Below, piece by piece: positions 1-64,000 of a stretch of DNA of 64,000 bases. Position 1 is the stretch's first letter. Each line of letters opens with the position of its first letter. The notes under the pieces are model-generated. The model did not search any database. It saw only the letters and a program-made list of their open reading frames with translations, and was not told the origin of the DNA. The position numbers were made by a program, and so were the translations under genes. The stretch comes from an uncultured Acidimicrobiia bacterium (GTDB taxonomy: Bacteria; Actinomycetota; Acidimicrobiia; Spongiisociales; UBA5794): positions 133,611-197,610 of the forward strand of contig CAVQOG010000002.1 of assembly GCA_963714375.1 (NCBI GenBank). Direction: 5' to 3'.

Positions 1-414
1 GGCGATCCGGACGAGATCATGGGTCCACGAGAAGTACTCGGTCGGTCCTCGAAGGACCAAACGCTCTGGCTGAGTGCATCAACGATCATCCCACCGATCG
101 AGATGCGTGAGCAGTGCCGCATTGTGCACCTGATACGCGAAATTGCCCTTCCGCCCGAGCTCGAACGGCTCATCGTTCAACGCCTCGACGGCTGGAGTGT
201 TGGTACCGAGGTCCGTGACGACCGTCTGGATGTTCTCACCCCACGTGAACGTGAGGTGCTTCAGCTCCTGACGGAGGGCCTCGACGGTACCGCAATCTCG
301 GAGAAGCTCTTCGTCTCACAAGCGACGGTTCGCAACCACATCCAGCACATCCTCACCAAGCTCAACGTCCATAGCCGAGTAGAAGCCGTCGCATTCGCCC
401 TTCGTCGTAACTAG
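1..414 (+). CDS. LuxR-family HTH transcriptional regulator (probably 5'-partial at the window edge)
   Basis: C-terminal LTPREREVLQLLTEGL...ISEKLFVSQATVRNHIQHILTKLNVHSRVEA is a classic LuxR/GerE HTH; the frame is open back to base 1. Confidence 0.85.
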   Translation, partial: GDPDEIMGPREVLGRSSKDQTLWLSASTIIPPIEMREQCRIVHLIREIALPPELERLIVQRLDGWSVGTEVRDDRLDVLTPREREVLQLLTEGLDGTAISEKLFVSQATVRNHIQHILTKLNVHSRVEAVAFALRRN

Positions 415-596
415 GCGTCGCACCAGCCGCTCGGATCTTAAGATCAGGTCACGCACCGCAAGCACCGTTCGAATGTTGCGTCACGTGCCGTCGATCCAAG
501 GATCTGCGGGAGCTTCGCTGCCAGCTTGCTTCTCCCGATAGACATTCGACGGAGCTCGCAGGCTCGCGCGCCCCCCTGAAGGGAGGACGGGTTGAG

Positions 597-635
597 TTCC
601 GTAGTCCGTGTTCCGTAGTCCGTGTTCCGTAGTCC
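597..635. repeat. Tandem repeat of TTCCGTAGTCCGTG, about 2.8 copies (underlying 7-bp period)
   Basis: Read directly: units at 597-610 and 611-624, partial unit at 625-635. Confidence 0.9.
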
Positions 636-661
636 TTGCATCCGGACCTAGAGTCCTCGAA

Positions 662-2044
662 GTGAACGTTCTCTTGATTTCTACATATGAGCTAGGCAGG
701 CAACCGGTGCATGTCGCAAGTCCTGCGGCTGCACTTGAGGCGTCGGGCCATACGGCCAAAGCCCTCGACCTTGCCGTGCAACCATGGGATCTCGCACTCG
801 TCGACTGGGCGGATGCCGTTGCTATCTCGACTCCGATGCACACCGCAATGCGTCTTGCGATCGCTGCGTGTCGAAGGATCAAAGCCCATAGACCGGAACT
901 GCCTGTCGCTGCGTATGGTCTCTATGCCGGCATGATGAACGATGAAGAATCGAAGCTCTTCGACAGGGCGATTGTTGGCGAGTACGAGACCACCCTGGTG
1001 CAGTGGGTGGCAGGGAAACGCTCGGTTGAACCGGTCACGATCCACCTCACCCGAGGTGGATTCCAGACCCCGGACCGAAGCATGCTCCCCTCCCTTGACA
1101 ACTACGCACGTCTGTCGATCAACGGCGAAGAAAGGCTCGTTGGGGCCGTCGAGGCATCGCACGGATGCGTCCATCTCTGTCGTCACTGTCCCATTCCCGC
1201 TGTCTACAACGGCGCGCTGAGGATTGTCGATGTGGAAACGGTGCTGGCCGACATCGATCAACAGATCGCCGCGGGTGCCCGACACATCACGTTCGGGGAT
1301 CCAGACTTCCTGAACGGCCCTGCCCATTCCCTTCGAATCATTCGGGCGATGCATGAGCGACACCCCACGGTCACGTTTGACTGCACCGTCAAGGTGGAGC
1401 ACATTCTCTCTTACGCGGATGTTTGGGACGAGTTCGCGTCTGCAGGTTGTCTGTTCGTGGTGTCGGCGTTCGAGTCGATGAACGACAACGTGCTCATGAA
1501 CCTCGACAAGGGACATACAGCCGAAGACGCCGCACGAGCCGTTCATCTCCTCCGAGATGCAGGCATCGATATCCGGCCTTCGTGGCTCCCGTTCACCCCG
1601 TGGACGACGCGCGAGGACATCGATGCGATGTTCCGATTCATCAGCAGTCACGATCTGATCGAGTCGACCGATCCTGTCCAAATGGGGATACGTCTCCTGA
1701 TTCCGGCTGGATCACTCATGCTTGATATCGAAGGCATCCATCGCTTTCTCGGCGAATATGACAGCGAAGCCCTGTCCCATGCGTGGACAAGTGACGATCC
1801 CGCCATGGACGCGTTGGCAGGAACACTCATGGACATTGCTGAGGAAGCATCGAGCGGTCGTCTCTCGACAATCGACACATTCATCCGACAGTGGATGACT
1901 GTTACCGATGGCACCGACCTCGAAGCGCCAGTCGTGGCCATCGACCAGGGAGCGACGCTTGGCCGACCCAAGTTGACCGAATCGTGGTTCTGCTGAGCTG
2001 AGCCAACCGCGAGCCAGTTGGGCTCGCTCGATTCCCCAGATTGA
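662..2044 (+). CDS. CUAEP/CCAEP-tail radical SAM (seleno)protein; Sec at UGA 1994-1996
   Basis: CVHLCRHC radical SAM CxxxCxxC motif; N-terminal B12-binding-like region; GTG start at 662 (MNVLLISTYELGRQP); reading through TGA gives ...ESWFC-U-AEPTASQLGSLDSPD* ending at TGA 2042-2044. Confidence 0.88.
2000..2025 (+). promoter_or_regulatory. Candidate bacterial SECIS hairpin downstream of the Sec UGA
   Basis: GAGCCAAC (2000-2007) pairs with GTTGGGCTC (2017-2025) with one bulged G, starting 4 nt after the UGA. Confidence 0.5.
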
Positions 2045-2128
2045 AGCCGCTACCGGGACCCTTGGACTGGAAACTGCCGTTTTCCTTGCGTAATCGCCTG
2101 TCATCTCTCGACGCCTAGTCTGACCTCC

Positions 2129-3796
2129 GTGACTGAATCAGCAACCGCACCGCTTCGAATTCCGCTGTACAGGGCCATCTGGATCGCGGCAATGCTGTCG
2201 AACATCGGTTCATTCCTCCAGGCTGTTGCGGGGGCCTGGCTCATGAAAGAGCTGACTGACTCCTCGGCGACATGGGTTGCAGTGATGGTCGTGTCGAACA
2301 TTCTGCCGGTTCTCTTCCTGTCACTGTTCGCCGGTGTGGTGGCGGACATGTTTTCAAAGGCGAAGGTGATGCTTTGGTCACAAATCCTGATGGGATTCTC
2401 AGCCGCTGCCATGGCCGCCACCACCTATCTCGACTTGATCACACCGGGACTCCTGCTCGGGCTCGGTTTGCTCCTCGGGGTCGGGATGGCATTCAACCTG
2501 CCTGCGTGGCAGTCAATCGTTCCCGAACTCGTCCCCCGCGGCATGGTTGCCAGCGCCGTCGCCCTCAACTCGGCCAGTTTCAACGTCGCAAGAGCGGTGG
2601 GTCCCGCCCTCGGTGGTCTGATCCTCGCCGTGTCAGGTCCAGCCCTGGCGTTCAGTCTCAATACGTTGAGCTATCTCGGTGTGATTGTTGTCGTGGCAGT
2701 ACTCGCTCGATCGTGGGAAAAGCAGACGGACGAACAAGCCTCCGTCGGTCTGATTGTCAGCTCCATCGGACTCTCCGTTCGCTATGCACGCTATTCACCT
2801 GTTTTCCGACGGGTACTCGCGCTTGTCGCGATGTTCGGCATCACGACCGCCGTGATCCAAGCGGTTCTTCCGAACAGGACATCCGAGCTCGACGGGAGCG
2901 AGGCAGCATATGGTTTACTCCTCGGCGCCATGGGGGTCGGTGCGCTGATTGGTGCCTTCGGAAGAACACGGTTCGAACCAATCAGAACGGGCAGAGCACT
3001 GCCTTACACCATCATCACTTTCGGTATCGCCGGCATCGTGATCGGGACAGCACCGAACCTCGCGGTTGCCTTCATCGGAATGCTTGTCATCGGTGCCTGC
3101 TGGATCCTCACACTCACCGTGTTGAATGCCACGACCCAACTGATGACTCCGGGATGGATCCGCGGTAGGGCAATGAGCCTCTACCTGCTTGCCTTCACCG
3201 GAATCATGCCTCTCGGCTCGATCACCTCGGGTGCCGTGGCTGATCAGATCGGGGCCGGGAGCACCATGATCTGGTTCTCCCTCGGAACAGTGGCCCTCGG
3301 ACTGATCGCACCGTTGTTCAGGATTCCTCCACTCGACCAGGTTCGAACACCCGAGTTCGAGCGGAAACATCGCATGCACGAACACGCCGACGATGAGGGG
3401 GGTCCCGTTCTTGTTTCCAACACTTGGCAGCTCCCGCCCGACAGTATCGATGACTTCCTTGAATTACTCGAACGAGTCCGCCGCGTCCGACTCCGCAACG
3501 GGGCATACTCGTGGCGGCTCTATCGCAACACCGACGACCCATATCGGCTGACGGAGGTGTACCTGTACACATCGTGGGAGGAGCACCTCGCGCAGCACAC
3601 ACGGACGGACGATGCAGCTGCTGCCATGCTCGGGGAAGCCATGCGATTCGACACCAACCACCGCCCCACCAACCGGCATCTCATCGCCGTAGATCTACAC
3701 CACCCACCGAATTGGGATGAATTGGTGGCAAACCTGCACACCGATGAGGAGGAAACGGGTGAGAGCTTCGGGTTCCCCATGGCCGACAACCGATGA
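2129..3796 (+). CDS. MFS transporter (MFS_3/DUF894 type) with a C-terminal soluble ABM-like domain
   Basis: About 12 TM helices; GVVADMF, ALNSASFNVARAVGPALGG and WIRGRAMS motifs; C-terminal RLRNGAYSWRLY...SWEEHLAQHTR domain typical of this family. Confidence 0.9.
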   Translation: MTESATAPLRIPLYRAIWIAAMLSNIGSFLQAVAGAWLMKELTDSSATWVAVMVVSNILPVLFLSLFAGVVADMFSKAKVMLWSQILMGFSAAAMAATTYLDLITPGLLLGLGLLLGVGMAFNLPAWQSIVPELVPRGMVASAVALNSASFNVARAVGPALGGLILAVSGPALAFSLNTLSYLGVIVVVAVLARSWEKQTDEQASVGLIVSSIGLSVRYARYSPVFRRVLALVAMFGITTAVIQAVLPNRTSELDGSEAAYGLLLGAMGVGALIGAFGRTRFEPIRTGRALPYTIITFGIAGIVIGTAPNLAVAFIGMLVIGACWILTLTVLNATTQLMTPGWIRGRAMSLYLLAFTGIMPLGSITSGAVADQIGAGSTMIWFSLGTVALGLIAPLFRIPPLDQVRTPEFERKHRMHEHADDEGGPVLVSNTWQLPPDSIDDFLELLERVRRVRLRNGAYSWRLYRNTDDPYRLTEVYLYTSWEEHLAQHTRTDDAAAAMLGEAMRFDTNHRPTNRHLIAVDLHHPPNWDELVANLHTDEEETGESFGFPMADNR

Positions 3797-3857
3797 CCGA
3801 TTTCAGAAGTCAGAAGTCAGAAGCACTGGCCTCTCGTATCGGTAATCGGTAATCGGT
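3789..3857. repeat. Heptamer tandem-repeat element: (ACCGATg)2-(TCAGAAG)3-spacer-(ATCGGTA)~3
   Basis: TCAGAAG x3 at 3803-3823; ATCGGTA x~3 at 3838-3857; ACCGAT at 3789 and 3796 is the reverse complement of ATCGGT; lies between convergent genes. Confidence 0.85.
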
Positions 3858-3861
3858 GGAC

Positions 3862-4422
3862 CTAGATGATTTCGGCGGCAAGGCGTTCGAGGTCTGCCTT
3901 GGTCTTTCCTTCGAACTTGCTTGCGCACACGTCGTCATACCTGGAGCACAGTGTCGAACACGCGGATCCGGTGATCATGTTGTCTGCCATGTCGAAGAGA
4001 ATCCCGTCTTCCCTTGTGATGTGATCAACAATGAGATCGACGTAGCCCCTTGCGGCATCGCGCACCGCCCGTCCCGCCTGTGCGTCGCCGGCTCGAGCTG
4101 CGTCGAGGTTTGCAACCATGACGCCAACGAATTCCCTCCCCTGCCGATGGTCCTCGAGCATCATGGCAATCGGACCCGAGTCTGCCGGAAGACCCTCCTC
4201 CTCCAGCTCCGGGAACAGCAGATCCTCTTCCATGCCGTGGTGGAAGGCATCCGTGAAGAGTCGGAAGAAGGTGACACACGATTCGAGGGTGTCGAATCGA
4301 AGATCAACGCCCTGTTCCTCGTCGGTGAGCATTTCGTCGAGCCGGGCCGCAACCTTGAGAATCAGCTGATGATCCTCCCGCAATACGGCGGTCGGTGTTT
4401 GTTCGTTTCCAGTCATCATCAC
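3862..4422 (-). CDS. Hemerythrin (HHE) domain protein
   Basis: LREDH...HHGMEEDLLFP...MLEDH...HITREDGILF iron-ligand pattern. Confidence 0.9.
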   Translation of the reverse strand: MMMTGNEQTPTAVLREDHQLILKVAARLDEMLTDEEQGVDLRFDTLESCVTFFRLFTDAFHHGMEEDLLFPELEEEGLPADSGPIAMMLEDHRQGREFVGVMVANLDAARAGDAQAGRAVRDAARGYVDLIVDHITREDGILFDMADNMITGSACSTLCSRYDDVCASKFEGKTKADLERLAAEII

Positions 4423-4531
4423 GTCAAGCTACAGCACATTCGAGGTACCGCAAAATCGGCCCTGATCTGTCCAGACTCGTATCCGATATCGTGGTTTCGT
4501 CCACGGAGAAGACCATCGCTATCGTGCGACG

Positions 4532-6262
4532 ATGAGCACCCAGAGGTTCGTCCGTCGCGCGTCAATCTCGCTTGCCCTTTCATTGTTCGTTTCGCTATTC
4601 GTGGTGTCATGTACATCGGAGGGAACCGACACAACAGTCGCGACGCCATCAACGTCGACCTCCTCGACCGGAGCGACCAGCACGTTGCCGACGACGTCGA
4701 CCACCGGGTCACCCGCGCCACCCCAGGAACATTGGATCAGCATCGAGGGTGATTCGTTTGTCGACACCCGGACACAAACACCGTTCGTACCCATCGGCGT
4801 GAACCTCTTACTCAAGGTCGGTGGGGGCGGTGGAGATCGGATGTTCGCGTTGTACGACCCGGACTGGGTCGACCCACAGCTCGACGGCATCGCCTCACTC
4901 GGCATGAACACCGTGCGGTTCTTCCTCGACATGTGCATGGAATGTACGACGACGGACAGCGGAATCAGATCCGAGTACCTGGACGACCTTGCCGATCTCC
5001 TGACACGTCTCGAGGCCCACGGACTCGTTGCCCTCCCCACCAGCAACGACGTTCCTGATCCCGGGTTCTCCAACCGCCTACCGTGCTGTGAGCCCTTTGG
5101 CGGCTATCGGAACTCGCTGTACCTCGCCCCCGAGGGGCAACAGATCGCCATCGAGTACTGGACACAGCTGATCGAGGGCATCAAAGAGCGAGGTGCACCG
5201 ACACATCACATCCTCGGCTGGCAACTCGCAAACGAGCAGTTCTATCTTCGTGATGTACCCCCGATATCGATATCGACGGGTTCCGTCACGACTGCAGACG
5301 GTGAAACCTATGACCTTGCCGATGATTCGGCTGTTGAGTCCATGGTCGTCAACAACCTCCGTTCCTATGCAACAAATGTCGGCGACGCGATCCGCGAGGT
5401 AGACGACGGAGCACTCATCACCATGGGCTTCTTCTCGGCTGAGGATCCCGAATCGGGGCGTGTCGGTCTCGACAACCGCTGGGTCGTTCCCGACGACATC
5501 ATCGACGACTCAACGCTTGACTTCGTCGACCTCCACGCCTACCCGGGGCTCGGCGGAGTATGGGACGCGATCGCAGCGTCCTACGGAATTGCTGACGGGG
5601 AACCATCATTCCCCATCCTGTTGGGTGAATTCGGCGCTTTCGAATCGGCATATATCACGCCGGCGGAGGGAGCTGCTGCGATGGCACGTTGGCAATCGGA
5701 ATCGTGCCAGTACGGGTTTGATGGGTGGCTGCTGTGGTTCTGGGGTGCCGACAAGGACAACGAGGTCATACCAGTCGAGGTTGGTGACGCAGCAATCGCT
5801 CGAGCGGTTTCGCCAGCCGTAAGACCAGATCCATGCGATGTTGGACCGTTTGCGAGCAGCAACCTTGCGCTCGAACGACCGACCACGGCATCCGCCCAAG
5901 AGAGCGACGCATACGGGGCGAACAAGGTGACGGATGGTTCTGATGCCACTTGGTGGAGCGCCGGTGCTGGCCCTCCCCAGTGGGTCGAGATCGATTTGGA
6001 GGAGAACCGTACCGTCGGAAGTGTCGAGATACTCATCGGACATGTATCACCCCCCGGCCCACAAACCCACCGTGTATATCTCAGGAGTTCGGATCAATCG
6101 GGGAAGGGAGAGCTTGTCGGAGAAGTCAAGGCAAACGCGGTCCAGGGCGATGTCCTGACAGTGACGTTCGATCCCGCCGCCGACGTCCGATACGTGCGTA
6201 TCGAGACAATCCGCATGGACGGATGGGTGATTCTTCACGAGATCCGCGTTCTCACCGGGTAG
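4532..6262 (+). CDS. Lipoprotein: GH5-like glycoside hydrolase + F5/8 type C (discoidin/CBM32) domain
   Basis: Lipobox VVSC; Thr/Ser linker; GMNTVRFF, WQLANE (acid/base), DLHAYP, LLGEFG (nucleophile); C-terminal NLALERP...DG...WW...QWVEIDL...RYVRI...EIRV. Confidence 0.82.
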   Translation: MSTQRFVRRASISLALSLFVSLFVVSCTSEGTDTTVATPSTSTSSTGATSTLPTTSTTGSPAPPQEHWISIEGDSFVDTRTQTPFVPIGVNLLLKVGGGGGDRMFALYDPDWVDPQLDGIASLGMNTVRFFLDMCMECTTTDSGIRSEYLDDLADLLTRLEAHGLVALPTSNDVPDPGFSNRLPCCEPFGGYRNSLYLAPEGQQIAIEYWTQLIEGIKERGAPTHHILGWQLANEQFYLRDVPPISISTGSVTTADGETYDLADDSAVESMVVNNLRSYATNVGDAIREVDDGALITMGFFSAEDPESGRVGLDNRWVVPDDIIDDSTLDFVDLHAYPGLGGVWDAIAASYGIADGEPSFPILLGEFGAFESAYITPAEGAAAMARWQSESCQYGFDGWLLWFWGADKDNEVIPVEVGDAAIARAVSPAVRPDPCDVGPFASSNLALERPTTASAQESDAYGANKVTDGSDATWWSAGAGPPQWVEIDLEENRTVGSVEILIGHVSPPGPQTHRVYLRSSDQSGKGELVGEVKANAVQGDVLTVTFDPAADVRYVRIETIRMDGWVILHEIRVLTG

Positions 6263-6351
6263 CAGTCTGACCCGGTAGTACGGTTGAGTTGTACGATTGA
6301 TCATTGACACACCACCTGTTTGGACGTTGAATTGCAGTACGAGGGCCAACC

Positions 6352-6900
6352 ATGACGGGTGTTCGCATGAAACGACTCACAGCAATCGCGTTCACACTTG
6401 TGCTGTCGGTGGCAGCCTGCGGTGGCAGCGACACCGATACCGGTGCCACCCCGACAACCGATGCACCACAGGACGGCATCACAACGGTGGCGTCAAGCCC
6501 CACCAACGAGGTGTCGCTTGACGATCCGTGTGCCATCGTCGACGACGAAACGATCAGCGCCACGCTCGGCAAGGCTGTCACTGGCAGCAATCTGGGCGTA
6601 GGGCTCTGCGCATACGTCCCCACCGATGGGAGTGGTGGAGTCGAACTCCTGATCCAGGATGTGTCCGCAGTCGGTTGCGACGTCATTTTCGATGCGGGAG
6701 GTTTCAGCGACGAGGAGCTCGTAGACAGCGTCGGCACGTATGCGAGGTACAACGCCGACGCCAGCGGTGGAACACATCAGATGGCGGTGTGTTTCGACGA
6801 ACAGTATTCGCTCGTCACCGTGATGTATGCCGACACGCCAACCGCCAAGGAAACGCTCATCGGCATCGCGGATGCTGTTGGATACGGTTTGGGGTACTAG
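6352..6900 (+). CDS. DUF3558-like lipoprotein
   Basis: Lipobox VAAC-GG; low-complexity linker; DDPCAIVDDETI...LG...CAY two-Cys pattern. Confidence 0.65.
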   Translation: MTGVRMKRLTAIAFTLVLSVAACGGSDTDTGATPTTDAPQDGITTVASSPTNEVSLDDPCAIVDDETISATLGKAVTGSNLGVGLCAYVPTDGSGGVELLIQDVSAVGCDVIFDAGGFSDEELVDSVGTYARYNADASGGTHQMAVCFDEQYSLVTVMYADTPTAKETLIGIADAVGYGLGY

Positions 6901-6922
6901 AGAAGCGACCAGGGAACCGCCC

Positions 6923-7534
6923 GTGGACAAGGTTGATTTCAAGAAGACGCTCAAACATCTCTACCAACCCTCGACGGAGGACTTCACGGTCGTTGAAGTG
7001 CCCGTCATGCAGTTCATCAAGGTCGACGGCTCCGGGCCTCCCGAGAGCGACGGCTTCGAGCAAGCGATCGGATGGTTGTACGCGACGTCGTATCCGATCA
7101 AGTTCTCGTCAAAGACAGATCTCAACCGCGACTATGTGGTTCCACCTCTTGAGGCCCTGTGGTGGGCAGACGACATGTCCGCTTTCACCGCGAACGATCG
7201 TGAAGCATGGTTGTGGACCGCGATGATCATGCAGCCCGATTGGATCACCGCAAAGATGTACGACAAGGTCGCGAAACAAGCGTCCTCAAAACTCGGCCCG
7301 CCTCCCGACACCCTCCGATTCGAGCTATTCGCCGAAGGACTCTCGGTGCAGATCCTTCACGTCGGTCCGTTTGCTGAGGAGGCACCGACCATTGCCCGAC
7401 TCCACAGCGAGTACCTACCAGCCAACGGCCTTGTCGAAAATGGCCATCATCACGAGATCTACCTCAGCGACCTTCGCAGAACTGCCTCCGAAAAGCTGAA
7501 GACGGTGTTGCGTCAACCGGTGTCAAAGGTGTAA
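6923..7534 (+). CDS. GyrI-like small-molecule-binding domain protein
   Basis: MDKVDFKKTLKHLY...VVPPLEALWWAD...EGLSVQILHVGPF...HHEIYLSD...LKTVLRQPV; GTG start at 6923. Confidence 0.88.
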   Translation: MDKVDFKKTLKHLYQPSTEDFTVVEVPVMQFIKVDGSGPPESDGFEQAIGWLYATSYPIKFSSKTDLNRDYVVPPLEALWWADDMSAFTANDREAWLWTAMIMQPDWITAKMYDKVAKQASSKLGPPPDTLRFELFAEGLSVQILHVGPFAEEAPTIARLHSEYLPANGLVENGHHHEIYLSDLRRTASEKLKTVLRQPVSKV

Positions 7535-7620
7535 CTCCATCTGTCGGATTGTGATCTCCATCCTGGCACGTCCGATCCAATCGACTTATTCCTACACCAC
7601 CCATCGTTAGAGTCCTGCGG

Positions 7621-8127
7621 ATGAAACAATGGCTGACCGATCACTGGTCCACGGCGGGAGCCGTGCTCGTTGGCGGTGTGCTCACCGCTGCCTTTGGCAA
7701 CATTGCATTTCAATCACTCCTCGATTGGATCGATCCAACCAGAATCGATGAGGATTTCGCACGTGGCACCCTCGGCTTCGGTGGCGGAGCGGACGCCGGC
7801 CAGACGGCGCAGAACACAACGGCGATCATCACCGTGATCTTCGGCTCCGTCGTCATTGTCTGCACAATCCTCGTGATCGGGCTTGCTCTTCGCAAAGTGT
7901 GGGCTCGTGAGGGTGCGTTCTTCGTCTTTGGACTACTCGGCATGGTGTCGATCGGTGCATCCCTCGCTGGGTTCGCAGCAGATCCGCCAGCTCCTTCAGC
8001 CTCGGTAGGGATGCTCACCGGGATCGCCAACTTCGTTGTCGTCGCGTTTCTTCTCATGCCAGCGACGCGGCTCGACTTCGATCCCTTCGCCGACTACCAC
8101 CGCGACATCGTTCGCTCCCAGCAGTAG
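7621..8127 (+). CDS. Hypothetical membrane protein (about 4 TM)
   Basis: Hydrophobic segments; ATG start; fills the space between neighbouring genes. Confidence 0.7.
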   Translation: MKQWLTDHWSTAGAVLVGGVLTAAFGNIAFQSLLDWIDPTRIDEDFARGTLGFGGGADAGQTAQNTTAIITVIFGSVVIVCTILVIGLALRKVWAREGAFFVFGLLGMVSIGASLAGFAADPPAPSASVGMLTGIANFVVVAFLLMPATRLDFDPFADYHRDIVRSQQ

Positions 8128-8133
8128 GGCGTT

Positions 8134-8526
8134 TCAGCCCGATGGGTGTGCAAACGCCACGACGTGGCCATCGGGATCAAGGGAGTACGCAGCCTCGTCA
8201 CCCCAGTCCCGTGGCGCCAAGGCATCGAGTTCGGTCGCACCCGAGTCGAGTGCACGACGATGGAATGCACTTGGATCGTCCACGACAAGGTAGAGCTCGC
8301 ACCGTGGTGCACCACTCGCCTCGCCACTCCCGTCAGCATGAGGCAGCGTGGGGAGTAGCCGCCGAATCGCATCGAACGGCATGAGTCCGAGCGTCGCTCC
8401 GCCAGGGAGCAGGAACTGGGTCATCCCCGGTACATCCAGGACCGGATCAGAAACCAGAACTGCGCGATAGAACACTGTTGATCGACCTTGGTCCGCGACA
8501 TACAGAACAATCAGTGTGGACTCCAC
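8134..8526 (-). CDS. VOC/glyoxalase family protein
   Basis: LYVADQ..S..FY..VL; ELYLVVDD; RDWGDEAAYSLDPDGHVVAF. Confidence 0.88.
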   Translation of the reverse strand: MESTLIVLYVADQGRSTVFYRAVLVSDPVLDVPGMTQFLLPGGATLGLMPFDAIRRLLPTLPHADGSGEASGAPRCELYLVVDDPSAFHRRALDSGATELDALAPRDWGDEAAYSLDPDGHVVAFAHPSG

Positions 8527-8802
8527 GGCACCTCAGATCGCCACATCCCTATCGCCAAGTTCAACCCTGCCACGGCGCCCCACAGGTTGCATCGGTGAGG
8601 ACCGCAACGTGTCGTCACCAGCGGTGCTCTACGCATCACAATCCACTGCAACGGCGAGCGCCAAGCAGACCTCACGCATTCGCTGATCGGCGAGCCGCCC
8701 GAGCCGGTGTGTGAGGCTCGCAACTGAGACATTCTCAATCGAGTCAAGATTGACGGTCGACCGCAATGGGATCGGATCATGTTCGGGCGGTCGACGACAG
8801 CG

Positions 8803-9600
8803 TCATCGGGGTTCGGGTCCATCATGCCCGCTATCAAAGATGGGAGGTGCCGCTTCGGTGTCGCGCACGCTCTGGCGTTGACCGACCAAGAGACCAACGA
8901 TCATGCTGACGAAGGTGATCAGATAGACCTGGCCAAGCACGGTCTCAAAAACCGAAAGCAGTCGACCGAACGCTGAAGTCGTGGTGAGGTCGCCATAGCC
9001 AAGCGTTGCGATAGTCACGAAGCTGTAGTACATGAAGCTCGTGGTTGGCTCTGCCGAAGGGAAGAAGGTGCCGTCCAGCACCGAATCGGTCAGGAGAAAC
9101 ATGAAGTCGAATGTCAGGGCTATCAACAGGTAGGCAGCAACCGCACCGAGCAACGTGCTCACGGTTGCTCGACGATGCTTCATGAGCCGGCGCACCAGAA
9201 CCACAGGGGTAAGTGCCGACAGGATCACCCAGGCAAGCGATGGGGTGAACGACGAGACACGGGTTCCGCCGTCGCCGGCAAAGACATCGACAGCGAACAC
9301 CACGAGAGTTGCTCCGACTCCGATGCCGATCGCAATATCGGCCACAACCAGGAACCGCGATCCGACACCAGAGGCGCGAAGGGCGAGAAGGAGTGTTGCT
9401 CCGACGATCAACGTGACAAATACAATCCCGATTTCGGCAGTGAGGTCGTCCGAATCCGAACTGAGGTCGACCAGAGACAGAGTCACAACAGCAACGATGA
9501 TGACGACGAGCAGTATGCCGAAACGATCGACGTACTTCGACTCGTCGTCGAATACCTTCCATCCACTCAGCCGTGATGTGCTCATGTCGTCCGTATCCAT
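8803..9600 (-). CDS. Potassium channel family (Ion_trans_2) membrane protein
   Basis: YYSFVTIATLGYGD pore/filter motif followed by GRLLSVFETVLGQVY; start uncertain (9600 or 9585). Confidence 0.85.
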   Translation of the reverse strand: MDTDDMSTSRLSGWKVFDDESKYVDRFGILLVVIIVAVVTLSLVDLSSDSDDLTAEIGIVFVTLIVGATLLLALRASGVGSRFLVVADIAIGIGVGATLVVFAVDVFAGDGGTRVSSFTPSLAWVILSALTPVVLVRRLMKHRRATVSTLLGAVAAYLLIALTFDFMFLLTDSVLDGTFFPSAEPTTSFMYYSFVTIATLGYGDLTTTSAFGRLLSVFETVLGQVYLITFVSMIVGLLVGQRQSVRDTEAAPPIFDSGHDGPEPR

Positions 9601-9664
9601 AGGAGACACCGATAGTAGATACCTCGGCCACTGCAAAGGGGTATGTGCGGCGACATCTACTTCG

Positions 9665-10972
9665 CTACGGGTCGGAGTGGCTGTCAGTCCTCGGCACGAA
9701 TCGGACAAGAGCAGCGTCGAGAGCATCCACGGCTTGGGCTGCATGTGCTGCGCTGAATACCAATGGTGGCCGAATCTTGATGATGTTGCGATAGGGGCCG
9801 TTGACGCCCGTCAGGATTCCTCTTTCGCAAAGATCGGACACAATCGCGTTCACATCCGATTCTCCCATCGGTTCCTTCGTTTCTGGGTCCGCCACGAGTT
9901 CGATACCCCAGAAGAGTCCCTTCCCGTGGATCGTCCCGATGATGTCATGATCTCGGAAGAGCTGATCAAGTCCATCTCGCAAGACCGCGCCAACGCGGTC
10001 AACGTTGTCGAGGAGCTGCTCGTCTTCGATCACGTCAATGACGGCCAGGGCAACCTCGCACGACACCGGATTCCCGCCAAACGTGTTGAAGTACGAGTCG
10101 ACTTCTGCGAACGAACTGGCGATCTGTGGTGTCGTGATCACGGCCGCAATCGGGTGTCCCGCACCCATGGGTTTACCGAGCGTGACAATGTCGGGAACGA
10201 TGTCGTAATCCTCAAATCCCCACCATGTCTCCCCCGTGCGGCAGTACCCGGCCTGCACCTCGTCGGCAATGACAAGACCACCGAGGTCGTGAACATGTTG
10301 AGCGGCAAGGCTGAGATAGTCCTTCGGAGCGTTGAGGAATCCGTTCGAGTCCCAGGTGCTGTCGACGAGGAAAGCTGCGACACCCTCACCGGAGTCCTTC
10401 AGCTGATGTCCCGCCCGCCGCACGTCTTCGGCGTAGCTGACGCCGGCGCCGTCGCCTGTGTGCGTGCCTCGGTAGGTGTTGGGAGGCTCAGCAACGCCGA
10501 TCCAATCAGGAACCGTCTCGCCCGGATGCCGATGCGACAACGAGAGTTGATCGATGAGGGTGGAGTTCCCGTGATAGGAGTAATCGTTGACAATCACTCC
10601 GTTGTGTCGGGTCACGCTGCGTGCTATCCGGACGGCGAGATCGTTCGCCTCACTTCCGGTACACACAAAGAACGCAGACGACAGGTTTCCGCCAAGCTTG
10701 GCACCGAGACGCTCGGCAAGGTCGACAACGCTGTGATGGAGATATCGCGTATGTGTGTTGAGGGTGCTCGCCTGTTTCGTCAATGCCTCAACAACACGGG
10801 GGTGGCTGTGCCCGACTGATGCCACGTTGTTATAGCAATCGAGGTACTCCTTCCCGTTGGCGTCGTAGAGATAGACCCCCTTTCCTCGGACTATCTCGAT
10901 CGGTTCGTCATAGAACAGCCGGTAGCTTGGCGCAAGGGCCGACTGTCTGCGACCAAGAAGATCGTCACTCAT
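9665..10972 (-). CDS. Class III PLP aminotransferase-fold enzyme, phospho-lyase-like (AGXT2L1/2 type)
   Basis: YLDCYNNVASVGHSHP, LNTHTRYLH, GSEANDLA, DEVQAG, VTLGKPMG (PLP Lys), YFNTFGGNPVSC. Confidence 0.85.
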   Translation of the reverse strand: MSDDLLGRRQSALAPSYRLFYDEPIEIVRGKGVYLYDANGKEYLDCYNNVASVGHSHPRVVEALTKQASTLNTHTRYLHHSVVDLAERLGAKLGGNLSSAFFVCTGSEANDLAVRIARSVTRHNGVIVNDYSYHGNSTLIDQLSLSHRHPGETVPDWIGVAEPPNTYRGTHTGDGAGVSYAEDVRRAGHQLKDSGEGVAAFLVDSTWDSNGFLNAPKDYLSLAAQHVHDLGGLVIADEVQAGYCRTGETWWGFEDYDIVPDIVTLGKPMGAGHPIAAVITTPQIASSFAEVDSYFNTFGGNPVSCEVALAVIDVIEDEQLLDNVDRVGAVLRDGLDQLFRDHDIIGTIHGKGLFWGIELVADPETKEPMGESDVNAIVSDLCERGILTGVNGPYRNIIKIRPPLVFSAAHAAQAVDALDAALVRFVPRTDSHSDP

Positions 10973-12027
10973 GCTCGGTCTCTGGTGAGAGCCGTGCGGA
11001 GTCGATGCGACAGCTGATTCGAGTCAACAGTGAGCCAGGTCGCCAATCCGGCAAGGGCTTCGGGACGTTCTCGCAAGATGTGCCTCGTGTGGTCGGACTC
11101 TTTGGCGATCATGAAGTCGAAGAGGAGTAGCCCCAAAAGCAATCTGGCGAGAATGAGGTCGTACAGCGCGTCCACTTCCTCGTCTCGCAGCGGAAAGACC
11201 GAGTCGAACCCGGCTGCGAGCGCCTCGACCGAGGTGATCGGATCATCGCTTGCTCTCGCAAAACTCGACCCCGAGACGGCGAGATCATCGACAAGTGGGG
11301 CTTTGACCATGTCGCCAAAGTCAATCACACCCGTCAACTCATGACTCGACGCACTGGTCCGAAGGAGGTTGCCTCGATGGGCATCGTTGTGGATCACCTG
11401 ACGGCGTAAATCACTGAACCTTGCTGATATCGCGTCGGTGAGGTATCCCCTTTGGTCTCCAACAACGGCGGTCACATCGGCTTGGGCATGGGCCCACAGT
11501 TGGTCGCTTCGGATCAACCCATTCGAGATGTCCCAGGGCATGAAATGATCTGCCCCAGGATGGTCGAATTCGCTGAGAGCGCTACACATCGTTCCCTGGA
11601 CGCTACCGATTGCTCGGAGTGCCTCCTCTGGCACGTTGCGTGCCGCATCGAACGTGATTCCCGGCAGATAGGTGACGAGACGCATCTGACATGTCGAGCC
11701 GGATCGATCCGAAATGACACTGATCGCGTTGCCGTCGAGGTCGTCGACGACCCTCGGTACCGGCAGCTCCGGAGCTGATGCCTCCAAGTGCTTGAGGACG
11801 GACACCTGGAAGTCAACCACCAAGGGATCTTCGAGTTGACTCGCAATCTTGAGGACATAGTCGCCATTATCCGTCTCGATCCGAACATTCTGATCCCGCT
11901 CCCCGGGAAGGTGCGAGAAGCTGCCGGAGAGGCCATAGGAAGTTGCTGCGACCGCCGCAACCTCCTCAATCGGGATGGTCGGTGGGTTGAATCGGAGGTC
12001 TTCGAGGGTGAGTTCTCTTGTGGGCAC
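10969..12027 (-). CDS. APH-family phosphotransferase, hydroxylysine-kinase-like
   Basis: LPGERDQN, YVLKI, IHNDAHRGNLL (HxDxxxxN), GVIDFGD; 4-nt overlap with the aminotransferase; likely GTG start 12027. Confidence 0.82.
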   Translation of the reverse strand: MPTRELTLEDLRFNPPTIPIEEVAAVAATSYGLSGSFSHLPGERDQNVRIETDNGDYVLKIASQLEDPLVVDFQVSVLKHLEASAPELPVPRVVDDLDGNAISVISDRSGSTCQMRLVTYLPGITFDAARNVPEEALRAIGSVQGTMCSALSEFDHPGADHFMPWDISNGLIRSDQLWAHAQADVTAVVGDQRGYLTDAISARFSDLRRQVIHNDAHRGNLLRTSASSHELTGVIDFGDMVKAPLVDDLAVSGSSFARASDDPITSVEALAAGFDSVFPLRDEEVDALYDLILARLLLGLLLFDFMIAKESDHTRHILRERPEALAGLATWLTVDSNQLSHRLRTALTRDRA

Positions 12028-12265
12028 CCATCCAGTGTGTGGCCTTACCGGTGAGATCGCAAATGCGGTGGATCCAACGCTCAGGCGCACGGGCACACGA
12101 ACCGCGAATACCGATGTGCGCCAAAGGGAAGCTTGCCAGTCACGGAAGAATGAGCAGATCCTCTGGTCCTCAATCTCGTGGAACCGGACGACGCAGGATC
12201 TGGAGGGACGGTGCCGACCCTGCCGGACGATAAGGAACCTCCGTCACGTGGGAAGTGGCGGCCGG

Positions 12266-13633
12266 TCAATCGCAGGCGATCTCGACCCGACGGTTGACGG
12301 CTCGCGAGGCTTCGTCCTTCTCGCTCACCAAGGGCTCGCTTTCACCACGGCCCTCGGCGAGTAGATTGCCTGCAGGTATGCCCCGAGTCACGAGGTTGAG
12401 TACCACGGCTTGAGCTCGTCGTTCGGAAAGACCCTGGTTGTAGTCCTCTGAGCCCTCCGTGGAGGTGTGTCCAATCACTATCACCTCGGTACCGGCGATC
12501 GTGGACAAGCCGTTGTAGAGATCATCGAGCACCTGATCGGAGTCAGGTCGGATCACTGCGGAGTTGACGTCGAAGTTGACGTAGACAATGGATCCGCACG
12601 CAAGCGGCTGAGGGGTGCTTTCCGAGCACGGCGTTTCTGTGCCCTCCGGAAGAACCGGACCGACCCGCGCCCGGAATACGCCGCCCCTTGTCGATTCGAC
12701 ACCCTGCAACTCGCCGGCGTCGTCAACGGCGAGTAGGTAGATACTCGGTCGCTGGTCACGGGTATCGATTCCGTTGAGTCGCACGACATTGCCGGCCACG
12801 GTTCCTGTCACCTCGGCAAACCCGATGCAACCAGCGACGGTTGCTCCAACCTGATGCAGCTCAGTCAGCTCTCCCGTTCCGTCGGGGTTGTCCGAGAATC
12901 TGAGTGACCAGACCCCAGAGAAGGCGGTGCTGAGGGGAACTGTTTCCTGCGTGCCGTTCCCGATCAGCTCTGAGAAGCGCACGATCGTCTTTCCCGTCTC
13001 GTGGGCGGGATCCACATAGAGCGCGCCCGACAGCGTGAGCCTGATCCAGCGCACGGCCGGCTGGGTTTCGGGGGTGAATTCGACTGCCACCTCGTCGGGA
13101 TCCATCTCAACAAGATCGGCCGCAACGAGGACCTCAAACCCATCGGTGGCACTGACGCTTGAGCCGGCAATCTCGATCGCACCGAAGAACGTCGTGTTGC
13201 CGGGCGTGTCTCGGACATCGGGTACGGCGAATCGTTCGAATGTGGTGGCTGCCGGTAACTCGTACACATACACCGATGGTCCGGCGTCGTCGGAAGAGAA
13301 CCCGATCTGGTTGGGCGCACCATCCACGGCGCGGAGCGCGACACTTGCGTTGTCGGCGCCGCCATCGCCGGAGAATGAGTCAATGACAAGCCCGTTTGCA
13401 ATGTTCAACCAATCGGTCGGCTCAATCTCGTCCGGAAGCTCCTCCGGTGCGGGCGGCTCAGGCATCGTTGTCGTCGACGAAGAAACATCCGGCAAGGAGG
13501 ATGTGGTCGCGGCTGCCGTCGAGGTCGTCGTTTGGGCTACCAGCGACGTTGTGGTCGAATCGGACGTCGATTGGCTCGAACAGGACGCACCAACCAACGC
13601 TACGGCCAGCAATAGGAGAGTGAGCTGGCGCAT
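12266..13633 (-). CDS. Lipoprotein with C-terminal OmpA-like peptidoglycan-binding domain
   Basis: MRQLTLLLLAVALVGASC lipobox; Thr-rich linker; discoidin-like middle region; VNFDVNS...GHTSTEG...YNQGLSERRA...GRGESEP...NRRVEI. Confidence 0.85.
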   Translation of the reverse strand: MRQLTLLLLAVALVGASCSSQSTSDSTTTSLVAQTTTSTAAATTSSLPDVSSSTTTMPEPPAPEELPDEIEPTDWLNIANGLVIDSFSGDGGADNASVALRAVDGAPNQIGFSSDDAGPSVYVYELPAATTFERFAVPDVRDTPGNTTFFGAIEIAGSSVSATDGFEVLVAADLVEMDPDEVAVEFTPETQPAVRWIRLTLSGALYVDPAHETGKTIVRFSELIGNGTQETVPLSTAFSGVWSLRFSDNPDGTGELTELHQVGATVAGCIGFAEVTGTVAGNVVRLNGIDTRDQRPSIYLLAVDDAGELQGVESTRGGVFRARVGPVLPEGTETPCSESTPQPLACGSIVYVNFDVNSAVIRPDSDQVLDDLYNGLSTIAGTEVIVIGHTSTEGSEDYNQGLSERRAQAVVLNLVTRGIPAGNLLAEGRGESEPLVSEKDEASRAVNRRVEIACD

Positions 13634-13857
13634 CCCGTGGAACGTGCGTGATTCGTCAAAATGGAACCCTGGCATATTCTGTATCGTAGGCATGCCCGTC
13701 AGACCTCCGCCGGAATCAGCTGCCGACGCTGCTGGGTAATCGGTGTGCGGGAATGGCAGGGCGCCATACACCGTTGACATGGATGTCGAAGGCCGTAGAA
13801 CTCACGACCCATCGTGCCGGTTTTCCACTGGCCGAACAAGTCGGCAAGGAGTTGATC

Positions 13858-14571
13858 ATGACTACAGCGGAGTCCCCTATCTCGCCCATTGTCGATATCG
13901 CAACGGATCGCGAGTTCATCTATGTCGGTGACCCGATGTGCTCGTGGTGTCACGGCTTCGCGCCGGTCGTGAAAAGAGTTGGGATCGAATTCGGTCTCCC
14001 CGTGCGGGTCAGGGTTGGCGGGCTTCGTGCCTTTGAGAACGCCGAACCTCTTGGAGACAGACTCAAGTCGTTTCTTGCCTCCGAGTGGGCCAGAATTGGG
14101 GAAGTCACCGGTCAGCCGTTCTCGACAACCGCCCTCGAGCGCGAGGGATGGGTCTACGACACGGGGCCGGCAGACCAAGCGGTCGTAGCCGCTCGCAACC
14201 TCGAAAAGGCCTCGGCACTCAGCTATTTCGCTGCACTCCAGCATGCCTTCTACGCTGAAGGGCGCGACATCACCCAACGAGAGATACTCGTGGATATTGC
14301 AGCGGAATCCGGATTCGATCGTGCAGACTTCGGGATTGCATTCGACAATGCGCATGAAGACACGCTGCGTGACTTTGCAGAAACACGGTCGTGGGGCGTC
14401 ACCGGCTACCCGACCCTGCTGATACGAACCGGTGACGAACTGGTGAGAGCTGCAGCGGGGTACGTCTCATTCGACAACTTGCAGCCGCAACTCGCGGCCT
14501 GGTTCGAAACACATACGGTGGCGGACGAGGCGCAGGCAATGATGTGCGATGTCGAGACCGGTCTGTGCTGA
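13858..14571 (+). CDS. DsbA family (2-hydroxychromene-2-carboxylate isomerase/FrnE-like) thioredoxin-fold protein
   Basis: YVGDPMCSWCHGF CxxC; GVTGYPTL cis-Pro loop; RBS AAGGAG before ATG 13858. Confidence 0.88.
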   Translation: MTTAESPISPIVDIATDREFIYVGDPMCSWCHGFAPVVKRVGIEFGLPVRVRVGGLRAFENAEPLGDRLKSFLASEWARIGEVTGQPFSTTALEREGWVYDTGPADQAVVAARNLEKASALSYFAALQHAFYAEGRDITQREILVDIAAESGFDRADFGIAFDNAHEDTLRDFAETRSWGVTGYPTLLIRTGDELVRAAAGYVSFDNLQPQLAAWFETHTVADEAQAMMCDVETGLC

Positions 14572-14582
14572 GAGCTACGGCT

Positions 14583-15053
14583 CTACCCGATCGCGACCTC
14601 GTAGACATTCTCGGCAAGGGACGCAATCGAATCGAGATCGTCTCCCATCCCCGTAGTGGTTACCGAATACCAGGTTCCACCGCTGACAAAGTCGGCGCCT
14701 GATTGAAGTGGTGAGGTCCACGCGAAGCCATCATCGGCGAACGTGAGATCGATGCACTTGTCGTCACAGCTTTCGAAACGACGCACCTCCGTCCCGGATC
14801 TGACCTGGATCAGAAGGCTGTTCGCGTTGTCGTTCGTCCATGTGCACGTGACCAACGGTCCGACCGCACCCGGTTCGGGTCCGACTGTCTGGGTGAAGTA
14901 TGAGTCAAGAACAGAGTCGCTTGCCAAAGTGCACGGATCGGGAAGGTCCGAGCTACTCCCGCCATCGGGTGATGGCCCACCATTGGAATTCGCCGCACCG
15001 CCACAGGCCGTGGCCAGAAGTGCTATCACGATCACCGCAGCCATTCTCCTCAT
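14583..15053 (-). CDS. DUF3558-like lipoprotein
   Basis: Lipobox ATAC-GG; LPDPCTLA...TCTW. Confidence 0.65.
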   Translation of the reverse strand: MRRMAAVIVIALLATACGGAANSNGGPSPDGGSSSDLPDPCTLASDSVLDSYFTQTVGPEPGAVGPLVTCTWTNDNANSLLIQVRSGTEVRRFESCDDKCIDLTFADDGFAWTSPLQSGADFVSGGTWYSVTTTGMGDDLDSIASLAENVYEVAIG

Positions 15054-15128
15054 GTACGAACCCTTCTCGATTGGGTCAAACCTACACGATCATCCAATGC
15101 GATTCGTTGGGAATTTCATGGCATGGCT

Positions 15129-15146
15129 GTTCCCGGTGACGGGAAC
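15129..15146 (-). terminator. Hairpin after the ferritin gene (possible terminator)
   Basis: GTTCCC-ggtgac-GGGAAC inverted repeat about 20 nt after the ferritin stop. Confidence 0.4.
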
Positions 15147-15167
15147 CACCCAAGCTACATCGAGTTA

Positions 15168-15668
15168 TCACTCGGCAAGCGGACGACTACCCAGTTCGGT
15201 GTCGAGCAGGAGAAGGGCACTCGATTCTCCTCCTGAGAGACGAATACGCTCGAGAATGGACTCAACCGTCGCCTCCTCCTCGATCTGCTCTTCAATGAAA
15301 GCCGAGAGAAATGGCTGCGATTCGAGATCGTCGTGCTTGGCCGCCATCCGAAAGAGATCGTGAATTGACTTCGTGACAACCCGCTCCTGCGTCAGCGATG
15401 CTTCGAACACAGCTTCGGGTGAAGCGAAATCCGCATCAGGTGCCGGGATGTCGGAAATCCGTACATCGTTGCCACGATTGAGAATGAACTGGAGAAACCG
15501 GTGCGCGTGTGCCGTTTCCTCCGCCGCCTGTGCACGCATCCAACCGGCCATACCGATAAGGTTTCGCCCGTCGAAGTACGCGGACATTTGCAGATACGCA
15601 ACGGACGACGCTAGTTCAAGGGTGACCTGTTCGTTGTAGGCGGCGGCCAATTCGTCATTCATCTTCAT
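15168..15668 (-). CDS. Non-heme ferritin
   Basis: NEQVTLELASSVAYLQMS, QAAEETAHA, E..VTKSIH, FIEEQIEEE ferroxidase ligands. Confidence 0.92.
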   Translation of the reverse strand: MKMNDELAAAYNEQVTLELASSVAYLQMSAYFDGRNLIGMAGWMRAQAAEETAHAHRFLQFILNRGNDVRISDIPAPDADFASPEAVFEASLTQERVVTKSIHDLFRMAAKHDDLESQPFLSAFIEEQIEEEATVESILERIRLSGGESSALLLLDTELGSRPLAE

Positions 15669-15770
15669 TTGATGCACTCCATCTCGACTGTTCACCAATG
15701 GTAACCAACGCCAGAGGTGCCGGATTGGGACCGAAGGGCATCGAAGGACTCGCCTGCGACGTCGATGCTT

Positions 15771-16133
15771 CTATGTAACGACCCACTCTTTGGCCGAATC
15801 GAGCTCGGAAAGAGCGAACAGCTTCACTTCTCCGGGAACCAGCCACGCGAACGCCTTGACCGCGTCGTGGTAGACATGATTGTCGGTCACCAGGGCGATC
15901 TTCTCCCAGCGTGTCCAGTTTCCGACACCAACCTTCGTGTCCTCCCACATCGCACCGCCGCTATATCCCTCGAAACCGCTTCCGAGCACATACAAGAACC
16001 GAATGCTCTCGTTCGTAGCCAGTGCAGCATCCATGGCTGGATCAAGGACAGTTTTGTAGTCACCTGCCTCGACACGACCGCTGGCTTCGAACGCAACGAC
16101 GTTGGACGGCAACCCTTCAATTTGCTTGAGCAT
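15771..16133 (-). CDS. SpoIIAA-like (STAS/SEC14) protein
   Basis: VVAFEASGRVEAGDYK..L.P...AMWED.K.G...WEKIALVTD...PGEVKLF...AKEW. Confidence 0.85.
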   Translation of the reverse strand: MLKQIEGLPSNVVAFEASGRVEAGDYKTVLDPAMDAALATNESIRFLYVLGSGFEGYSGGAMWEDTKVGVGNWTRWEKIALVTDNHVYHDAVKAFAWLVPGEVKLFALSELDSAKEWVVT

Positions 16134-16258
16134 CGGGCCCTCTCCCTTCAACAAACAGCTTTGGAGACAGTACACGACCCTGAAGCATTGTGACTGATGC
16201 GCATCTGTGGACGGGTTTGACCGGATGCCCTGTCTATGCCGATGCCTAACCTTGAGGT

Positions 16259-18178
16259 ATGGAACGATTTCGCCTGTTCTTCGAGTCGCGTGAAGGGAAG
16301 GTCGCTGCCGGTTCCATCGTTGCCATCGTCGCCTCGCTGATTCTCGGGGCAATCGATACGCCTTACTGGATCTCGGTTCTTCCCCTTGTTGTGATCGTCA
16401 TCATCGGAGGGGTCCCTCTGGTGTTCTCGATCACCAAGGATCTGATTGCTCGGACACCCGGCGCCGACCTACTGGCTGCCATAGCCATAGTCACCGCTGT
16501 CCTCCTCGGTGAGTGGCTTGTCGCTGGGATCATCGTGCTGATGCTCTCTGGGGGTGAGGCCCTCGAAGAGGCGGCAACCTCCCGCGCTTCGCGGATCCTT
16601 GAGGCACTCGCCAAGCGAGCGCCGACCATGGCCCACCGTGTGGTCTCTGGTACGGAGGGGACGCTCGACGTCCCCGTTGAAGAGATCGAAATTGGCGACC
16701 ACGTAGTTGTGTTCCCTCACGAGCTTTGTCCAGTGGACGGTGAGGTTGTCAAGGGCCACGGCACAATGGACGAGTCCTTTCTTACCGGCGAGCCCTATGT
16801 CATTACCAAGTCGGTGGGCTCGGCCGTGTTGTCTGGCGCCGTCAACGGTGACGACGCATTGGTTGTGGAGGCGGCAAGGACCGCCGCAGACTCCCGATAT
16901 GCCCAAATCGTTGGGATCCTTGCCGAGGCCGAGGAGAACCGACCTCGAATGAGGCGGATGGCCGATCGTCTGGGTGCTTGGTACACGGTTCTCGCGCTCG
17001 CCATGGGCATCTTGGGATGGGTGGTCTCGGGCGACCCATCCCGATTCCTCGCTGTCATGGTCATAGCGACACCGTGCCCGTTGCTCATAGCGGTTCCGGT
17101 CGCAATCGTAGGTGCCATCTCACTATCGGCCCGTTCCGGCATCATCATCAGGGACCCGATGGTTCTCGAACGCATTTCGACCACAACGACCGTGATGTTC
17201 GACAAGACGGGCACCCTCACCTACGGACGACCCACTGTCACTGAAATGCACATGGCCCCCGACGTCGACCGTGCACACGTGCTGCGACTCTCGGCCGCTC
17301 TTGAGCACTATTCGCGCCACCCTCTCGCCTCGGCGGTCGTTGCCGCAGCCGAGAAAGAACTCGGCGTGGAGGCAACGGCTGAAGTGGCGGCGGTTTCGGA
17401 GCGACCCGGTCAGGGCCTGGTTGGCACCGTTGACGGGCAAGAGGTCACGATCACCAGCCGTACCAAGGCGCTGGATGTGCTCGGCCAAGACGGCCACCAT
17501 ATGCCAGAGAAGTCGGCGGGGATGGAAGCGGTGGTGCTCATCGATGGCCGCTATGCGGCCACGTTTCGATTCCGCGACGAACCACGGCTCGGTTCGTGGG
17601 AGTTCGTCCAACACCTCGGTCCCCGCCACGGCGTGACCCACACCATGCTCATCTCGGGTGATAGTTCCAGTGAGGTTGCGTACCTGGCGGCCCAGGTCGG
17701 CATCACCGACGTACATGCCGGCATGTCGCCAGAGGACAAACTCGAGATTGTCCGCGAAGTGGGAAAGACGAGCACGACTCTGTTTCTCGGCGATGGCATC
17801 AATGACGCTCCGGCAATGGCCGCGGCCGACGTCGGAATCGCATTTGGTCAGGGCAGCGACGTCACCTCCGAAGCTGCCGGTGCCGTCGTCCTCGACTCGT
17901 CCCTTGAACGGCTCGACGAGCTGTTCCACATCGGAGAGCGGATGCGTCGCATCGCCCTTCAGAGCGCCCTGGGTGGTATCGGGTTGTCGATGATCGGAAT
18001 GGTGCTCGCGGTCATGGGTCTGCTCACCCCCATTGTTGGGGCAATCGCTCAAGAGGCAATCGACCTACTGGCGATTCTCAATGCCGCGAGGGTTGTCACC
18101 CGACGCAAGCCGATGGCCGACTACCACGACTACCCCCTCCCGAAACCCAAAGAACTGGCCACGACGCAGACTGGCTGA
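16259..18178 (+). CDS. Heavy-metal P-type ATPase, P1B-5 subgroup
   Basis: LTGE, TPCP, FDKTGTLT, SRHP, GDGINDAPA; QSALGGIGLSMIGM (QX4GX3SX3M) and P-X6-QE-X2-D-X5-N. Confidence 0.88.
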   Translation: MERFRLFFESREGKVAAGSIVAIVASLILGAIDTPYWISVLPLVVIVIIGGVPLVFSITKDLIARTPGADLLAAIAIVTAVLLGEWLVAGIIVLMLSGGEALEEAATSRASRILEALAKRAPTMAHRVVSGTEGTLDVPVEEIEIGDHVVVFPHELCPVDGEVVKGHGTMDESFLTGEPYVITKSVGSAVLSGAVNGDDALVVEAARTAADSRYAQIVGILAEAEENRPRMRRMADRLGAWYTVLALAMGILGWVVSGDPSRFLAVMVIATPCPLLIAVPVAIVGAISLSARSGIIIRDPMVLERISTTTTVMFDKTGTLTYGRPTVTEMHMAPDVDRAHVLRLSAALEHYSRHPLASAVVAAAEKELGVEATAEVAAVSERPGQGLVGTVDGQEVTITSRTKALDVLGQDGHHMPEKSAGMEAVVLIDGRYAATFRFRDEPRLGSWEFVQHLGPRHGVTHTMLISGDSSSEVAYLAAQVGITDVHAGMSPEDKLEIVREVGKTSTTLFLGDGINDAPAMAAADVGIAFGQGSDVTSEAAGAVVLDSSLERLDELFHIGERMRRIALQSALGGIGLSMIGMVLAVMGLLTPIVGAIAQEAIDLLAILNAARVVTRRKPMADYHDYPLPKPKELATTQTG

Positions 18179-18196
18179 CTGTCACAGTGCGCTCGG

Positions 18197-18832
18197 TCAA
18201 AGCACCGTCTGGTCAAGAAGAGCGATGACCTCGTCATCCGTTGTTTGGGCGAAGTCCCCATAGAACTGACCAACGGCGTAGAACGGATCGGGCTGATCGA
18301 CGATGATGACTTCATCTGCCTCACCTGAAAGTCGCTCCGTAGTGTCCACGGGTGCGACGGGCGCAGCGACCACAACATGACTCGCACCGAGGCCGCGGGC
18401 GACCTGGATCGCGGCCGCAATGGTGGAACCTGTGGCGATTCCGTCATCGACGATCACCGCAGTCTTGCCATCCAGCGGGATTCGTGCCCGACCGCCGCGA
18501 AACGCTTCCGCCCTCCTGAGCAACTCGGCGCGTTCTGTTCTCTCCACGGCTTCGAGATCCTGTTGGGAAACGTTCGCCAAAGTCACGGTCTTGGAATCCA
18601 CAATCCGCACCCCGTCCTCGCCGATCGCTCCCATCGCAAACTCTGGATGGGAGGGGAGCCCAAGCTTGCGGACCACGATCACATCGAGCGGAGCGTTGAG
18701 ACGCGCGGCAACCTCGTAGGCGACGGGAACACCTCCGCGGGGAAGACCCAATACCACCACATCGTCCCGATTCTTGAGATGAGTCAGATGCTCGGCCAAG
18801 CGGCGACCAGCCTCTCGTCGATCACTGAACAT
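18197..18832 (-). CDS. Phosphoribosyltransferase family protein
   Basis: FSDRREAGRRLA, LGLPRGGVPVA, VIVDDGIATGST PRPP loop, FYAVGQFY.DF.Q..D.EV. Confidence 0.9.
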   Translation of the reverse strand: MFSDRREAGRRLAEHLTHLKNRDDVVVLGLPRGGVPVAYEVAARLNAPLDVIVVRKLGLPSHPEFAMGAIGEDGVRIVDSKTVTLANVSQQDLEAVERTERAELLRRAEAFRGGRARIPLDGKTAVIVDDGIATGSTIAAAIQVARGLGASHVVVAAPVAPVDTTERLSGEADEVIIVDQPDPFYAVGQFYGDFAQTTDDEVIALLDQTVL

Positions 18833-18879
18833 ACCGTTGCCTCCCAGAATGCCACGCCGTATCCAGCAGCAACCGCGCG

Positions 18880-19569
18880 CTACGGTTGGGGCCGCTCACC
18901 AGAGTCCCGATTGTTTCGGTACATGGTTGTTATGTCATTCGAGTAGCGATCCATCAGCACGCCAAACCGATCCGCCTCATCGGTGTCGCCCGAGCGAAGA
19001 CCCATCGCCATCGCTCCGAACTTCGCTCCTCGAAAGTAGGTTCGCAGGTCACCGAACGGCATGGCCCTCGGCCCCGGCTCAGGTTTCCCGCGACTTGGGG
19101 CTTGCTGCTCAACCGGTGGCAATGCAAGATCGCGGAGGACACCGAGTGCATCGTCCTCTGGGCAGCGATCGGCATAATCCCGACTGACAATTCGCAGGAG
19201 TTCCTCTCCGTTGGGGCCGATCAGGACAGTCGCCGGGATTGCCAAGCCTCGTGGATCGTCGAGGTTCACGAGATCGTACGGCTCAACGGCAAGCGTCCGA
19301 TCGGGATCTGACAGCATCGGGAACGGCAGATTGAGTTTTTCGACCATTGCTGCGTGCTGCCCCGGAGAGTCGACGTCGATTGCTGCCACAACTGCTCCCG
19401 CTTCGAGGTATTCGTTGTGTCTTAGTGCCACGCTGACCAGCTGGCCGTTGCAGTACGGTCACCAATCTCCGCGCAAGAACAGGAGGACGACGCCATGACC
19501 ACGCTGGTCGGAGAGCGTCCAAGGGTCACGGGCCTGGTCAAGCAGGCTGAAGTCCGGCGCGTGCTGCAT
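18880..19569 (-). CDS. Peroxiredoxin/redoxin-like (AhpC/TSA) selenoprotein with UxxC motif; Sec at 19461-19459
   Basis: In-frame extension of ORF 18880..19431 through TGA gives MQHAPDFSLLDQARDPWTLSDQRGHGVVLLFLRGDW-U-PYCNGQL..., a complete AhpC/TSA N-terminus; GGAG immediately upstream of ATG 19569. Confidence 0.88.
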
Positions 19570-19609
19570 CACTCCACCATAGGCTGCCAGCCGCTGTCAC
19601 GGAGGTGGA

Positions 19610-19948
19610 TCAGGCTCCCTCGATCGCTGCAAGGAGTTCGTGGTCGACGATGCGGTCGTACTCGGGGTGCCGTTTGATCCATGCTCTGACGAAGGGACAC
19701 AACGGCACCACGGTGCCACCGTCGACGGCGACCTCATCGAGGGCTGCCTCGATCAACCTTGAGCCAAGGCCTTGTTGCCCGAAGCTCGGGTCGATCTCTG
19801 TGTGGACGAATAGGTGACGCCCCCGTCGGATGTGGTAGACAGCGAACCCGGCCGTCTTTCCCTCGACTTGGATCACGAAGCGATGCTGTTCGACGTCGTT
19901 GAAGACCTTGATTTGGTCCGGCTTGACGGTTTCGGCCTCCTCGTTCAC
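19610..19948 (-). CDS. Small GNAT acetyltransferase (YjdJ/Acetyltransf_CG type)
   Basis: HTEIDPSFGQQGLGSRL...VVPLCPFV..WIKRHPEY. Confidence 0.88.
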   Translation of the reverse strand: MNEEAETVKPDQIKVFNDVEQHRFVIQVEGKTAGFAVYHIRRGRHLFVHTEIDPSFGQQGLGSRLIEAALDEVAVDGGTVVPLCPFVRAWIKRHPEYDRIVDHELLAAIEGA

Positions 19949-20913
19949 AGCACGTCCGCTGGGATTGATCCAAGCTTGCCGCGCTGGAAATCATCAAAGG
20001 CCTGAGCAAGTTCGGCGTGTGTGTTCATGACGAACGGCCCCATCCAAGCGACGGTCTCACCAATGGGTCGACCGCCGAGGATCAAGACGTCCATCGACGG
20101 ACTGCGCGATTCCTGCTTCGGGTCGGCTGTCACGGTGAGGGTCTCGCCCGACCCGAAGAGAGCGAGCTGGCCCGAAGTGATGGGACGTCGTTGCTTACCC
20201 ACCGTTCCTTGTCCGTTCAGGACGTAGGCAACAGCGTTGAAGTCCGACCGCCATGGCAGATGCAGCCTGGCGTCTGGCGCCAATGTGGCATGGATCATCG
20301 TGATGGGCGTATGGGTGCTTCCTGGCCCGGAATGGTCGCCAAGGTCGCCAGCGATCAGCCGAATGAGGGCACCACCATCGGCAGAGCCCAGCAGCACGAC
20401 GTCGTCGCCCCGAAGGTCCTGATAGGCGGGCGGTATGAACTTCTCAGACGCAGGAAGGTTCACCCACAACTGGAACCCATGAAAGAGACCACCGGACATC
20501 ACAAGATGTTCCGGAGGGGTCTCGATGTGGAGGATTCCCGCTCCTGCGGTCATCCACTGGGTGTCGCCGTTGGTGATCAGCCCTCCGCCTCCCTGGGAGT
20601 CGCGGTGGGCGAACTCGCCGTCGATCATGTAGGTGACGGTCTCAAACCCACGGTGTGGGTGCCATGGCGTCCCCTTCGGTTCACCCGGCGCGTATTCGAC
20701 TTCGCCCATCTGATCGAGGTGAATAAACGGATCGAGGTCAGCAAGATCGACGCCGGCAAAGGCACGATGTACGGGAAATCCTTCACCCTCAAACCCTCGA
20801 GGAGCCGTCGTGATGGACCTCACGGGCCGGTCGATCGATGCCGAGTCCGGAGTTTCGACTGTGGGAAGAGTGAGGATGTTGGACACAGTTACTGCAGGCA
20901 TTGGTTGCTCCAT
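19945..20913 (-). CDS. Pirin family protein
   Basis: EGEGFPVHRAF, DPFIHLD, WHPHRGFETVTY, QWMTAGAGILHIE, GPFVMNT. Confidence 0.93.
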   Translation of the reverse strand: MEQPMPAVTVSNILTLPTVETPDSASIDRPVRSITTAPRGFEGEGFPVHRAFAGVDLADLDPFIHLDQMGEVEYAPGEPKGTPWHPHRGFETVTYMIDGEFAHRDSQGGGGLITNGDTQWMTAGAGILHIETPPEHLVMSGGLFHGFQLWVNLPASEKFIPPAYQDLRGDDVVLLGSADGGALIRLIAGDLGDHSGPGSTHTPITMIHATLAPDARLHLPWRSDFNAVAYVLNGQGTVGKQRRPITSGQLALFGSGETLTVTADPKQESRSPSMDVLILGGRPIGETVAWMGPFVMNTHAELAQAFDDFQRGKLGSIPADVL

Positions 20914-21072
20914 GCGAGACGCTTGCCTTACTCAACACCTTGTCTGAGCAAAGTCTTCCGTCAGGTATGTCCGCGTGGATTCGCTCCGGGTGCCAAAGCC
21001 ACGCCAGCTGTGCCATCGGCGTTCGATCGTTGTTGGGAAGTTCGCCCGATCCCTGAACCTGCCAGTTCTGGC

Positions 21073-21957
21073 CTAGACAGGGAGGTGTCGGTCGAGGAAG
21101 CTGGTGATCTCATCGACGTGAGCTTCAAAGGGTGCCAAGTCGCTGTGACCAGCCTCAGCAACCACCAGGATTTCGGTCTTGGGATTGGCGTCAGACAGCT
21201 CGTAGAGGTTGCTTATAGGGACCACCTGATCGGCGGCGCCGTGAACAAGCAGGACAGGCATTGTGACATCGACGATGCGGTTGCGCGGTGCGAAGTCATC
21301 GAATCGATGGCCGATTGTCCGTTGGATCGTCCAGAGAATGACGGTTCGAAGCGGTCCTGGAATACGCGCCATCTGCGCGCTCATCATGTCTCCGGGGTGG
21401 GCCGGTGCAGACACAGCAACGACCGCATCAAGCAAGTCGTTTCTCGACGCGCTATAGATGGCGGCACCCGCGCCAACCGAGTGGCCGATAACGCCTACGG
21501 ATGTCACCTCGCGATGACTCCGTGCCCACTCAGCAGCGACTTCAAGGTCTTCGGCAAAACGTGGCATGGATGTGAAGCGATCGTGTTCTGAAAGTCCGTG
21601 ATTGCGGGCATCGACGAACAGGGCGTGGTATCCGGCCTTGTGAAGGTGGGGAGCCAAAGGAAGCATCAGCGCGGCATTGCCGCCCCAGCCATGCAGGACG
21701 ATCACCATGGGCGCCCGGTGTTGCACCGGGATGAACCAAGCGTGCAGCCTTTTCCCACTGCTGCTGTCAAGCCACACCGATTCCTCCGGCAATCCGAGGT
21801 CAGCCGGTGTCTGACTGGTATCGCGCTGTGGTGGCGCGAACTTGCGTGCCAGAATCCGAGGAGCGGCGAAATATCCACCGACTACGACGGCGATCGGAAC
21901 CCACATCCATCGGAAGATTGTGCGGGCACGTCCACAGAAGGCCTTGGTGCTGCTCAT
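21073..21957 (-). CDS. Alpha/beta hydrolase with N-terminal membrane anchor
   Basis: HGWGGN, GHSVG nucleophile elbow, LLVHGAADQVVP, GH. Confidence 0.88.
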   Translation of the reverse strand: MSSTKAFCGRARTIFRWMWVPIAVVVGGYFAAPRILARKFAPPQRDTSQTPADLGLPEESVWLDSSSGKRLHAWFIPVQHRAPMVIVLHGWGGNAALMLPLAPHLHKAGYHALFVDARNHGLSEHDRFTSMPRFAEDLEVAAEWARSHREVTSVGVIGHSVGAGAAIYSASRNDLLDAVVAVSAPAHPGDMMSAQMARIPGPLRTVILWTIQRTIGHRFDDFAPRNRIVDVTMPVLLVHGAADQVVPISNLYELSDANPKTEILVVAEAGHSDLAPFEAHVDEITSFLDRHLPV

Positions 21958-22568
21958 GATTGACCAACGATCTGTCCGACCCCGCCTTCGATCAGGTCGA
22001 AGCAGTACGTGACGTGGTCTGGGAGACGAGAATTTCCGTCATCAGCCAGCCAGAAGCCGAGGGAGGCTCGCATCGCTGCGAGGGCGGCGCCAGCCACGAG
22101 TCTGGGGCGGATGTCCTTGTTTGCGTCGACACTGATCCATTCGGAGACGGCATCGGTCACGGCATCTTCCCAACTTGCCTGCAGCAAGAGGTTTCGGGCG
22201 GCCACGGACGGTGTCGACTGCATGATTCGGAAACGCCGCAACAGCTGTTCCCGTTCGGCTTCGTAGTCGGTCGCGACCGTCAGAAAAGCACCACGCAGCG
22301 CGTGCCATGGCGCCTGATCGCTTGGGCCGGTCTTGAGTGTGGCGACGATCTTCTGCAGTCGAGTCGAATAGTCGGCGAGGACCACATCTTCCTTGGACGG
22401 GAAGTAGTGAAAGAACGTCCTCGGAGATACGTCGGCAGCGGCGGCGATCTCGTCGATCGTCGTCCCGTCAAAGCCCTGCACCTCGAATAGGTCAAGGGCG
22501 GCGCGCTCGATCGCAATTCTGGTACGTCGTTTCTTGGTTTCCCGCAGCCCCGGTGATGTATCCGTCAT
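21954..22568 (-). CDS. TetR family regulator
   Basis: GLRETKKRRTR..I..AALDLF..QGFDGTTIDEIAAAADVSPRTFFHYFPSKEDV. Confidence 0.92.
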   Translation of the reverse strand: MTDTSPGLRETKKRRTRIAIERAALDLFEVQGFDGTTIDEIAAAADVSPRTFFHYFPSKEDVVLADYSTRLQKIVATLKTGPSDQAPWHALRGAFLTVATDYEAEREQLLRRFRIMQSTPSVAARNLLLQASWEDAVTDAVSEWISVDANKDIRPRLVAGAALAAMRASLGFWLADDGNSRLPDHVTYCFDLIEGGVGQIVGQS

Positions 22569-22585
22569 ATGGAGGAGTATGACAG

Positions 22586-22637
22586 AACTTTGCGTATAAT
22601 GCAAAGTTGCAGTAGCAGCAATAATGCGTAGACTGCA
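22586..22637. promoter_or_regulatory. Probable TetR operators in the divergent tetR/MMPL promoter
   Basis: Palindrome AACTTTGC-GTATAAT-GCAAAGTT (22586-22608) enclosing a TATAAT, followed by two more TGC-N7-GCA boxes. Confidence 0.7.
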
Positions 22638-22663
22638 AACACGATGCTCTCGTCGGAGGACCC

Positions 22664-24955
22664 ATGCTCACGAAACTCGCTCGATCCGCAGCCGCTCACC
22701 CATGGCGCTACCTGGCCGCATGGTTCGTGGTTGTAGCAATCCTTGCAGGTGCGGTGATCAGCATCGGGCCGGCATTCACTTCCAATATCACCGCACCGTC
22801 GTCTGAGAGCAGCAGGGGCCTCGACATCCTCGGGTCTGAGTTCCCAGCGGCCGGTGGAGACTCAGCAACGATCGTATTCAGGGCGGACAATGGCGTCGAA
22901 GATCCTGCCGTCAGGGCAGAAATGACGGGACTCTTCGAAGCCACGATGGACATCGAAGGAGTCATCAACGTCATCAGCCCGTACTCCCCCATCGGAACCA
23001 CCCAGATCTCCACAGCGGGAGACGACGCGGGGAAGGTGGCTTTCGCCCAACTCGTACTCGCAGCCGGCACCACCACTGCCGATGGAGCCCGCATCGCCGA
23101 CGAGATCGATGCACTGTCCCCAGACGTCGACGGCCTCACGATTGCTCTCGGCGGAGACATGTTCCGTCATCGCGAGCCTCCCAACTCCGAGATGCTCGGG
23201 CTCGCGTTTGCGATCTTCGTACTGATTCTCTCATTCGGCTCCGTGCTTGCCATGGGGCTGCCAATCGCCACGGCACTCGCCGGTGTTGGCACCGGTGTGC
23301 TTGCGACCGTCCTTTTGAGCAACGTCGTGGAAATGCCTGACTTCGCTGCGACCATCGGAATCATGATCGGCCTCGGCGTCGGCATCGACTACGCGCTGTT
23401 CATTGTGACGAGGTACCAAGAACACCTCGACAAAGGCGAACCTGTCGGTGATTCAGTTGCTGCGGCACTCGACACCGCCGGACGTGCGGTCCTCTTCGCC
23501 GGTGTCACCGTCGTGGTATCGCTTCTTGGCATGCTTCTCATGGGCGTCACATTCGTCACCGGGCTGGCAATCGCCGCCGCCACGACCGTACTGCTCACCA
23601 TGGCAGCCTCGGTAACCCTGCTCCCGGCCCTGATCGGCATCGCCGGTCAACGCATTCAGATCACCCGTCGGAGTGGCCTCATCGGTTCACTCCTCGCAGC
23701 GATCGCTCTCGTCGGTGTCGCCCTTGACCTGACCGTGCTGCGGTTCGCCGCGATCCTTGCGATCGTGGTAGTCATCGCTGGCCGCTTCCCAGGACCACTA
23801 AACAAGACAATCAACCTGAAATCTGACAAGCCGCTCGAGGAGACTGCTTCGTATCGGTGGAGCCGACTGGTTCAGCGACGAGCAACCATCATCACGATCT
23901 CGGCAACATTGCTGCTCATGGTCGTGGCCATCCCACTTTTGTCAATCCAGCTCGGGTTCGCCGACGCAGGGAATGACCCGGAGGGAACCACGACCAGGCA
24001 GGCGTATGACCTTCTTGAAGAAGGATTCGGACCGGGAGCCAACGGACCCCTGATTCTCGTCACGGAGCTCGGCCCTGACGCCACGTTCATGGACATCCAG
24101 GCGATCACCGCCACCCTCCAACAAGTCGAAGGGCTCGCCCAGGTGTCACCGGGCGTACCGAACGATCCACAGCAACCAACGGCAGTGTTGTGGCATCTGA
24201 TACCAGCAACTTCCCCGCAGGACCAGGCGACCACCGACCTCCTTCACACGCTGCGTGACGATGTTGTTCCACAGATCGACGGCGAAATGGGAACCGAAAT
24301 CCTGGTCACGGGCCCGGTTGCAGCGAACATCGACTTTTCCGACTATCTCTCGCAGCGGATCTGGTACTTCTACGGTGCTGTGCTGATGATCTCGTTTCTC
24401 TTCCTGATGACCGTGTTCCGTTCGATCCTTGTTCCACTCAAGGCTGTTGCGATGAACCTGCTCGCAATCGGCGCTGCCTATGGCATCGTGGTTGCGGTTT
24501 TCCAGTGGGGTTGGGCAGGATCCCTCCTTGGCATCGAACCTGGCCCGATCGAACCGTTCATCCCCATGATGCTGTTTGCCATCGTGTTCGGCCTGTCGAT
24601 GGACTATGAAGTCTTCCTTCTGACGCGAATCCGGGAGGAGTACGACCGGACCGGCGACAACAGTCAGGCAGTCACCGACGGGCTGACGGCAACCGCACGT
24701 GTGATCACTGCGGCAGCGCTCATCATGGTGTTCATCTTCGGCAGCTTCCTGCTCGAAGACCTCAGGACGATCAAGATCCTGGGATTGGGTCTCGCTGCGG
24801 CTGTAGCGATCGATGCGACTGTGATTCGGATGTTGCTGGTTCCCGCAACCATGGAGCTGTTGGGCGATAGGAACTGGTGGATCCCGCGCTGGCTCGACCG
24901 CGTCCTTCCGAATCTCGTTGTCGAGCCGACTCACCCGGCCACCCCGAAAACCTGA
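22664..24955 (+). CDS. MMPL/RND family transporter
   Basis: GVGIDYALFIVTRY, TAGRAVLFAG, GFGPG.NGPL, FGLSMDYEVFL, TARVITAAALIM, LLGDRNWW.P.WL. Confidence 0.93.
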   Translation: MLTKLARSAAAHPWRYLAAWFVVVAILAGAVISIGPAFTSNITAPSSESSRGLDILGSEFPAAGGDSATIVFRADNGVEDPAVRAEMTGLFEATMDIEGVINVISPYSPIGTTQISTAGDDAGKVAFAQLVLAAGTTTADGARIADEIDALSPDVDGLTIALGGDMFRHREPPNSEMLGLAFAIFVLILSFGSVLAMGLPIATALAGVGTGVLATVLLSNVVEMPDFAATIGIMIGLGVGIDYALFIVTRYQEHLDKGEPVGDSVAAALDTAGRAVLFAGVTVVVSLLGMLLMGVTFVTGLAIAAATTVLLTMAASVTLLPALIGIAGQRIQITRRSGLIGSLLAAIALVGVALDLTVLRFAAILAIVVVIAGRFPGPLNKTINLKSDKPLEETASYRWSRLVQRRATIITISATLLLMVVAIPLLSIQLGFADAGNDPEGTTTRQAYDLLEEGFGPGANGPLILVTELGPDATFMDIQAITATLQQVEGLAQVSPGVPNDPQQPTAVLWHLIPATSPQDQATTDLLHTLRDDVVPQIDGEMGTEILVTGPVAANIDFSDYLSQRIWYFYGAVLMISFLFLMTVFRSILVPLKAVAMNLLAIGAAYGIVVAVFQWGWAGSLLGIEPGPIEPFIPMMLFAIVFGLSMDYEVFLLTRIREEYDRTGDNSQAVTDGLTATARVITAAALIMVFIFGSFLLEDLRTIKILGLGLAAAVAIDATVIRMLLVPATMELLGDRNWWIPRWLDRVLPNLVVEPTHPATPKT

Positions 24956-24964
24956 TTTCTCGTC

Positions 24965-27253
24965 TCAACAGCGGTCCGCCCAGTTCTCAACCACGTCGTG
25001 GACCACCAGATCGTCGCTCGCCACGAAGGTTCGACGGCTCATTTCCCGACAGGAAGCGTCCCTTTCGACGGTGCTCCAGTCTCCGCGGGTATACGCGTAG
25101 GCGATAACGGAATTACGCGGCACCAGCATCGTGACCGATTGCGTCCTTTCGTCGATGGGAAGCACAAGGACGGACCACGGATTCCATACGGGAATCCCTG
25201 CACCAAACGCTCCGGGGACGAAGACCTCTCCCGAACCGGATGGCACCTCCACTTCGATGGTCACTTCCACGAGATCAAGCGTGGGGCCGTCAACGACGGG
25301 GAGATCCGGACACTGATCCGACGTGGTGAGAATCCAGCGATCCCCTGGCAGCCGAAACCACCGCGGATCCCCCGAGTAGCGAGCCTCCACCAGTGCCGTC
25401 ACCTTCTTGGTGCCTGCCACTGCTACCGCGTCGTTGCTCGGTGCGACACGAACCGGACCACCATCGACGAGGCACGCCGAACCAGTCGAAGCTGCAGAGA
25501 TGATCTCGATTTCCCGCCACGACACCCACGACGTGCTTGCAAGCGTTTCGACCCTGACCGACACGACATCGGTGAGCCCGGGACTGAACTCCGCCCCGAT
25601 GAGCATCTCCGGGCTGGTGAATCGCTCGATGTCTGCCACGAGGACGTCGCGGCCGTCGGACAGGGTTGCCCATACCCGATGGTGGCTGATTCCCGGTGGC
25701 CACTGATCCACACCCAAACCGATCTCATCCACCGTGGATGGCTCATCAAAATCGATTGCGATCCACTGTGGCGGATAGTCGCCAGACCCCCACCCTTCGA
25801 GGGAGTCATCAACAGCGTATTCGGCCGGCCTTGTGGGTTCGGAGCGTGACACTCGCGGTGTTGTGCCGGAGGTGAGGTCGACGGGCGCATCGGGTGGGAC
25901 CACGCACGCGTCTGGTTGCACCTTTGGCGAAAATGCCTCGAGAAGGAGCCCGCCGGAGTCGAGGAATGCCCATGCCGGACCCTCCTGGTCGTCTGGCCAC
26001 ACGTAGTAGCCCCAGTTGAGCCATCCATCCCACCCCGCCTCACATGACGCTGCAATAAACCGGTAGCCCCGTCCAAGCGCCGCTCGCGCCGACGGAACCG
26101 TTGCCTTCCCAGACCCGGTCTCACCCATCAATACGGGCTTCTCCTCATGACCCGGCATTCCGAAGTTCTCGGCATGCTCGGGCACCGTCAGGTCGGTGTC
26201 GTAGTAGGCGTGGAAATCGAAGAAATCGAGGTTCGCCTCGGTCATCAAGGGGGCGGTGTCGACGTACCAGTCGCCGCCGATGTATGTCTGATGCGGAAAC
26301 TGCGGCGTGAAGAAACCCATGGTCACCAAGGTGTCAGGGTCGTAGGCATCGATGACCTCACGGATTCGATCGATGAAGTACAGGACACCATCGACCACCA
26401 TCTGACGCTTCTGCTCTGCGTCGGCCATGTCATAGCTGCGACCGTTGGCGGTCTCCACAACACCGGTCCGGAGCGACAGCGGTTCGTAGGTCCCGTGGAG
26501 CCAGAACTCGTTGGTGAGCTGCCACCCGAGCAGTACCTCAAAGGGAGCACGTCGGTCAACCATTCCCGACAACAGGCCGTCCCAGAAGACCGCCTTCGCC
26601 TCGACCCCGCCTGTGTGGAGCCAGTCGGCGTTCTCCCGCCCGTCGAATCCTTCATGACCCTGCCGGTAGTACGAGTCAAAGACCTGCCAATACCCACCGA
26701 CATCGGGGAGGGAGTTGGCGGTCAGCAGCAGCCAGATACCCTCCTCGCCAGCGATGGTCATCACCTCTGCGATGTTGTCGAGATACTCCTCGTTGAGGCC
26801 CTGACCGGAATAGTTGGCAACGCACTCTGGCTGGGCACCACAGGTGTCGAGAAAGATCCGGGCTGTGTTGTATCCGTTCTCGACCAACGTCCGGAACGCA
26901 GTACGCACTCGCTCTGGGTCGTAGGTATTCGTGGCAAAGACTCTGTCCTCGTACCCACCGGCGGGGTTCGGTTGGAAATCCACGTAGTTGACGCCGCGAG
27001 GTACAAAACGCTCGCCCGTCGTCGTGTCGTAGAACTCCCCCACCCCGTCAACGACTCTGGTTCCTATCCGGTGTGCAACGGGTGGGGCTGTTGTCGTAGT
27101 TTGCGCAACGGTCGTGTCCGGCGATAGCAGAGTCGTCGTGGAGTCGCTGGGCAATGGCGTGGTGGTCGACGGTGCACCGCCACTGGTGCACGCAGAAAGG
27201 ACCACAGCCAAGCAAACAAGGAGTACCACACATCGGTACGTGCTCTTCGTCAA
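24965..27253 (-). CDS. Lipoprotein: GH5-like hydrolase + discoidin domain + C-terminal CBM20-like domain (paralog of 4532..6262)
   Basis: Lipobox VLSAC; GYNTARIF, WQLTNE, DFHAY, LMGETG; PPQWIAID..WREIEI; C-terminal VFVPG...W.P...Y.YTRGDW..VE. Confidence 0.8.
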   Translation of the reverse strand: MTKSTYRCVVLLVCLAVVLSACTSGGAPSTTTPLPSDSTTTLLSPDTTVAQTTTTAPPVAHRIGTRVVDGVGEFYDTTTGERFVPRGVNYVDFQPNPAGGYEDRVFATNTYDPERVRTAFRTLVENGYNTARIFLDTCGAQPECVANYSGQGLNEEYLDNIAEVMTIAGEEGIWLLLTANSLPDVGGYWQVFDSYYRQGHEGFDGRENADWLHTGGVEAKAVFWDGLLSGMVDRRAPFEVLLGWQLTNEFWLHGTYEPLSLRTGVVETANGRSYDMADAEQKRQMVVDGVLYFIDRIREVIDAYDPDTLVTMGFFTPQFPHQTYIGGDWYVDTAPLMTEANLDFFDFHAYYDTDLTVPEHAENFGMPGHEEKPVLMGETGSGKATVPSARAALGRGYRFIAASCEAGWDGWLNWGYYVWPDDQEGPAWAFLDSGGLLLEAFSPKVQPDACVVPPDAPVDLTSGTTPRVSRSEPTRPAEYAVDDSLEGWGSGDYPPQWIAIDFDEPSTVDEIGLGVDQWPPGISHHRVWATLSDGRDVLVADIERFTSPEMLIGAEFSPGLTDVVSVRVETLASTSWVSWREIEIISAASTGSACLVDGGPVRVAPSNDAVAVAGTKKVTALVEARYSGDPRWFRLPGDRWILTTSDQCPDLPVVDGPTLDLVEVTIEVEVPSGSGEVFVPGAFGAGIPVWNPWSVLVLPIDERTQSVTMLVPRNSVIAYAYTRGDWSTVERDASCREMSRRTFVASDDLVVHDVVENWADRC

Positions 27254-27619
27254 AGCGAGCCACGAATCGTCAGCACAACCAATACCTGTGCGGCAGTGAC
27301 ATGCCAGCTCCGAGTGGGTGTTCGAGCGATCTCACGATGTTCGAAACCCATCATTTCAATGGAATGTCGGCCGGAGTCGTGGCAAGCAGATCCCGTGGGG
27401 CAGTCTTGGTGTACTCGCGTCCACACACGTTGGCAACCATTGTGAAGTTGGTGTCGGGATCGCTGAAGAGAGTCCTCGACCTCAGTTTGTCCGAATCGGG
27501 GCTGTAGCCGAATTGTGGATGAGCGTCGGGGAGGTACTGCGTTCGCTCGAAGAATTGACCGGCCACCGATTATTGGTGGAACAGCCATTGAAGTTGTCGC
27601 ATAGCGACGGCGCTATCCA

Positions 27620-28210
27620 TCACGGGAGGCGACTCGCTACGGCTTCAGCGAGTTGCTGACCGAGCTCACGTCGTGTGGTTTCGTCCATATCGTCGAAACC
27701 TTGGACGACCACTTCGACCTTGTATGGCCCTTGCTGGACACGAACTGCGTAATAGCCTTCGTCAATCCGCTCGGCGGCCCGGTCACCGAGGCCGTCGATG
27801 AACACCCATACCTCCGCATTCAGGTCATCGAGCGTGGTGAATCCTTCGAGTGACACAACAGTGATAGTTGCACCATCTTGCTCGCCGTTCTGGAGAGAAC
27901 AGTCGTCGTATCCCGGAGACACCGTCACGGCGACCGGGCTCGCCCCTTCACCGAGACCGGCTTCGATCTCTTCTGGGGTCAGCAGCTCGCACACATCAAT
28001 GTTGAGAACCTCGACCTCACCCGATCCGCCCGTTTCGGTGGTGGTATCGGATGCCTGAGAACTATCAGATGCCTGGGAAACGGTCGTCGTGACCGCACTG
28101 TCGGCAACGTCGTCTGTCGTACTGTCCGAGCTACAGGCGGCTGCGAGCAGAAGCACTGCCGCGACCGCCACAATGAGGCGCAGCCGCGCTGTGACGAATG
28201 TCAATGTCAT
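27620..28210 (-). CDS. DUF3558-like lipoprotein
   Basis: Lipobox AAAC-SS; IDVCELLTPEEIEAGLG...DCSL...IDGLGDRA. Confidence 0.7.
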   Translation of the reverse strand: MTLTFVTARLRLIVAVAAVLLLAAACSSDSTTDDVADSAVTTTVSQASDSSQASDTTTETGGSGEVEVLNIDVCELLTPEEIEAGLGEGASPVAVTVSPGYDDCSLQNGEQDGATITVVSLEGFTTLDDLNAEVWVFIDGLGDRAAERIDEGYYAVRVQQGPYKVEVVVQGFDDMDETTRRELGQQLAEAVASRLP

Positions 28211-28359
28211 GACCGCTCCTTTGTGAACGGAATATCTGCGCAGGCTGCAATGGTATCAGGCCGCAAGCGACGCAACAAGATCGGCCGCCGCCCGCACGCT
28301 GGACGATCGCGCACCTGACCTGGCGATGATCTACTGGCGCAAAGGAGTGCACGAAATGG

Positions 28360-30756
28360 TCACAGACGTGACAACGCGAGGTTCAGGAGAGACACCAAAG
28401 TGTCGTACTGAGCGGTCCCGGGTTTGATGTCGATCCACACCACGAGGGCAACGGTGCCCTTGTCATTTCCGCCCGAGACCATGATGACCGTGTCATCGAC
28501 CACCGCGTGACCCCAATCAACGACCCCCGGCAACCCAACAGATTCTGCCCCGAAGAAGTCGACCGTCGCGTTGACGGATTCTGGGCCGGACGGCGGTGTG
28601 ATCTGAATAGACAGGGCTGGAAGGAACCCGCACTGATGGAGGAACTGCGTGGAGTTGTCGTCCTCGGCCGCTGGCGTCTCCACCCCGGGCGCTAGAACTG
28701 ATACCTCTTCCGCCGTGAGAATGGTGCACGCGTCGTAGGTCAGCCCCCAGTCGGGAGGCGGAGGTCCGGTACCTGAACCTGTGGCGCCACCGCCGCCGTC
28801 TGATCCTCCCGTGCCTCCGATCGGTGTCGCGCCGGGCGGTTCGGGTGGGATGTCGCCGCTGTCGGAGATCTTGTCGAAGAAGTACCCGGTGCTTTCGTTC
28901 GGCATACCGAGTCGCAGGCCACCACCGTCCTCACAGATAATCTGGCTGCCGGTGCCGATTGAAGACCCGCTGGTTTGGATGCCGGGGCCGGCATCGATCC
29001 AGCCGTCTCCCATGTCGACCTGGCCCTTGGCCGAGTAACCAACGGTGCTGCCTCCGACGACTTCGGCACGACCGGCTCCGGCTGGGACCAGGCTCACCCA
29101 CCCCGATCCGTCCTGGACGACTCGAACCACAGGTGCCCCCGGGCTGGCGTATTGGAGAATGACCGGTACATGTCCGGTGAAGTCGAAGTACCCGTCTCCC
29201 GAGCCACGGATGACGAGCGAGATCCCGGCGCCGGTTCCCGGCTCGACAAGGAACTCGGCAGCGGTGAAGCCGGTGCTCTTCCATTCTCCGATCAGGCAGG
29301 CATCGAGCGTCGAAGTCGGCTCGTACTCCTTGCAGAAGTCAGCGAGGGACCGTCCTGTGAGCGACATCTCGGCACCAGATGCGTGTCCGGTGAGCCCGAC
29401 ACGGGCCGTTCCCGGAATTGTTTGTCGGAAGATGGCAGACGTTCCAGGGGTGCCATCGGGACATGTGCACCCATCGGGGTTGGTGCACAGGATTTCGGTT
29501 GGGCTGCCCGGATAGCTCAGGTTCACACCATCGGGAAGTTGCATCATCCCGAATGTTGTCGGGGAGACGATCACCACCTCGGCTGTCAACTCCACCTCGC
29601 TGATGCCATACGAGCGAGTCTTGGCCGACAGAACTTCCGACCCGCCGTCAGCGAGAGTTCCAACCACAACGGTGGGTGGCTTGATCTCGATTCCCGGAAT
29701 CCCAGCACCGGACTGGTCCCACTCTGGCGCATTGCCCGGGTCGCGGAAGTACCCGGGTCCCCACGTCGTGAGCATCGACGGATCCGAGATTGCCAACGTT
29801 GCCTGGTACGCGGCTTCGTTACCAGTGTCGCTGGCAGCGGTGATGTCGAGTCCGCTTGTCCACAGTCCCGCACTGTTCTCAGCGACGTGCGCCCAAAAGC
29901 CATTGGCGTCGTACGTCCGTTTGTACAGATCGCGGTCCAGGCCGAGCCATTCCCCCCACCAGACCGACTGGTAACCACCTGAGATCTCCTGCCCGGCCCA
30001 CTCGGCCATGCCTTCCTCGACCCACGCAGGCCGGTACCCGAGACGCGACGGATCCCCGACCGTGAACGAGAAGCAGTGCCACACCTCATGCGCAATAAGA
30101 GTCTCAAGTCTTACCGACGCCACACCATTGGCATCGATCTGTTGCGCCCAAGGGACCCCGAGCTTCGTCACGGTGACTCGGCACTTCGTGGGGGTGCCGG
30201 TAAATGGACCCGCTGGTCCGATCGGCAGCGCCGTGGCCGCCGCTGTCTTGTAAACGAGGTCAGGTGCAATCAGAAGTTCCACCGGGATACCGAGCGGCCG
30301 ACCGACCTTGGCCGCTATCCGGTTCTCAATGTCATGGATGACGTCCAACATGGCAAGCTCATCGACACCGTCGTCGGCTGCCACCACCGCCATGGCCGCT
30401 GTGGCAAGGATCGGCCCCCGTCCCACAGCAACCCCTTCTCCCGTACTCCCCTCGTACCCCTCGATTGCTGATCGCTGCTCCGGGGTCAACTCGTCCCAGT
30501 GGGCACGAACCCACCGGCTCGGACCGGTGCCGGACTGCAGGACAACCTCACCCTGGGCCGGTGTCTCGACGCCTGGGAGTGGCCCGATCGCAGCGGCGTA
30601 CGCCCCGAGGGCAACGTCGAGCGGTACGTAGTCACCTTCGACATCACCAAGAAGGTCATCAAGCGTGCGGTCAGACACCGACTCAGACCCTGATCCTGAC
30701 GAACACGCAGCGACAACCAGACCAACCGCAAACACCAGAACGACGATCCGGCGCAT
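28360..30756 (-). CDS. Lipoprotein with HExxH zinc-metallopeptidase domain and C-terminal DUF3558-like domain
   Basis: MRRIVVLVFAVGLVVAAC lipobox; AHEVWHC...PAWVEEGMAEW; C-terminal YDACTILTAEEV...QCGF. Confidence 0.72.
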   Translation of the reverse strand: MRRIVVLVFAVGLVVAACSSGSGSESVSDRTLDDLLGDVEGDYVPLDVALGAYAAAIGPLPGVETPAQGEVVLQSGTGPSRWVRAHWDELTPEQRSAIEGYEGSTGEGVAVGRGPILATAAMAVVAADDGVDELAMLDVIHDIENRIAAKVGRPLGIPVELLIAPDLVYKTAAATALPIGPAGPFTGTPTKCRVTVTKLGVPWAQQIDANGVASVRLETLIAHEVWHCFSFTVGDPSRLGYRPAWVEEGMAEWAGQEISGGYQSVWWGEWLGLDRDLYKRTYDANGFWAHVAENSAGLWTSGLDITAASDTGNEAAYQATLAISDPSMLTTWGPGYFRDPGNAPEWDQSGAGIPGIEIKPPTVVVGTLADGGSEVLSAKTRSYGISEVELTAEVVIVSPTTFGMMQLPDGVNLSYPGSPTEILCTNPDGCTCPDGTPGTSAIFRQTIPGTARVGLTGHASGAEMSLTGRSLADFCKEYEPTSTLDACLIGEWKSTGFTAAEFLVEPGTGAGISLVIRGSGDGYFDFTGHVPVILQYASPGAPVVRVVQDGSGWVSLVPAGAGRAEVVGGSTVGYSAKGQVDMGDGWIDAGPGIQTSGSSIGTGSQIICEDGGGLRLGMPNESTGYFFDKISDSGDIPPEPPGATPIGGTGGSDGGGGATGSGTGPPPPDWGLTYDACTILTAEEVSVLAPGVETPAAEDDNSTQFLHQCGFLPALSIQITPPSGPESVNATVDFFGAESVGLPGVVDWGHAVVDDTVIMVSGGNDKGTVALVVWIDIKPGTAQYDTLVSLLNLALSRL

Positions 30757-30933
30757 TGACACACGTAGGACGACGGGAAGTCGACGGATACGAACCGATT
30801 GTCGATCCGAGTCGACCCTCATCGTGTAGGTCCAGCGGCGTCCATGGCCACCCCCGTTGTGCACAGGTCACATGGAGACCCGGTGCTTGACGTGAGGCTA
30901 CTCATCCATCAGACCACCGACAAGAGGCTCCCA

Positions 30934-31251
30934 CAAGGCTGTCATTGGCAAACCGAAAACTTGGGCGGAGCGGAGGCCAATCTGGGCGGAGTGTCACTCC
31001 ATCGCTACGCGGGTGACTCGCTGTCGTCCGACACCTGCGACGGACAGCTGTTCTTCATCTCCGGTGACGAGGAGGAGATCTCCGGGCTTGGCGAGTATGC
31101 GATTTGGGGGTCTGGCGGCACGCTCGTTGTGTGCAGGTCAGACGTCGTCATGAAGATCAGCATGGATTGGAACCCGAGATCCACCTTCGAACAGAACCGC
31201 GACTCGGCGATAGCGATGGCGCAGTCCGTTCTCGCCCAGATGGACGGTTGA
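30934..31251 (+). pseudogene. 5'-truncated paralog of lipoprotein 36190..36780
   Basis: QGCHW...RYAG...TCDGQ.FF..GDEEEI.GLG..A.WGS.G.LVVCRSDVVMKI...RDSAIAMA.SV.AQMDG* matches the C-terminal half; no signal peptide or lipobox upstream. Confidence 0.78.
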
Positions 31252-31438
31252 TAGTCACGGCTTTGCATCGCGACTTGCCGACTCGCCTCAGCGCATCGAG
31301 CGGATGGCGGTTTCCGCCCGTGGGTTCGACCGGGGTCCGGGGCTCGTGACCGACGGTAACGCAGAAACAGCATCGTTGAGATGCCGGTAGGTGCGGCCCG
31401 GTACCATGGCGCCAGTCATGGGTGACGAACGGGGGTGA

Positions 31439-32362
31439 GTGATGGGTATGGCTGAAGACCTTCGTCGGTGGGTAGAGGCTGGTCTGATTGACGCCGATAC
31501 CGCCGCACGAATCGTTGAACACGAGACCCAACGCAAGGGCGGCGAACGCGTCGGTCGCGGGACTGAGGCTGTGGCCTATCTCGGTGCGGTTTTGGTGCTC
31601 GTCGCATTGGGAATTCTCGCCGCCGAATTCTGGGATCGCATTGAGCCGTGGGGGCGGTTCACCGTCGGTACCATCGTGACAGGGGTGCTCATTGGGGTTG
31701 GCTGGCTTCTAGGGAGGAGCGCAGAACCAGCGGTCAACCGTGCCCAGGCGTTCGCCTGGTTTCTTGCTGTGGGCGCCGTTGCTCTCACGGCAGGGGTCTT
31801 CTTCGACGGCATCGTGGGAACCGACGCCCAGGACTCGTTCCTGTGGGTATCAATTGTCGCTCTGGCCGCCACGATTGTCCTGTGGCTCGCCCGTCCCTCG
31901 ACTCTTGCGATCATCGCCATGGCCTTCGCGACTTGGGCGATCACGATCGCGATCATCTCCCGACTCGACACCGTGCCCGAGTGGACGTTCGGACTTGCCT
32001 TTGCAGGGCTCGGGATTGCGTGGTTGCTCCTTACCTGGGGCGGGATCCTGCGACCGACTACGGCGAGCTACGCGATCTCAGCGATCGGAATCCTGTTCGT
32101 AGCCTTCCCAGAGGGAAGTCACATGCCTTGGCCACTCCTTGGACTTGCTGGCGCCCTGGCACTCATGGCGCTGTCGGTTCGCCTCAATCAGACCGTGCTC
32201 CTCGGCCTCGGGGTTCTGGGTCTGTTCGTGTACATCCCGATGACGATCTTCGAACTCTTCGAGGAAAGCCTCGGGATTCCTGTTGCTCTCCTCATCACCG
32301 GCCTTGCCCTGCTGGGAGTCGTCGTCGGAACCGTACGATTTCGTAGAGAAGTCGAGACATGA
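31439..32362 (+). CDS. DUF2157-like membrane protein
   Basis: LRRWVEAGLID...A..I...E followed by EAVAYLGAVLV and about 9 TM helices. Confidence 0.75.
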   Translation: MMGMAEDLRRWVEAGLIDADTAARIVEHETQRKGGERVGRGTEAVAYLGAVLVLVALGILAAEFWDRIEPWGRFTVGTIVTGVLIGVGWLLGRSAEPAVNRAQAFAWFLAVGAVALTAGVFFDGIVGTDAQDSFLWVSIVALAATIVLWLARPSTLAIIAMAFATWAITIAIISRLDTVPEWTFGLAFAGLGIAWLLLTWGGILRPTTASYAISAIGILFVAFPEGSHMPWPLLGLAGALALMALSVRLNQTVLLGLGVLGLFVYIPMTIFELFEESLGIPVALLITGLALLGVVVGTVRFRREVET

Positions 32363-32982
32363 CCCGACAGGCGTGGGGCGCTGTTGGCGGTGCCATTGCT
32401 GTCATGGTCGCGGTCGTGGTGATCATCGTCGTAGCGTCGGTGCCGCTTCCCGAGTTCCCTCCCCTTGTCCCGGGCCAGTTCAATGCATCACTTGCCTTCG
32501 TGACAGAGACCAACTGCATTCGAGTCGCCGATCTCACCGATGCGAAAGTACGGGAACTCCATTGCGTGTCGGAACGAGACTGGATCGACGATGTGTTTTG
32601 GACCGAGGCTGGAATCGAGGTTGGTGCTGGAGGGTTCCAATCAACGATCGTGGTGCTTGATCCAGAGACAGGAGATGTCCTCGAGACACGCAACCGCGAC
32701 GATACGTACCCGGGTGACTGGTCGGACAGGGATCAGGGTCTCTTCGTCGACATGTCCTCCGATGGGAAGGTGATGATCCGCGACGGCAACAACCAGGTTC
32801 TTGTCACCTTGGAAGGTCCCGAGACGTACGGAATCGACACGCTCGTCGGGGCGTCAAATAGTCAGATAGTCGCCCTCGTCGACTCCTCCGAACGCCTCGC
32901 CGTGTTCGACCGCGATGCCGGCCAGCCGTACCTCGTCGACATCAATGCGCGATCGTATCCCCCACCAGCCTGGAAACCCTGA
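32359..32982 (+). CDS. Hypothetical membrane-anchored extracellular protein
   Basis: N-terminal TM helix, acidic beta-rich body, 4-nt overlap with the upstream gene. Confidence 0.7.
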   Translation: MTRQAWGAVGGAIAVMVAVVVIIVVASVPLPEFPPLVPGQFNASLAFVTETNCIRVADLTDAKVRELHCVSERDWIDDVFWTEAGIEVGAGGFQSTIVVLDPETGDVLETRNRDDTYPGDWSDRDQGLFVDMSSDGKVMIRDGNNQVLVTLEGPETYGIDTLVGASNSQIVALVDSSERLAVFDRDAGQPYLVDINARSYPPPAWKP

Positions 32983-33093
32983 GTACGTACGTCGTCAAGA
33001 TGGAAGACCTCAGCTGTTTTTGCGGTCTGTGGACCTTCGGGTCATCGCGAGCCGAGATGACAGAATTGCACCCATGGCGGACACAAATCCTGC

Positions 33094-33407
33094 GTGAGTA
33101 TCGAGATCGATCGAAAACGCCGGTTCGAGATGGTCGCTGCCGAGATTTCGGATCCCGTGCAGCGGTACCTGCGTCGCCGCGCCACTGCGGAGGACGCTGA
33201 CGACGCGCACTCTGAAACGCTCCTGACCACACCACCGTGATCGTGACAGCTCCCGCCGGATTCGAGGCACTCATCGGAAGCGTTCCGTTCGTCGAGGGAG
33301 GAGACTTTCTCATTTCAGCAATCGACGGTGTTGTGAACTATTGCGGCATGAGCGGTGAGGCCACATCTGAGCTGCAGACACTGTACGACGCGGCGTTCGC
33401 CGGATAA
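33094..33407 (+). pseudogene. Deletion scar: ECF sigma N-terminus joined out of frame to the C-terminus of another gene
   Basis: 33094-33240 encodes ..RRFEMVAAEISDPVQRYLRRRATAEDADDAHSETLL (sigma region-2-like) then stops; a shifted frame 33231-33407 encodes TTVIVTAPAGFEALIGSVPFVEGGDFLISAIDGVVNYCGMSGEATSELQTLYDAAFAG*. Confidence 0.7.
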
Positions 33408-33530
33408 GGACACCACACGATCTTCAACACGGAAGATGGCCCCGGCGAGAGCTGGGGCCATCTTTTCGTGTGATCGTCGGGGCTCAGGTTGGCAGAGAAG
33501 CCGATCTCATGATCGGTTCTGAATTTTGAT

Positions 33531-33560
33531 GTCACCCGTAGCATCGTTTCGTCCGTCTGT
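33531..33560 (+). promoter_or_regulatory. ECF sigma promoter GTCACCC-N16-CGTCTGT (copy 1)
   Basis: Same boxes and spacing as the copy at 34642-34671; 36 nt upstream of ATG 33597. Confidence 0.75.
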
Positions 33561-33596
33561 CATGATGAAGCCGCACAACGAGAACGGAGACCTTCG

Positions 33597-33992
33597 ATGG
33601 CATGGTGGACACTTGAGCTGATCACGACGGGCGTGCTACTCGTGATCGTCCTCGTTCTCGGACCGCTGATCAAGCGCTACGGGAAGAGCTACGCGGCCGA
33701 CGTCTTCGCCGCCAACCCGCGAACCGGGAAGAGCTACCTCGTTCTGATGGACGTGGCCTACTACCTGATCTTCGGTGCATACATCCTTCTGACCATTCAG
33801 TTTGATCCGCCTCCGGACTGGGATGAAACCGTCAACGCTGCCCAGCTCCAAAGCGAAACCGTTCGCATCGCAGGACTCCTGATCCTGATGGGTCTTCTCC
33901 ATGGTCTCAATGTCATAACCCTCCCCATCATCGGCAGATTGCTGTCGCTGAACCGACGCCTCGATGACGACATCGAGTCCAACAGCGCTTAG
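33597..33992 (+). CDS. Small 3-TM membrane protein, paralog of the anti-sigma membrane domain
   Basis: LGPLIKRYGKSYAADVF...TG...L.DVAYYLIF...RIAGLL..MGLLHGLN...LP.IG aligns with 35209..35946. Confidence 0.8.
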   Translation: MAWWTLELITTGVLLVIVLVLGPLIKRYGKSYAADVFAANPRTGKSYLVLMDVAYYLIFGAYILLTIQFDPPPDWDETVNAAQLQSETVRIAGLLILMGLLHGLNVITLPIIGRLLSLNRRLDDDIESNSA

Positions 33993-34087
33993 GCGCACCC
34001 CAACCCCACCTCCGTGCAACCGATCCGACAAACCCGTCGGAACCACTGACCTGCCACGTGCAGGCACGATGAGAAGGAAGCACATAT

Positions 34088-34588
34088 ATGGAAACAGCCA
34101 AACGGATGATCCGGCTGCGGGTCGCATTGGTCGCGGTCATCGCGATGTTTGCGGTCGTGCTGGTTGCGAACCAGGCAGATGCGAAAGGTGTCGACGTCAC
34201 AACCGGACGCTTTGTGACGACGGCCGCCGGTACGGAAAAGGGATACGACATCCAGGGTTTCGCCATCATGCTCCGAGTTCCGAAGGGCGACGACGGACGC
34301 ACCTACGTCAGCGTCTTCGTACGAGGTCTCGATGCGAACACGACATACAAAGCGCATGTCCACAACGCTCCCTGTTCTACGGGCGGCGGCGGCGGGCACT
34401 ACCAGCACGCGGTTGGCGGGGTGGTTGACGCAGTCAACGAAATATGGCCGACAATCACGACCCAACGGCGTGGTTTGGGCTGGGGCTCGGCGTCACACGG
34501 TCACTTGGCACGACCCGATGCACAGTCGATCGTCATCCATTGGCCTGCTGATTCCTCCGTCAGGCTCGCTTGCGCAGATCTGGGCTGA
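34088..34588 (+). CDS. Exported Cu/Zn superoxide dismutase-fold protein
   Basis: Signal peptide (QADA); GL....Y.AHVHNAPC...GGGHY...NEIW...SIVIH...RLACADL. Confidence 0.75.
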   Translation: METAKRMIRLRVALVAVIAMFAVVLVANQADAKGVDVTTGRFVTTAAGTEKGYDIQGFAIMLRVPKGDDGRTYVSVFVRGLDANTTYKAHVHNAPCSTGGGGGHYQHAVGGVVDAVNEIWPTITTQRRGLGWGSASHGHLARPDAQSIVIHWPADSSVRLACADLG

Positions 34589-34599
34589 GGTTGCACGAA

Positions 34600-34632
34600 G
34601 GAGAGAGGGAGGCATTGCGCCTTCCTCTCTCC
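34600..34632 (+). terminator. Strong hairpin after the SOD-like gene
   Basis: GGAGAGAGGGAGGC-attgc-GCCTTCCTCTCTCC. Confidence 0.7.
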
Positions 34633-34641
34633 GGGGTTCCG

Positions 34642-34671
34642 GTCACCCAAACGCCAGGTTCACTCGTCTGT
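34642..34671 (+). promoter_or_regulatory. ECF sigma promoter GTCACCC-N16-CGTCTGT (copy 2; autoregulatory, probably leaderless)
   Basis: The -10 box ends 7 nt before ATG 34679 of the sigma gene. Confidence 0.75.
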
Positions 34672-34678
34672 AGCATCG

Positions 34679-35212
34679 ATGGAACGTGAAGTCGCTGTAC
34701 CAATGACGGTCGAGATCGATCGGGATGCGCTCGTCGCATCCCTTTATGACCGCGAGGGGGTGGCACTGGTCCGACTCGCCCGATTGTTCACAGACGATCG
34801 TGCGGCCGCCGAGGACGTCGTTCAAGAAGCGTTCATCCGACTGCATCGGAACGCCCATCGGATCGAGGATCAGGGGAAGGCGGCGGCGTATATGCGATCA
34901 ATCGTTCTCAACCTTGCCCGCGACCACAACCGCAGAGGTCTCATGTCGCTCCGACATCAGGAATCGCTCGTACCCGGAGGCGAACTCCCATCACCCGAGG
35001 ACCGCATCGTGAGAACAGAGGACCAGGTCGAAGTCGTCGAGGCGTTACGTGACCTGCCCGGTCGGCAGCGCGACTGTCTCGTCCTGCGGTTCTATCTCGA
35101 TTTGACCGAGACCGAGATTGCCGACACGATCGGGATCTCCAAGAACTCAGTGAAGACACACTGCAAGCGAGGCATGGCTGCCCTGAAACGTCGTCTGGGG
35201 GAAATGCAATGA
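34679..35212 (+). CDS. ECF RNA polymerase sigma factor, Streptomyces SigE-like family
   Basis: LVRLARL...AAEDVVQEAF...AYMRSIVLNLAR; LPGRQRDCLVLRFYLDLTETEIADTIGIS..SVKTH..RG. Confidence 0.9.
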   Translation: MEREVAVPMTVEIDRDALVASLYDREGVALVRLARLFTDDRAAAEDVVQEAFIRLHRNAHRIEDQGKAAAYMRSIVLNLARDHNRRGLMSLRHQESLVPGGELPSPEDRIVRTEDQVEVVEALRDLPGRQRDCLVLRFYLDLTETEIADTIGISKNSVKTHCKRGMAALKRRLGEMQ

Positions 35213-35946
35213 CCATCGAACAGCGATTGCGCGACGCCATGCAGGGAACCGACGGCTACGAACCCGCACCGGACCTGTTTGCCAAGGTACAACGCTCGAT
35301 TCACGAGGACCGACTGCACCGTCGCCGAGTGCGTCGAATCGTCCTCGGATGCGTCGCGTTCCTGGTACTCATCGCTGGTTGGCTGGCCATATGGTGGGAC
35401 CCGCAACCGGATGCGTCTCCGCTGCCATGGTGGTCGGTCGTGGCGGTCATCGTGGTTCTACAGATGGCATTGGTGCTGATCCTCGGACCTTCGATCAGAC
35501 GGTTCGGCAAGGCATATGCCGCCGACATCTTCCGAACGTCCCCTGGTACAGGGAACCGATTCCTGTCGCTGCTCGATGCTGCGTACTACCTCGTGTTCAC
35601 GGGAATGGTGCTTCTGGCGGTTCCGTTCGCTGAGCATTCTGCCTGGACGGGTTCGAGAGGGCTGTCTGTGCTCATCGAAGAAGGTGCTCTTCGAATCGGA
35701 GTGCTGCTGCTCGCGATGGGCATGCTGCATGCACTCACGATCTTCGCACTCCCGATGGTCGGACTCATATTTGCTGCGAATCGACATCGAACCGTTGTGC
35801 GCCAAACCAAGAACGAGTGGGCTCCCGAGGTACGACGTGCACACCGCACGGTGAACGTCGTACTCATCCTTGTCGCCGCGTTCGTCGCGATCAACGTCAT
35901 CGCACCGCTGCTCCTGTCCCTCCTCGGATTCTTCTTCAACGCGTGA
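35209..35946 (+). CDS. Putative membrane anti-sigma factor
   Basis: 4-nt overlap with the sigma gene; IEQRLRDAM...P.PDL..KV...RRRVRR cytoplasmic segment followed by about 5 TM helices. Confidence 0.72.
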   Translation: MTIEQRLRDAMQGTDGYEPAPDLFAKVQRSIHEDRLHRRRVRRIVLGCVAFLVLIAGWLAIWWDPQPDASPLPWWSVVAVIVVLQMALVLILGPSIRRFGKAYAADIFRTSPGTGNRFLSLLDAAYYLVFTGMVLLAVPFAEHSAWTGSRGLSVLIEEGALRIGVLLLAMGMLHALTIFALPMVGLIFAANRHRTVVRQTKNEWAPEVRRAHRTVNVVLILVAAFVAINVIAPLLLSLLGFFFNA

Positions 35947-36189
35947 CGCGTGTCACCCGGAACGTCGATATGAATCGGAAACGTGTGACCGTACGACTCC
36001 CCGAGATGTCATCTCAGGGGCGAGAGGCGCAGCAGCGTCCCCGAAGAAAACGGGCCGCGTCGTGCTCTCCGTCACGCGTCCTGGCTCGACAGATATTGGA
36101 AGGATGCTTACCATCAAACCGTTATGGATGGTTCCAGGTGCGTGGGACTCGTGTCCACGCTGCGACGGATTTCCCGGAGGAGCAATCAG

Positions 36190-36780
36190 ATGGGCAGCAA
36201 CGGATCTCGGATCAAATATGTGGCAACATTCCTCGGCCTGACGTTGCTTCTGGTGGCGTGCAGCGGTTCCGATGGTGATGGTACGACGGCAACAACGGCT
36301 GCCGCGAGCGTCGACACGACGGTCGGTGGTGCACCGACGACCGGTAGCGATGACACGCTTCCCCCCGATTTCGGATCGTCCGATGACCCACTGGCTGCCG
36401 TACCGGGTTGCGATCTGCTGACCGACGATGAAATTGCCACCGTTACGGGTGCGCCAGTCACGAGCAGCGAGGAGATCGGAGTTCAAGGCTGTCATTGGTT
36501 CACCGAAAACCAGGGTGAGGTGCGACTGAATCGATACGCGGGCGGCAACCTGGCGTCCGGCACATGCGATGGACAGATGTTCTTCATGGACGGTGACGAG
36601 GAGGAGATCCAAGGGCTTGGCGACCAGGCCACTTGGGGATCCACCGGCATCCTCGTGGTATGCAGGTCCGACGTGGTCATGAAGATCGATGTCGATTACA
36701 GCCCCAACACCACCATTGAGGAGGACCGCGATTCGGCCATCGCGATGGCTCGGTCCGTCTTCGCCCAGATGGATGGCTGA
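36190..36780 (+). CDS. DUF3558-like lipoprotein
   Basis: GGAGGAG RBS; LLLVAC lipobox; PGCDLLTDDEIATVTG...GCHW...IQGLGDQA. Confidence 0.72.
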   Translation: MGSNGSRIKYVATFLGLTLLLVACSGSDGDGTTATTAAASVDTTVGGAPTTGSDDTLPPDFGSSDDPLAAVPGCDLLTDDEIATVTGAPVTSSEEIGVQGCHWFTENQGEVRLNRYAGGNLASGTCDGQMFFMDGDEEEIQGLGDQATWGSTGILVVCRSDVVMKIDVDYSPNTTIEEDRDSAIAMARSVFAQMDG

Positions 36781-36805
36781 TCGACGGCTCTGACGGTACG
36801 ACGGA

Positions 36806-36837
36806 CTCGGGACAAGGCGTTTACGCCCTGTCCCGAG
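36806..36837. terminator. Hairpin between convergent genes
   Basis: CTCGGGACAAGGCG-ttta-CGCCCTGTCCCGAG (one mismatch). Confidence 0.65.
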
Positions 36838-36846
36838 CAGCCGGAT

Positions 36847-37527
36847 TCAACCACGTCGAACAGCAACGACGCCGGTCGCGATCATCCAACCGATTCCGAT
36901 CGGAACGATCGCAAATCCCAGCGACGCCGATTGTCCGAGGAAGATCGCCACAGCGGATAGGAGACCGGACAGACCAGCCAACGCCGCCCAGCCAACCAGC
37001 CATCGGGGCATCCACGCCCGACGCCCGGAGAGTGCCAACAGGACCGGGCTGAGTCCAATGATGATGATCGTTGCGATGTCATCGAGTGTCGTACCCAGGA
37101 AGGCAAGCGTGTCTGCGAGCTCGTACGAAGTCGAGCCCGCCCCTGCCAGGCGAGTCAGCGCGCCAAGCAGAAGAAACGCCGGAATCGCTACAGCAGCCCC
37201 GACCGCGAAGGACGTCCTCGCCGCCCAACCAGCGGATCCGCCGCTGGCCCCTGCCACCATGCCTCCACCGATCGCCATGGTGAGCGCGCCGATGGACCAT
37301 GCAGCCAAACCGGCGTACAGCACCGATGTACTCGATGCGGCATCGACAAGGAACGCCGTCGTATCGCCCGATGAAACCGCTTTCCATGCATCGGCACCTG
37401 ACGAGAAATACAGTGCAGCGCCGACGAGCATGGTCACCGCACCAAGCACCATCACCCATCCGCTACTCCGCAGTCCCTGCGTGTTGTGAGCCGCTACTTC
37501 TTGGTCTTGATCAAGAACCGTGGTCAT
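36847..37527 (-). CDS. Membrane protein (DUF4386-like, about 6 TM)
   Basis: Hydrophobic helices; W.PRWL..WA...G..GLL and W..ATG C-terminal pattern; divergent from a TetR gene. Confidence 0.65.
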   Translation of the reverse strand: MTTVLDQDQEVAAHNTQGLRSSGWVMVLGAVTMLVGAALYFSSGADAWKAVSSGDTTAFLVDAASSTSVLYAGLAAWSIGALTMAIGGGMVAGASGGSAGWAARTSFAVGAAVAIPAFLLLGALTRLAGAGSTSYELADTLAFLGTTLDDIATIIIIGLSPVLLALSGRRAWMPRWLVGWAALAGLSGLLSAVAIFLGQSASLGFAIVPIGIGWMIATGVVAVRRG

Positions 37528-37587
37528 CCGAAACCTCCTATTCACAGTGCGCACCATCGTGCACGTATGTTGCACGCATTGTATAGA

Positions 37588-37608
37588 ACTTGCACACTCT
37601 CTGCAAGT
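37588..37608. promoter_or_regulatory. Probable TetR operator
   Basis: ACTTGCA-cactctc-TGCAAGT inverted repeat in the divergent promoter. Confidence 0.65.
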
Positions 37609-37634
37609 AGTGCATTTCGTGGTAGGATGAGTGC

Positions 37635-38294
37635 ATGGCCGAGTCAATCCGCGACCGACAGAATCAGCTCACGCAGGACGCCGTGGTCCTCGCACTTGCC
37701 GAACACGTCGCTCAGACCCAATCCTTCGACTTCACGATCGCCGAGATCGCAGCCAGAGCTGGAGTGTCACCGCGTACGGTCTACAACCATTTCGGTGATC
37801 GACAGGGACTCATCGAAGCCCTCGCCGAGCACGCCGGAAAGGAAATGGATCGACACGGAGGGACAGACCTTCCGTCGACACTCCACGCGCTCCCCGGACT
37901 CGTAGATGTCAACTTCCGCGCCATGGAGGCCGTCCCGGAACTCGCCGAAGCGTTCTCGCGGCTCGATGCCGCCAGCCATCCGTCACGTGGCAGAACCAGA
38001 CGCACGGAGCTCATCCTCGACCTGATACAGGACGCCTGTCCCGACCTGGAGCAACGACACTCCGCCACGATCGCGGTGATGGTTCACCAGATGGCAAGCT
38101 CGAGCATGTGGTATCTCCTGACGCGTGAACGCGGTCTCACGACCGAGGATGCTGCGACCGTGTGCGCATGGACGATGCGCCTCCAGGTCGAGGCACTTGA
38201 CAGCGGTGATCTCCCCCGATTCTTACCACCCGAGTCGGACGACAGCCGCGACCGTTTCTCTCCCTCCGCCGACCGCGCCCGGATGGACGCGTGA
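37635..38294 (+). CDS. TetR family regulator
   Basis: FTIAEIAARAGVSPRTVYNHFGDRQGL. Confidence 0.88.
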   Translation: MAESIRDRQNQLTQDAVVLALAEHVAQTQSFDFTIAEIAARAGVSPRTVYNHFGDRQGLIEALAEHAGKEMDRHGGTDLPSTLHALPGLVDVNFRAMEAVPELAEAFSRLDAASHPSRGRTRRTELILDLIQDACPDLEQRHSATIAVMVHQMASSSMWYLLTRERGLTTEDAATVCAWTMRLQVEALDSGDLPRFLPPESDDSRDRFSPSADRARMDA

Positions 38295-38360
38295 GGCCGC
38301 CCAACAGATGCCCTGCTGCTCCGCTCGCGACACAGCTGGCGCGGTGGCCGATGGGGTCTC

Positions 38361-39581
38361 CTACCGCCGATAGAGGGTTCCGATTCGGCGCCACATCTCG
38401 GTGACGAGTTTCTCGGACGTGCGTGGGTCGTAGCCGATCTCGCTGATCGCGTTGGTCGTGCTTGACATACGCTCGGCGAGATCCCCCAAGCGACGATACG
38501 TGAGAGGCGGTGGGATACCGAATCGCTCTCCGAACACAGCGAAATACTCGGCCCGGAAGTTGGAGTCGCGACCGTCGAGGTCGAGTGCCATGCGCTGATC
38601 GAGGGGATAGGGCAGCGTCGACATGATGTCGTACACCGGTGTCGGGGTGACGAGGCCGTCGAGGCGCCATTGCAGCGACCAGTTCTTCGCATGGAGATCG
38701 CCGTTCCCAATCGCCCAGCTGAAAGCTACTTGCAGAATCAAATCGAGCACCACTGACTTGGGCGATGTGGCCAGCTCAACCGCACGAGCCGCCAAATCAT
38801 TGATCGTCACTCGATATTTGTCTGCTGGATAGCGGTTCAGGATCTGGCAACCGTCCTCTTGCCCTATCCGCACCACGCCACCTCGGTCGTTGATGGCACG
38901 GTCGAATCGCTCGATGAGGAGACCCGGCTGGCCGTTGGCGTCCTTGATTAGCTCGTGATTCGGCACGAGGAATCCGACGGACTTCGCAACGCCAAGGAAG
39001 AAATGCTCGTTGGATGTCAAGAGGGGAAATGCAGGGGGGTCAAGCTTCAGGATGGCTGGCCGGGTTCTTCCCTTTATGGGAAACGAGATCATCGCATCAG
39101 ACATCTTCTCCTGAACACCCGGGATCGCTCGGTCGAGCTGTCCGGGGATGGCGCCGACTGCTCTCGCAAGCAAGTCAGCAAAGACGACGTCGGTCGGGTT
39201 CGACGGCAGTTCCACCGACCTCCACTCGTCGGGGTTCTCATCCTCTGGCACGATGGTCACGTCTCCAACGGCATCGCTGCCGACGGCGAGAAGCAACGAC
39301 AGCTCATCGTCGGCGGAGGTGCGGACCGCATCGATCACTGCCTGGAGCCGGGCCCCTTCCGGCAGCAGTCCCGCAAAAAATGGCGGCACGGCACCTCCCT
39401 CGCGCCGGTACGGAGCCGCCTGGACCGGGAGTGACGAGGCAACGGCCTCGCCTCCGGAGGCGACATATTCGTCCCCGTAGACAAACCTGGTTCCCCCATC
39501 GCGACGAGTGATCTGCCCGGCGAGGCATCCCCCCTTGTAGACGTCGGCTACCTCGACTCGTGTCGCATCGGACGGATTCAT
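38361..39581 (-). CDS. HipA-family kinase toxin
   Basis: N-terminal coupling domain (F.Y...Y...SLP...PPFFAGLLPEG); PGVQEK; LLIERFDR; QEDGCQ; GNGDLHAKNWS; PVYD. Confidence 0.92.
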   Translation of the reverse strand: MNPSDATRVEVADVYKGGCLAGQITRRDGGTRFVYGDEYVASGGEAVASSLPVQAAPYRREGGAVPPFFAGLLPEGARLQAVIDAVRTSADDELSLLLAVGSDAVGDVTIVPEDENPDEWRSVELPSNPTDVVFADLLARAVGAIPGQLDRAIPGVQEKMSDAMISFPIKGRTRPAILKLDPPAFPLLTSNEHFFLGVAKSVGFLVPNHELIKDANGQPGLLIERFDRAINDRGGVVRIGQEDGCQILNRYPADKYRVTINDLAARAVELATSPKSVVLDLILQVAFSWAIGNGDLHAKNWSLQWRLDGLVTPTPVYDIMSTLPYPLDQRMALDLDGRDSNFRAEYFAVFGERFGIPPPLTYRRLGDLAERMSSTTNAISEIGYDPRTSEKLVTEMWRRIGTLYRR

Positions 39582-39790
39582 CGCAGCACGTCACCGAGCA
39601 CCGCGAAGCCAAGCGTGTGGGCCACCGCAATGGCTGTTCCGAACGAGACCGTCGGGTCACCGCTCTCGAGACGACCGACGGTCTGCCGGGTCACTCCGAC
39701 CAGGTCGGCAACATCACGCTGGGTGAGGCGAAGCGACTTCCGCCTCGCCCTGATCGCTGAACCAAAAGCTACAAGTGGAAAGTTCGCCAT
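39578..39790 (-). CDS. HipB-like XRE HTH antitoxin
   Basis: IRARRKSLRLTQRDVADLVGVTRQTVGRLESG; overlaps the hipA start; start at 39790 or upstream. Confidence 0.88.
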   Translation of the reverse strand: MANFPLVAFGSAIRARRKSLRLTQRDVADLVGVTRQTVGRLESGDPTVSFGTAIAVAHTLGFAVLGDVLR

Positions 39791-39887
39791 ATCTAACATT
39801 CTTCCATTTTCAGCCACCAGAACGCTAATGTCAAGAACATATGTTCGGTATAGCGTCCATCGTCGAAGTTGGTCGTGGACACCCCGA

Positions 39888-42464
39888 TCAGGCGGGTTGG
39901 ATCGAACTGAACAGTTCAGCGAGCTCCGACCGACCGTTGAGCTCGAGTTGCCGGTACACCGAATGCAGATGGTTGTCCACCGTTCTGACGGAGATGAATA
40001 GCTTCTTCGCTATCTGGGGACTCGTGAGCCCCGCCTCCGCGTCGACAGCGATCTGGGCTTCCCTATCGGATACCAGAGTGGGCCGCATGGCAAGAGCGGG
40101 TGTCCGTGGCTCTTCGCATCTGAGTTCACATGCCTTCGACAACAACACCAGGCGGGCTGACTCCACGGGATCGGCCTCCAGTGTCAATGATGCTGCTTGA
40201 GCGAATGCCTCAGCTGCAAGAAGTGAGGCTCCCATGGACGCCAGGTTTGCGGCAGCCGATACAACGCCCTCGATCGGACCGGTAGTCAGGGAATCTACCT
40301 GGTGCCTCAGCGCATCGACCAGCCTTGCACCAGGCATCTCGGGGAGTGATCGCAGACGATCGACCACCCGGTCTGGGTGCCCCAAGCGCGCGGCATCGTG
40401 GAAACAGAGCGCCGCCCACGCGAAGTGTTCACGGTCGGCGGCGTTTTCGCCGGCCGCAACGAGAATCTCAACGGCCCGGTCGAGATCACCCTCGACAACG
40501 GCAGACCATGCGCGCCCACGGTTGACCCAGACCGAAAGTCTTGGAGCCGGAACCTCAAGCGCAACACCTTCGAGAGCGAGCCCAGCAGACGGGTCACCCA
40601 ACTGACCCAGACCCAATGAGATGACCCCTCGAGCCTGGAGCTCCAATCCGAACGGGTCGGCTTCAGTAAACAGATCGACAGCTCGCCGGGCGCATGCAAC
40701 CGTCGTCTTGTGCCGACCCGTCGGATCCAGCGCAGTGGACAAAGCGCTCAGCCATGTCGCTGCAAAGGCACCGCCACCAGCCGCATCCGGCCCTCGAGCT
40801 TCGCCGAGGGAGACGGCCTCGGCGAGCCTTCCCGCGCTGATCATGGTGCTCTCGTGCATGACCAGGATCTGATCTTCCGCAAAGGGAAGGACGGAATGGA
40901 CGGCAGCTGCGGTTGCTACCGCGTCGTCGATCATGCTCTCGAGGGCGTCGCAATCGCCGGTCATTGCTTGGGCAACCGTGAGCGTCACATAGGCAGCGGC
41001 GCGGGCGACATCATCCGCTGCTGGGTCGGCCAGAACACGCTCTGTTGTGGACCGCGCATCGACGAAGTCGCCCGAGATGGCAGCGACCATGGCGCGTTCG
41101 TTCAGGAGACGAGCCTTGAGCATCGGGCTCCCGGCCCGGTCCACGCCTTCGTTGATCACCGTCCTTGCCTCGTCGATCCTGACCAAACCGAACGCCAAGT
41201 TCTGTCCCCGAACCGATGCAAGCTCGCCAAGCAGATCGGGATCGCCAACGAAACTGCCGCTCAGTACCTCCTCCGCTTCCTCGAACCGTTGCTGATAGCT
41301 CAGCGATCGGCCAAGAATCACCGCAACCCTGGCGTCGTCCGTGTTCATGGTCCCGATCAAGCGCTCGGCGAGCCCCGGGTCGTGACGGATGAGCGCCTCG
41401 GTTGCCCCGGCAAGTGCGAGCTCCTGATCAATGATCTCACCGCAGTGGTGCTGCCACATCGCCACTTGTAGTGCGTCGCCGAGACGGCCTGCGTCGATGG
41501 CTGCCTTGACGAGCACACGGTTTGCACGTCGGAATCGATCGGCTCCGACGTTGGCAGTGAGGATCTCGCCGTACATCGGATGCGCAGGCAGCACCTTCGT
41601 GCCACCGGAAATCCCCGGCATCGTTCTGACCAGACCTCGGTTGTCGAGCTCTGCGAGTTCATCGGCGGCTGCCATCGACAGCGTTTCCAACGAAACCGGG
41701 GCACCGATGGCCACCAGTTCCATCGCCCAGCGCGTCGACTCCGGCAGGGTGGCGAGGCGAGAGTTGAGAAGATCGGCAAGTCGTGGTGAGGTGGCAACCG
41801 TCCCGGCCTGAACCCAGGTGCCGTCGGCGTTCCTCTCGATGGTCTTGCCGATCGCACCTTCGATCAGCTCGTGAACAAGCAGAGGGTTTCCCTGCGAGAG
41901 CCGCCACACCTCGTCGCCAAGTTCATCGTCGACAGGGCCGAGCCGCGCATGGAGCATTGCTCGGGTTGCCTCACGGTCGAGTGGATCAAGATCGATCCTC
42001 TGCAGGACACCGTTCGTCCACATGTCGACCAAATCTGATGGCATTGTTTCGCCACTTCGGGCCGTGAGAACAACCGACGTCAAGCCATTGTTGACAGCGT
42101 TGATCAGAAGGGCCAGCGATCCTTCGTCGAGATTGTGGGCCTCATCGACAGCCAACACGAGACCCGTTGGTGCGGAACGGGCCTGGAGTGTCTCAAGAGC
42201 CCTCCCCACCATGACGAGCCTGTCCTGAGTGGGAACGCCGGGCAGCAACTCGACGAATGGAGCGAACGGTATCGAGCGGGTTGATTCGGCAGCAACAACC
42301 CGAATAACTGGCATGCCGGTGCTCTCTGCCTTGTCGCCCAACTCGTGAAGTAAGCGACTCTTGCCCACTCCGGCTGGACCGAGCAAAGCAACACCGGTAC
42401 CTGATTGGATCAGGTCCATGCACCGGCCCAGGTCAGACTCGCGTCCAGTCAATGGCCATTTCAC
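39888..42464 (-). CDS. LuxR-family STAND/AAA ATPase regulator (LAL type)
   Basis: WPLTGR, GPAGVGKS Walker A, VDEAH Walker B, GNPLL, helical repeats, C-terminal LTSPQIAKKLFISVRTVDNHL HTH; likely GTG start 42464. Confidence 0.9.
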   Translation of the reverse strand: MKWPLTGRESDLGRCMDLIQSGTGVALLGPAGVGKSRLLHELGDKAESTGMPVIRVVAAESTRSIPFAPFVELLPGVPTQDRLVMVGRALETLQARSAPTGLVLAVDEAHNLDEGSLALLINAVNNGLTSVVLTARSGETMPSDLVDMWTNGVLQRIDLDPLDREATRAMLHARLGPVDDELGDEVWRLSQGNPLLVHELIEGAIGKTIERNADGTWVQAGTVATSPRLADLLNSRLATLPESTRWAMELVAIGAPVSLETLSMAAADELAELDNRGLVRTMPGISGGTKVLPAHPMYGEILTANVGADRFRRANRVLVKAAIDAGRLGDALQVAMWQHHCGEIIDQELALAGATEALIRHDPGLAERLIGTMNTDDARVAVILGRSLSYQQRFEEAEEVLSGSFVGDPDLLGELASVRGQNLAFGLVRIDEARTVINEGVDRAGSPMLKARLLNERAMVAAISGDFVDARSTTERVLADPAADDVARAAAYVTLTVAQAMTGDCDALESMIDDAVATAAAVHSVLPFAEDQILVMHESTMISAGRLAEAVSLGEARGPDAAGGGAFAATWLSALSTALDPTGRHKTTVACARRAVDLFTEADPFGLELQARGVISLGLGQLGDPSAGLALEGVALEVPAPRLSVWVNRGRAWSAVVEGDLDRAVEILVAAGENAADREHFAWAALCFHDAARLGHPDRVVDRLRSLPEMPGARLVDALRHQVDSLTTGPIEGVVSAAANLASMGASLLAAEAFAQAASLTLEADPVESARLVLLSKACELRCEEPRTPALAMRPTLVSDREAQIAVDAEAGLTSPQIAKKLFISVRTVDNHLHSVYRQLELNGRSELAELFSSIQPA

Positions 42465-42541
42465 AGGTATGAAGCTACACAACCAAGAAGGAGCGCGCCG
42501 CTGCAGGCGAGTCTGACTGTAGATGTCTTCGAACATGGATA

Positions 42542-42569
42542 TGAGTAGGCAGGCCGGCACGAATGAGTA
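42542..42569 (+). promoter_or_regulatory. Direct-repeat operator TGAGTAGGC-N11-AATGAGTA (copy 1)
   Basis: Lies between the divergent LuxR-STAND gene and the giant surface protein; identical boxes and spacing at 49699-49726 (-). Confidence 0.65.
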
Positions 42570-42665
42570 ACGCCACGCGCGGTGCAAATGAATAGCGTGG
42601 GCAAAAAGGAACGAAACCCGCCCGAGATATGGGTTGCAACGGCGGTCAGCCCAGAGGAGAAAAGC

Positions 42666-45600
42666 GTGAGCAGGCCACGACGCCGACAATGGACCAAGGC
42701 TCGTTCAGGCGCGACCGTCGTCGCGTTCGCCGCTACTTCCGTGCTGTTCGGGATCCTGCCCGCGATCGCCGAACCCTTGGACACCAATTCGACTGCGGAC
42801 GTCCACATTCTCACCATTCCCGTGCCGGACATCATCACTGTTTTCGAAGGTGTCGAATACGTGATCCCTGCTCCGTACTTTGGAACAAAGATCGTCGGCA
42901 ATCGAGTGGTTCTTCAAGACGGACACGATCAGAGCAATGTTCTTCTCTGGCCCGGCATTGGGTACCCACAGCCGATCGATGGTGTCCTTCCCAGTGGTTT
43001 GACCTCTATCTACGCCGTCGACATGAACTCAGCGGGCACAGCCACTGGGAGCTATACCGTCGACGGCGAGATACGGGGGTATGTCTGGTCCGAAAGCGGA
43101 TTCATGGATCTCGAGCCGCCAACGCCGTTCGGTCCTCCCGTCAGTGTCACCGGTATTGCCGAAACGGGGTGGGTCACAGGCACGGTCGCGGCTGAACTTG
43201 GATTCTGCACGCCCACAGGCACGCAGTGCGGTTTTGTCGCCAGCCCGAACCCTTCCGGAGGATACGACTTCAATGTCTTCCCAGAACCATTTCGCCCAAA
43301 CGGCATCGAATACGCAAGCGTCGATGGAGCCCCGTTCGAGCACGTCGTTGTGGGTGCCGAGGGGTCGGTGTGGACCGAAAGCAGCGGATTTGGCTCGCTG
43401 GATAATGGCGGTCTAACCGATGTATCGGTTCAGGGTTTTGATATCAACCAGAAGGGCGAGATCGTTGGCGAGATTCGCGATTCCGTAGCAGGGTTCGATC
43501 ACGAGGCGGCCTACTGGGCGAATCCGACTTCTCCGCCGACGGTCATCGACACCGCCGCACTTCCGGACCACGACAACAGCGCTGCTACGTCGATCAATAG
43601 CTCCGGCACCGTCATTGGGGCCGGCACGGTCCTGGACACCGGCTACGCCAATGCGTTCTACTGGAATCCGGGCGATCCAGGTGCCACCGATCTCGGGCAC
43701 CTTTCCGACACCCTTCCTCACTCCAGGCCGGTGTCGATCAATGACACTGGCCAGATTCTCGGGGATTCAAGTGGTAGGGCAGTCATATGGGATCTGACAG
43801 GTAGCTACGAGATCAACTATCCACCTTCAATCGATCTATTCGAGCTGTCGGCAACACCCGTGGTTGAAGGACAGCTGCTGCAATACCTTCCCCATGCCAC
43901 CGATTTCGAAGGCGACGATCTTGAGTTCGAATGGCTCAATCTGCCCACAGGGGCGGTTGCCGATCCGCTGACGGGCGCGATCTCGTGGCAAACCCAAGAC
44001 GGCGACGCGGACACTTACACGCCCACCCTGGTCGTCACCGAGGTTGAGGAGCCTGCGAACTGGATGAGCGCGGTGGTCACGCTTCAGGTTGACGCTCTGC
44101 AATCCGGCGAGTTCTCATCAACCGGAATCAGAGTTCACTCCGTGCCGATGTTCCCATATCCAGGAGCCCCAGCGTGGGTTCCGGAGCACATCAATGACAG
44201 CGGATGGGTTGTCTTCGGGTCCCCACTCGATGCTGCGAACTCTTGGTGGGACGGTACGGGCTATCCGAATACCGACATCGGGTGCGGCAACTGCGACTCG
44301 TTCACCATCGAGGACATCAACAACAACAACTCGATGGCCGGAACATTCGTGGCGGGCGACGGATCCACACGCGGCTATGTGTGGACAGAAGGTGGCGGAT
44401 TCCGTGACATTGGTGAGCCGCCGAACTACGCAACCGGCGTCTTCGGCGGTGGCGAGATCGAAGTGCTGGGTATCGACGATGCGGGAAACGTTGCTGGCAC
44501 CTTCCCGTCCACAGCGTGGTGCCCGAATGACTATCGAGAGAACGGAATTCCACCAGCGCTCTGGGTTGAATGCATGTTCCTTGCCAGTCCCGCCATCGGT
44601 GAGTACAACTTCGAAGTACTCCCGTCGCTGACACCGACTCCGGGCGCCAATCCGGGACTCCTCTCGGGCGTGGTCGATACCGAAGGCGGCTTCGTGCTCG
44701 GAACCACATGGCGTTGGGGGCCGACCTCCGGCTACGAGCCGCTCAACACCACCGGAGGTGTCGGGGCACTGGCGTTTGACATGAACCCATCGGGGGAAAT
44801 CGCCGGTCGGCTTGATCTCAACGACCAGGACCTGACGGCCGCACCTGTCTACTGGCAAACTCCTGCTACGGCTCCGGAGCAGGCACTGATGGCTGGGGAC
44901 ACCAACGGGTTGGCCAGTGGCATCAATGACGCAGGCTGGATCGTTGGATACAGTGAGCCCACCCGCTTGTCTTTCGATGCCATGGCCATCTTGTTCAGGC
45001 CCGCTGGCGACGAGCTGATCGATCTAGGACGGGTCGGGTCGACGCAATCGTTCGCGGTCGACATCAACAACAACGGTCTGGTTGTCGGGGTAGCCGCCGG
45101 CCAAGCTGCCATCTGGGACCTCGACGACGACTACTCAATCAACTACCCACCCGAGGTCATCAACCCGAACAACTTCAGAGCAGAGGCGAATGCCGGTCAA
45201 GAGCTGAAATACAGCCCAACCATCGTCGATCCCGAGGGCGATCCCTTCGACATCACCTACGCCGATTTGCCATCAGAAGCGGTGCCGTGGGGCTCAAGTG
45301 GAGTCGAATGGCAAACGTCGCCGGGCGACGAAGGCGTGTACGAGGTGACGTTGACCGTCGAGCAGAATGGTGAGGACGTCTTCTCGGTACCGGTGACGTT
45401 GGCGGTGTACGGAGCGGGCGGGGAGCCTCCGGTGGAATTCTCTGGTGTTGTCTGGGACGATTTCGATGGCGACGGCCTGTTCGGTCCATTGGAGTCGCCG
45501 ATGCGCGGAGCACTCGTCTATCTCGATCTGAACAACGACCTGGACTTCGACATCAACGACGAACCGTTCACTACGTCTGATGTCGACGGCACGTACTACA

Positions 45601-46655
45601 TCGGTACCGATGCCGACAGCGAAGTAGTGCTGCGCCAAGAGGCACGCCCCGGCTACAGCCAGGTTTCGCCTCCAGGTGGCTATGTTCTTGATCCACGAGA
45701 CGGCAGCGCATCCGATCTGGACTTCGGAAATCAACCCGATCCCCAAGGCGATTTGGACTTCGATGGGATCGCAAACTCGGTGGACGCCACAAGCAGCCCT
45801 CTGGCGTATCTGCACCAGTCTCAGTCCCGGTTCTTCGACGACTCAGTGCTGGGAGGCGGGAACACGTCCGGAAGAATCCTCGACCCGGGCCTGGTGATCG
45901 TCACCGTAGGCGACCATCCGAACCCGTTGCTTGGTGTTCTGATAGCGACTCTCGGACCCGCCAACGAGACCGCGAGATTGGAACAATGTGGATTCACATC
46001 CCTGGTGTGGGGAGGCACCACGGTTGGGATCACATGCGGCTCATTGCACCTGGACGTAGGCGAAGGTCGGGTCACGACCTTCACATCTGGTGGCGCCGAG
46101 GTTGACGTTGGTGCCGGCAGTTCCGTCGTTCTGGACGATGATGGAACCACCGTGACGATCGAGGTCGTGACCGGAACAGCGACAGTTACAACGGGTGACG
46201 ATATTTTCGAGGTCTCGGAAGGTGAAACCCTGGTGGTCTCTGGCGCCCTGGTCGACGCCGATGGTGACGGCCTAACCGACGCGGAGGAAGCTCTCACCGG
46301 CACCGACCCGACCAATCCCGATACTGACGGTGACGGGGTCATCGACGGTCTTGACGCCAGCTGGCTCCTCTCCTTCCTCGGTGACCTTCCCAACAACCAC
46401 TTCAAGCAACGGTGGTACCGCGGGTTGATGAAACTCACAATCGGCGGAGCCGCTCTCGCTGTGTACTTCGGAAACGGAGGAACGGCGTTGGCCGTGGCCA
46501 AGAGCCTCCACAAGCGGATAGACGGGTGCGGCACATCGGCCGATGGGAATGATTGGATCGTCGACTGTGACTCACAAGCCGCTTTCCGCGAGCTTCTGTC
46601 TCTCTACGAGCGTGGAGTCGCGACACTCCCGTTGCCGAACCCATTCCCCTGGTGA
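42666..46655 (+). CDS. Giant secreted repeat protein: 2x(HAF-like propeller + Ig/cadherin-like), SdrD-B-like domain, Ca-binding TSP3-like repeats
   Basis: AGGAG RBS + GTG 42666; signal peptide; repeated (A/F)xDINxxGxxxG and DLG units; two ...IWDL...Y.INYPP junctions; SGVVWDDFDGDG...DFGN; DADGDGLTDAEE...TDPTNPDTDGDG. Confidence 0.8.
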   Translation: MSRPRRRQWTKARSGATVVAFAATSVLFGILPAIAEPLDTNSTADVHILTIPVPDIITVFEGVEYVIPAPYFGTKIVGNRVVLQDGHDQSNVLLWPGIGYPQPIDGVLPSGLTSIYAVDMNSAGTATGSYTVDGEIRGYVWSESGFMDLEPPTPFGPPVSVTGIAETGWVTGTVAAELGFCTPTGTQCGFVASPNPSGGYDFNVFPEPFRPNGIEYASVDGAPFEHVVVGAEGSVWTESSGFGSLDNGGLTDVSVQGFDINQKGEIVGEIRDSVAGFDHEAAYWANPTSPPTVIDTAALPDHDNSAATSINSSGTVIGAGTVLDTGYANAFYWNPGDPGATDLGHLSDTLPHSRPVSINDTGQILGDSSGRAVIWDLTGSYEINYPPSIDLFELSATPVVEGQLLQYLPHATDFEGDDLEFEWLNLPTGAVADPLTGAISWQTQDGDADTYTPTLVVTEVEEPANWMSAVVTLQVDALQSGEFSSTGIRVHSVPMFPYPGAPAWVPEHINDSGWVVFGSPLDAANSWWDGTGYPNTDIGCGNCDSFTIEDINNNNSMAGTFVAGDGSTRGYVWTEGGGFRDIGEPPNYATGVFGGGEIEVLGIDDAGNVAGTFPSTAWCPNDYRENGIPPALWVECMFLASPAIGEYNFEVLPSLTPTPGANPGLLSGVVDTEGGFVLGTTWRWGPTSGYEPLNTTGGVGALAFDMNPSGEIAGRLDLNDQDLTAAPVYWQTPATAPEQALMAGDTNGLASGINDAGWIVGYSEPTRLSFDAMAILFRPAGDELIDLGRVGSTQSFAVDINNNGLVVGVAAGQAAIWDLDDDYSINYPPEVINPNNFRAEANAGQELKYSPTIVDPEGDPFDITYADLPSEAVPWGSSGVEWQTSPGDEGVYEVTLTVEQNGEDVFSVPVTLAVYGAGGEPPVEFSGVVWDDFDGDGLFGPLESPMRGALVYLDLNNDLDFDINDEPFTTSDVDGTYYIGTDADSEVVLRQEARPGYSQVSPPGGYVLDPRDGSASDLDFGNQPDPQGDLDFDGIANSVDATSSPLAYLHQSQSRFFDDSVLGGGNTSGRILDPGLVIVTVGDHPNPLLGVLIATLGPANETARLEQCGFTSLVWGGTTVGITCGSLHLDVGEGRVTTFTSGGAEVDVGAGSSVVLDDDGTTVTIEVVTGTATVTTGDDIFEVSEGETLVVSGALVDADGDGLTDAEEALTGTDPTNPDTDGDGVIDGLDASWLLSFLGDLPNNHFKQRWYRGLMKLTIGGAALAVYFGNGGTALAVAKSLHKRIDGCGTSADGNDWIVDCDSQAAFRELLSLYERGVATLPLPNPFPW

Positions 46656-46779
46656 TGTCAGGGCTGCCAACGTCGAGTTGACCGCTGAACGATTCCGAGC
46701 CGATAGAGCGCGACCTACACGGGCGATCGCGAACCCACGAGAGACACCGACGCGACGGCCACAGCGACCCGAACCGGCA

Positions 46780-47256
46780 TTATCCGTTGGTGCCAGACGA
46801 TGGTTCCAGGATCACGAGGGCGGGCTCAGTTGACCGGAGCGCGGCGTAGGCATCCAAATCCGTGTCGATCTCTCGCCACCGGGACCACAGCCGCGATCGT
46901 TCCTCCCCCTCCGCTGCCCGTGCCCTGACGGCACGTCGGCCACCGGGGAGATCGACGCTGGCCTCGGGTTGAGCCTGAAGATTGAGCCACCACGCAGGCT
47001 CGGGGTCTGCCCAACCGTTCATCGCCATCGTCACCACATTCGGACCGTCATCGAAATAGGCGAGAATCACACTTCGCTCCTGACCAGATCGACGGCCCGT
47101 TGTGGTAAGCCGCATCATTCCCCAACGGTTGGCTTTCGGTCGTCTCAATCCCACATGCCCACGGGTCAGCCGGTAGAGGCCTCGATGCGTGAACCATGCA
47201 GCACGGACAAACCACCGCGGGGGAAGCCGCGCCTTCTTCTTACGGTCTCGTGACAT
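46780..47256 (-). CDS. Deazaflavin (F420)-dependent nitroreductase family protein
   Basis: LTTTGRRSGQ.R..IL...MAMNGW...PAWWLNL.A.P...RAR.A.GEER..LW. Confidence 0.9.
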   Translation of the reverse strand: MSRDRKKKARLPPRWFVRAAWFTHRGLYRLTRGHVGLRRPKANRWGMMRLTTTGRRSGQERSVILAYFDDGPNVVTMAMNGWADPEPAWWLNLQAQPEASVDLPGGRRAVRARAAEGEERSRLWSRWREIDTDLDAYAALRSTEPALVILEPSSGTNG

Positions 47257-47433
47257 GAACCCATCCTACGTGCCGACACTCAACAGGGTGCCTGTCGTGG
47301 CGTCGGCCAGCCACGGACACCAATCATCACCCGTAGGCGGCGGCGCGTTGGGAGGCAGCAGAATGGAACAACGAGCAGCCGCCAACGAAAGTCCCTGAAC
47401 CGAACTCGTTGACTCGAGACCTGACGCATCGTA

Positions 47434-47459
47434 TCCTTACCTATATCCGAAGGTAAGGA
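47434..47459. promoter_or_regulatory. Toxin-antitoxin autorepression operator
   Basis: Perfect inverted repeat TCCTTACCT-N8-AGGTAAGGA overlapping the antitoxin RBS. Confidence 0.7.
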
Positions 47460-47466
47460 GCTGTCC

Positions 47467-47715
47467 ATGGACATCGCTGCCAAGGTCACATCAAAAGGAC
47501 AGATCACAATCCCGAAGGAAGTTCGGGATGCGCTCGGCATCGGCAAGGGTGACCAAGTTGTGTTTCGAGTCGAGCAGCACCGCGCTGTCATCGCTCGAAC
47601 ACCCAACCTCCTCGATCTCGCTGGCACCGTAGGGGTGCCACCAGCCAAGCGTGGGGTGCCGTGGGACGCTGTACGTGACGCAACCCGCGAGGCTCGCACG
47701 AAGGCTCGGCGTTGA
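47467..47715 (+). CDS. AbrB/MazE/SpoVT-family antitoxin
   Basis: KVTSKGQITIPKEVRDALGIGKGDQVVF. Confidence 0.92.
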   Translation: MDIAAKVTSKGQITIPKEVRDALGIGKGDQVVFRVEQHRAVIARTPNLLDLAGTVGVPPAKRGVPWDAVRDATREARTKARR

Positions 47716-48104
47716 CGGCCTTCGTCGATACGAACATACTGATTCGGCATCTCACCGGGGATCCACCCGATCTGGCAGCACGCGCAACAGCCTTCCTCAG
47801 TCGAGCAGACGAGTTACTCCTCCCGGATCTAATCGTCGCAGAGATGGTGTATGTCCTTGAGTCCTACTACGAGGTGCCTCCCGAGAAGGTCGCTCGCTTG
47901 GCACAATCAGTGATCGCATTCGATGCAATACGTACGTTGGATGCAGCGCTGCTCATGAGGTCGCTCGATGTGTACGTGAACCACCGAATCGATTTCGCCG
48001 AGGCATACCTTGTGGCGTCCGCTGAGTTGGCGGGAGTCACCGACATCGCATCGTTCGACCGCAGCATCGACAGGGTACACACCATCAACCGGATCGAACC
48101 CTGA
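47712..48104 (+). CDS. PIN-domain VapC-type toxin
   Basis: FVDTNILIR, E.VYVL, DFAEA, SFDR; overlaps the antitoxin stop. Confidence 0.9.
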   Translation: MTAFVDTNILIRHLTGDPPDLAARATAFLSRADELLLPDLIVAEMVYVLESYYEVPPEKVARLAQSVIAFDAIRTLDAALLMRSLDVYVNHRIDFAEAYLVASAELAGVTDIASFDRSIDRVHTINRIEP

Positions 48105-48272
48105 CGACTCACTACTCGTTCGTTGTGCCACAAGAGGAGAATGCCCGCTCTTCCGGTTGCTACTCACCCCATAGGGGGAAGGCGGCCCGGCGACCTCGAA
48201 TCGCAAAGCGATTGAGAAACTTGTCGGATCGTGTCCGTCATATCGATGTCGTAGAACGCCCGGCGGACCTAC

Positions 48273-48785
48273 TCAGGGGCAGGTCGCGCTGAAACTGCCT
48301 TCACCCACGTCGACCGGAGGAGGGTTACTCCCATCGTTTGCAGGCTGTTTCTGCATGGGACCTGAATACGACATACTGTCACCATCGACCGCGATGCCGT
48401 TCGCGATCGACGCGAGGTTGGCGAAGTAGCTGATCGGTCCGTCCTCGCCATCGGGGTTAGCGACTCGCAAATCGATGCCTCCGGACCAACCTGTGTCGTA
48501 TAGGTTTACGCCACCGCCGAGAACGACCTCGTTGTCACCAATGCGGAACGCGATCGAGATCTCATCTGGGGTGATGCTGCACGCGAAACCGCCAGGCTCC
48601 GTGAGCGTGTATTCGAGGCCATCGACCACCGCCATCGCCTGCCCGGGGGGCTGCGGGTTCACGACGACCCCTCCGGCCGAGCCGCCGTCGCCTGAGTTCC
48701 CCCCTGACTCCGGTGCACCGTCACTCGTTCCGCACGCGCCAGCAACGAGGACGACGGTGGCTACCAAGATGTAAGTCCTCCTCAT
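48273..48785 (-). CDS. Hypothetical lipoprotein
   Basis: MRRTYILVATVVLVAGAC lipobox; GGAGGAG RBS; two further Cys (FAC...ATCP). Confidence 0.75.
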   Translation of the reverse strand: MRRTYILVATVVLVAGACGTSDGAPESGGNSGDGGSAGGVVVNPQPPGQAMAVVDGLEYTLTEPGGFACSITPDEISIAFRIGDNEVVLGGGVNLYDTGWSGGIDLRVANPDGEDGPISYFANLASIANGIAVDGDSMSYSGPMQKQPANDGSNPPPVDVGEGSFSATCP

Positions 48786-48872
48786 TCCATCTCCTCCAGT
48801 CCGACGTCTGCGGGATGTCCGGCACTCGGCTCGCTGCGAACCGAGTTGGCGGTCGCCCGAAGAGCGCCGGTG

Positions 48873-49535
48873 TCAGCTGCAGTCGACTGCGAAGGTTCCT
48901 TCGATCGACACGTTCTCTGTAGCGTTGGCGTTTTCGTCCTTGGCAAAGACCTGGCCGGCCTCGACGAATAGCGCTGATCCAGATGTTGCCATGCCGTCGA
49001 GGGTCCAATCCACGATCGCGCTCTCCTCATGTGTGACATATCCGGTAAGAGTTCCGCCGCCCGCGTGCCAATTCAGACGGTTCACCGCATCCGCGATAGT
49101 GATGAATTGCGAGGGTGCGTCGGGCGTGTAGGTTGATCCCTCGGGCTGGATATAGAACTGCAGATAGTCCTTGTCCTCGTCGGGAACCGCGTCAGATAAT
49201 CCACTGCCGCCGAGTCCCTGCTCGTCGCTCGATCCGCACTCAAGGAGCTTGAATTCGTATACATCGTCACCGATCACGACCGTGGCGGTCCCCTGGATGG
49301 GCCGTTCCTGCCCACCCACAACAATCGTGTCGGCTTGTCCGGAGCCAACGCCAGGGTCCTCTCCCGTGGCGCCGCCGCCCTGTTCCGAGTCGGGTGGTGA
49401 TGTGTCGCCCGTGGAGACCGACGGAGCTGCATCGCCTTGTGGTGCATTGTCGCTCTCGCTGGTTCCGCCACACGCAGCGTTTGCAACAACGAGGGCCACG
49501 ATCATCACTGTGAGTCGGATGTGTTTGCCTCTCAT
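48873..49535 (-). CDS. Hypothetical lipoprotein (similar layout to 48273..48785)
   Basis: AGGAGGT RBS + ATG 49535; NAAC-GG lipobox; G.A.V.....Y....C ... EG.F...C end pattern shared with its neighbour. Confidence 0.72.
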   Translation of the reverse strand: MRGKHIRLTVMIVALVVANAACGGTSESDNAPQGDAAPSVSTGDTSPPDSEQGGGATGEDPGVGSGQADTIVVGGQERPIQGTATVVIGDDVYEFKLLECGSSDEQGLGGSGLSDAVPDEDKDYLQFYIQPEGSTYTPDAPSQFITIADAVNRLNWHAGGGTLTGYVTHEESAIVDWTLDGMATSGSALFVEAGQVFAKDENANATENVSIEGTFAVDCS

Positions 49536-49698
49536 GTTGTCACCTCCTCTCGCGACAGCGTGTCGCGTTCGTCGCCGGCCGAATCTGTCCGTGGTGACGC
49601 CTTCTGCCCTCATAGGAGGCGTCTGACATGTCGAACGGATGGTGGGTGGAGTGAGGCTGCATTGAACTGAGCGTACGACCCCTCTCCGAGACTGCCCA

Positions 49699-49726
49699 TA
49701 CTCATTGTCGTGGGGTCGCCTACTCA
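49699..49726 (-). promoter_or_regulatory. Direct-repeat operator TGAGTAGGC-N11-AATGAGTA (copy 2)
   Basis: Minus strand reads TGAGTAGGC GACCCCACGAC AATGAGTA, upstream of the lipoprotein pair. Confidence 0.65.
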
Positions 49727-49956
49727 ATCAGCGTCACGGCCCTCGTAGTTACATTCTTCAATCACGCTTGCGTTCGGTGATGACGGTTCGGTAGCTGGCA
49801 ATGCAGGTTGCAACGACTACTCAGGTCAGTTCGAGCTCATCGGGCAGAACGTACGGAATCGATGATTGGTGAGGACAACGGCCAGGCCATCCGGATTTCC
49901 GGGCTGCCGACTTCTGAATGCCCCCGAATGCCATGTTCTTCTCCTGTCTCGTCGTA

Positions 49957-50895
49957 TCAGGACCGATATTCAATTCCGTCAGCATTGACGGTGATGGCCG
50001 TACCCGCGTTGCCCCCAAGCATCTCGCCGATGTCGGCAAGCGTGCCGATCAGTGCATCGTTGCCAGTGTTCATAGCAAACTCAGCCGCTGCCGCGACCTT
50101 GGGACGCATTGACCCTTCCGGAAATTGATCGGACATCTCAAGGATCGCTTCCGGATGCGCTCTCGAGATTGGGCGCTGATTCGGATCACCCCAGTCGGTA
50201 TACACAGCGTCGGCATCGGTAGCCATCACGAACCGGTCCGCTCTGATCCCGTCGGCGAGCAACGCTGAGGCATAGTCCTTGTCGATGACTGCTTCTACTC
50301 CTACGAGGTGCCGGTCAGCTTTGTACATCGTCGGTATTCCTCCACCCCCGGCGCAGATCACAACGGCATCCCTCTCGAGCAGCCACTCGATCTGACGGAG
50401 CTCGAAGATGTGTTGCGGGCGAGGTGAGGGAACAACCCTGCGAAACGAGTCACCGTCCTTTCGAAACACCCAACCCTTCTCAACGGCGAGCGAGTCGGCC
50501 TGATCGGCGTCGTAGAACGGGCCGATCGGCTTTGTGGGGTTGTCAAACGCTGGATCCTCTGGATTCACCTCGATCATGGTGAGCAGCACCGCCAGTGGCT
50601 TCTCGTATGGGAGACGGTTGCCGAGCTCTCGGGTCATGAGGTAGCCGATCATCCCTTGTGACTCTGCACCAAGCACGTCGAGCGGATATGGGGGTACGTC
50701 CATGTAGGCGGCGCTCTGGAGCGCCAACAAACCGACCTGGGGTCCGTTTCCGTGCGAAACCACAAGCTCGTGATCGAGAGCAAGGGGAGCAAGTTGATCG
50801 GCCGCGATGTTCACGTTCTCGACCTGATTCTCCTCAGTCAACGCCTGACCACGCCGCAGGAGAGCATTCCCTCCGAGCGCTACGACAATTCGCAT
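49957..50895 (-). CDS. arcC: Carbamate kinase
   Basis: [64 protein letters not shown]. Confidence 0.93.
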
Positions 50896-50923
50896 ACCCG
50901 ACCTTTCCGCCGATTCACTGATC

Positions 50924-51157
50924 TCATGCCAGTGACGCCAAACCCATGAACGCTGACAGTATGACGAAGAGCCCTATCAAGAATGGCCACGCAAACTTCA
51001 GATACTTATCGTATCCCACCTTCGCCAACGTCAAGCCTCCGAGTACGACAGCCGCGGTCGGTGTGATGAGGTTGACCGCCCCAGACGCAGCCTGGAATGC
51101 TGTGACGACAGCTGAGCATGCGACGTCGGCGAAGTCGGCAAGCGGGGGCGAGGATTG
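50924..51157 (-). pseudogene. 3' remnant of a YfcC/ArcD-like (arginine/ornithine antiporter-type) transporter
   Basis: PILAP[frameshift in a C run]LADFADVACSAVVTAFQAASGAVNLITPTAAVVLGGLTLAKVGYDKYLKFAWP...* directly upstream of arcC; no 5' part present. Confidence 0.75.
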
Positions 51158-51259
51158 GCTCGTTCGACCTTACCCGCGAGACCATTTGCGGCGTCGAGAA
51201 TGCGGGGCATCGTCGTGACCCAATCTGCAACAATGTGAACAACCGATACAGGAGTATGT

Positions 51260-51658
51260 GTGAAGATCGTCGTCGGGTTCATCGACAGCCCAGAGGGCAA
51301 CGCCGCCATCGAACAGGCAATCGAGGAGGCAAGACTCCGCGGAGCAAGCCTCATCATCGTCAACTCCATGCTCGGCGGAGACCACGAGCAACAGCAGGAC
51401 TACATCGCAATGGACAAGCGGCTTGCGGAGCTCACCGAGCGGTTGTCCGACGAGGGAATCGACCACAAAGTCCACGGATACGTCCGTGGAGAGAAGCCTG
51501 TCGCGGACATCGTGGCCGCCGTCAATGAATACAGCGCCGATCTCATCGTCATCGGTATCCGCAAGCGGACAGCAACCGGGAAAGTATTTCTGGGTTCCAA
51601 CGCTCTCGACATCCTCCACGACTCCCCTGTTCCTGTCCTTTGCGTCAAGGCGAAGTAG
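51260..51658 (+). CDS. Universal stress protein
   Basis: IVVGF.DSPE..AA; ADLIVIG.RKR...GKVFLGSNA..IL..SPVPVL. Confidence 0.9.
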   Translation: MKIVVGFIDSPEGNAAIEQAIEEARLRGASLIIVNSMLGGDHEQQQDYIAMDKRLAELTERLSDEGIDHKVHGYVRGEKPVADIVAAVNEYSADLIVIGIRKRTATGKVFLGSNALDILHDSPVPVLCVKAK

Positions 51659-51740
51659 CCGATACCCCCGGTCAGAACCCCGAGCCGTACGGAGCTTGAT
51701 CAGCGTCATCGATGCGGCGTGAGGAGCTATGTTTATTCCC

Positions 51741-52370
51741 ATGGCAGTCATCACGAGACTCACCGATTCATGCGTACACGTCGTCACCGATGACTCAGCA
51801 ACCCTGTTCGATCCGGGGTTTCACAGCTTCCTATCGGGACAGGTCGATCTCGACGCGATCGGTGAAGTCACGACTGTCGCGATCACCCACGAGCACGGCG
51901 ACCACGTGCACCCTGACTTTGTGCGCTGGCTGGTCGACCGCGGCGACGACGTGGGGGTTCATTCGAACCAGGCGGTCGCTGATCTACTCGCCCCTCACGA
52001 CATCGAGGTGTCGACCGGGGTACCGGAGGGATTCAGCATCGAGGACGTGATCCATGGGAAGATCCCGAACGGCTCCCAACCCCCAAACCGGTCATTCACC
52101 ATTGACGGCGTGTTCACCCACCCAGGAGACAGCCGTGATCCATTGAATAGCGCTGCCGTGCTCGCTCTCCCGATCATTGTCCCGTGGGACACAGCGATTG
52201 GCGCCGTGGAGTTCGCCCGGCGGGTTCGTCCCTCTCAGGTCGTCCCCATCCACGATTTCTATATGAGTGAGAGCGGACGGTCCTGGTCCCGCGATCTGGT
52301 CAGAGGCATCCTCGCCGTTGACGGCATCGAACTACTTGATCTCGACTGGGGCGACAGCGCCACCGTATAG
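51741..52370 (+). CDS. MBL-fold metallo-hydrolase
   Basis: LFDPG, ITHEHGDH, HPGDS, VVPIHD. Confidence 0.88.
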   Translation: MAVITRLTDSCVHVVTDDSATLFDPGFHSFLSGQVDLDAIGEVTTVAITHEHGDHVHPDFVRWLVDRGDDVGVHSNQAVADLLAPHDIEVSTGVPEGFSIEDVIHGKIPNGSQPPNRSFTIDGVFTHPGDSRDPLNSAAVLALPIIVPWDTAIGAVEFARRVRPSQVVPIHDFYMSESGRSWSRDLVRGILAVDGIELLDLDWGDSATV

Positions 52371-52522
52371 GGCAACGACCCACTCGACCAGCTACGGCAC
52401 GAGCCAGCCATCCGCCAGATCTTCGTACCCTGGGCTCCATTGGACATATATGTCCACTCCAGCCCCCAGAACGGAGGACGGCCGACACAGAATGGAGGGC
52501 GCTCGACGCTGTCAAACCAGCG

Positions 52523-53239
52523 CTACTCGAGCGTCTCGGTCTGTGGGAGGTGTCGATCGAGAAACTCGATAGTGCGTTGCCACGCGAGGTCGGCAGCGCG
52601 AGCGTCGTACGCTTCTGGCCGATCCCATTCGAAGAACCAGTGTCCGGTGCCGGGATAGTCGTGATACTCAACATCGTGGGCAGCCGTTCTCAGCTGAACC
52701 TCCTGCCGTTTGATTGAACTCGTGCTGACGAATGGATCGGTCTCGGCAAGATGGAACTGGAACGCCGACCGGCTGGCGGAGAAGTCACCTGCCCTGGTTG
52801 CATAGAACACCGTGGTGGCCGAGATCGGTGGGATCTCTGGTTGTGATTGCTTGGCCAGCCACAACGCCCAATGCCCGCCCATTGAGAACCCAATCTGGCC
52901 GACTGCCACGGCTCCGTGTGTGGACCGCACCTGCTCGACTGCTCCAACGATCTGCCGCCACATTGGTATCGCCCGCTTGCGTGCCCGCAGCATCGCTGCT
53001 TCCTCTGCCGTCGATGCCAGTTCACCTGCGTAGAGATCCGGTGCGACGGCGACGTAGCCGAGTTTCGCGAGGTCATCGCACACACCAGTCACGACATCGG
53101 TCACCCCCCACCAAGCATGGAGCACCGCGATCGTCGCCCGAGCCGACCCCGTTGGTGCTGCCGTGTAGGCGTCCATCGATCGTGTCGTGGCGATCGCCCG
53201 TTCGCCCTCACCTGACTGCGGTGTCATCTGGCCCTGCAC
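52523..53239 (-). CDS. Dienelactone hydrolase family protein
   Basis: HAWWG, APDLY.G, GFSMGG, D.FV, YPGTGHWF, AADLAWQRT..FL. Confidence 0.88.
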   Translation of the reverse strand: MQGQMTPQSGEGERAIATTRSMDAYTAAPTGSARATIAVLHAWWGVTDVVTGVCDDLAKLGYVAVAPDLYAGELASTAEEAAMLRARKRAIPMWRQIVGAVEQVRSTHGAVAVGQIGFSMGGHWALWLAKQSQPEIPPISATTVFYATRAGDFSASRSAFQFHLAETDPFVSTSSIKRQEVQLRTAAHDVEYHDYPGTGHWFFEWDRPEAYDARAADLAWQRTIEFLDRHLPQTETLE

Positions 53240-53342
53240 TCTGTCGAAGTAGGTGGATTCAATCCTCGTGTCCCCGGGCTCTGATCATTCGTCGGTTCCC
53301 GGTACGGTCGCCTGGATCCACGACGGGTTCGTGCCCTTGCTC

Positions 53343-53771
53343 TCATCCCTCTTCTGTTTGAGCCGGCTTTACAACGAGGACATCGCACTCCGCCAGATGA
53401 ATCGCCCGAAGGCTCGTGCTGCCAAGGACCAGGGAGGCGAACGCTCCCCGACCACGAGTACCAACAACGACCAGGGCTGCCTCCTTGTCGGATGCGTAGT
53501 GCACAAGAACATCCGGCGGATAACCGTCCAAGTCGACGCGTTGTATGGGGATCTCGGACTCGGCAATGGTGGATTCGAGCGACGCCCATACAGCTCGGCG
53601 TTGTGCCTCGCCCACGTGACCAAGCTCCACAGGGAACTCCCCATAGACGATTGGGATTTGGAGAACATGCACGGCATGTACCTCGGCATCCCTCCATTTG
53701 GCTTCTTGGATGGCTCTTGCCAGAACCGTCTTGGAGATAGGAGCCTCATCAACGCCTACAACAACGATCAT
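53343..53771 (-). CDS. Universal stress protein
   Basis: VVVGVD...S..VL..A..EA; LVVVGTRGRG.F..LVLGSTS...CDVLVV. Confidence 0.9.
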   Translation of the reverse strand: MIVVVGVDEAPISKTVLARAIQEAKWRDAEVHAVHVLQIPIVYGEFPVELGHVGEAQRRAVWASLESTIAESEIPIQRVDLDGYPPDVLVHYASDKEAALVVVGTRGRGAFASLVLGSTSLRAIHLAECDVLVVKPAQTEEG

Positions 53772-53979
53772 TTCGCCACACCCCCTTCAATTGCCACGAA
53801 TATCTGCCACGAAACCGATATAGACAATCATCGTTCGATCCACACCAATTGTATCTGGTGAAGTCTCGATGGTCTATTCCTGGTTGTGCGAGTGGTGGTG
53901 CACCGGACCATCGCGTCTCTCCTACGGTTTACGCCAGCGCTCATCGTCGTATCAGCCACACACCGGTTCCAGGCGCTGC

Positions 53980-56010
53980 CTATTCGGTCCTGCGCGTCCA
54001 TTTGTGTGGAAAGAAGATCCTTCCGTTGGTAGCTTCAGAGAAGCTCAGGATGAGCTCCGTATCGGAATCCCTTACGAACACAAAACGGGACTCGCCACCC
54101 CCAGATGCCAGATCGGTGTTGTCGATGGGAAACTGAGTTTCTACTCCCAAGACGTCCGCCGTGGCCAAGAGGCTGAAGTTGGGTTCACCACTGAACACGA
54201 CTTCGAACCCTTCCAGATGCCAATCAACAACACCACCACCAACAATCGTGAGTGACGGAATGGGCGATGTTTCGTCAAGGACCAGCGTGAGGTCGTCGTA
54301 GTCGACTTTCGCGGTACCTGATTCTTCGAACGTGATGGTGATATCCCCAGAGACACCAAGGACCTTGAGTGGCGGCCCCTCGGTCAGCTGATGCGCGAAC
54401 GCATTGTTGAACATAGTCACGATCGACTCGTTCGTAGCCTCCCAGGTGCCGACGAACCCTTGGGCGTCGTATGGAGAGCCGGGGCCAACAGAATCGGTTG
54501 GCTCTTCGCACTCTTCATCCGAAGAGGTCATTGCTACCTCTATGGCGCTGCCGGTTGCCGGTCCGCCGATCATCGCAGCCGCCAGAGTGTCGGTGCCTGG
54601 CGGAAGAACCCGAGCGCCCGCGATCGAGGTTCCATCGGCGCAGGCGCATTCCCCCGCGCAGAACACCAACGTTTCGGCCGCGGTGATGATGAATTCTTCA
54701 CCTGTGTTCCATCGACCCGATATCCAGCCGCGACCGGCAATTTCGACGATCGTCGGAGTCGACGGATCGGGCAAGTTGAGCGAGAACGACTGCAGCTGCT
54801 GCCAGCCGGGGGCGACGCTGATCCCGTCAGGGACCCCCTCGTCAATCGTGATCTCGTTCGAAATCCGACCCCCACCGCGTAGTCCGGGACCCGACATGAT
54901 CCAGTTGGTACCCCAGTCGGTTCGCATCGCCGCTTCTGCGGGAATACCAGCCAGGGCGTTCGGACCGATACGCGCCAGCACCGCGTTCATCAGATCCGCG
55001 TTGTCGCCGCCCTCTGCAACACGGTTCAGACTGAGGATCTCACCCCACAAACCGCCGCCAAGCGCCGCATCCACCGAGCTCCAGAATCCGATCGCCGAGT
55101 ATTCCTCAATGAACATCGGGTATATCCGATCGGATTGGCGTGGGAGGAGATACCTTGGCCACCAGCTTGCCGAGTACGCGCTGCCGCCAGCGAGGGACTC
55201 ACCAACCCACGACGCCACGCCCTCTTGATACCAGCCGGGAGTATCGGACCACGCAAAGAGTGAGTCCGAGTTGATCAAACTCCAGCAATGAAACATCTCG
55301 TGGTACATCGCCGATTGTTTCTGTGCGTCGTCGGGAAACCTCCGTGCCTCGCCAACCGCAATCCGGCAGGAGTCGTTCGTCAAGGAGGGGAGGAACGGAA
55401 GAATGACTGTCGACGGACCTGTCTCGGCATCTCCACCAGCAACTTCGTCGACAAGCACAATGTCATAGGCCAACGATACGCCTCCGAGCCGCTCGCGAAC
55501 CTTCTGCGCCGCATCACGAGCCAAGCCATCCCAGAACTCCTGTTCTTCCGGAGTCGGATCTGCTGCGTGCATGAACCGCGGTTCAACGCTGGCAAGATCC
55601 CGAGATCCCGTGCTTGCATCGCTTGCGGCGGTGGTCTCTGCTGTGGATCCCAAATAGCGGGCGATTCGAACTTCGACGGCTTCTTGTTGGGCCACCGACA
55701 GATCATCCCAAACCGAGACAACCCAACGTATTGCATTTGTGCCACTCCGGGGTTCGCTGCCGTCGCGTGCCAGATTCAGCGATCCCGGCACATCACCAAA
55801 CTGGAGGGCAAAAGCGGTCAGGGCCAGTTCTGGCGTCACCGTCCCGTCTGTTGCGGCGAATCGCTCCATGAGCTGGTCATAGGACGTGCCCGCATCCTTG
55901 GCGGGAGCGGTTGGCGCCACCGTTGATGTTGTCCCGGAGTCGGAGTCTCCCCCACTGCAAGCAGCCATCAGCAGCAACAGTGCCAGCAACCAAGCGGCTC
56001 GTCTCATCAT
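53980..56010 (-). CDS. Lipoprotein with HExxH zinc-metallopeptidase domain (paralog of 28360..30756)
   Basis: MMRRAAWLLALLLLMAAC lipobox; YHEMFHCW...PGWYQEGVASW; C...C.CADGT. Confidence 0.72.
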   Translation of the reverse strand: MMRRAAWLLALLLLMAACSGGDSDSGTTSTVAPTAPAKDAGTSYDQLMERFAATDGTVTPELALTAFALQFGDVPGSLNLARDGSEPRSGTNAIRWVVSVWDDLSVAQQEAVEVRIARYLGSTAETTAASDASTGSRDLASVEPRFMHAADPTPEEQEFWDGLARDAAQKVRERLGGVSLAYDIVLVDEVAGGDAETGPSTVILPFLPSLTNDSCRIAVGEARRFPDDAQKQSAMYHEMFHCWSLINSDSLFAWSDTPGWYQEGVASWVGESLAGGSAYSASWWPRYLLPRQSDRIYPMFIEEYSAIGFWSSVDAALGGGLWGEILSLNRVAEGGDNADLMNAVLARIGPNALAGIPAEAAMRTDWGTNWIMSGPGLRGGGRISNEITIDEGVPDGISVAPGWQQLQSFSLNLPDPSTPTIVEIAGRGWISGRWNTGEEFIITAAETLVFCAGECACADGTSIAGARVLPPGTDTLAAAMIGGPATGSAIEVAMTSSDEECEEPTDSVGPGSPYDAQGFVGTWEATNESIVTMFNNAFAHQLTEGPPLKVLGVSGDITITFEESGTAKVDYDDLTLVLDETSPIPSLTIVGGGVVDWHLEGFEVVFSGEPNFSLLATADVLGVETQFPIDNTDLASGGGESRFVFVRDSDTELILSFSEATNGRIFFPHKWTRRTE

Positions 56011-56139
56011 CAACCCCTCCTGCGACAACATAGGAAGGGAGTCCGATCCCCCCTCTTTCTCGAACAAGTGGCGCCACCCTACCGCGGTTGATGTGTGTTG
56101 TTGACCGTTGCCAAAGATGGGCGTTGTTGGCCTGCGATG

Positions 56140-56410
56140 TGAGTGCTTCGTTCCTCCTCCTCGTTCCCTTGGTCACCTGGCACAACGTCATGTCACGCAT
56201 TGTGCGCTGGGTCTTCGTGGCAGGGTTCCTGACACCGGTCGTGGCGTTCGGGGCGATCGCTGCCATCCACGGATTTGATCGCCAAGACCGCTTTGAGGTG
56301 ATCGCTTTGAGGTGATCATTGTCTCGATCGATTGGTTGGTATTGATCATCAACGGGTTACTGCTCGCCTTGATCTTCCAACGTCTGAGGAAGGTCGATAC
56401 CCGCACCTAA
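56140..56410 (+). pseudogene. Frameshifted membrane-protein remnant
   Basis: 14-bp tandem duplication CGCTTTGAGGTGAT (56289-56316); removing one copy gives ...HGFDRQDRFEVIIVSIDWLVLIINGLLLALIFQRLRKVDTRT*; 5' boundary approximate. Confidence 0.62.
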
Positions 56411-56461
56411 CGGCATGTGGAGCATGTAGACCTGAACGCATACATAATGTAGACTGCAGAC

Positions 56462-56698
56462 ATGAGTACGACAACCATTCGTGTCGACAGCAACACCCAC
56501 GCTCGCCTTCTCGAGTTGAGCCGTGCGAACGATTCATCTCTCATCGAAACGGTTCGAGATGCCGCCGAAGCTCTCCGGCGACAGCGCTTCGCCCATCAAG
56601 TCGCGGCCGAGCTTGCTGAACTCCGCAACGACCCGGCTGCTTGGGAGGCCTACGTTTTCGAAACGGACGCAACGTCAGTGACTGATGGCATCCGTTGA
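56462..56698 (+). CDS. Antitoxin (ribbon-helix-helix-like) paired with MazF
   Basis: MSTTTIRVD..TH.RL.EL; overlaps the toxin gene; TGTAGAC direct repeats upstream. Confidence 0.75.
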   Translation: MSTTTIRVDSNTHARLLELSRANDSSLIETVRDAAEALRRQRFAHQVAAELAELRNDPAAWEAYVFETDATSVTDGIR

Positions 56699-57023
56699 TG
56701 ACCTGTGGCTCGTCGACTTTGGCGAACCGTATCCAGGGGAACCGGCAGCGCATCGACCAGCTCTCGTGATCGGCCCCCCAGACACGTTCGGAACGGGCTT
56801 TCCCTTCGTTGTCGTGACCCCGCTCACGACCACCCGTCGGGGGCTGTCGCTCCACGTTGAGGTGGAGGCAACCGAAGACACCGGTATCGACCACACGAGC
56901 TATGTTCAATGCGAACTGATCCGGTCGATCAAACGAAACCGCCTTGTCCGACGACTCGGAAGCATCGACCCCGAAGCAAGCGACGAGGTCGCCACCATCA
57001 TCAAGACAGTGCTGAATTACTGA
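56685..57023 (+). CDS. PemK/MazF endoribonuclease toxin
   Basis: WLVDFGEP..GE.A..RPALVI, VV.PLTT, SYVQCELIRSI...RL..RLG. Confidence 0.9.
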   Translation: MASVDDLWLVDFGEPYPGEPAAHRPALVIGPPDTFGTGFPFVVVTPLTTTRRGLSLHVEVEATEDTGIDHTSYVQCELIRSIKRNRLVRRLGSIDPEASDEVATIIKTVLNY

Positions 57024-57075
57024 CCGGCTGACTCCGTCTCGGGCGACGAAACCCCAAACAGCTAGCATCCAGCTG

Positions 57076-58158
57076 ATGCGGCGACGTATCGGATCTCTCT
57101 TCGACTCACCATTTCTTCGACGTGTCCAGTGGCATTTGAAGCGTGTGAGCGGAAAAGTCGACCGCCGATTCTTCCTGTCACTGTTCGCCTTTCTCGTCAT
57201 CTTCCTCGCCATCGCCTCCGCCATTGTGTGGTTCACCGAAACGGATCAGACGCTCGCCGAGCTTTGGCGGTCGTGGTATTGGGCGGGAGCGACCGTCCTT
57301 GGCCTCGGTACGGGCGATCTGGTGGGGCGCCCCATCGGATGGTTCATGAGCTGGGTTCTTGGAGTTTTCGGAGTTGCGATCGTCGCTCTCTTGACCGGAG
57401 CCCTCGTCGGGTTTGTCATCGATTTCCTCTTGAAGGAGGGACAAGGAATGGGAGCAGCAGGCTATCGAGACCACATTGTCGTGTGTGGTTGGAACTCGAC
57501 CGCACGAGATCTGATCGCGGAGTTGGCTGGGGACGAGTATGCGACGAAGCTTGTGCTCCTCCACGACTCGGAACGCAATCCTGCGGACGGCTCCGTCTAT
57601 TTCGTTCGGGGTGACACCACCAACGAGGAGGATCTCAAACGGGCAGGGATCGAAACCGCCGTATCGGCAATCATCTGTCCCGTTGATGGATCGAGCGAAG
57701 CCGACATGCGGTCCATCCTGACAGTGCTCGCAATCGAAACGATGGCTCCCCACGTCCGCACGGTGGTCGAAGTCAACAATCCGAACCATGTCGCGCATTT
57801 TGAACGAGCCAATGTGGACGAGGTCATGGTGACGTCAAGGCTCGCATCGCATCTCCTCGCAAGAACCTCGCTGTATCCGGGCCTGTCGCGGCTCGTGGCG
57901 GACATCGTGTCAGGTGGTGAAGGCTCGGAGCTCTATCGGGTTGGACTCCCCGAGAGCTGCATCGGGATGTCCATTGACGACTTGTCCACCTACATGCGTG
58001 CGAACCATCGCGCGACCTTGCTGGCTGTGTGTCGCGGTGACGAAACGCACACCAACCCTGAGGAAGGTTTTCGTATCGAAGCAGGAGACGACCTCATCGT
58101 TCTTGCAGAGACGCTCGGCGAACTCAAACCGCTACGCGAGGCATCGGTTCGTGGGTGA
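57076..58158 (+). CDS. 2-TM ion channel with RCK (TrkA-N/TrkA-C) domains
   Basis: TM-pore-TM then HIVVCGWN, FVRGD....DLKRAGI..A, TrkA-C IEAGDDLIV; filter region ATVLGLGTGD. Confidence 0.85.
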   Translation: MRRRIGSLFDSPFLRRVQWHLKRVSGKVDRRFFLSLFAFLVIFLAIASAIVWFTETDQTLAELWRSWYWAGATVLGLGTGDLVGRPIGWFMSWVLGVFGVAIVALLTGALVGFVIDFLLKEGQGMGAAGYRDHIVVCGWNSTARDLIAELAGDEYATKLVLLHDSERNPADGSVYFVRGDTTNEEDLKRAGIETAVSAIICPVDGSSEADMRSILTVLAIETMAPHVRTVVEVNNPNHVAHFERANVDEVMVTSRLASHLLARTSLYPGLSRLVADIVSGGEGSELYRVGLPESCIGMSIDDLSTYMRANHRATLLAVCRGDETHTNPEEGFRIEAGDDLIVLAETLGELKPLREASVRG

Positions 58159-58239
58159 ATCGCAACGATCCGCGTGGAATCGGGCTGTGGTCGCGCGTCC
58201 AAGCGGCCGATAGGATTCTGAACGTGGTGAGGAGCTGAC

Positions 58240-58713
58240 ATAAGAACCCTGACGATGCTGGCCATCGCGGCTCTGACCTTGTCGGCATGCGCAGCCGAAG
58301 GATCAGAAACGTCGGATGCTGGTTTCGTGAATTCCTCCACCCTTGCACAGACTCCAGTCACAACCGCACCCAACGCTCTGACGTCTCCGTCGACAACCAC
58401 CTCAATCCCGCCGACCTCCACCGCGCTCAAAGCAACGACAACAACTACCCGGCGTGCCACGACAACCACATCAACGACCACTACCCGGCCGACGACAACC
58501 TCGACATCTTCGAGCACCACCACGACGACCGCCGCGCCGGCACCCGAGCCCGCCTGCCACCCTTCCTACATTCCCTGTCTCGAGATTGTGAGCGACTACG
58601 ACTGCAAGGGCGGGAGTGGCAACGGCCCGTACTACACGGGCCGAGTCCAGGTGATCGGGCCTGATGATTACGATCTCGACCGCGATGGCGACGGCATAGG
58701 CTGCGACAAATAG
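58240..58713 (+). CDS. Lipoprotein with Thr-rich stalk and C-terminal Cys/Ca-binding (excalibur-like) domain
   Basis: LSAC lipobox; CHPSYIPCL...DYDC.GGSGNGP...GPDDYDLDRDGDGIGCD; start is ATG 58255 or ATA 58240. Confidence 0.78.
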   Translation: MRTLTMLAIAALTLSACAAEGSETSDAGFVNSSTLAQTPVTTAPNALTSPSTTTSIPPTSTALKATTTTTRRATTTTSTTTTRPTTTSTSSSTTTTTAAPAPEPACHPSYIPCLEIVSDYDCKGGSGNGPYYTGRVQVIGPDDYDLDRDGDGIGCDK

Positions 58714-58843
58714 GCCAACCCACACCGGCGGGCTCTATTCGAAGCAAGGAAGCGGCCGGAAGGGAAAAGGGATCGCGCGGCCTGGGTGATGTCGCTCACC
58801 GTCGAGATCCACATCTCGAACTGAGCCCGCTGGCACCGCCAAG

Positions 58844-59500
58844 TTATGGGCCTGACGGTTGGGGGACACGGAAGCTCGTGGCAAGGAAGTAGACGGAAAC
58901 GACAAAGACCCAAGCCGGGAAGATCAACGAGATCCAGAGGCTGTAGCTGATCACGATCGCCAATGCACCGGCAAGGACATAGGTGGCAATGCTGAGCCAG
59001 GGAGGCAAGGCCTTCGTACGAAGACCGACCGTTCCAAGGGAGACCATGAAGACCGCTGCCATGCGAATCGAGTACACGTTGCTGATCTGGTAGACAACGT
59101 CCCTGCCAAAGGTGTAGACCCCACTGTCGAACATCTCCTCGGCGACCGTCCCATAGGTGACCAGCAATGAACCCGCCACTGCGGCCGAGACGAACACCAT
59201 CGCGAGAAAGAGGAGACCGGACCCGGTGTAGATCGTCGAAAAGAAGCGGTCCTCGTGGTCTCCGATTCTGTCCCGAACCACTCCCATGAACCAGAGAAAG
59301 GCCACCCCGGCGAAGGGGACGAGCCCGACAGCGAACTTGACGTAACCGACTCGCTCGTTCAGCCATGTCGCGTCGGTCAGGTCTGTCGGAACCGACAACC
59401 GGAGCAGGACGTAGGCCGTTCCGAGGAGCACCGCAAAGATGATCCCGGCGAACGCCGCTGAGCGCGGTGTCCGCAACCTTCGTTCGACCGTCGACGCCAT
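58844..59500 (-). CDS. Conserved-looking actinobacterial membrane protein (about 6 TM)
   Basis: LRTPRSAAFAGIIFAVL, LVPFAGVAFLWFMGVVRDRIG..EDRFF.T...GSGLLFLAM; GAGGAGG RBS. Confidence 0.75.
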   Translation of the reverse strand: MASTVERRLRTPRSAAFAGIIFAVLLGTAYVLLRLSVPTDLTDATWLNERVGYVKFAVGLVPFAGVAFLWFMGVVRDRIGDHEDRFFSTIYTGSGLLFLAMVFVSAAVAGSLLVTYGTVAEEMFDSGVYTFGRDVVYQISNVYSIRMAAVFMVSLGTVGLRTKALPPWLSIATYVLAGALAIVISYSLWISLIFPAWVFVVSVYFLATSFRVPQPSGP

Positions 59501-59801
59501 AGTGCCTCCTCAAAGCCGACCGCAGCTCTGGCCCACCGACAAACCAGCTCGTCGGCAAAGCATCAACCACGCATGCGCCGGATTTGCGGACCCCCGCTGG
59601 CGGAATCCGTGACCGGTTGATCTGTCCGACAACAGTAATCCTGGCGCAGAGATGGGGCCATTCGACACCTCTCACGACGATCATCGCGTCCCTCCATGCC
59701 TCCGGTTCTGACGTCCCCAACGGACGTCATAGCGCAGGATCGGCTGTCATAATCCGGTCTGTAGCGCACCGCAACATCCTGCACAGAACCGAGGCGACGC
59801 C

Positions 59802-62519
59802 ATGGCCATGACCGACCGAATCCCGTCAACTTCGCGCTGGTACGCGATTGGTCCCGAGGAAGTCACGAGCCAGCTCGGGACCGATGCTGAACACGGTCTC
59901 GCACCAGACGAGGTCGAGCGACGTATTGCCATCTACGGGGCGAACGTGATAGCGAGTGATCCCCCTCCGACCACGTGGCAGACAGCCAAGGGACAACTCG
60001 CCAACCCCATGAACATCATGCTGTTGATCGTCAGCATCGCGAGCCTTGGGATCGGACAGATTCCAACCGGCCTCGTTGTGGGGGCGTTGGTCCTATTCAA
60101 TGTGATCATGGGGACAAACCAGGAGCGCAAGGCATTGGCGAGCGTCGAGGCGCTCTCCCAACTCCAGGTTCCGACTGCCCGGGTGCGCCGCTCCGACCGG
60201 GTCGAGGAGGTGGAATCCAGTGGCCTCGTCCCTGGCGATATTCTGCTCCTCGAAGCCGGCGATGTCGTGCCTGCTGATGCTCGGATCGTGAGCTCTGCAT
60301 CCCTCGAGGTGCAGGAAGCATCGCTCACCGGCGAGAGCGCTCCGATTGCCAAGGACGCTGAAACCCTTGCCGACGAGGAAGCCGCCCTCGGCGATCGGAC
60401 GAATTTGGTGTTCCAGAACACGCAGGTCACCCGCGGTTCGGCGGTGGTCGTCGTGGTTGCCACCGGCGCGGACACCCAAATGGGACATATCGCTGACATG
60501 GTTGCAGCGACGAAACGAACGAAGTCCCCCCTGCAACTTGAGTTGGATGGCCTCACGAAGGTCTTCGGATTCCTGGCCTGGGGCGCCGTTGCCATCATCG
60601 CCATTGTTGGAATCGCCAGGGGCCAAGAAACGGAAACACTCGTTCTGCTTGCGATTTCGACGGCGATCTCGGCGATACCCACGGGGCTGCCGACGTTCGT
60701 TCAGCTGATGCTCTCGTCCGGTGCCCAGCGACTCGCTGAGCACAAGGCGGTCGTCAAATCCCTCACGGATGTCGAGACACTCGGCGGCACGACAGTGATC
60801 AACTCCGACAAGACCGGCACCCTGACCATGAACGCCATGACCGCGACCACCATGCTCACGGGTGGTGAGTGGTACACGATTGAGGGTGGTGGCTACGCCA
60901 AAACAGGCGCAATCAGGGGTGTCGCTGGCGCGGTAGCCCCCGATTTCACCAGGTTGGCGCTCGGCCTGGCCCTGTGCAGCGATGCAACCGTGGCCGACGA
61001 CGAATCGATCATCGGCGATCCGACAGAGGCCGCGTTGGTCGTCCTCGCTGCCAAGGCCCAGGTTGACGCGGAGCAGACCAGACGTGCGTTTCCCAGGCTC
61101 GCCTCCGTTCCATTCGATTCTGAGTACAAGTTCATGGCCACGTTCCACGAGGTCCCGCCGAACGCCGTGACAGAGCTCAAGCAATTCTCATACATCATGG
61201 CCGTCAAAGGCGCTCCCGATGTCGTCATCGACCGCTCCGCATCCGCTCTATGGCACGGACAGAATGAACCGATGGCACATGTGCGCGATGAGATTCTTAC
61301 AGCAAATAGGGAGCTTTCCGAAAAGGGTCTCCGCGTGTTGGCCTTCGCTGCAAAGGGCCTTTCCGAGGCTGAGTTCGCCGCAGCAAAGGCCGATCCGATA
61401 TCCGCTGTGATCGACCTTGATCTGATCTCGCTCGTGGGCATCATCGACCCACTCCGCGCCGAGGCCAAGGACGCCGTTGCACAAGCGCTCGCTGCAGGCA
61501 TCGATGTTCGGATGATCACCGGTGACCACACGATCACTGCTCGGGCGATTGCCGACGAGTTGGGACTCGGACCGGGAGTGATCACGGGAACCGACCTGGC
61601 CGCCCTTGACGACGAGACCGTGATCGCCCAGCTCCCTGAGTTGCACGTGTTCGGGCGGGTCGCTCCCGAGGACAAGGTGCGTCTTGCCAGGCTGATGCAG
61701 GAATCCGGAGAAGTCGTCGCCATGACGGGTGATGCCGTCAACGATGCCGCCGCCCTCAAGCAAGCAGATATCGGCGTTGCCATGGGGTCTGGCTCAGAGG
61801 TGACCAAACAGGCAGGCAAGCTCGTCCTCACCGACGACAATTTCGCCACCCTTGTGCGAGCCGTCGACCTCGGCCGAGACATCTACCGACGAATCTCGTC
61901 CTACATCAAGTTGCAACTCACGGTGCTGTCCTCGGTCCTCCAGCTGATGCTGCTGGCAACGATCTTCAACATCAACGAGGGCGTCGCCCTGTTCCCGATG
62001 ATGCTGCTGTTCGCAAAGTTCTTCGTGATCGCCACGGTGGTCATCGGCTTCATTGTCGATGTCCCTGACCCGAGTGTCATGGAACGCCCTCCGCGCGTAC
62101 CAGGAACGAAGATTGCGACACGGTCTCAAAGTGTCCGGTGGGCCATCGGTGGGTTCCTGATCGCCGCCCCTGCCCTCGCGTTGCTTGAGATCGGACCCGA
62201 CGATCCGAGCACCACCGTTGGATCAGCATCCATGACCATGGCATTCGCTGTCGTTGCCCTTGCAGGGGTGAACAACGGACTGGTTCTGCGCCGCGAGCGC
62301 CAGGCCTGGTGGTCGGCGCCACTGTTCCCATATATGGGTTGGGTGATGCTTGGTTGGTTCCTCACGTGGGCTGCAGTTGAGCTCGGGATGTTCCAGCGCT
62401 TGCTCGTCACGGTCTCGCTCACCGGCGGTCAATGGCTGGTTGCGATCGCGCTGTCCCTCGTAGGCCCGCTCTACGTGGCCATCGACAAATCAATCCAGAT
62501 GCGGCGATCCCACACGTGA
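59802..62519 (+). CDS. P-type ATPase (P2-like architecture) with non-canonical ion site
   Basis: LTGES, SDKTGTLT, GDPTE, KGAPD, MITGDH, TGDAVND; TM4 AIPTGLP; about 10 TM. Confidence 0.9.
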   Translation: MAMTDRIPSTSRWYAIGPEEVTSQLGTDAEHGLAPDEVERRIAIYGANVIASDPPPTTWQTAKGQLANPMNIMLLIVSIASLGIGQIPTGLVVGALVLFNVIMGTNQERKALASVEALSQLQVPTARVRRSDRVEEVESSGLVPGDILLLEAGDVVPADARIVSSASLEVQEASLTGESAPIAKDAETLADEEAALGDRTNLVFQNTQVTRGSAVVVVVATGADTQMGHIADMVAATKRTKSPLQLELDGLTKVFGFLAWGAVAIIAIVGIARGQETETLVLLAISTAISAIPTGLPTFVQLMLSSGAQRLAEHKAVVKSLTDVETLGGTTVINSDKTGTLTMNAMTATTMLTGGEWYTIEGGGYAKTGAIRGVAGAVAPDFTRLALGLALCSDATVADDESIIGDPTEAALVVLAAKAQVDAEQTRRAFPRLASVPFDSEYKFMATFHEVPPNAVTELKQFSYIMAVKGAPDVVIDRSASALWHGQNEPMAHVRDEILTANRELSEKGLRVLAFAAKGLSEAEFAAAKADPISAVIDLDLISLVGIIDPLRAEAKDAVAQALAAGIDVRMITGDHTITARAIADELGLGPGVITGTDLAALDDETVIAQLPELHVFGRVAPEDKVRLARLMQESGEVVAMTGDAVNDAAALKQADIGVAMGSGSEVTKQAGKLVLTDDNFATLVRAVDLGRDIYRRISSYIKLQLTVLSSVLQLMLLATIFNINEGVALFPMMLLFAKFFVIATVVIGFIVDVPDPSVMERPPRVPGTKIATRSQSVRWAIGGFLIAAPALALLEIGPDDPSTTVGSASMTMAFAVVALAGVNNGLVLRRERQAWWSAPLFPYMGWVMLGWFLTWAAVELGMFQRLLVTVSLTGGQWLVAIALSLVGPLYVAIDKSIQMRRSHT

Positions 62520-62986
62520 CAACTTGGGTCCGTTCGAGTGGGGACCGTTGACAATCCTGTTATGTAACGGATTCGGTACCTCAACGAGCTGGGCAGAGGC
62601 AAGCCGTCGGAAAGGATCCTGCGCACGTAACGACTCCAAAAGGTCGTGACAAACATCCGCCCTCGTGCATTGGCGTGATCGGAGCCTGGGTCGTGGAATT
62701 GGGTGTGGCTCGGCGCCGGATCACCAGTACTTCCGCTCTCCGGAGTGGGGCATCGCGTGTACCCCTGAGATCCCCGAAACGGCGGGTTCGTGCAGTTCGG
62801 ACGTGCAAACATGGGACGTCCCCGAGGCGCTGACTCGCGATACATAGTGTAGAATATGGCTATGCACAGCCAGCGTGAACCACTGTTCGGACAACGGCAC
62901 CTAGGGCCAGCGTGCGTCAGCAACCCGAACACCACGATCATCAAAGACGATGCCAGTCGTTGCCTTCGGGCGGGAGCGAACCACGC

Positions 62987-64000
62987 GTGACTGTAGAGGC
63001 ATCGACACAAGATCTGACCGTGCCACCCAACCCGCACGGTTCCACGATCGAACAAGTCTCAGGTCAACTCGGCGTGGATCCCAGCCGGGGTTTGACGGCT
63101 TCGGAAGCTCAAAGGCGTCTGACGGTCCACGGGCCGAATCATCTCGCTGCGAAGAAGCAAGAGTCGGGTTGGCAGGCTTTCCTCCGTCAGTACCGCGACT
63201 TCATGCAGATCGTCCTCCTTGGTGCGGCCGTCATCAACATCGTGTTCACGGATGAGCTTGCCACAACTCTGGTACTCGTCGGCCTCACCGTATTCAACGC
63301 CGTCTTGGGCCTGAGCCAGGAGGCCAAGGCCGAGGCAAGCCTGGCCGCTCTGTCCCAAACGATGAAGAGCATCGCTCGAGTCCGTCGTGATGGAGATGCG
63401 ATCGAGATCGATGCCGCCGAGATCGTTCCGGGCGACATCGTATTGGTGGAAGCCGGCAATGTCGTACCGGCAGACGGTCGCCTGCTTGTTGCAGCGACTC
63501 TCGAAATCGAAGAGGCTGCCCTGACCGGCGAGAGCACCCCCACCCTCAAGACCATTGACGTCATCGAGGGGTCGGACGTTGCCCTTGGAGACCGCCTCAA
63601 CATGACGTTCATGAACACCTCAGTCACCCGCGGCCGCGGTGAGTTGATCGTGACCGCTACCGGGATGGACACCGAGATCGGCCACATCGCCGATCTCCTC
63701 AACAAGACCGAGACCGATAAGACACCTCTGCAAAAGCAGCTGGATCGCCTGACGATCACGATCGCCGGACTGGCAGGGCTCGCTTTCGTCCTGATGGTCA
63801 TCCTTGGGATTCGCAACGACCAAGAGCTGGACGCAATTTTTGTCTCGGGTGTCGCCTTGGCAATCTCGGCAATCCCTACCGGTCTCCCCGCAGTGGTCAC
63901 CACCTTGTACTCGATGGGAGCCAGAGCCCTCGCGGCGATGAACGCCATCGTCAAGCGGTTGCCGTCCGTGGAGACACTCGGATCCGTCTCCGCGATCTGC
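62987..64000 (+). CDS. Second P-type ATPase (P2-like), 3'-partial; missing from the ORF track
   Basis: GTG 62987: MTVEASTQ...GLTASEAQRRL..HGPN...VPGDIVLVEAG..VPADGRL...ALTGES...AIPTGLP...VETLGSVSAIC, running off the window edge. Confidence 0.88.
   Translation, partial: MTVEASTQDLTVPPNPHGSTIEQVSGQLGVDPSRGLTASEAQRRLTVHGPNHLAAKKQESGWQAFLRQYRDFMQIVLLGAAVINIVFTDELATTLVLVGLTVFNAVLGLSQEAKAEASLAALSQTMKSIARVRRDGDAIEIDAAEIVPGDIVLVEAGNVVPADGRLLVAATLEIEEAALTGESTPTLKTIDVIEGSDVALGDRLNMTFMNTSVTRGRGELIVTATGMDTEIGHIADLLNKTETDKTPLQKQLDRLTITIAGLAGLAFVLMVILGIRNDQELDAIFVSGVALAISAIPTGLPAVVTTLYSMGARALAAMNAIVKRLPSVETLGSVSAIC

Follow-up and report, generated by a model that had tools for sequence, protein, structure and literature searches.

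Why does an ECF sigma locus of an uncultured Acidimicrobiia bacterium encode, besides a putative anti-sigma factor, a free-standing copy of that protein's own membrane domain? We followed this question, raised in an initial annotation of the sequence, across a 64,000-nucleotide stretch of DNA (the window, analysed as a whole) and its related loci. Our preferred reading, which we place a little below even odds (a rough probability of 0.45) on sequence grounds, is that the locus is a compact, autoregulated ECF sigma module conserved in Acidimicrobiia, and that the free copy would serve as an accessory or feedback subunit of a membrane sensor. The following features were defined, all on the plus strand:

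33499..33518, +: terminator-like hairpin with a T-run that ends the upstream unit (consensus scan)
33530..33560, +: P1, ECF-type promoter TGTCACCC-N16-CGTCTGT (motif search, conservation in relatives)
33597..33992, +: stand-alone 131-aa three-helix membrane protein, paralog of the putative anti-sigma membrane domain (sequence comparison, model, topology)
34088..34588, +: exported 166-aa protein with a Cu,Zn-SOD fold (AlphaFold2 model, Foldseek, 29-row alignment)
34600..34632, +: 14-bp GC-rich hairpin lacking a U-tail, in the spacer from the SOD-like gene to P2 (folding)
34642..34671, +: P2, second exact promoter copy (motif search, conservation in relatives)
34679..35212, +: ECF sigma factor of 177 aa with sigma-2 and sigma-4 regions only (Pfam, NCBIfam)
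35209..35946, +: putative anti-sigma factor of 245 aa (gene position, conserved N-domain)
35950..35959, +: relic -35 box GTGTCACCCG with no matching -10 (comparison with the closest relative)

Over 122 residues, the 131-aa protein was 39% identical to positions 72-193 of the 245-aa protein (E 4e-31), which bears out the homology to the putative anti-sigma factor's membrane part that had been proposed. The conserved intramembrane histidine noted at the same time was confirmed as well: H102 of the 131-aa protein was invariant in 49/49 aligned domains, and its counterpart H174 of the 245-aa protein in 67/67 anti-sigma rows. Modelling of the 131-aa protein gave a confident three-helix bundle (pLDDT 90.9). 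The positive-inside rule placed its N-terminus outside and its C-terminus and loop 23-47 inside, with this loop cytoplasmic in both the free and the fused proteins. The invariant residues R27, D52, Y55 and H102 clustered at the inner-leaflet or cytoplasmic face, where the free copy adds an A-x4-G-K-S loop, M51 and M98. The fused membrane domain would sense its cue at that face.

The 131-aa protein matched no Pfam or NCBIfam family. For the three-helix domain, Foldseek against the PDB gave no match at E <= 0.001, VIA-align wide returned generic or designed helical bundles only (best Z 10.6, where roughly 13 is needed for helical bundles), and matches in the ESM Atlas were unnamed membrane-protein clusters only. 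A search of 1.84 billion proteins yielded 534 representatives of the domain family at E <= 0.001. Longer family members (14 scanned, 7 read) were rejected as informative fusions since they resemble chimeric or frameshifted gene calls from metagenomes; sigma region 2 stood in front in one case and sigma region 4 in another, and the 14 scanned revealed no new domain partner.

Judging from record titles, Acidimicrobiia are represented here almost solely by metagenome bins. The domain was present in 64/401 genomes of the class, with free and fused copies side by side in 29 of the 64 and a fused copy only in 34. The copies of all 29 two-copy genomes lay on one contig and strand, 1.1-1.9 kb apart, so that in this class sample the stand-alone paralog did co-occur with the sigma and the fused protein, and always in linkage. 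Both copies were on the same strand, with the free copy upstream, in 15/16 domain-bearing relatives. By sequence comparison, the module of a SigE-family ECF sigma, an overlapping multi-pass protein and a free domain copy upstream is conserved in Acidimicrobiia, often alongside a gene for an exported copper-type SOD-like protein. The related set used below contained 80 loci (58 two-copy, 20 single-copy).

The two copies have diverged very unequally. Mean identity was 0.70 among free copies, 0.81 among fused copies of single-copy genomes and 0.43 among those of two-copy genomes; free copies shared 0.64 with single-copy fused copies and 0.38 with their own fused partners. The free copy had a dN/dS of 0.05-0.09, compared with 0.11-0.29 in the fused domain of two-copy genomes and 0.08-0.11 in sigma. 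The aligned sequences indicate that the free copy is the conservative one and that the fused copy of two-copy genomes has drifted. In the sigma tree, the single-copy loci formed one clade (99). An attempt to root it with a paralogous sigma from this genome did not succeed, as the outgroup branch was too long (length 10), so the sigma tree does not settle whether duplication or loss gave the direction of evolution.

A free copy that is constrained like sigma could equally be an effector. The stand-alone three-helix protein would then be a protective regulon product in the membrane, acting on the stress agent itself by binding or handling it (a metal ion, say, or a lipid-linked molecule), without contact to the signalling complex, and the fused copy would sense the same agent with the same fold. 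The high conservation of the free copy fits such an independent effector equally well; it also retains the N-P-R-T-G-K-S loop, M51, N105 and R114, all lost from the fused copy of two-copy genomes, and is grouped behind the motif with envelope proteins such as the SOD-like protein, with which it is predicted to be co-expressed. A pure effector, however, would be expected to occur alone somewhere, and no strong domain match was found away from a sigma locus among the sampled genomes. When only one copy was present, the domain always resided in the sigma-linked protein (10/10 loci inspected in other orders; 20/80 related loci). We therefore regard the effector reading as possible, if on the unlikely side, and retain the accessory or feedback subunit as the preferred role of the free copy.

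In the preferred reading, the 245-aa protein would control the sigma. Its conserved N-domain, in the cytoplasm (1-43), is followed by TM0, the three-helix domain (72-193) and a further TM at the C-terminus, and the start of the protein overlaps the sigma stop (ATGA). Its putative anti-sigma label is taken solely from this position (+1, ATGA overlap) and the conserved N-domain of about 40 aa. Neither the window protein nor any of 67 members showed a known anti-sigma domain in Pfam or NCBIfam (zf-HC2 and RskA included), and neither the H-x3-C-x2-C motif nor another Cys or His motif was found in residues 1-43. A search of the PDB with the N-domain profile recovered no anti-sigma chain (best E 0.015, an unrelated mannosidase), a PDB sequence search with the 245-aa protein gave chance-level matches only, and weak sub-threshold DUF3040 matches appeared in 23/67 members. 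These results, together with the shortness of the cytoplasmic head (about 43 residues), would suit a 245-aa protein that is not an anti-sigma factor, both membrane proteins being co-transcribed regulon members and sigma being controlled by transcription or another factor. We consider this quite improbable: a protein of the 245-aa type directly follows sigma in 78/80 related loci (the other 2 being unclear), and the head is its best-conserved part in two-copy genomes. The N-domain is equally conserved in the two-copy and single-copy classes (0.58 and 0.60), whereas the membrane domain of the fused protein falls to 0.43 in two-copy against 0.79 in single-copy genomes. In the ECF classification, too, most anti-sigma factors are without a Pfam match and were assigned on these criteria (PMC7826278). 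A complex prediction, run without controls on anti-sigma residues 40-245 (67-row alignment) and the free copy (54-row alignment), gave a score of 0.00 and a mark of 0.32, values that speak on neither side of the binding question. That the free and fused copies associate is a pure conjecture of the preferred reading.

The sigma factor itself matched Sigma70_r2 (2.7e-13, residues 22-86) and Sigma70_r4_2 (1.4e-12, residues 118-169) in Pfam, and scored 22.8 bits for Sigma70_ECF against a cut-off of 21.1. As in ECF (group 4) sigma-70 proteins, sigma-2 and sigma-4 were present without sigma-3 or sigma-1. Its score for the SigE family TIGR02983 was barely over the cut-off (142.1 against 141.55 bits). 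Identical boxes with identical spacing had been reported at two sites of the locus, and the motif search found GTCACCC-N16-CGTCTGT in exactly 2 plus-strand copies, at 33531-33560 and 34642-34671. With <=1 mismatch, these were the only 2 matches in the whole genome (2,477,017 bases), both at gene starts; the reversed-pattern control over the same 2,477,017 bases gave 1 match. Allowing <=2 mismatches within the window yielded 3 matches against 0.98 expected, which alone is not significant, and the loose form TCACC-N15-18-CGTC occurred 10 times against 6.85 expected, at chance level. We therefore placed the weight on the two exact copies and on their conservation in relatives. A relaxed scan of the window's own genome produced no further convincing site, the best other candidate belonging to a different ECF pair. 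The CAAC-like -35 element named in the initial annotation did not hold, as the -35 box TGTCACCC is instead ECF41-like.

The hairpin at 33499..33518 closes the upstream unit, and P1 thus stands alone. The end of P1 is separated from the small-gene ATG (33597) by 36 nt containing a GGAG ribosome-binding site. The end of P2 lies only 7 nt before the sigma ATG (34679), so a leaderless sigma mRNA is predicted. At the site of the relic -35 box, the closest relative has a third complete promoter, which drives a 211-aa membrane protein.

Among the 80 related loci, TGTCACCC[G/A]-N15-CGTCTGT was found in 110 instances, which stood ahead of genes for the free copy, for sigma, for the SOD-like protein and for other envelope proteins. 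Positions left free by the search pattern were still conserved: T at -2 in 92/110, G at -1 in 110/110, C at +5 in 109/110 and T at +28 in 110/110. Five whole genomes of relatives contained 13 exact copies, compared with 0 for the reversed control; 10 of the 13, and 2/2 in the window's genome, lay inside the sigma locus. The motif stood 27-88 nt upstream of the free copy in 42/58 two-copy loci and 82-109 nt upstream of sigma in 11/20 single-copy loci. The strict motif was not found upstream in 7/58 two-copy loci, 4 of which had <800 nt searchable and one of which (L064) carried a CGTCCG variant.

By the strict pattern, 52/58 two-copy loci had no second motif ahead of sigma. Most relatives thus showed a single promoter ahead of the free copy, followed by sigma after 34-242 nt, which makes co-transcription likely. 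In the window's genus the element precedes sigma as well. The two-promoter layout was observed, again by the strict pattern, only in the window, in the 6 loci closest to it and in L035 of genome G019; P2 was followed by AGCATCGATG in L023 and L033, was also present in L038-L043, and had a different downstream sequence in L035. The claim that sigma turns on its own paralog accordingly stood in one part, since the motif acts like sigma's own promoter, and fell in the other, since a single promoter ahead of the paralog suggests that this gene opens an operon, likely autoregulated, and is not induced as a target of its own. The comparisons support a motif that behaves like sigma's own promoter: it is conserved, strand-specific, near gene starts, and precedes sigma in single-copy genomes. 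As expected of a predicted autoregulated ECF module, it stands ahead of the gene or operon of sigma itself, and orthologous loci conserve it. That another regulator or a paralogous ECF sigma reads the motif, its tie to the local sigma gene being positional only, is scarcely credible: in the window's genome, a second ECF sigma/anti-sigma-like pair, located on a different contig, has an identical -35 box TGTCACCCG and a different -10 (CGTCTTA), so related sigmas with overlapping specificity exist, but the full motif is nearly confined to the sigma locus in the six genomes, accompanies the sigma gene throughout the class under either architecture, and has the boxes and fixed spacing of an ECF promoter such as that given for ECF41 (TGTCACA / CGTC; PMC7826278).

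The gene between the free copy and sigma had been described as an exported SOD-fold gene, and its fold was confirmed. The protein has a signal peptide (...ADA/KG, judged by eye), its AlphaFold2 model reached pLDDT 88.9, and Foldseek matched the model to Cu,Zn-SODs with a best E of 5e-6, a probability of 1.00 and TM 0.56-0.61 (171 chains at E <= 0.001). Pfam and NCBIfam gave no match, with no Sod_Cu (PF00080) hit even at E <= 0.1, where a canonical relative in L107 scored 3.6e-24 with the same tool; a PDB sequence search gave chance-level matches only. H90, H92, H104, H151, C96 and C162 were invariant in 29/29 rows. The Greek-key beta-barrel, four Cu-binding histidines, disulfide pair and catalytic arginine were all present; the histidines align with the H-V-H, G-G-H and V-I-L-H motifs of canonical SodC, a weak mapping with an hhalign probability of only 14.7%, and the arginine of R-L-A-C is retained (R/K before A-C, judged by eye from the alignment). 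Of the zinc site (three His and one Asp), no conserved His was found between H104 and E118 in the 29 sequences, and the stretch opposite H-G-S-H...D-L-P reads G-G-V-V...N-E-I-W-P. With the Cu histidines kept and the Zn histidines absent, the protein looks copper-only. The invariant E118 and W120 have no mappable counterpart. Copper-only SODs are known in bacteria and fungi (PMC12217663); the window protein resembles the fungal SOD5 type in its copper histidines, disulfide pair, active-site arginine and missing zinc histidines, and differs in being too divergent for Pfam Sod_Cu.

The strong hairpin reported after this gene was likewise recovered, with a 14-bp stem in a 71-nt stretch of -38.6 kcal/mol (z = -3.7). 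Folds of similar stability followed the SOD-like gene in 13/15 related loci with a measurable spacer (16 loci examined, one with zero spacer). The hairpin at 34600..34632 is likely a terminator, attenuator or RNA end-protector. Stable hairpins between the SOD-like gene and sigma in loci without P2 are a point against the preferred reading, as they obscure how sigma would be transcribed from those loci.

The suggested metal or oxidative stress theme was modestly supported by what else the motif precedes in relatives. In 11 cases the first ORF behind it was the SOD-like gene, and a canonical Sod_Cu protein (part of a two-member cluster), small secreted His-rich proteins, cytochrome b (5 cases) and ABC ATPases (12) were also found there. 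One His-rich protein was unlinked and lay beside an apparent ArsR-type regulator (by eye). Since the regulon is small and consists mostly of membrane proteins of no known function, the copper or superoxide theme is only suggestive.

Several known systems resemble parts of this module. In the sigma-M operon of B. subtilis, YhdL is single-pass, and YhdK is encoded downstream of the anti-sigma gene and is not known to be paralogous to the membrane part of YhdL. The anti-sigma factor YhdL and the small multi-pass YhdK form a complex that restrains sigma (PMC6827917), and we propose a similar relation for the window module, which is also an ECF operon with a putative anti-sigma factor and a small membrane protein. 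Unlike YhdK, as described, the small protein here duplicates the anti-sigma factor's own three-helix domain and is usually encoded first. ABC-transporter genes belong to the sigma-Y neighbourhood, as they stand behind the motif in 12 related loci here. B. subtilis sigma-Y (ECF31) needs the +1 anti-sigma YxlC and a second small protein, YxlD, presumably in one complex; its sigma group, gene order and proteins differ from those of the window, and its entry in the classification reports no YxlC-YxlD paralogy (PMC7826278).

Membership of ECF41 was rejected on architecture: the sigmas of that group lack an anti-sigma factor and have a SnoaL-like extension fused to the C-terminus, whereas the sigma here stops right after region 4 (residue 177) and is followed by a +1 membrane protein. 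The spacing in ECF41 promoters is N16. The ECF41 promoter TGTCACA / CGTC (PMC7826278; PMC3426412) has nearly the same -35 core as the motif here and the same -10 CGTC. The actinobacterial ECF209 has, like the window module, a multi-pass +1 protein without a Pfam domain, a putative anti-sigma factor with four TM helices; its entry mentions no free paralog (PMC7826278). ECF209 was rejected on the promoter, not on the sigma sequence: the predicted CCGTGAACC / CCGACTGT differs from TGTCACCC / CGTCTGT here. The window module also recalls PhyR-NepR-EcfG, where the regulator is a copy of one partner within a sigma/anti-sigma system. There, the mimic is sigma-like and, once phosphorylated, competes in the cytoplasm; here, the putative anti-sigma membrane domain is what has been copied, and competition is hypothetical. 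A full-text literature search found no paper on ECF regulation in Acidimicrobiia or on the module architecture.

In the preferred reading, TGTCACCC-N16-CGTCTGT would be the promoter read by the sigma of the same locus, and the 245-aa protein would hold this sigma at the membrane through its cytoplasmic head. The free copy, made along with or in excess over the sigma/anti-sigma pair, would join the fused domain as an accessory sensor subunit that sets the threshold or feeds back, much as YhdK relates to YhdL or YxlD to YxlC, and it may have originated when a self-associating sensor was duplicated. The likely trigger would be envelope stress of the copper or superoxide type. A more specific version, which we consider unlikely, is that the free protein mimics the anti-sigma factor at the membrane: derived from a formerly homo-oligomeric sensor, it would pair with the fused copy and alter the ease of sigma release, with Cu(I) or a phosphorylated lipid as the ligand bound in the conserved inner-leaflet pocket. 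As sigma itself would drive the free-copy gene, this would build in a feedback loop, a membrane-level counterpart of partner switching. If true, anti-sigma mimicry with a ligand pocket would constitute a new family of intramembrane ECF sensors.

The analysis defines an unannotated membrane-domain family, a precise candidate promoter of a compact Acidimicrobiia regulon and a divergent, probably copper-only, SOD-like exported protein. Signal sensing by multi-pass anti-sigma factors is largely unexplained, and most predicted anti-sigma factors of the ECF classification are listed there without a characterised domain (PMC7826278). About half of the carriers have the presumed sensor domain separated from the sigma tether; the rest have it fused. 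This arrangement, together with the very unequal divergence of the copies, offers a ready-made genetic dissection of the domain alone, the fused domain and their cross-talk, and the module may show how such sigma switches are tuned.

All features of the module (window 33499-35946) lie on the + strand and are as follows:

33499-33518, + strand, terminator-like hairpin ahead of P1 (consensus scan)
33531-33560, + strand, P1, the motif copy ahead of the small gene, exact GTCACCC-N16-CGTCTGT
33597..33992, + strand, small gene, 131 aa (the free copy), with a GGAG box 5' of its ATG
34088..34588, + strand, SOD-like gene, exported 166-aa protein, between the small gene and the 14-bp hairpin
34600-34632, + strand, 14-bp hairpin, -38.6 kcal/mol, z -3.7
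34642-34671, + strand, P2, exact motif copy ending 7 nt from the sigma ATG
34679..35212, + strand, ECF sigma factor gene, 177 aa, directly 3' of P2
35209..35946, + strand, 245-aa gene (putative anti-sigma), its ATG overlapping the sigma stop codon

The sigma factor carries the Sigma70_r2 and r4_2 regions (Pfam) and scored 142.1 bits against TIGR02983 (cut-off 141.55). Two DUF3558-type exported or lipoprotein paralogs stand either side of the module (30799-31251 and 36124-36780), with 71% identity over 82 residues in their C-terminal parts. By eye, a 36-codon ORF (33130-33240) that ends early resembles the start of ECF sigma region 2 (…VQRYLRRRATAEDADDA…), and a sigma gene may thus have left a remnant just 5' of the module. 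Directly past the anti-sigma stop, a lone -35 box GTGTCACCCG (35950-35959) occurs without a matching -10. At this spot the closest relative has a complete third promoter leading to a 211-aa multi-pass protein that is absent from the window, and the lone box looks like a decayed promoter remaining from gene loss.

We compared the two membrane proteins of the module. The 131-aa product matched residues 72-193 of the 245-aa product with 39% identity (E 4e-31), bearing out the homology proposed in the initial annotation. Hydropathy and the positive-inside rule indicated that the 245-aa protein comprises a cytoplasmic head (residues 1-43, 10 K+R), TM0, the shared three-helix domain and an extra C-terminal helix, and that the small protein consists solely of the three-helix domain: its N-terminus lies outside, and its loop 23-47 (mean 5.7 K+R) and C-terminus face the cytoplasm. 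The domain has no family in Pfam or NCBIfam, and 534 representatives were found at E <= 0.001 among 1.84 billion proteins. Modelling gave, with high confidence, a three-helix bundle (pLDDT 90.9; helices at 3-36, 41-66 and 81-121) that has no informative structural relatives, and its conserved polar positions map to the cytoplasmic side or to the inner-leaflet half. Free copies and the fused copies of single-copy loci (fused copy only) share M51, M98 and, where helix 2 begins, an A-x4-G-K-S loop, which is lost in the fused copy of two-copy loci (both copies present). In the small protein this cytoplasmic loop at the helix 2 N-terminus reads A-N-P-R-T-G-K-S (residues 39-46; 33711-33734) and fits the Walker-A pattern [AG]-x4-G-K-[ST]; among 54 free copies, P41-K45 do not vary, and N40 and S46 hardly do. 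That the domain holds a site for phosphate, a lipid or Cu(I) is an idea only.

We propose, with a probability of about 45%, that the head of the 245-aa protein would bind the sigma factor, that the three-helix domain would sense a cue and so bring about sigma release, and that the free copy, whose expression the sigma would itself drive, would serve the sensor as an accessory or feedback subunit. Known parallels to the free copy with the 245-aa protein are YhdK with YhdL (PMC6827917) and YxlD with YxlC (PMC7826278). The available text of the ECF classification mentions groups that have two putative anti-sigma factors as well as groups whose anti-sigma factors are multi-pass, and describes among the earlier groups neither a free paralog of the membrane domain of an anti-sigma factor nor the present combination of promoter and architecture (PMC7826278). 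A full-text search found no literature on ECF regulation in Acidimicrobiia, and a full-text phrase search none on such free anti-sigma-domain paralogs.

The distribution of the two copies was surveyed in 61 genomes (the window's own and 60 relatives). The domain was present in 16, of which 15 had two copies, the free one upstream of the other and on the same strand; the co-occurrence that the initial annotation set as a check is therefore seen in relatives. In an even sample of 401 Acidimicrobiia genomes, the domain occurred in 64, with two strong adjacent matches in 29 (28/63 without the unpublished genome G287), one in 34 and only a distant homolog in 1. The window's order held 27 two-copy and 13 single-copy genomes, and the other orders 2 and 21, respectively. 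All ten single-copy loci inspected from other orders showed sigma then the fused protein, whose membrane domain was 54-69% identical to the window's free copy. The 80 best loci matching the small protein, almost all from Acidimicrobiia metagenome bins, comprised 58 two-copy, 20 single-copy and 2 unclear loci; they share one genome collection with the genome samples, so the counts are not independent, and kin share ancestry. Several related contigs (L047, L054, L057, L069, L078, L081, L082 and L090) bear the names Acidobacteria, Kiloniellaceae, Boseongicola, Gammaproteobacteria or Bifidobacteriaceae; the sigma genes of these contigs nest among Acidimicrobiia rows in the tree, and the labels are probably binning or labelling errors in public MAGs. 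The spread over the orders speaks for a fused ancestor that was duplicated, which the sigma tree could not confirm because its outgroup is too distant.

The domain tree (n=130) resolved three separate groups: free copies (59), two-copy fused (51, support 100) and single-copy fused (20, support 93). Mean identity was 0.70 among free copies, 0.81 among single-copy fused and 0.43 among two-copy fused domains, and it was 0.64 between free and single-copy fused copies and 0.38 between a free copy and its own neighbour. The N-domain (head) of the fused protein was equally conserved in both classes (0.58 and 0.60), whereas its membrane domain reached 0.43 in two-copy versus 0.79 in single-copy loci. 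With dS near saturation except for locus L038, the free copy had a dN/dS of 0.05-0.09 against five close relatives and the fused membrane domain one of 0.11-0.29; sigma, in three of the five, had 0.08-0.11. The fused copy still retains P23, R27, D52, A54, Y55, G99, H102 and P110. On these identities and dN/dS values, the free copy of two-copy loci retains the ancestral-type sequence, and the fused copy has relaxed or shifted. An effector-only role of the free copy is a less probable alternative to the accessory or feedback reading, and it is improbable that the 245-aa protein is not an anti-sigma factor.

The whole own assembly (2.48 Mb, 9 contigs, 99.55% complete) was searched for the motif with at most one mismatch. 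The exact pair, at the initially annotated positions, gave the sole matches, and the reversed-pattern control gave 1. Looser forms were at chance level within the window, so the case for the motif is carried by its two exact copies and by its conservation among relatives. Among these, the strict pattern (TCACC, 17 free bases, CGTCTG) yielded 110 distinct instances in 80 related loci, and the initially reported motif is conserved in orthologous loci; flanking positions left unconstrained by the search were almost invariant, and the consensus was therefore widened to TGTCACCC[G/A]-N15-CGTCTGT. Among the 58 two-copy loci, the -10 box ended 27-88 nt 5' of the free-copy start in 42, the motif lay 503-1226 nt upstream with an intervening gene in 9, and the strict pattern was not found upstream of the free copy in 7 (4 with <800 nt of upstream sequence; one with a CGTCCG variant). 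A second motif between free copy and sigma occurred in only 6 of the 58, the window's nearest relatives, all with the SOD-like gene, and also in L035 of the first locus set; two-copy loci without the SOD-like gene had a free copy-sigma gap of 34-242 nt. In 11 of 20 single-copy loci the motif stood 82-109 nt 5' of sigma, with a spacer one base longer. Five relatives' whole genomes held 13 exact copies versus 0 for the reversed control, 10 of them in the sigma locus. From these sequence patterns, the motif is read as the promoter that this sigma itself recognises, the regulon being very small and centred on the locus, and the two promoters of the window would have arisen where an ancestral operon was split locally; beside this concentration at the sigma locus, reading of the motif by another factor is highly improbable.

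A second ECF sigma gene with an anti-sigma-like gene at +1 was observed outside the window (contig C3, - strand, near 322529), preceded by the -35 box of the motif (TGTCACCCG), but its -10 differs (CGTCTTA) and its spacer is longer; the genome may thus hold related sigmas whose promoter specificities overlap in part. In loci L044-L070, the RNA of the spacer between the SOD-like gene and sigma folds very stably (-31 to -78 kcal/mol over 62-125 nt), even in loci without the second promoter, and this may be a partial terminator that sets how much free copy is made relative to sigma and anti-sigma.

The SOD-like protein had no Pfam or NCBIfam match. Its model (pLDDT 88.9) matched Cu,Zn-SODs in Foldseek with probability 1.00, in agreement with the exported Cu/Zn-SOD fold first assigned, and H90, H92, C96, H104, E118, W120, H151 and C162 are invariant in 29 homologs. 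Profile alignment to the canonical SodC of a related locus placed H90/H92, H104 and H151 at the copper histidines and C96 at the disulfide cysteine and showed no counterparts of the zinc histidines; because the hhalign probability was only 14.7%, this mapping leans on the fold match. R159-L-A-C162 is similar to the catalytic Arg motif (by eye, homolog alignment). Together, the fold match, the kept copper histidines and the missing zinc histidines make the product of 34088..34588 a probable exported SOD-like protein of the copper-only type. Such copper-only SODs are known from bacteria and fungi (PMC12217663).

The first ORFs 3' of the motif instances (n=130; picking is error-prone at high GC, and a few ORFs were clearly off-frame) were the free copy (32), sigma (22), the SOD-like gene (11), the fused protein (1) and others (64). 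These others included ABC-transporter ATPases (12), multi-pass proteins of several unannotated families, secreted Calx-beta/fn3 proteins (6), cytochrome b (5), a cluster of two members (the one tested is a canonical Sod_Cu protein), a cytochrome P450 and small secreted His-rich proteins. The His-rich family, which relatives carry behind this promoter (L108:4772-5092; L131 ~1369 to 1650, - strand), consists of ~100-aa secreted proteins with a Cys pair (…HDHYIVTPNG.CHQVA…HGG.HRFH.NVH…), and the L108 protein has no Pfam family. Of the three copies of the motif that relatives have away from the sigma locus, one precedes another family member, and this unlinked gene adjoins what looks, by eye, like an ArsR-type regulator. 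The Sod_Cu, SOD-like and His-rich genes behind the motif in relatives lend modest support to the metal or oxidative stress response conjectured at the outset, and point to a possible copper, metal or superoxide theme.
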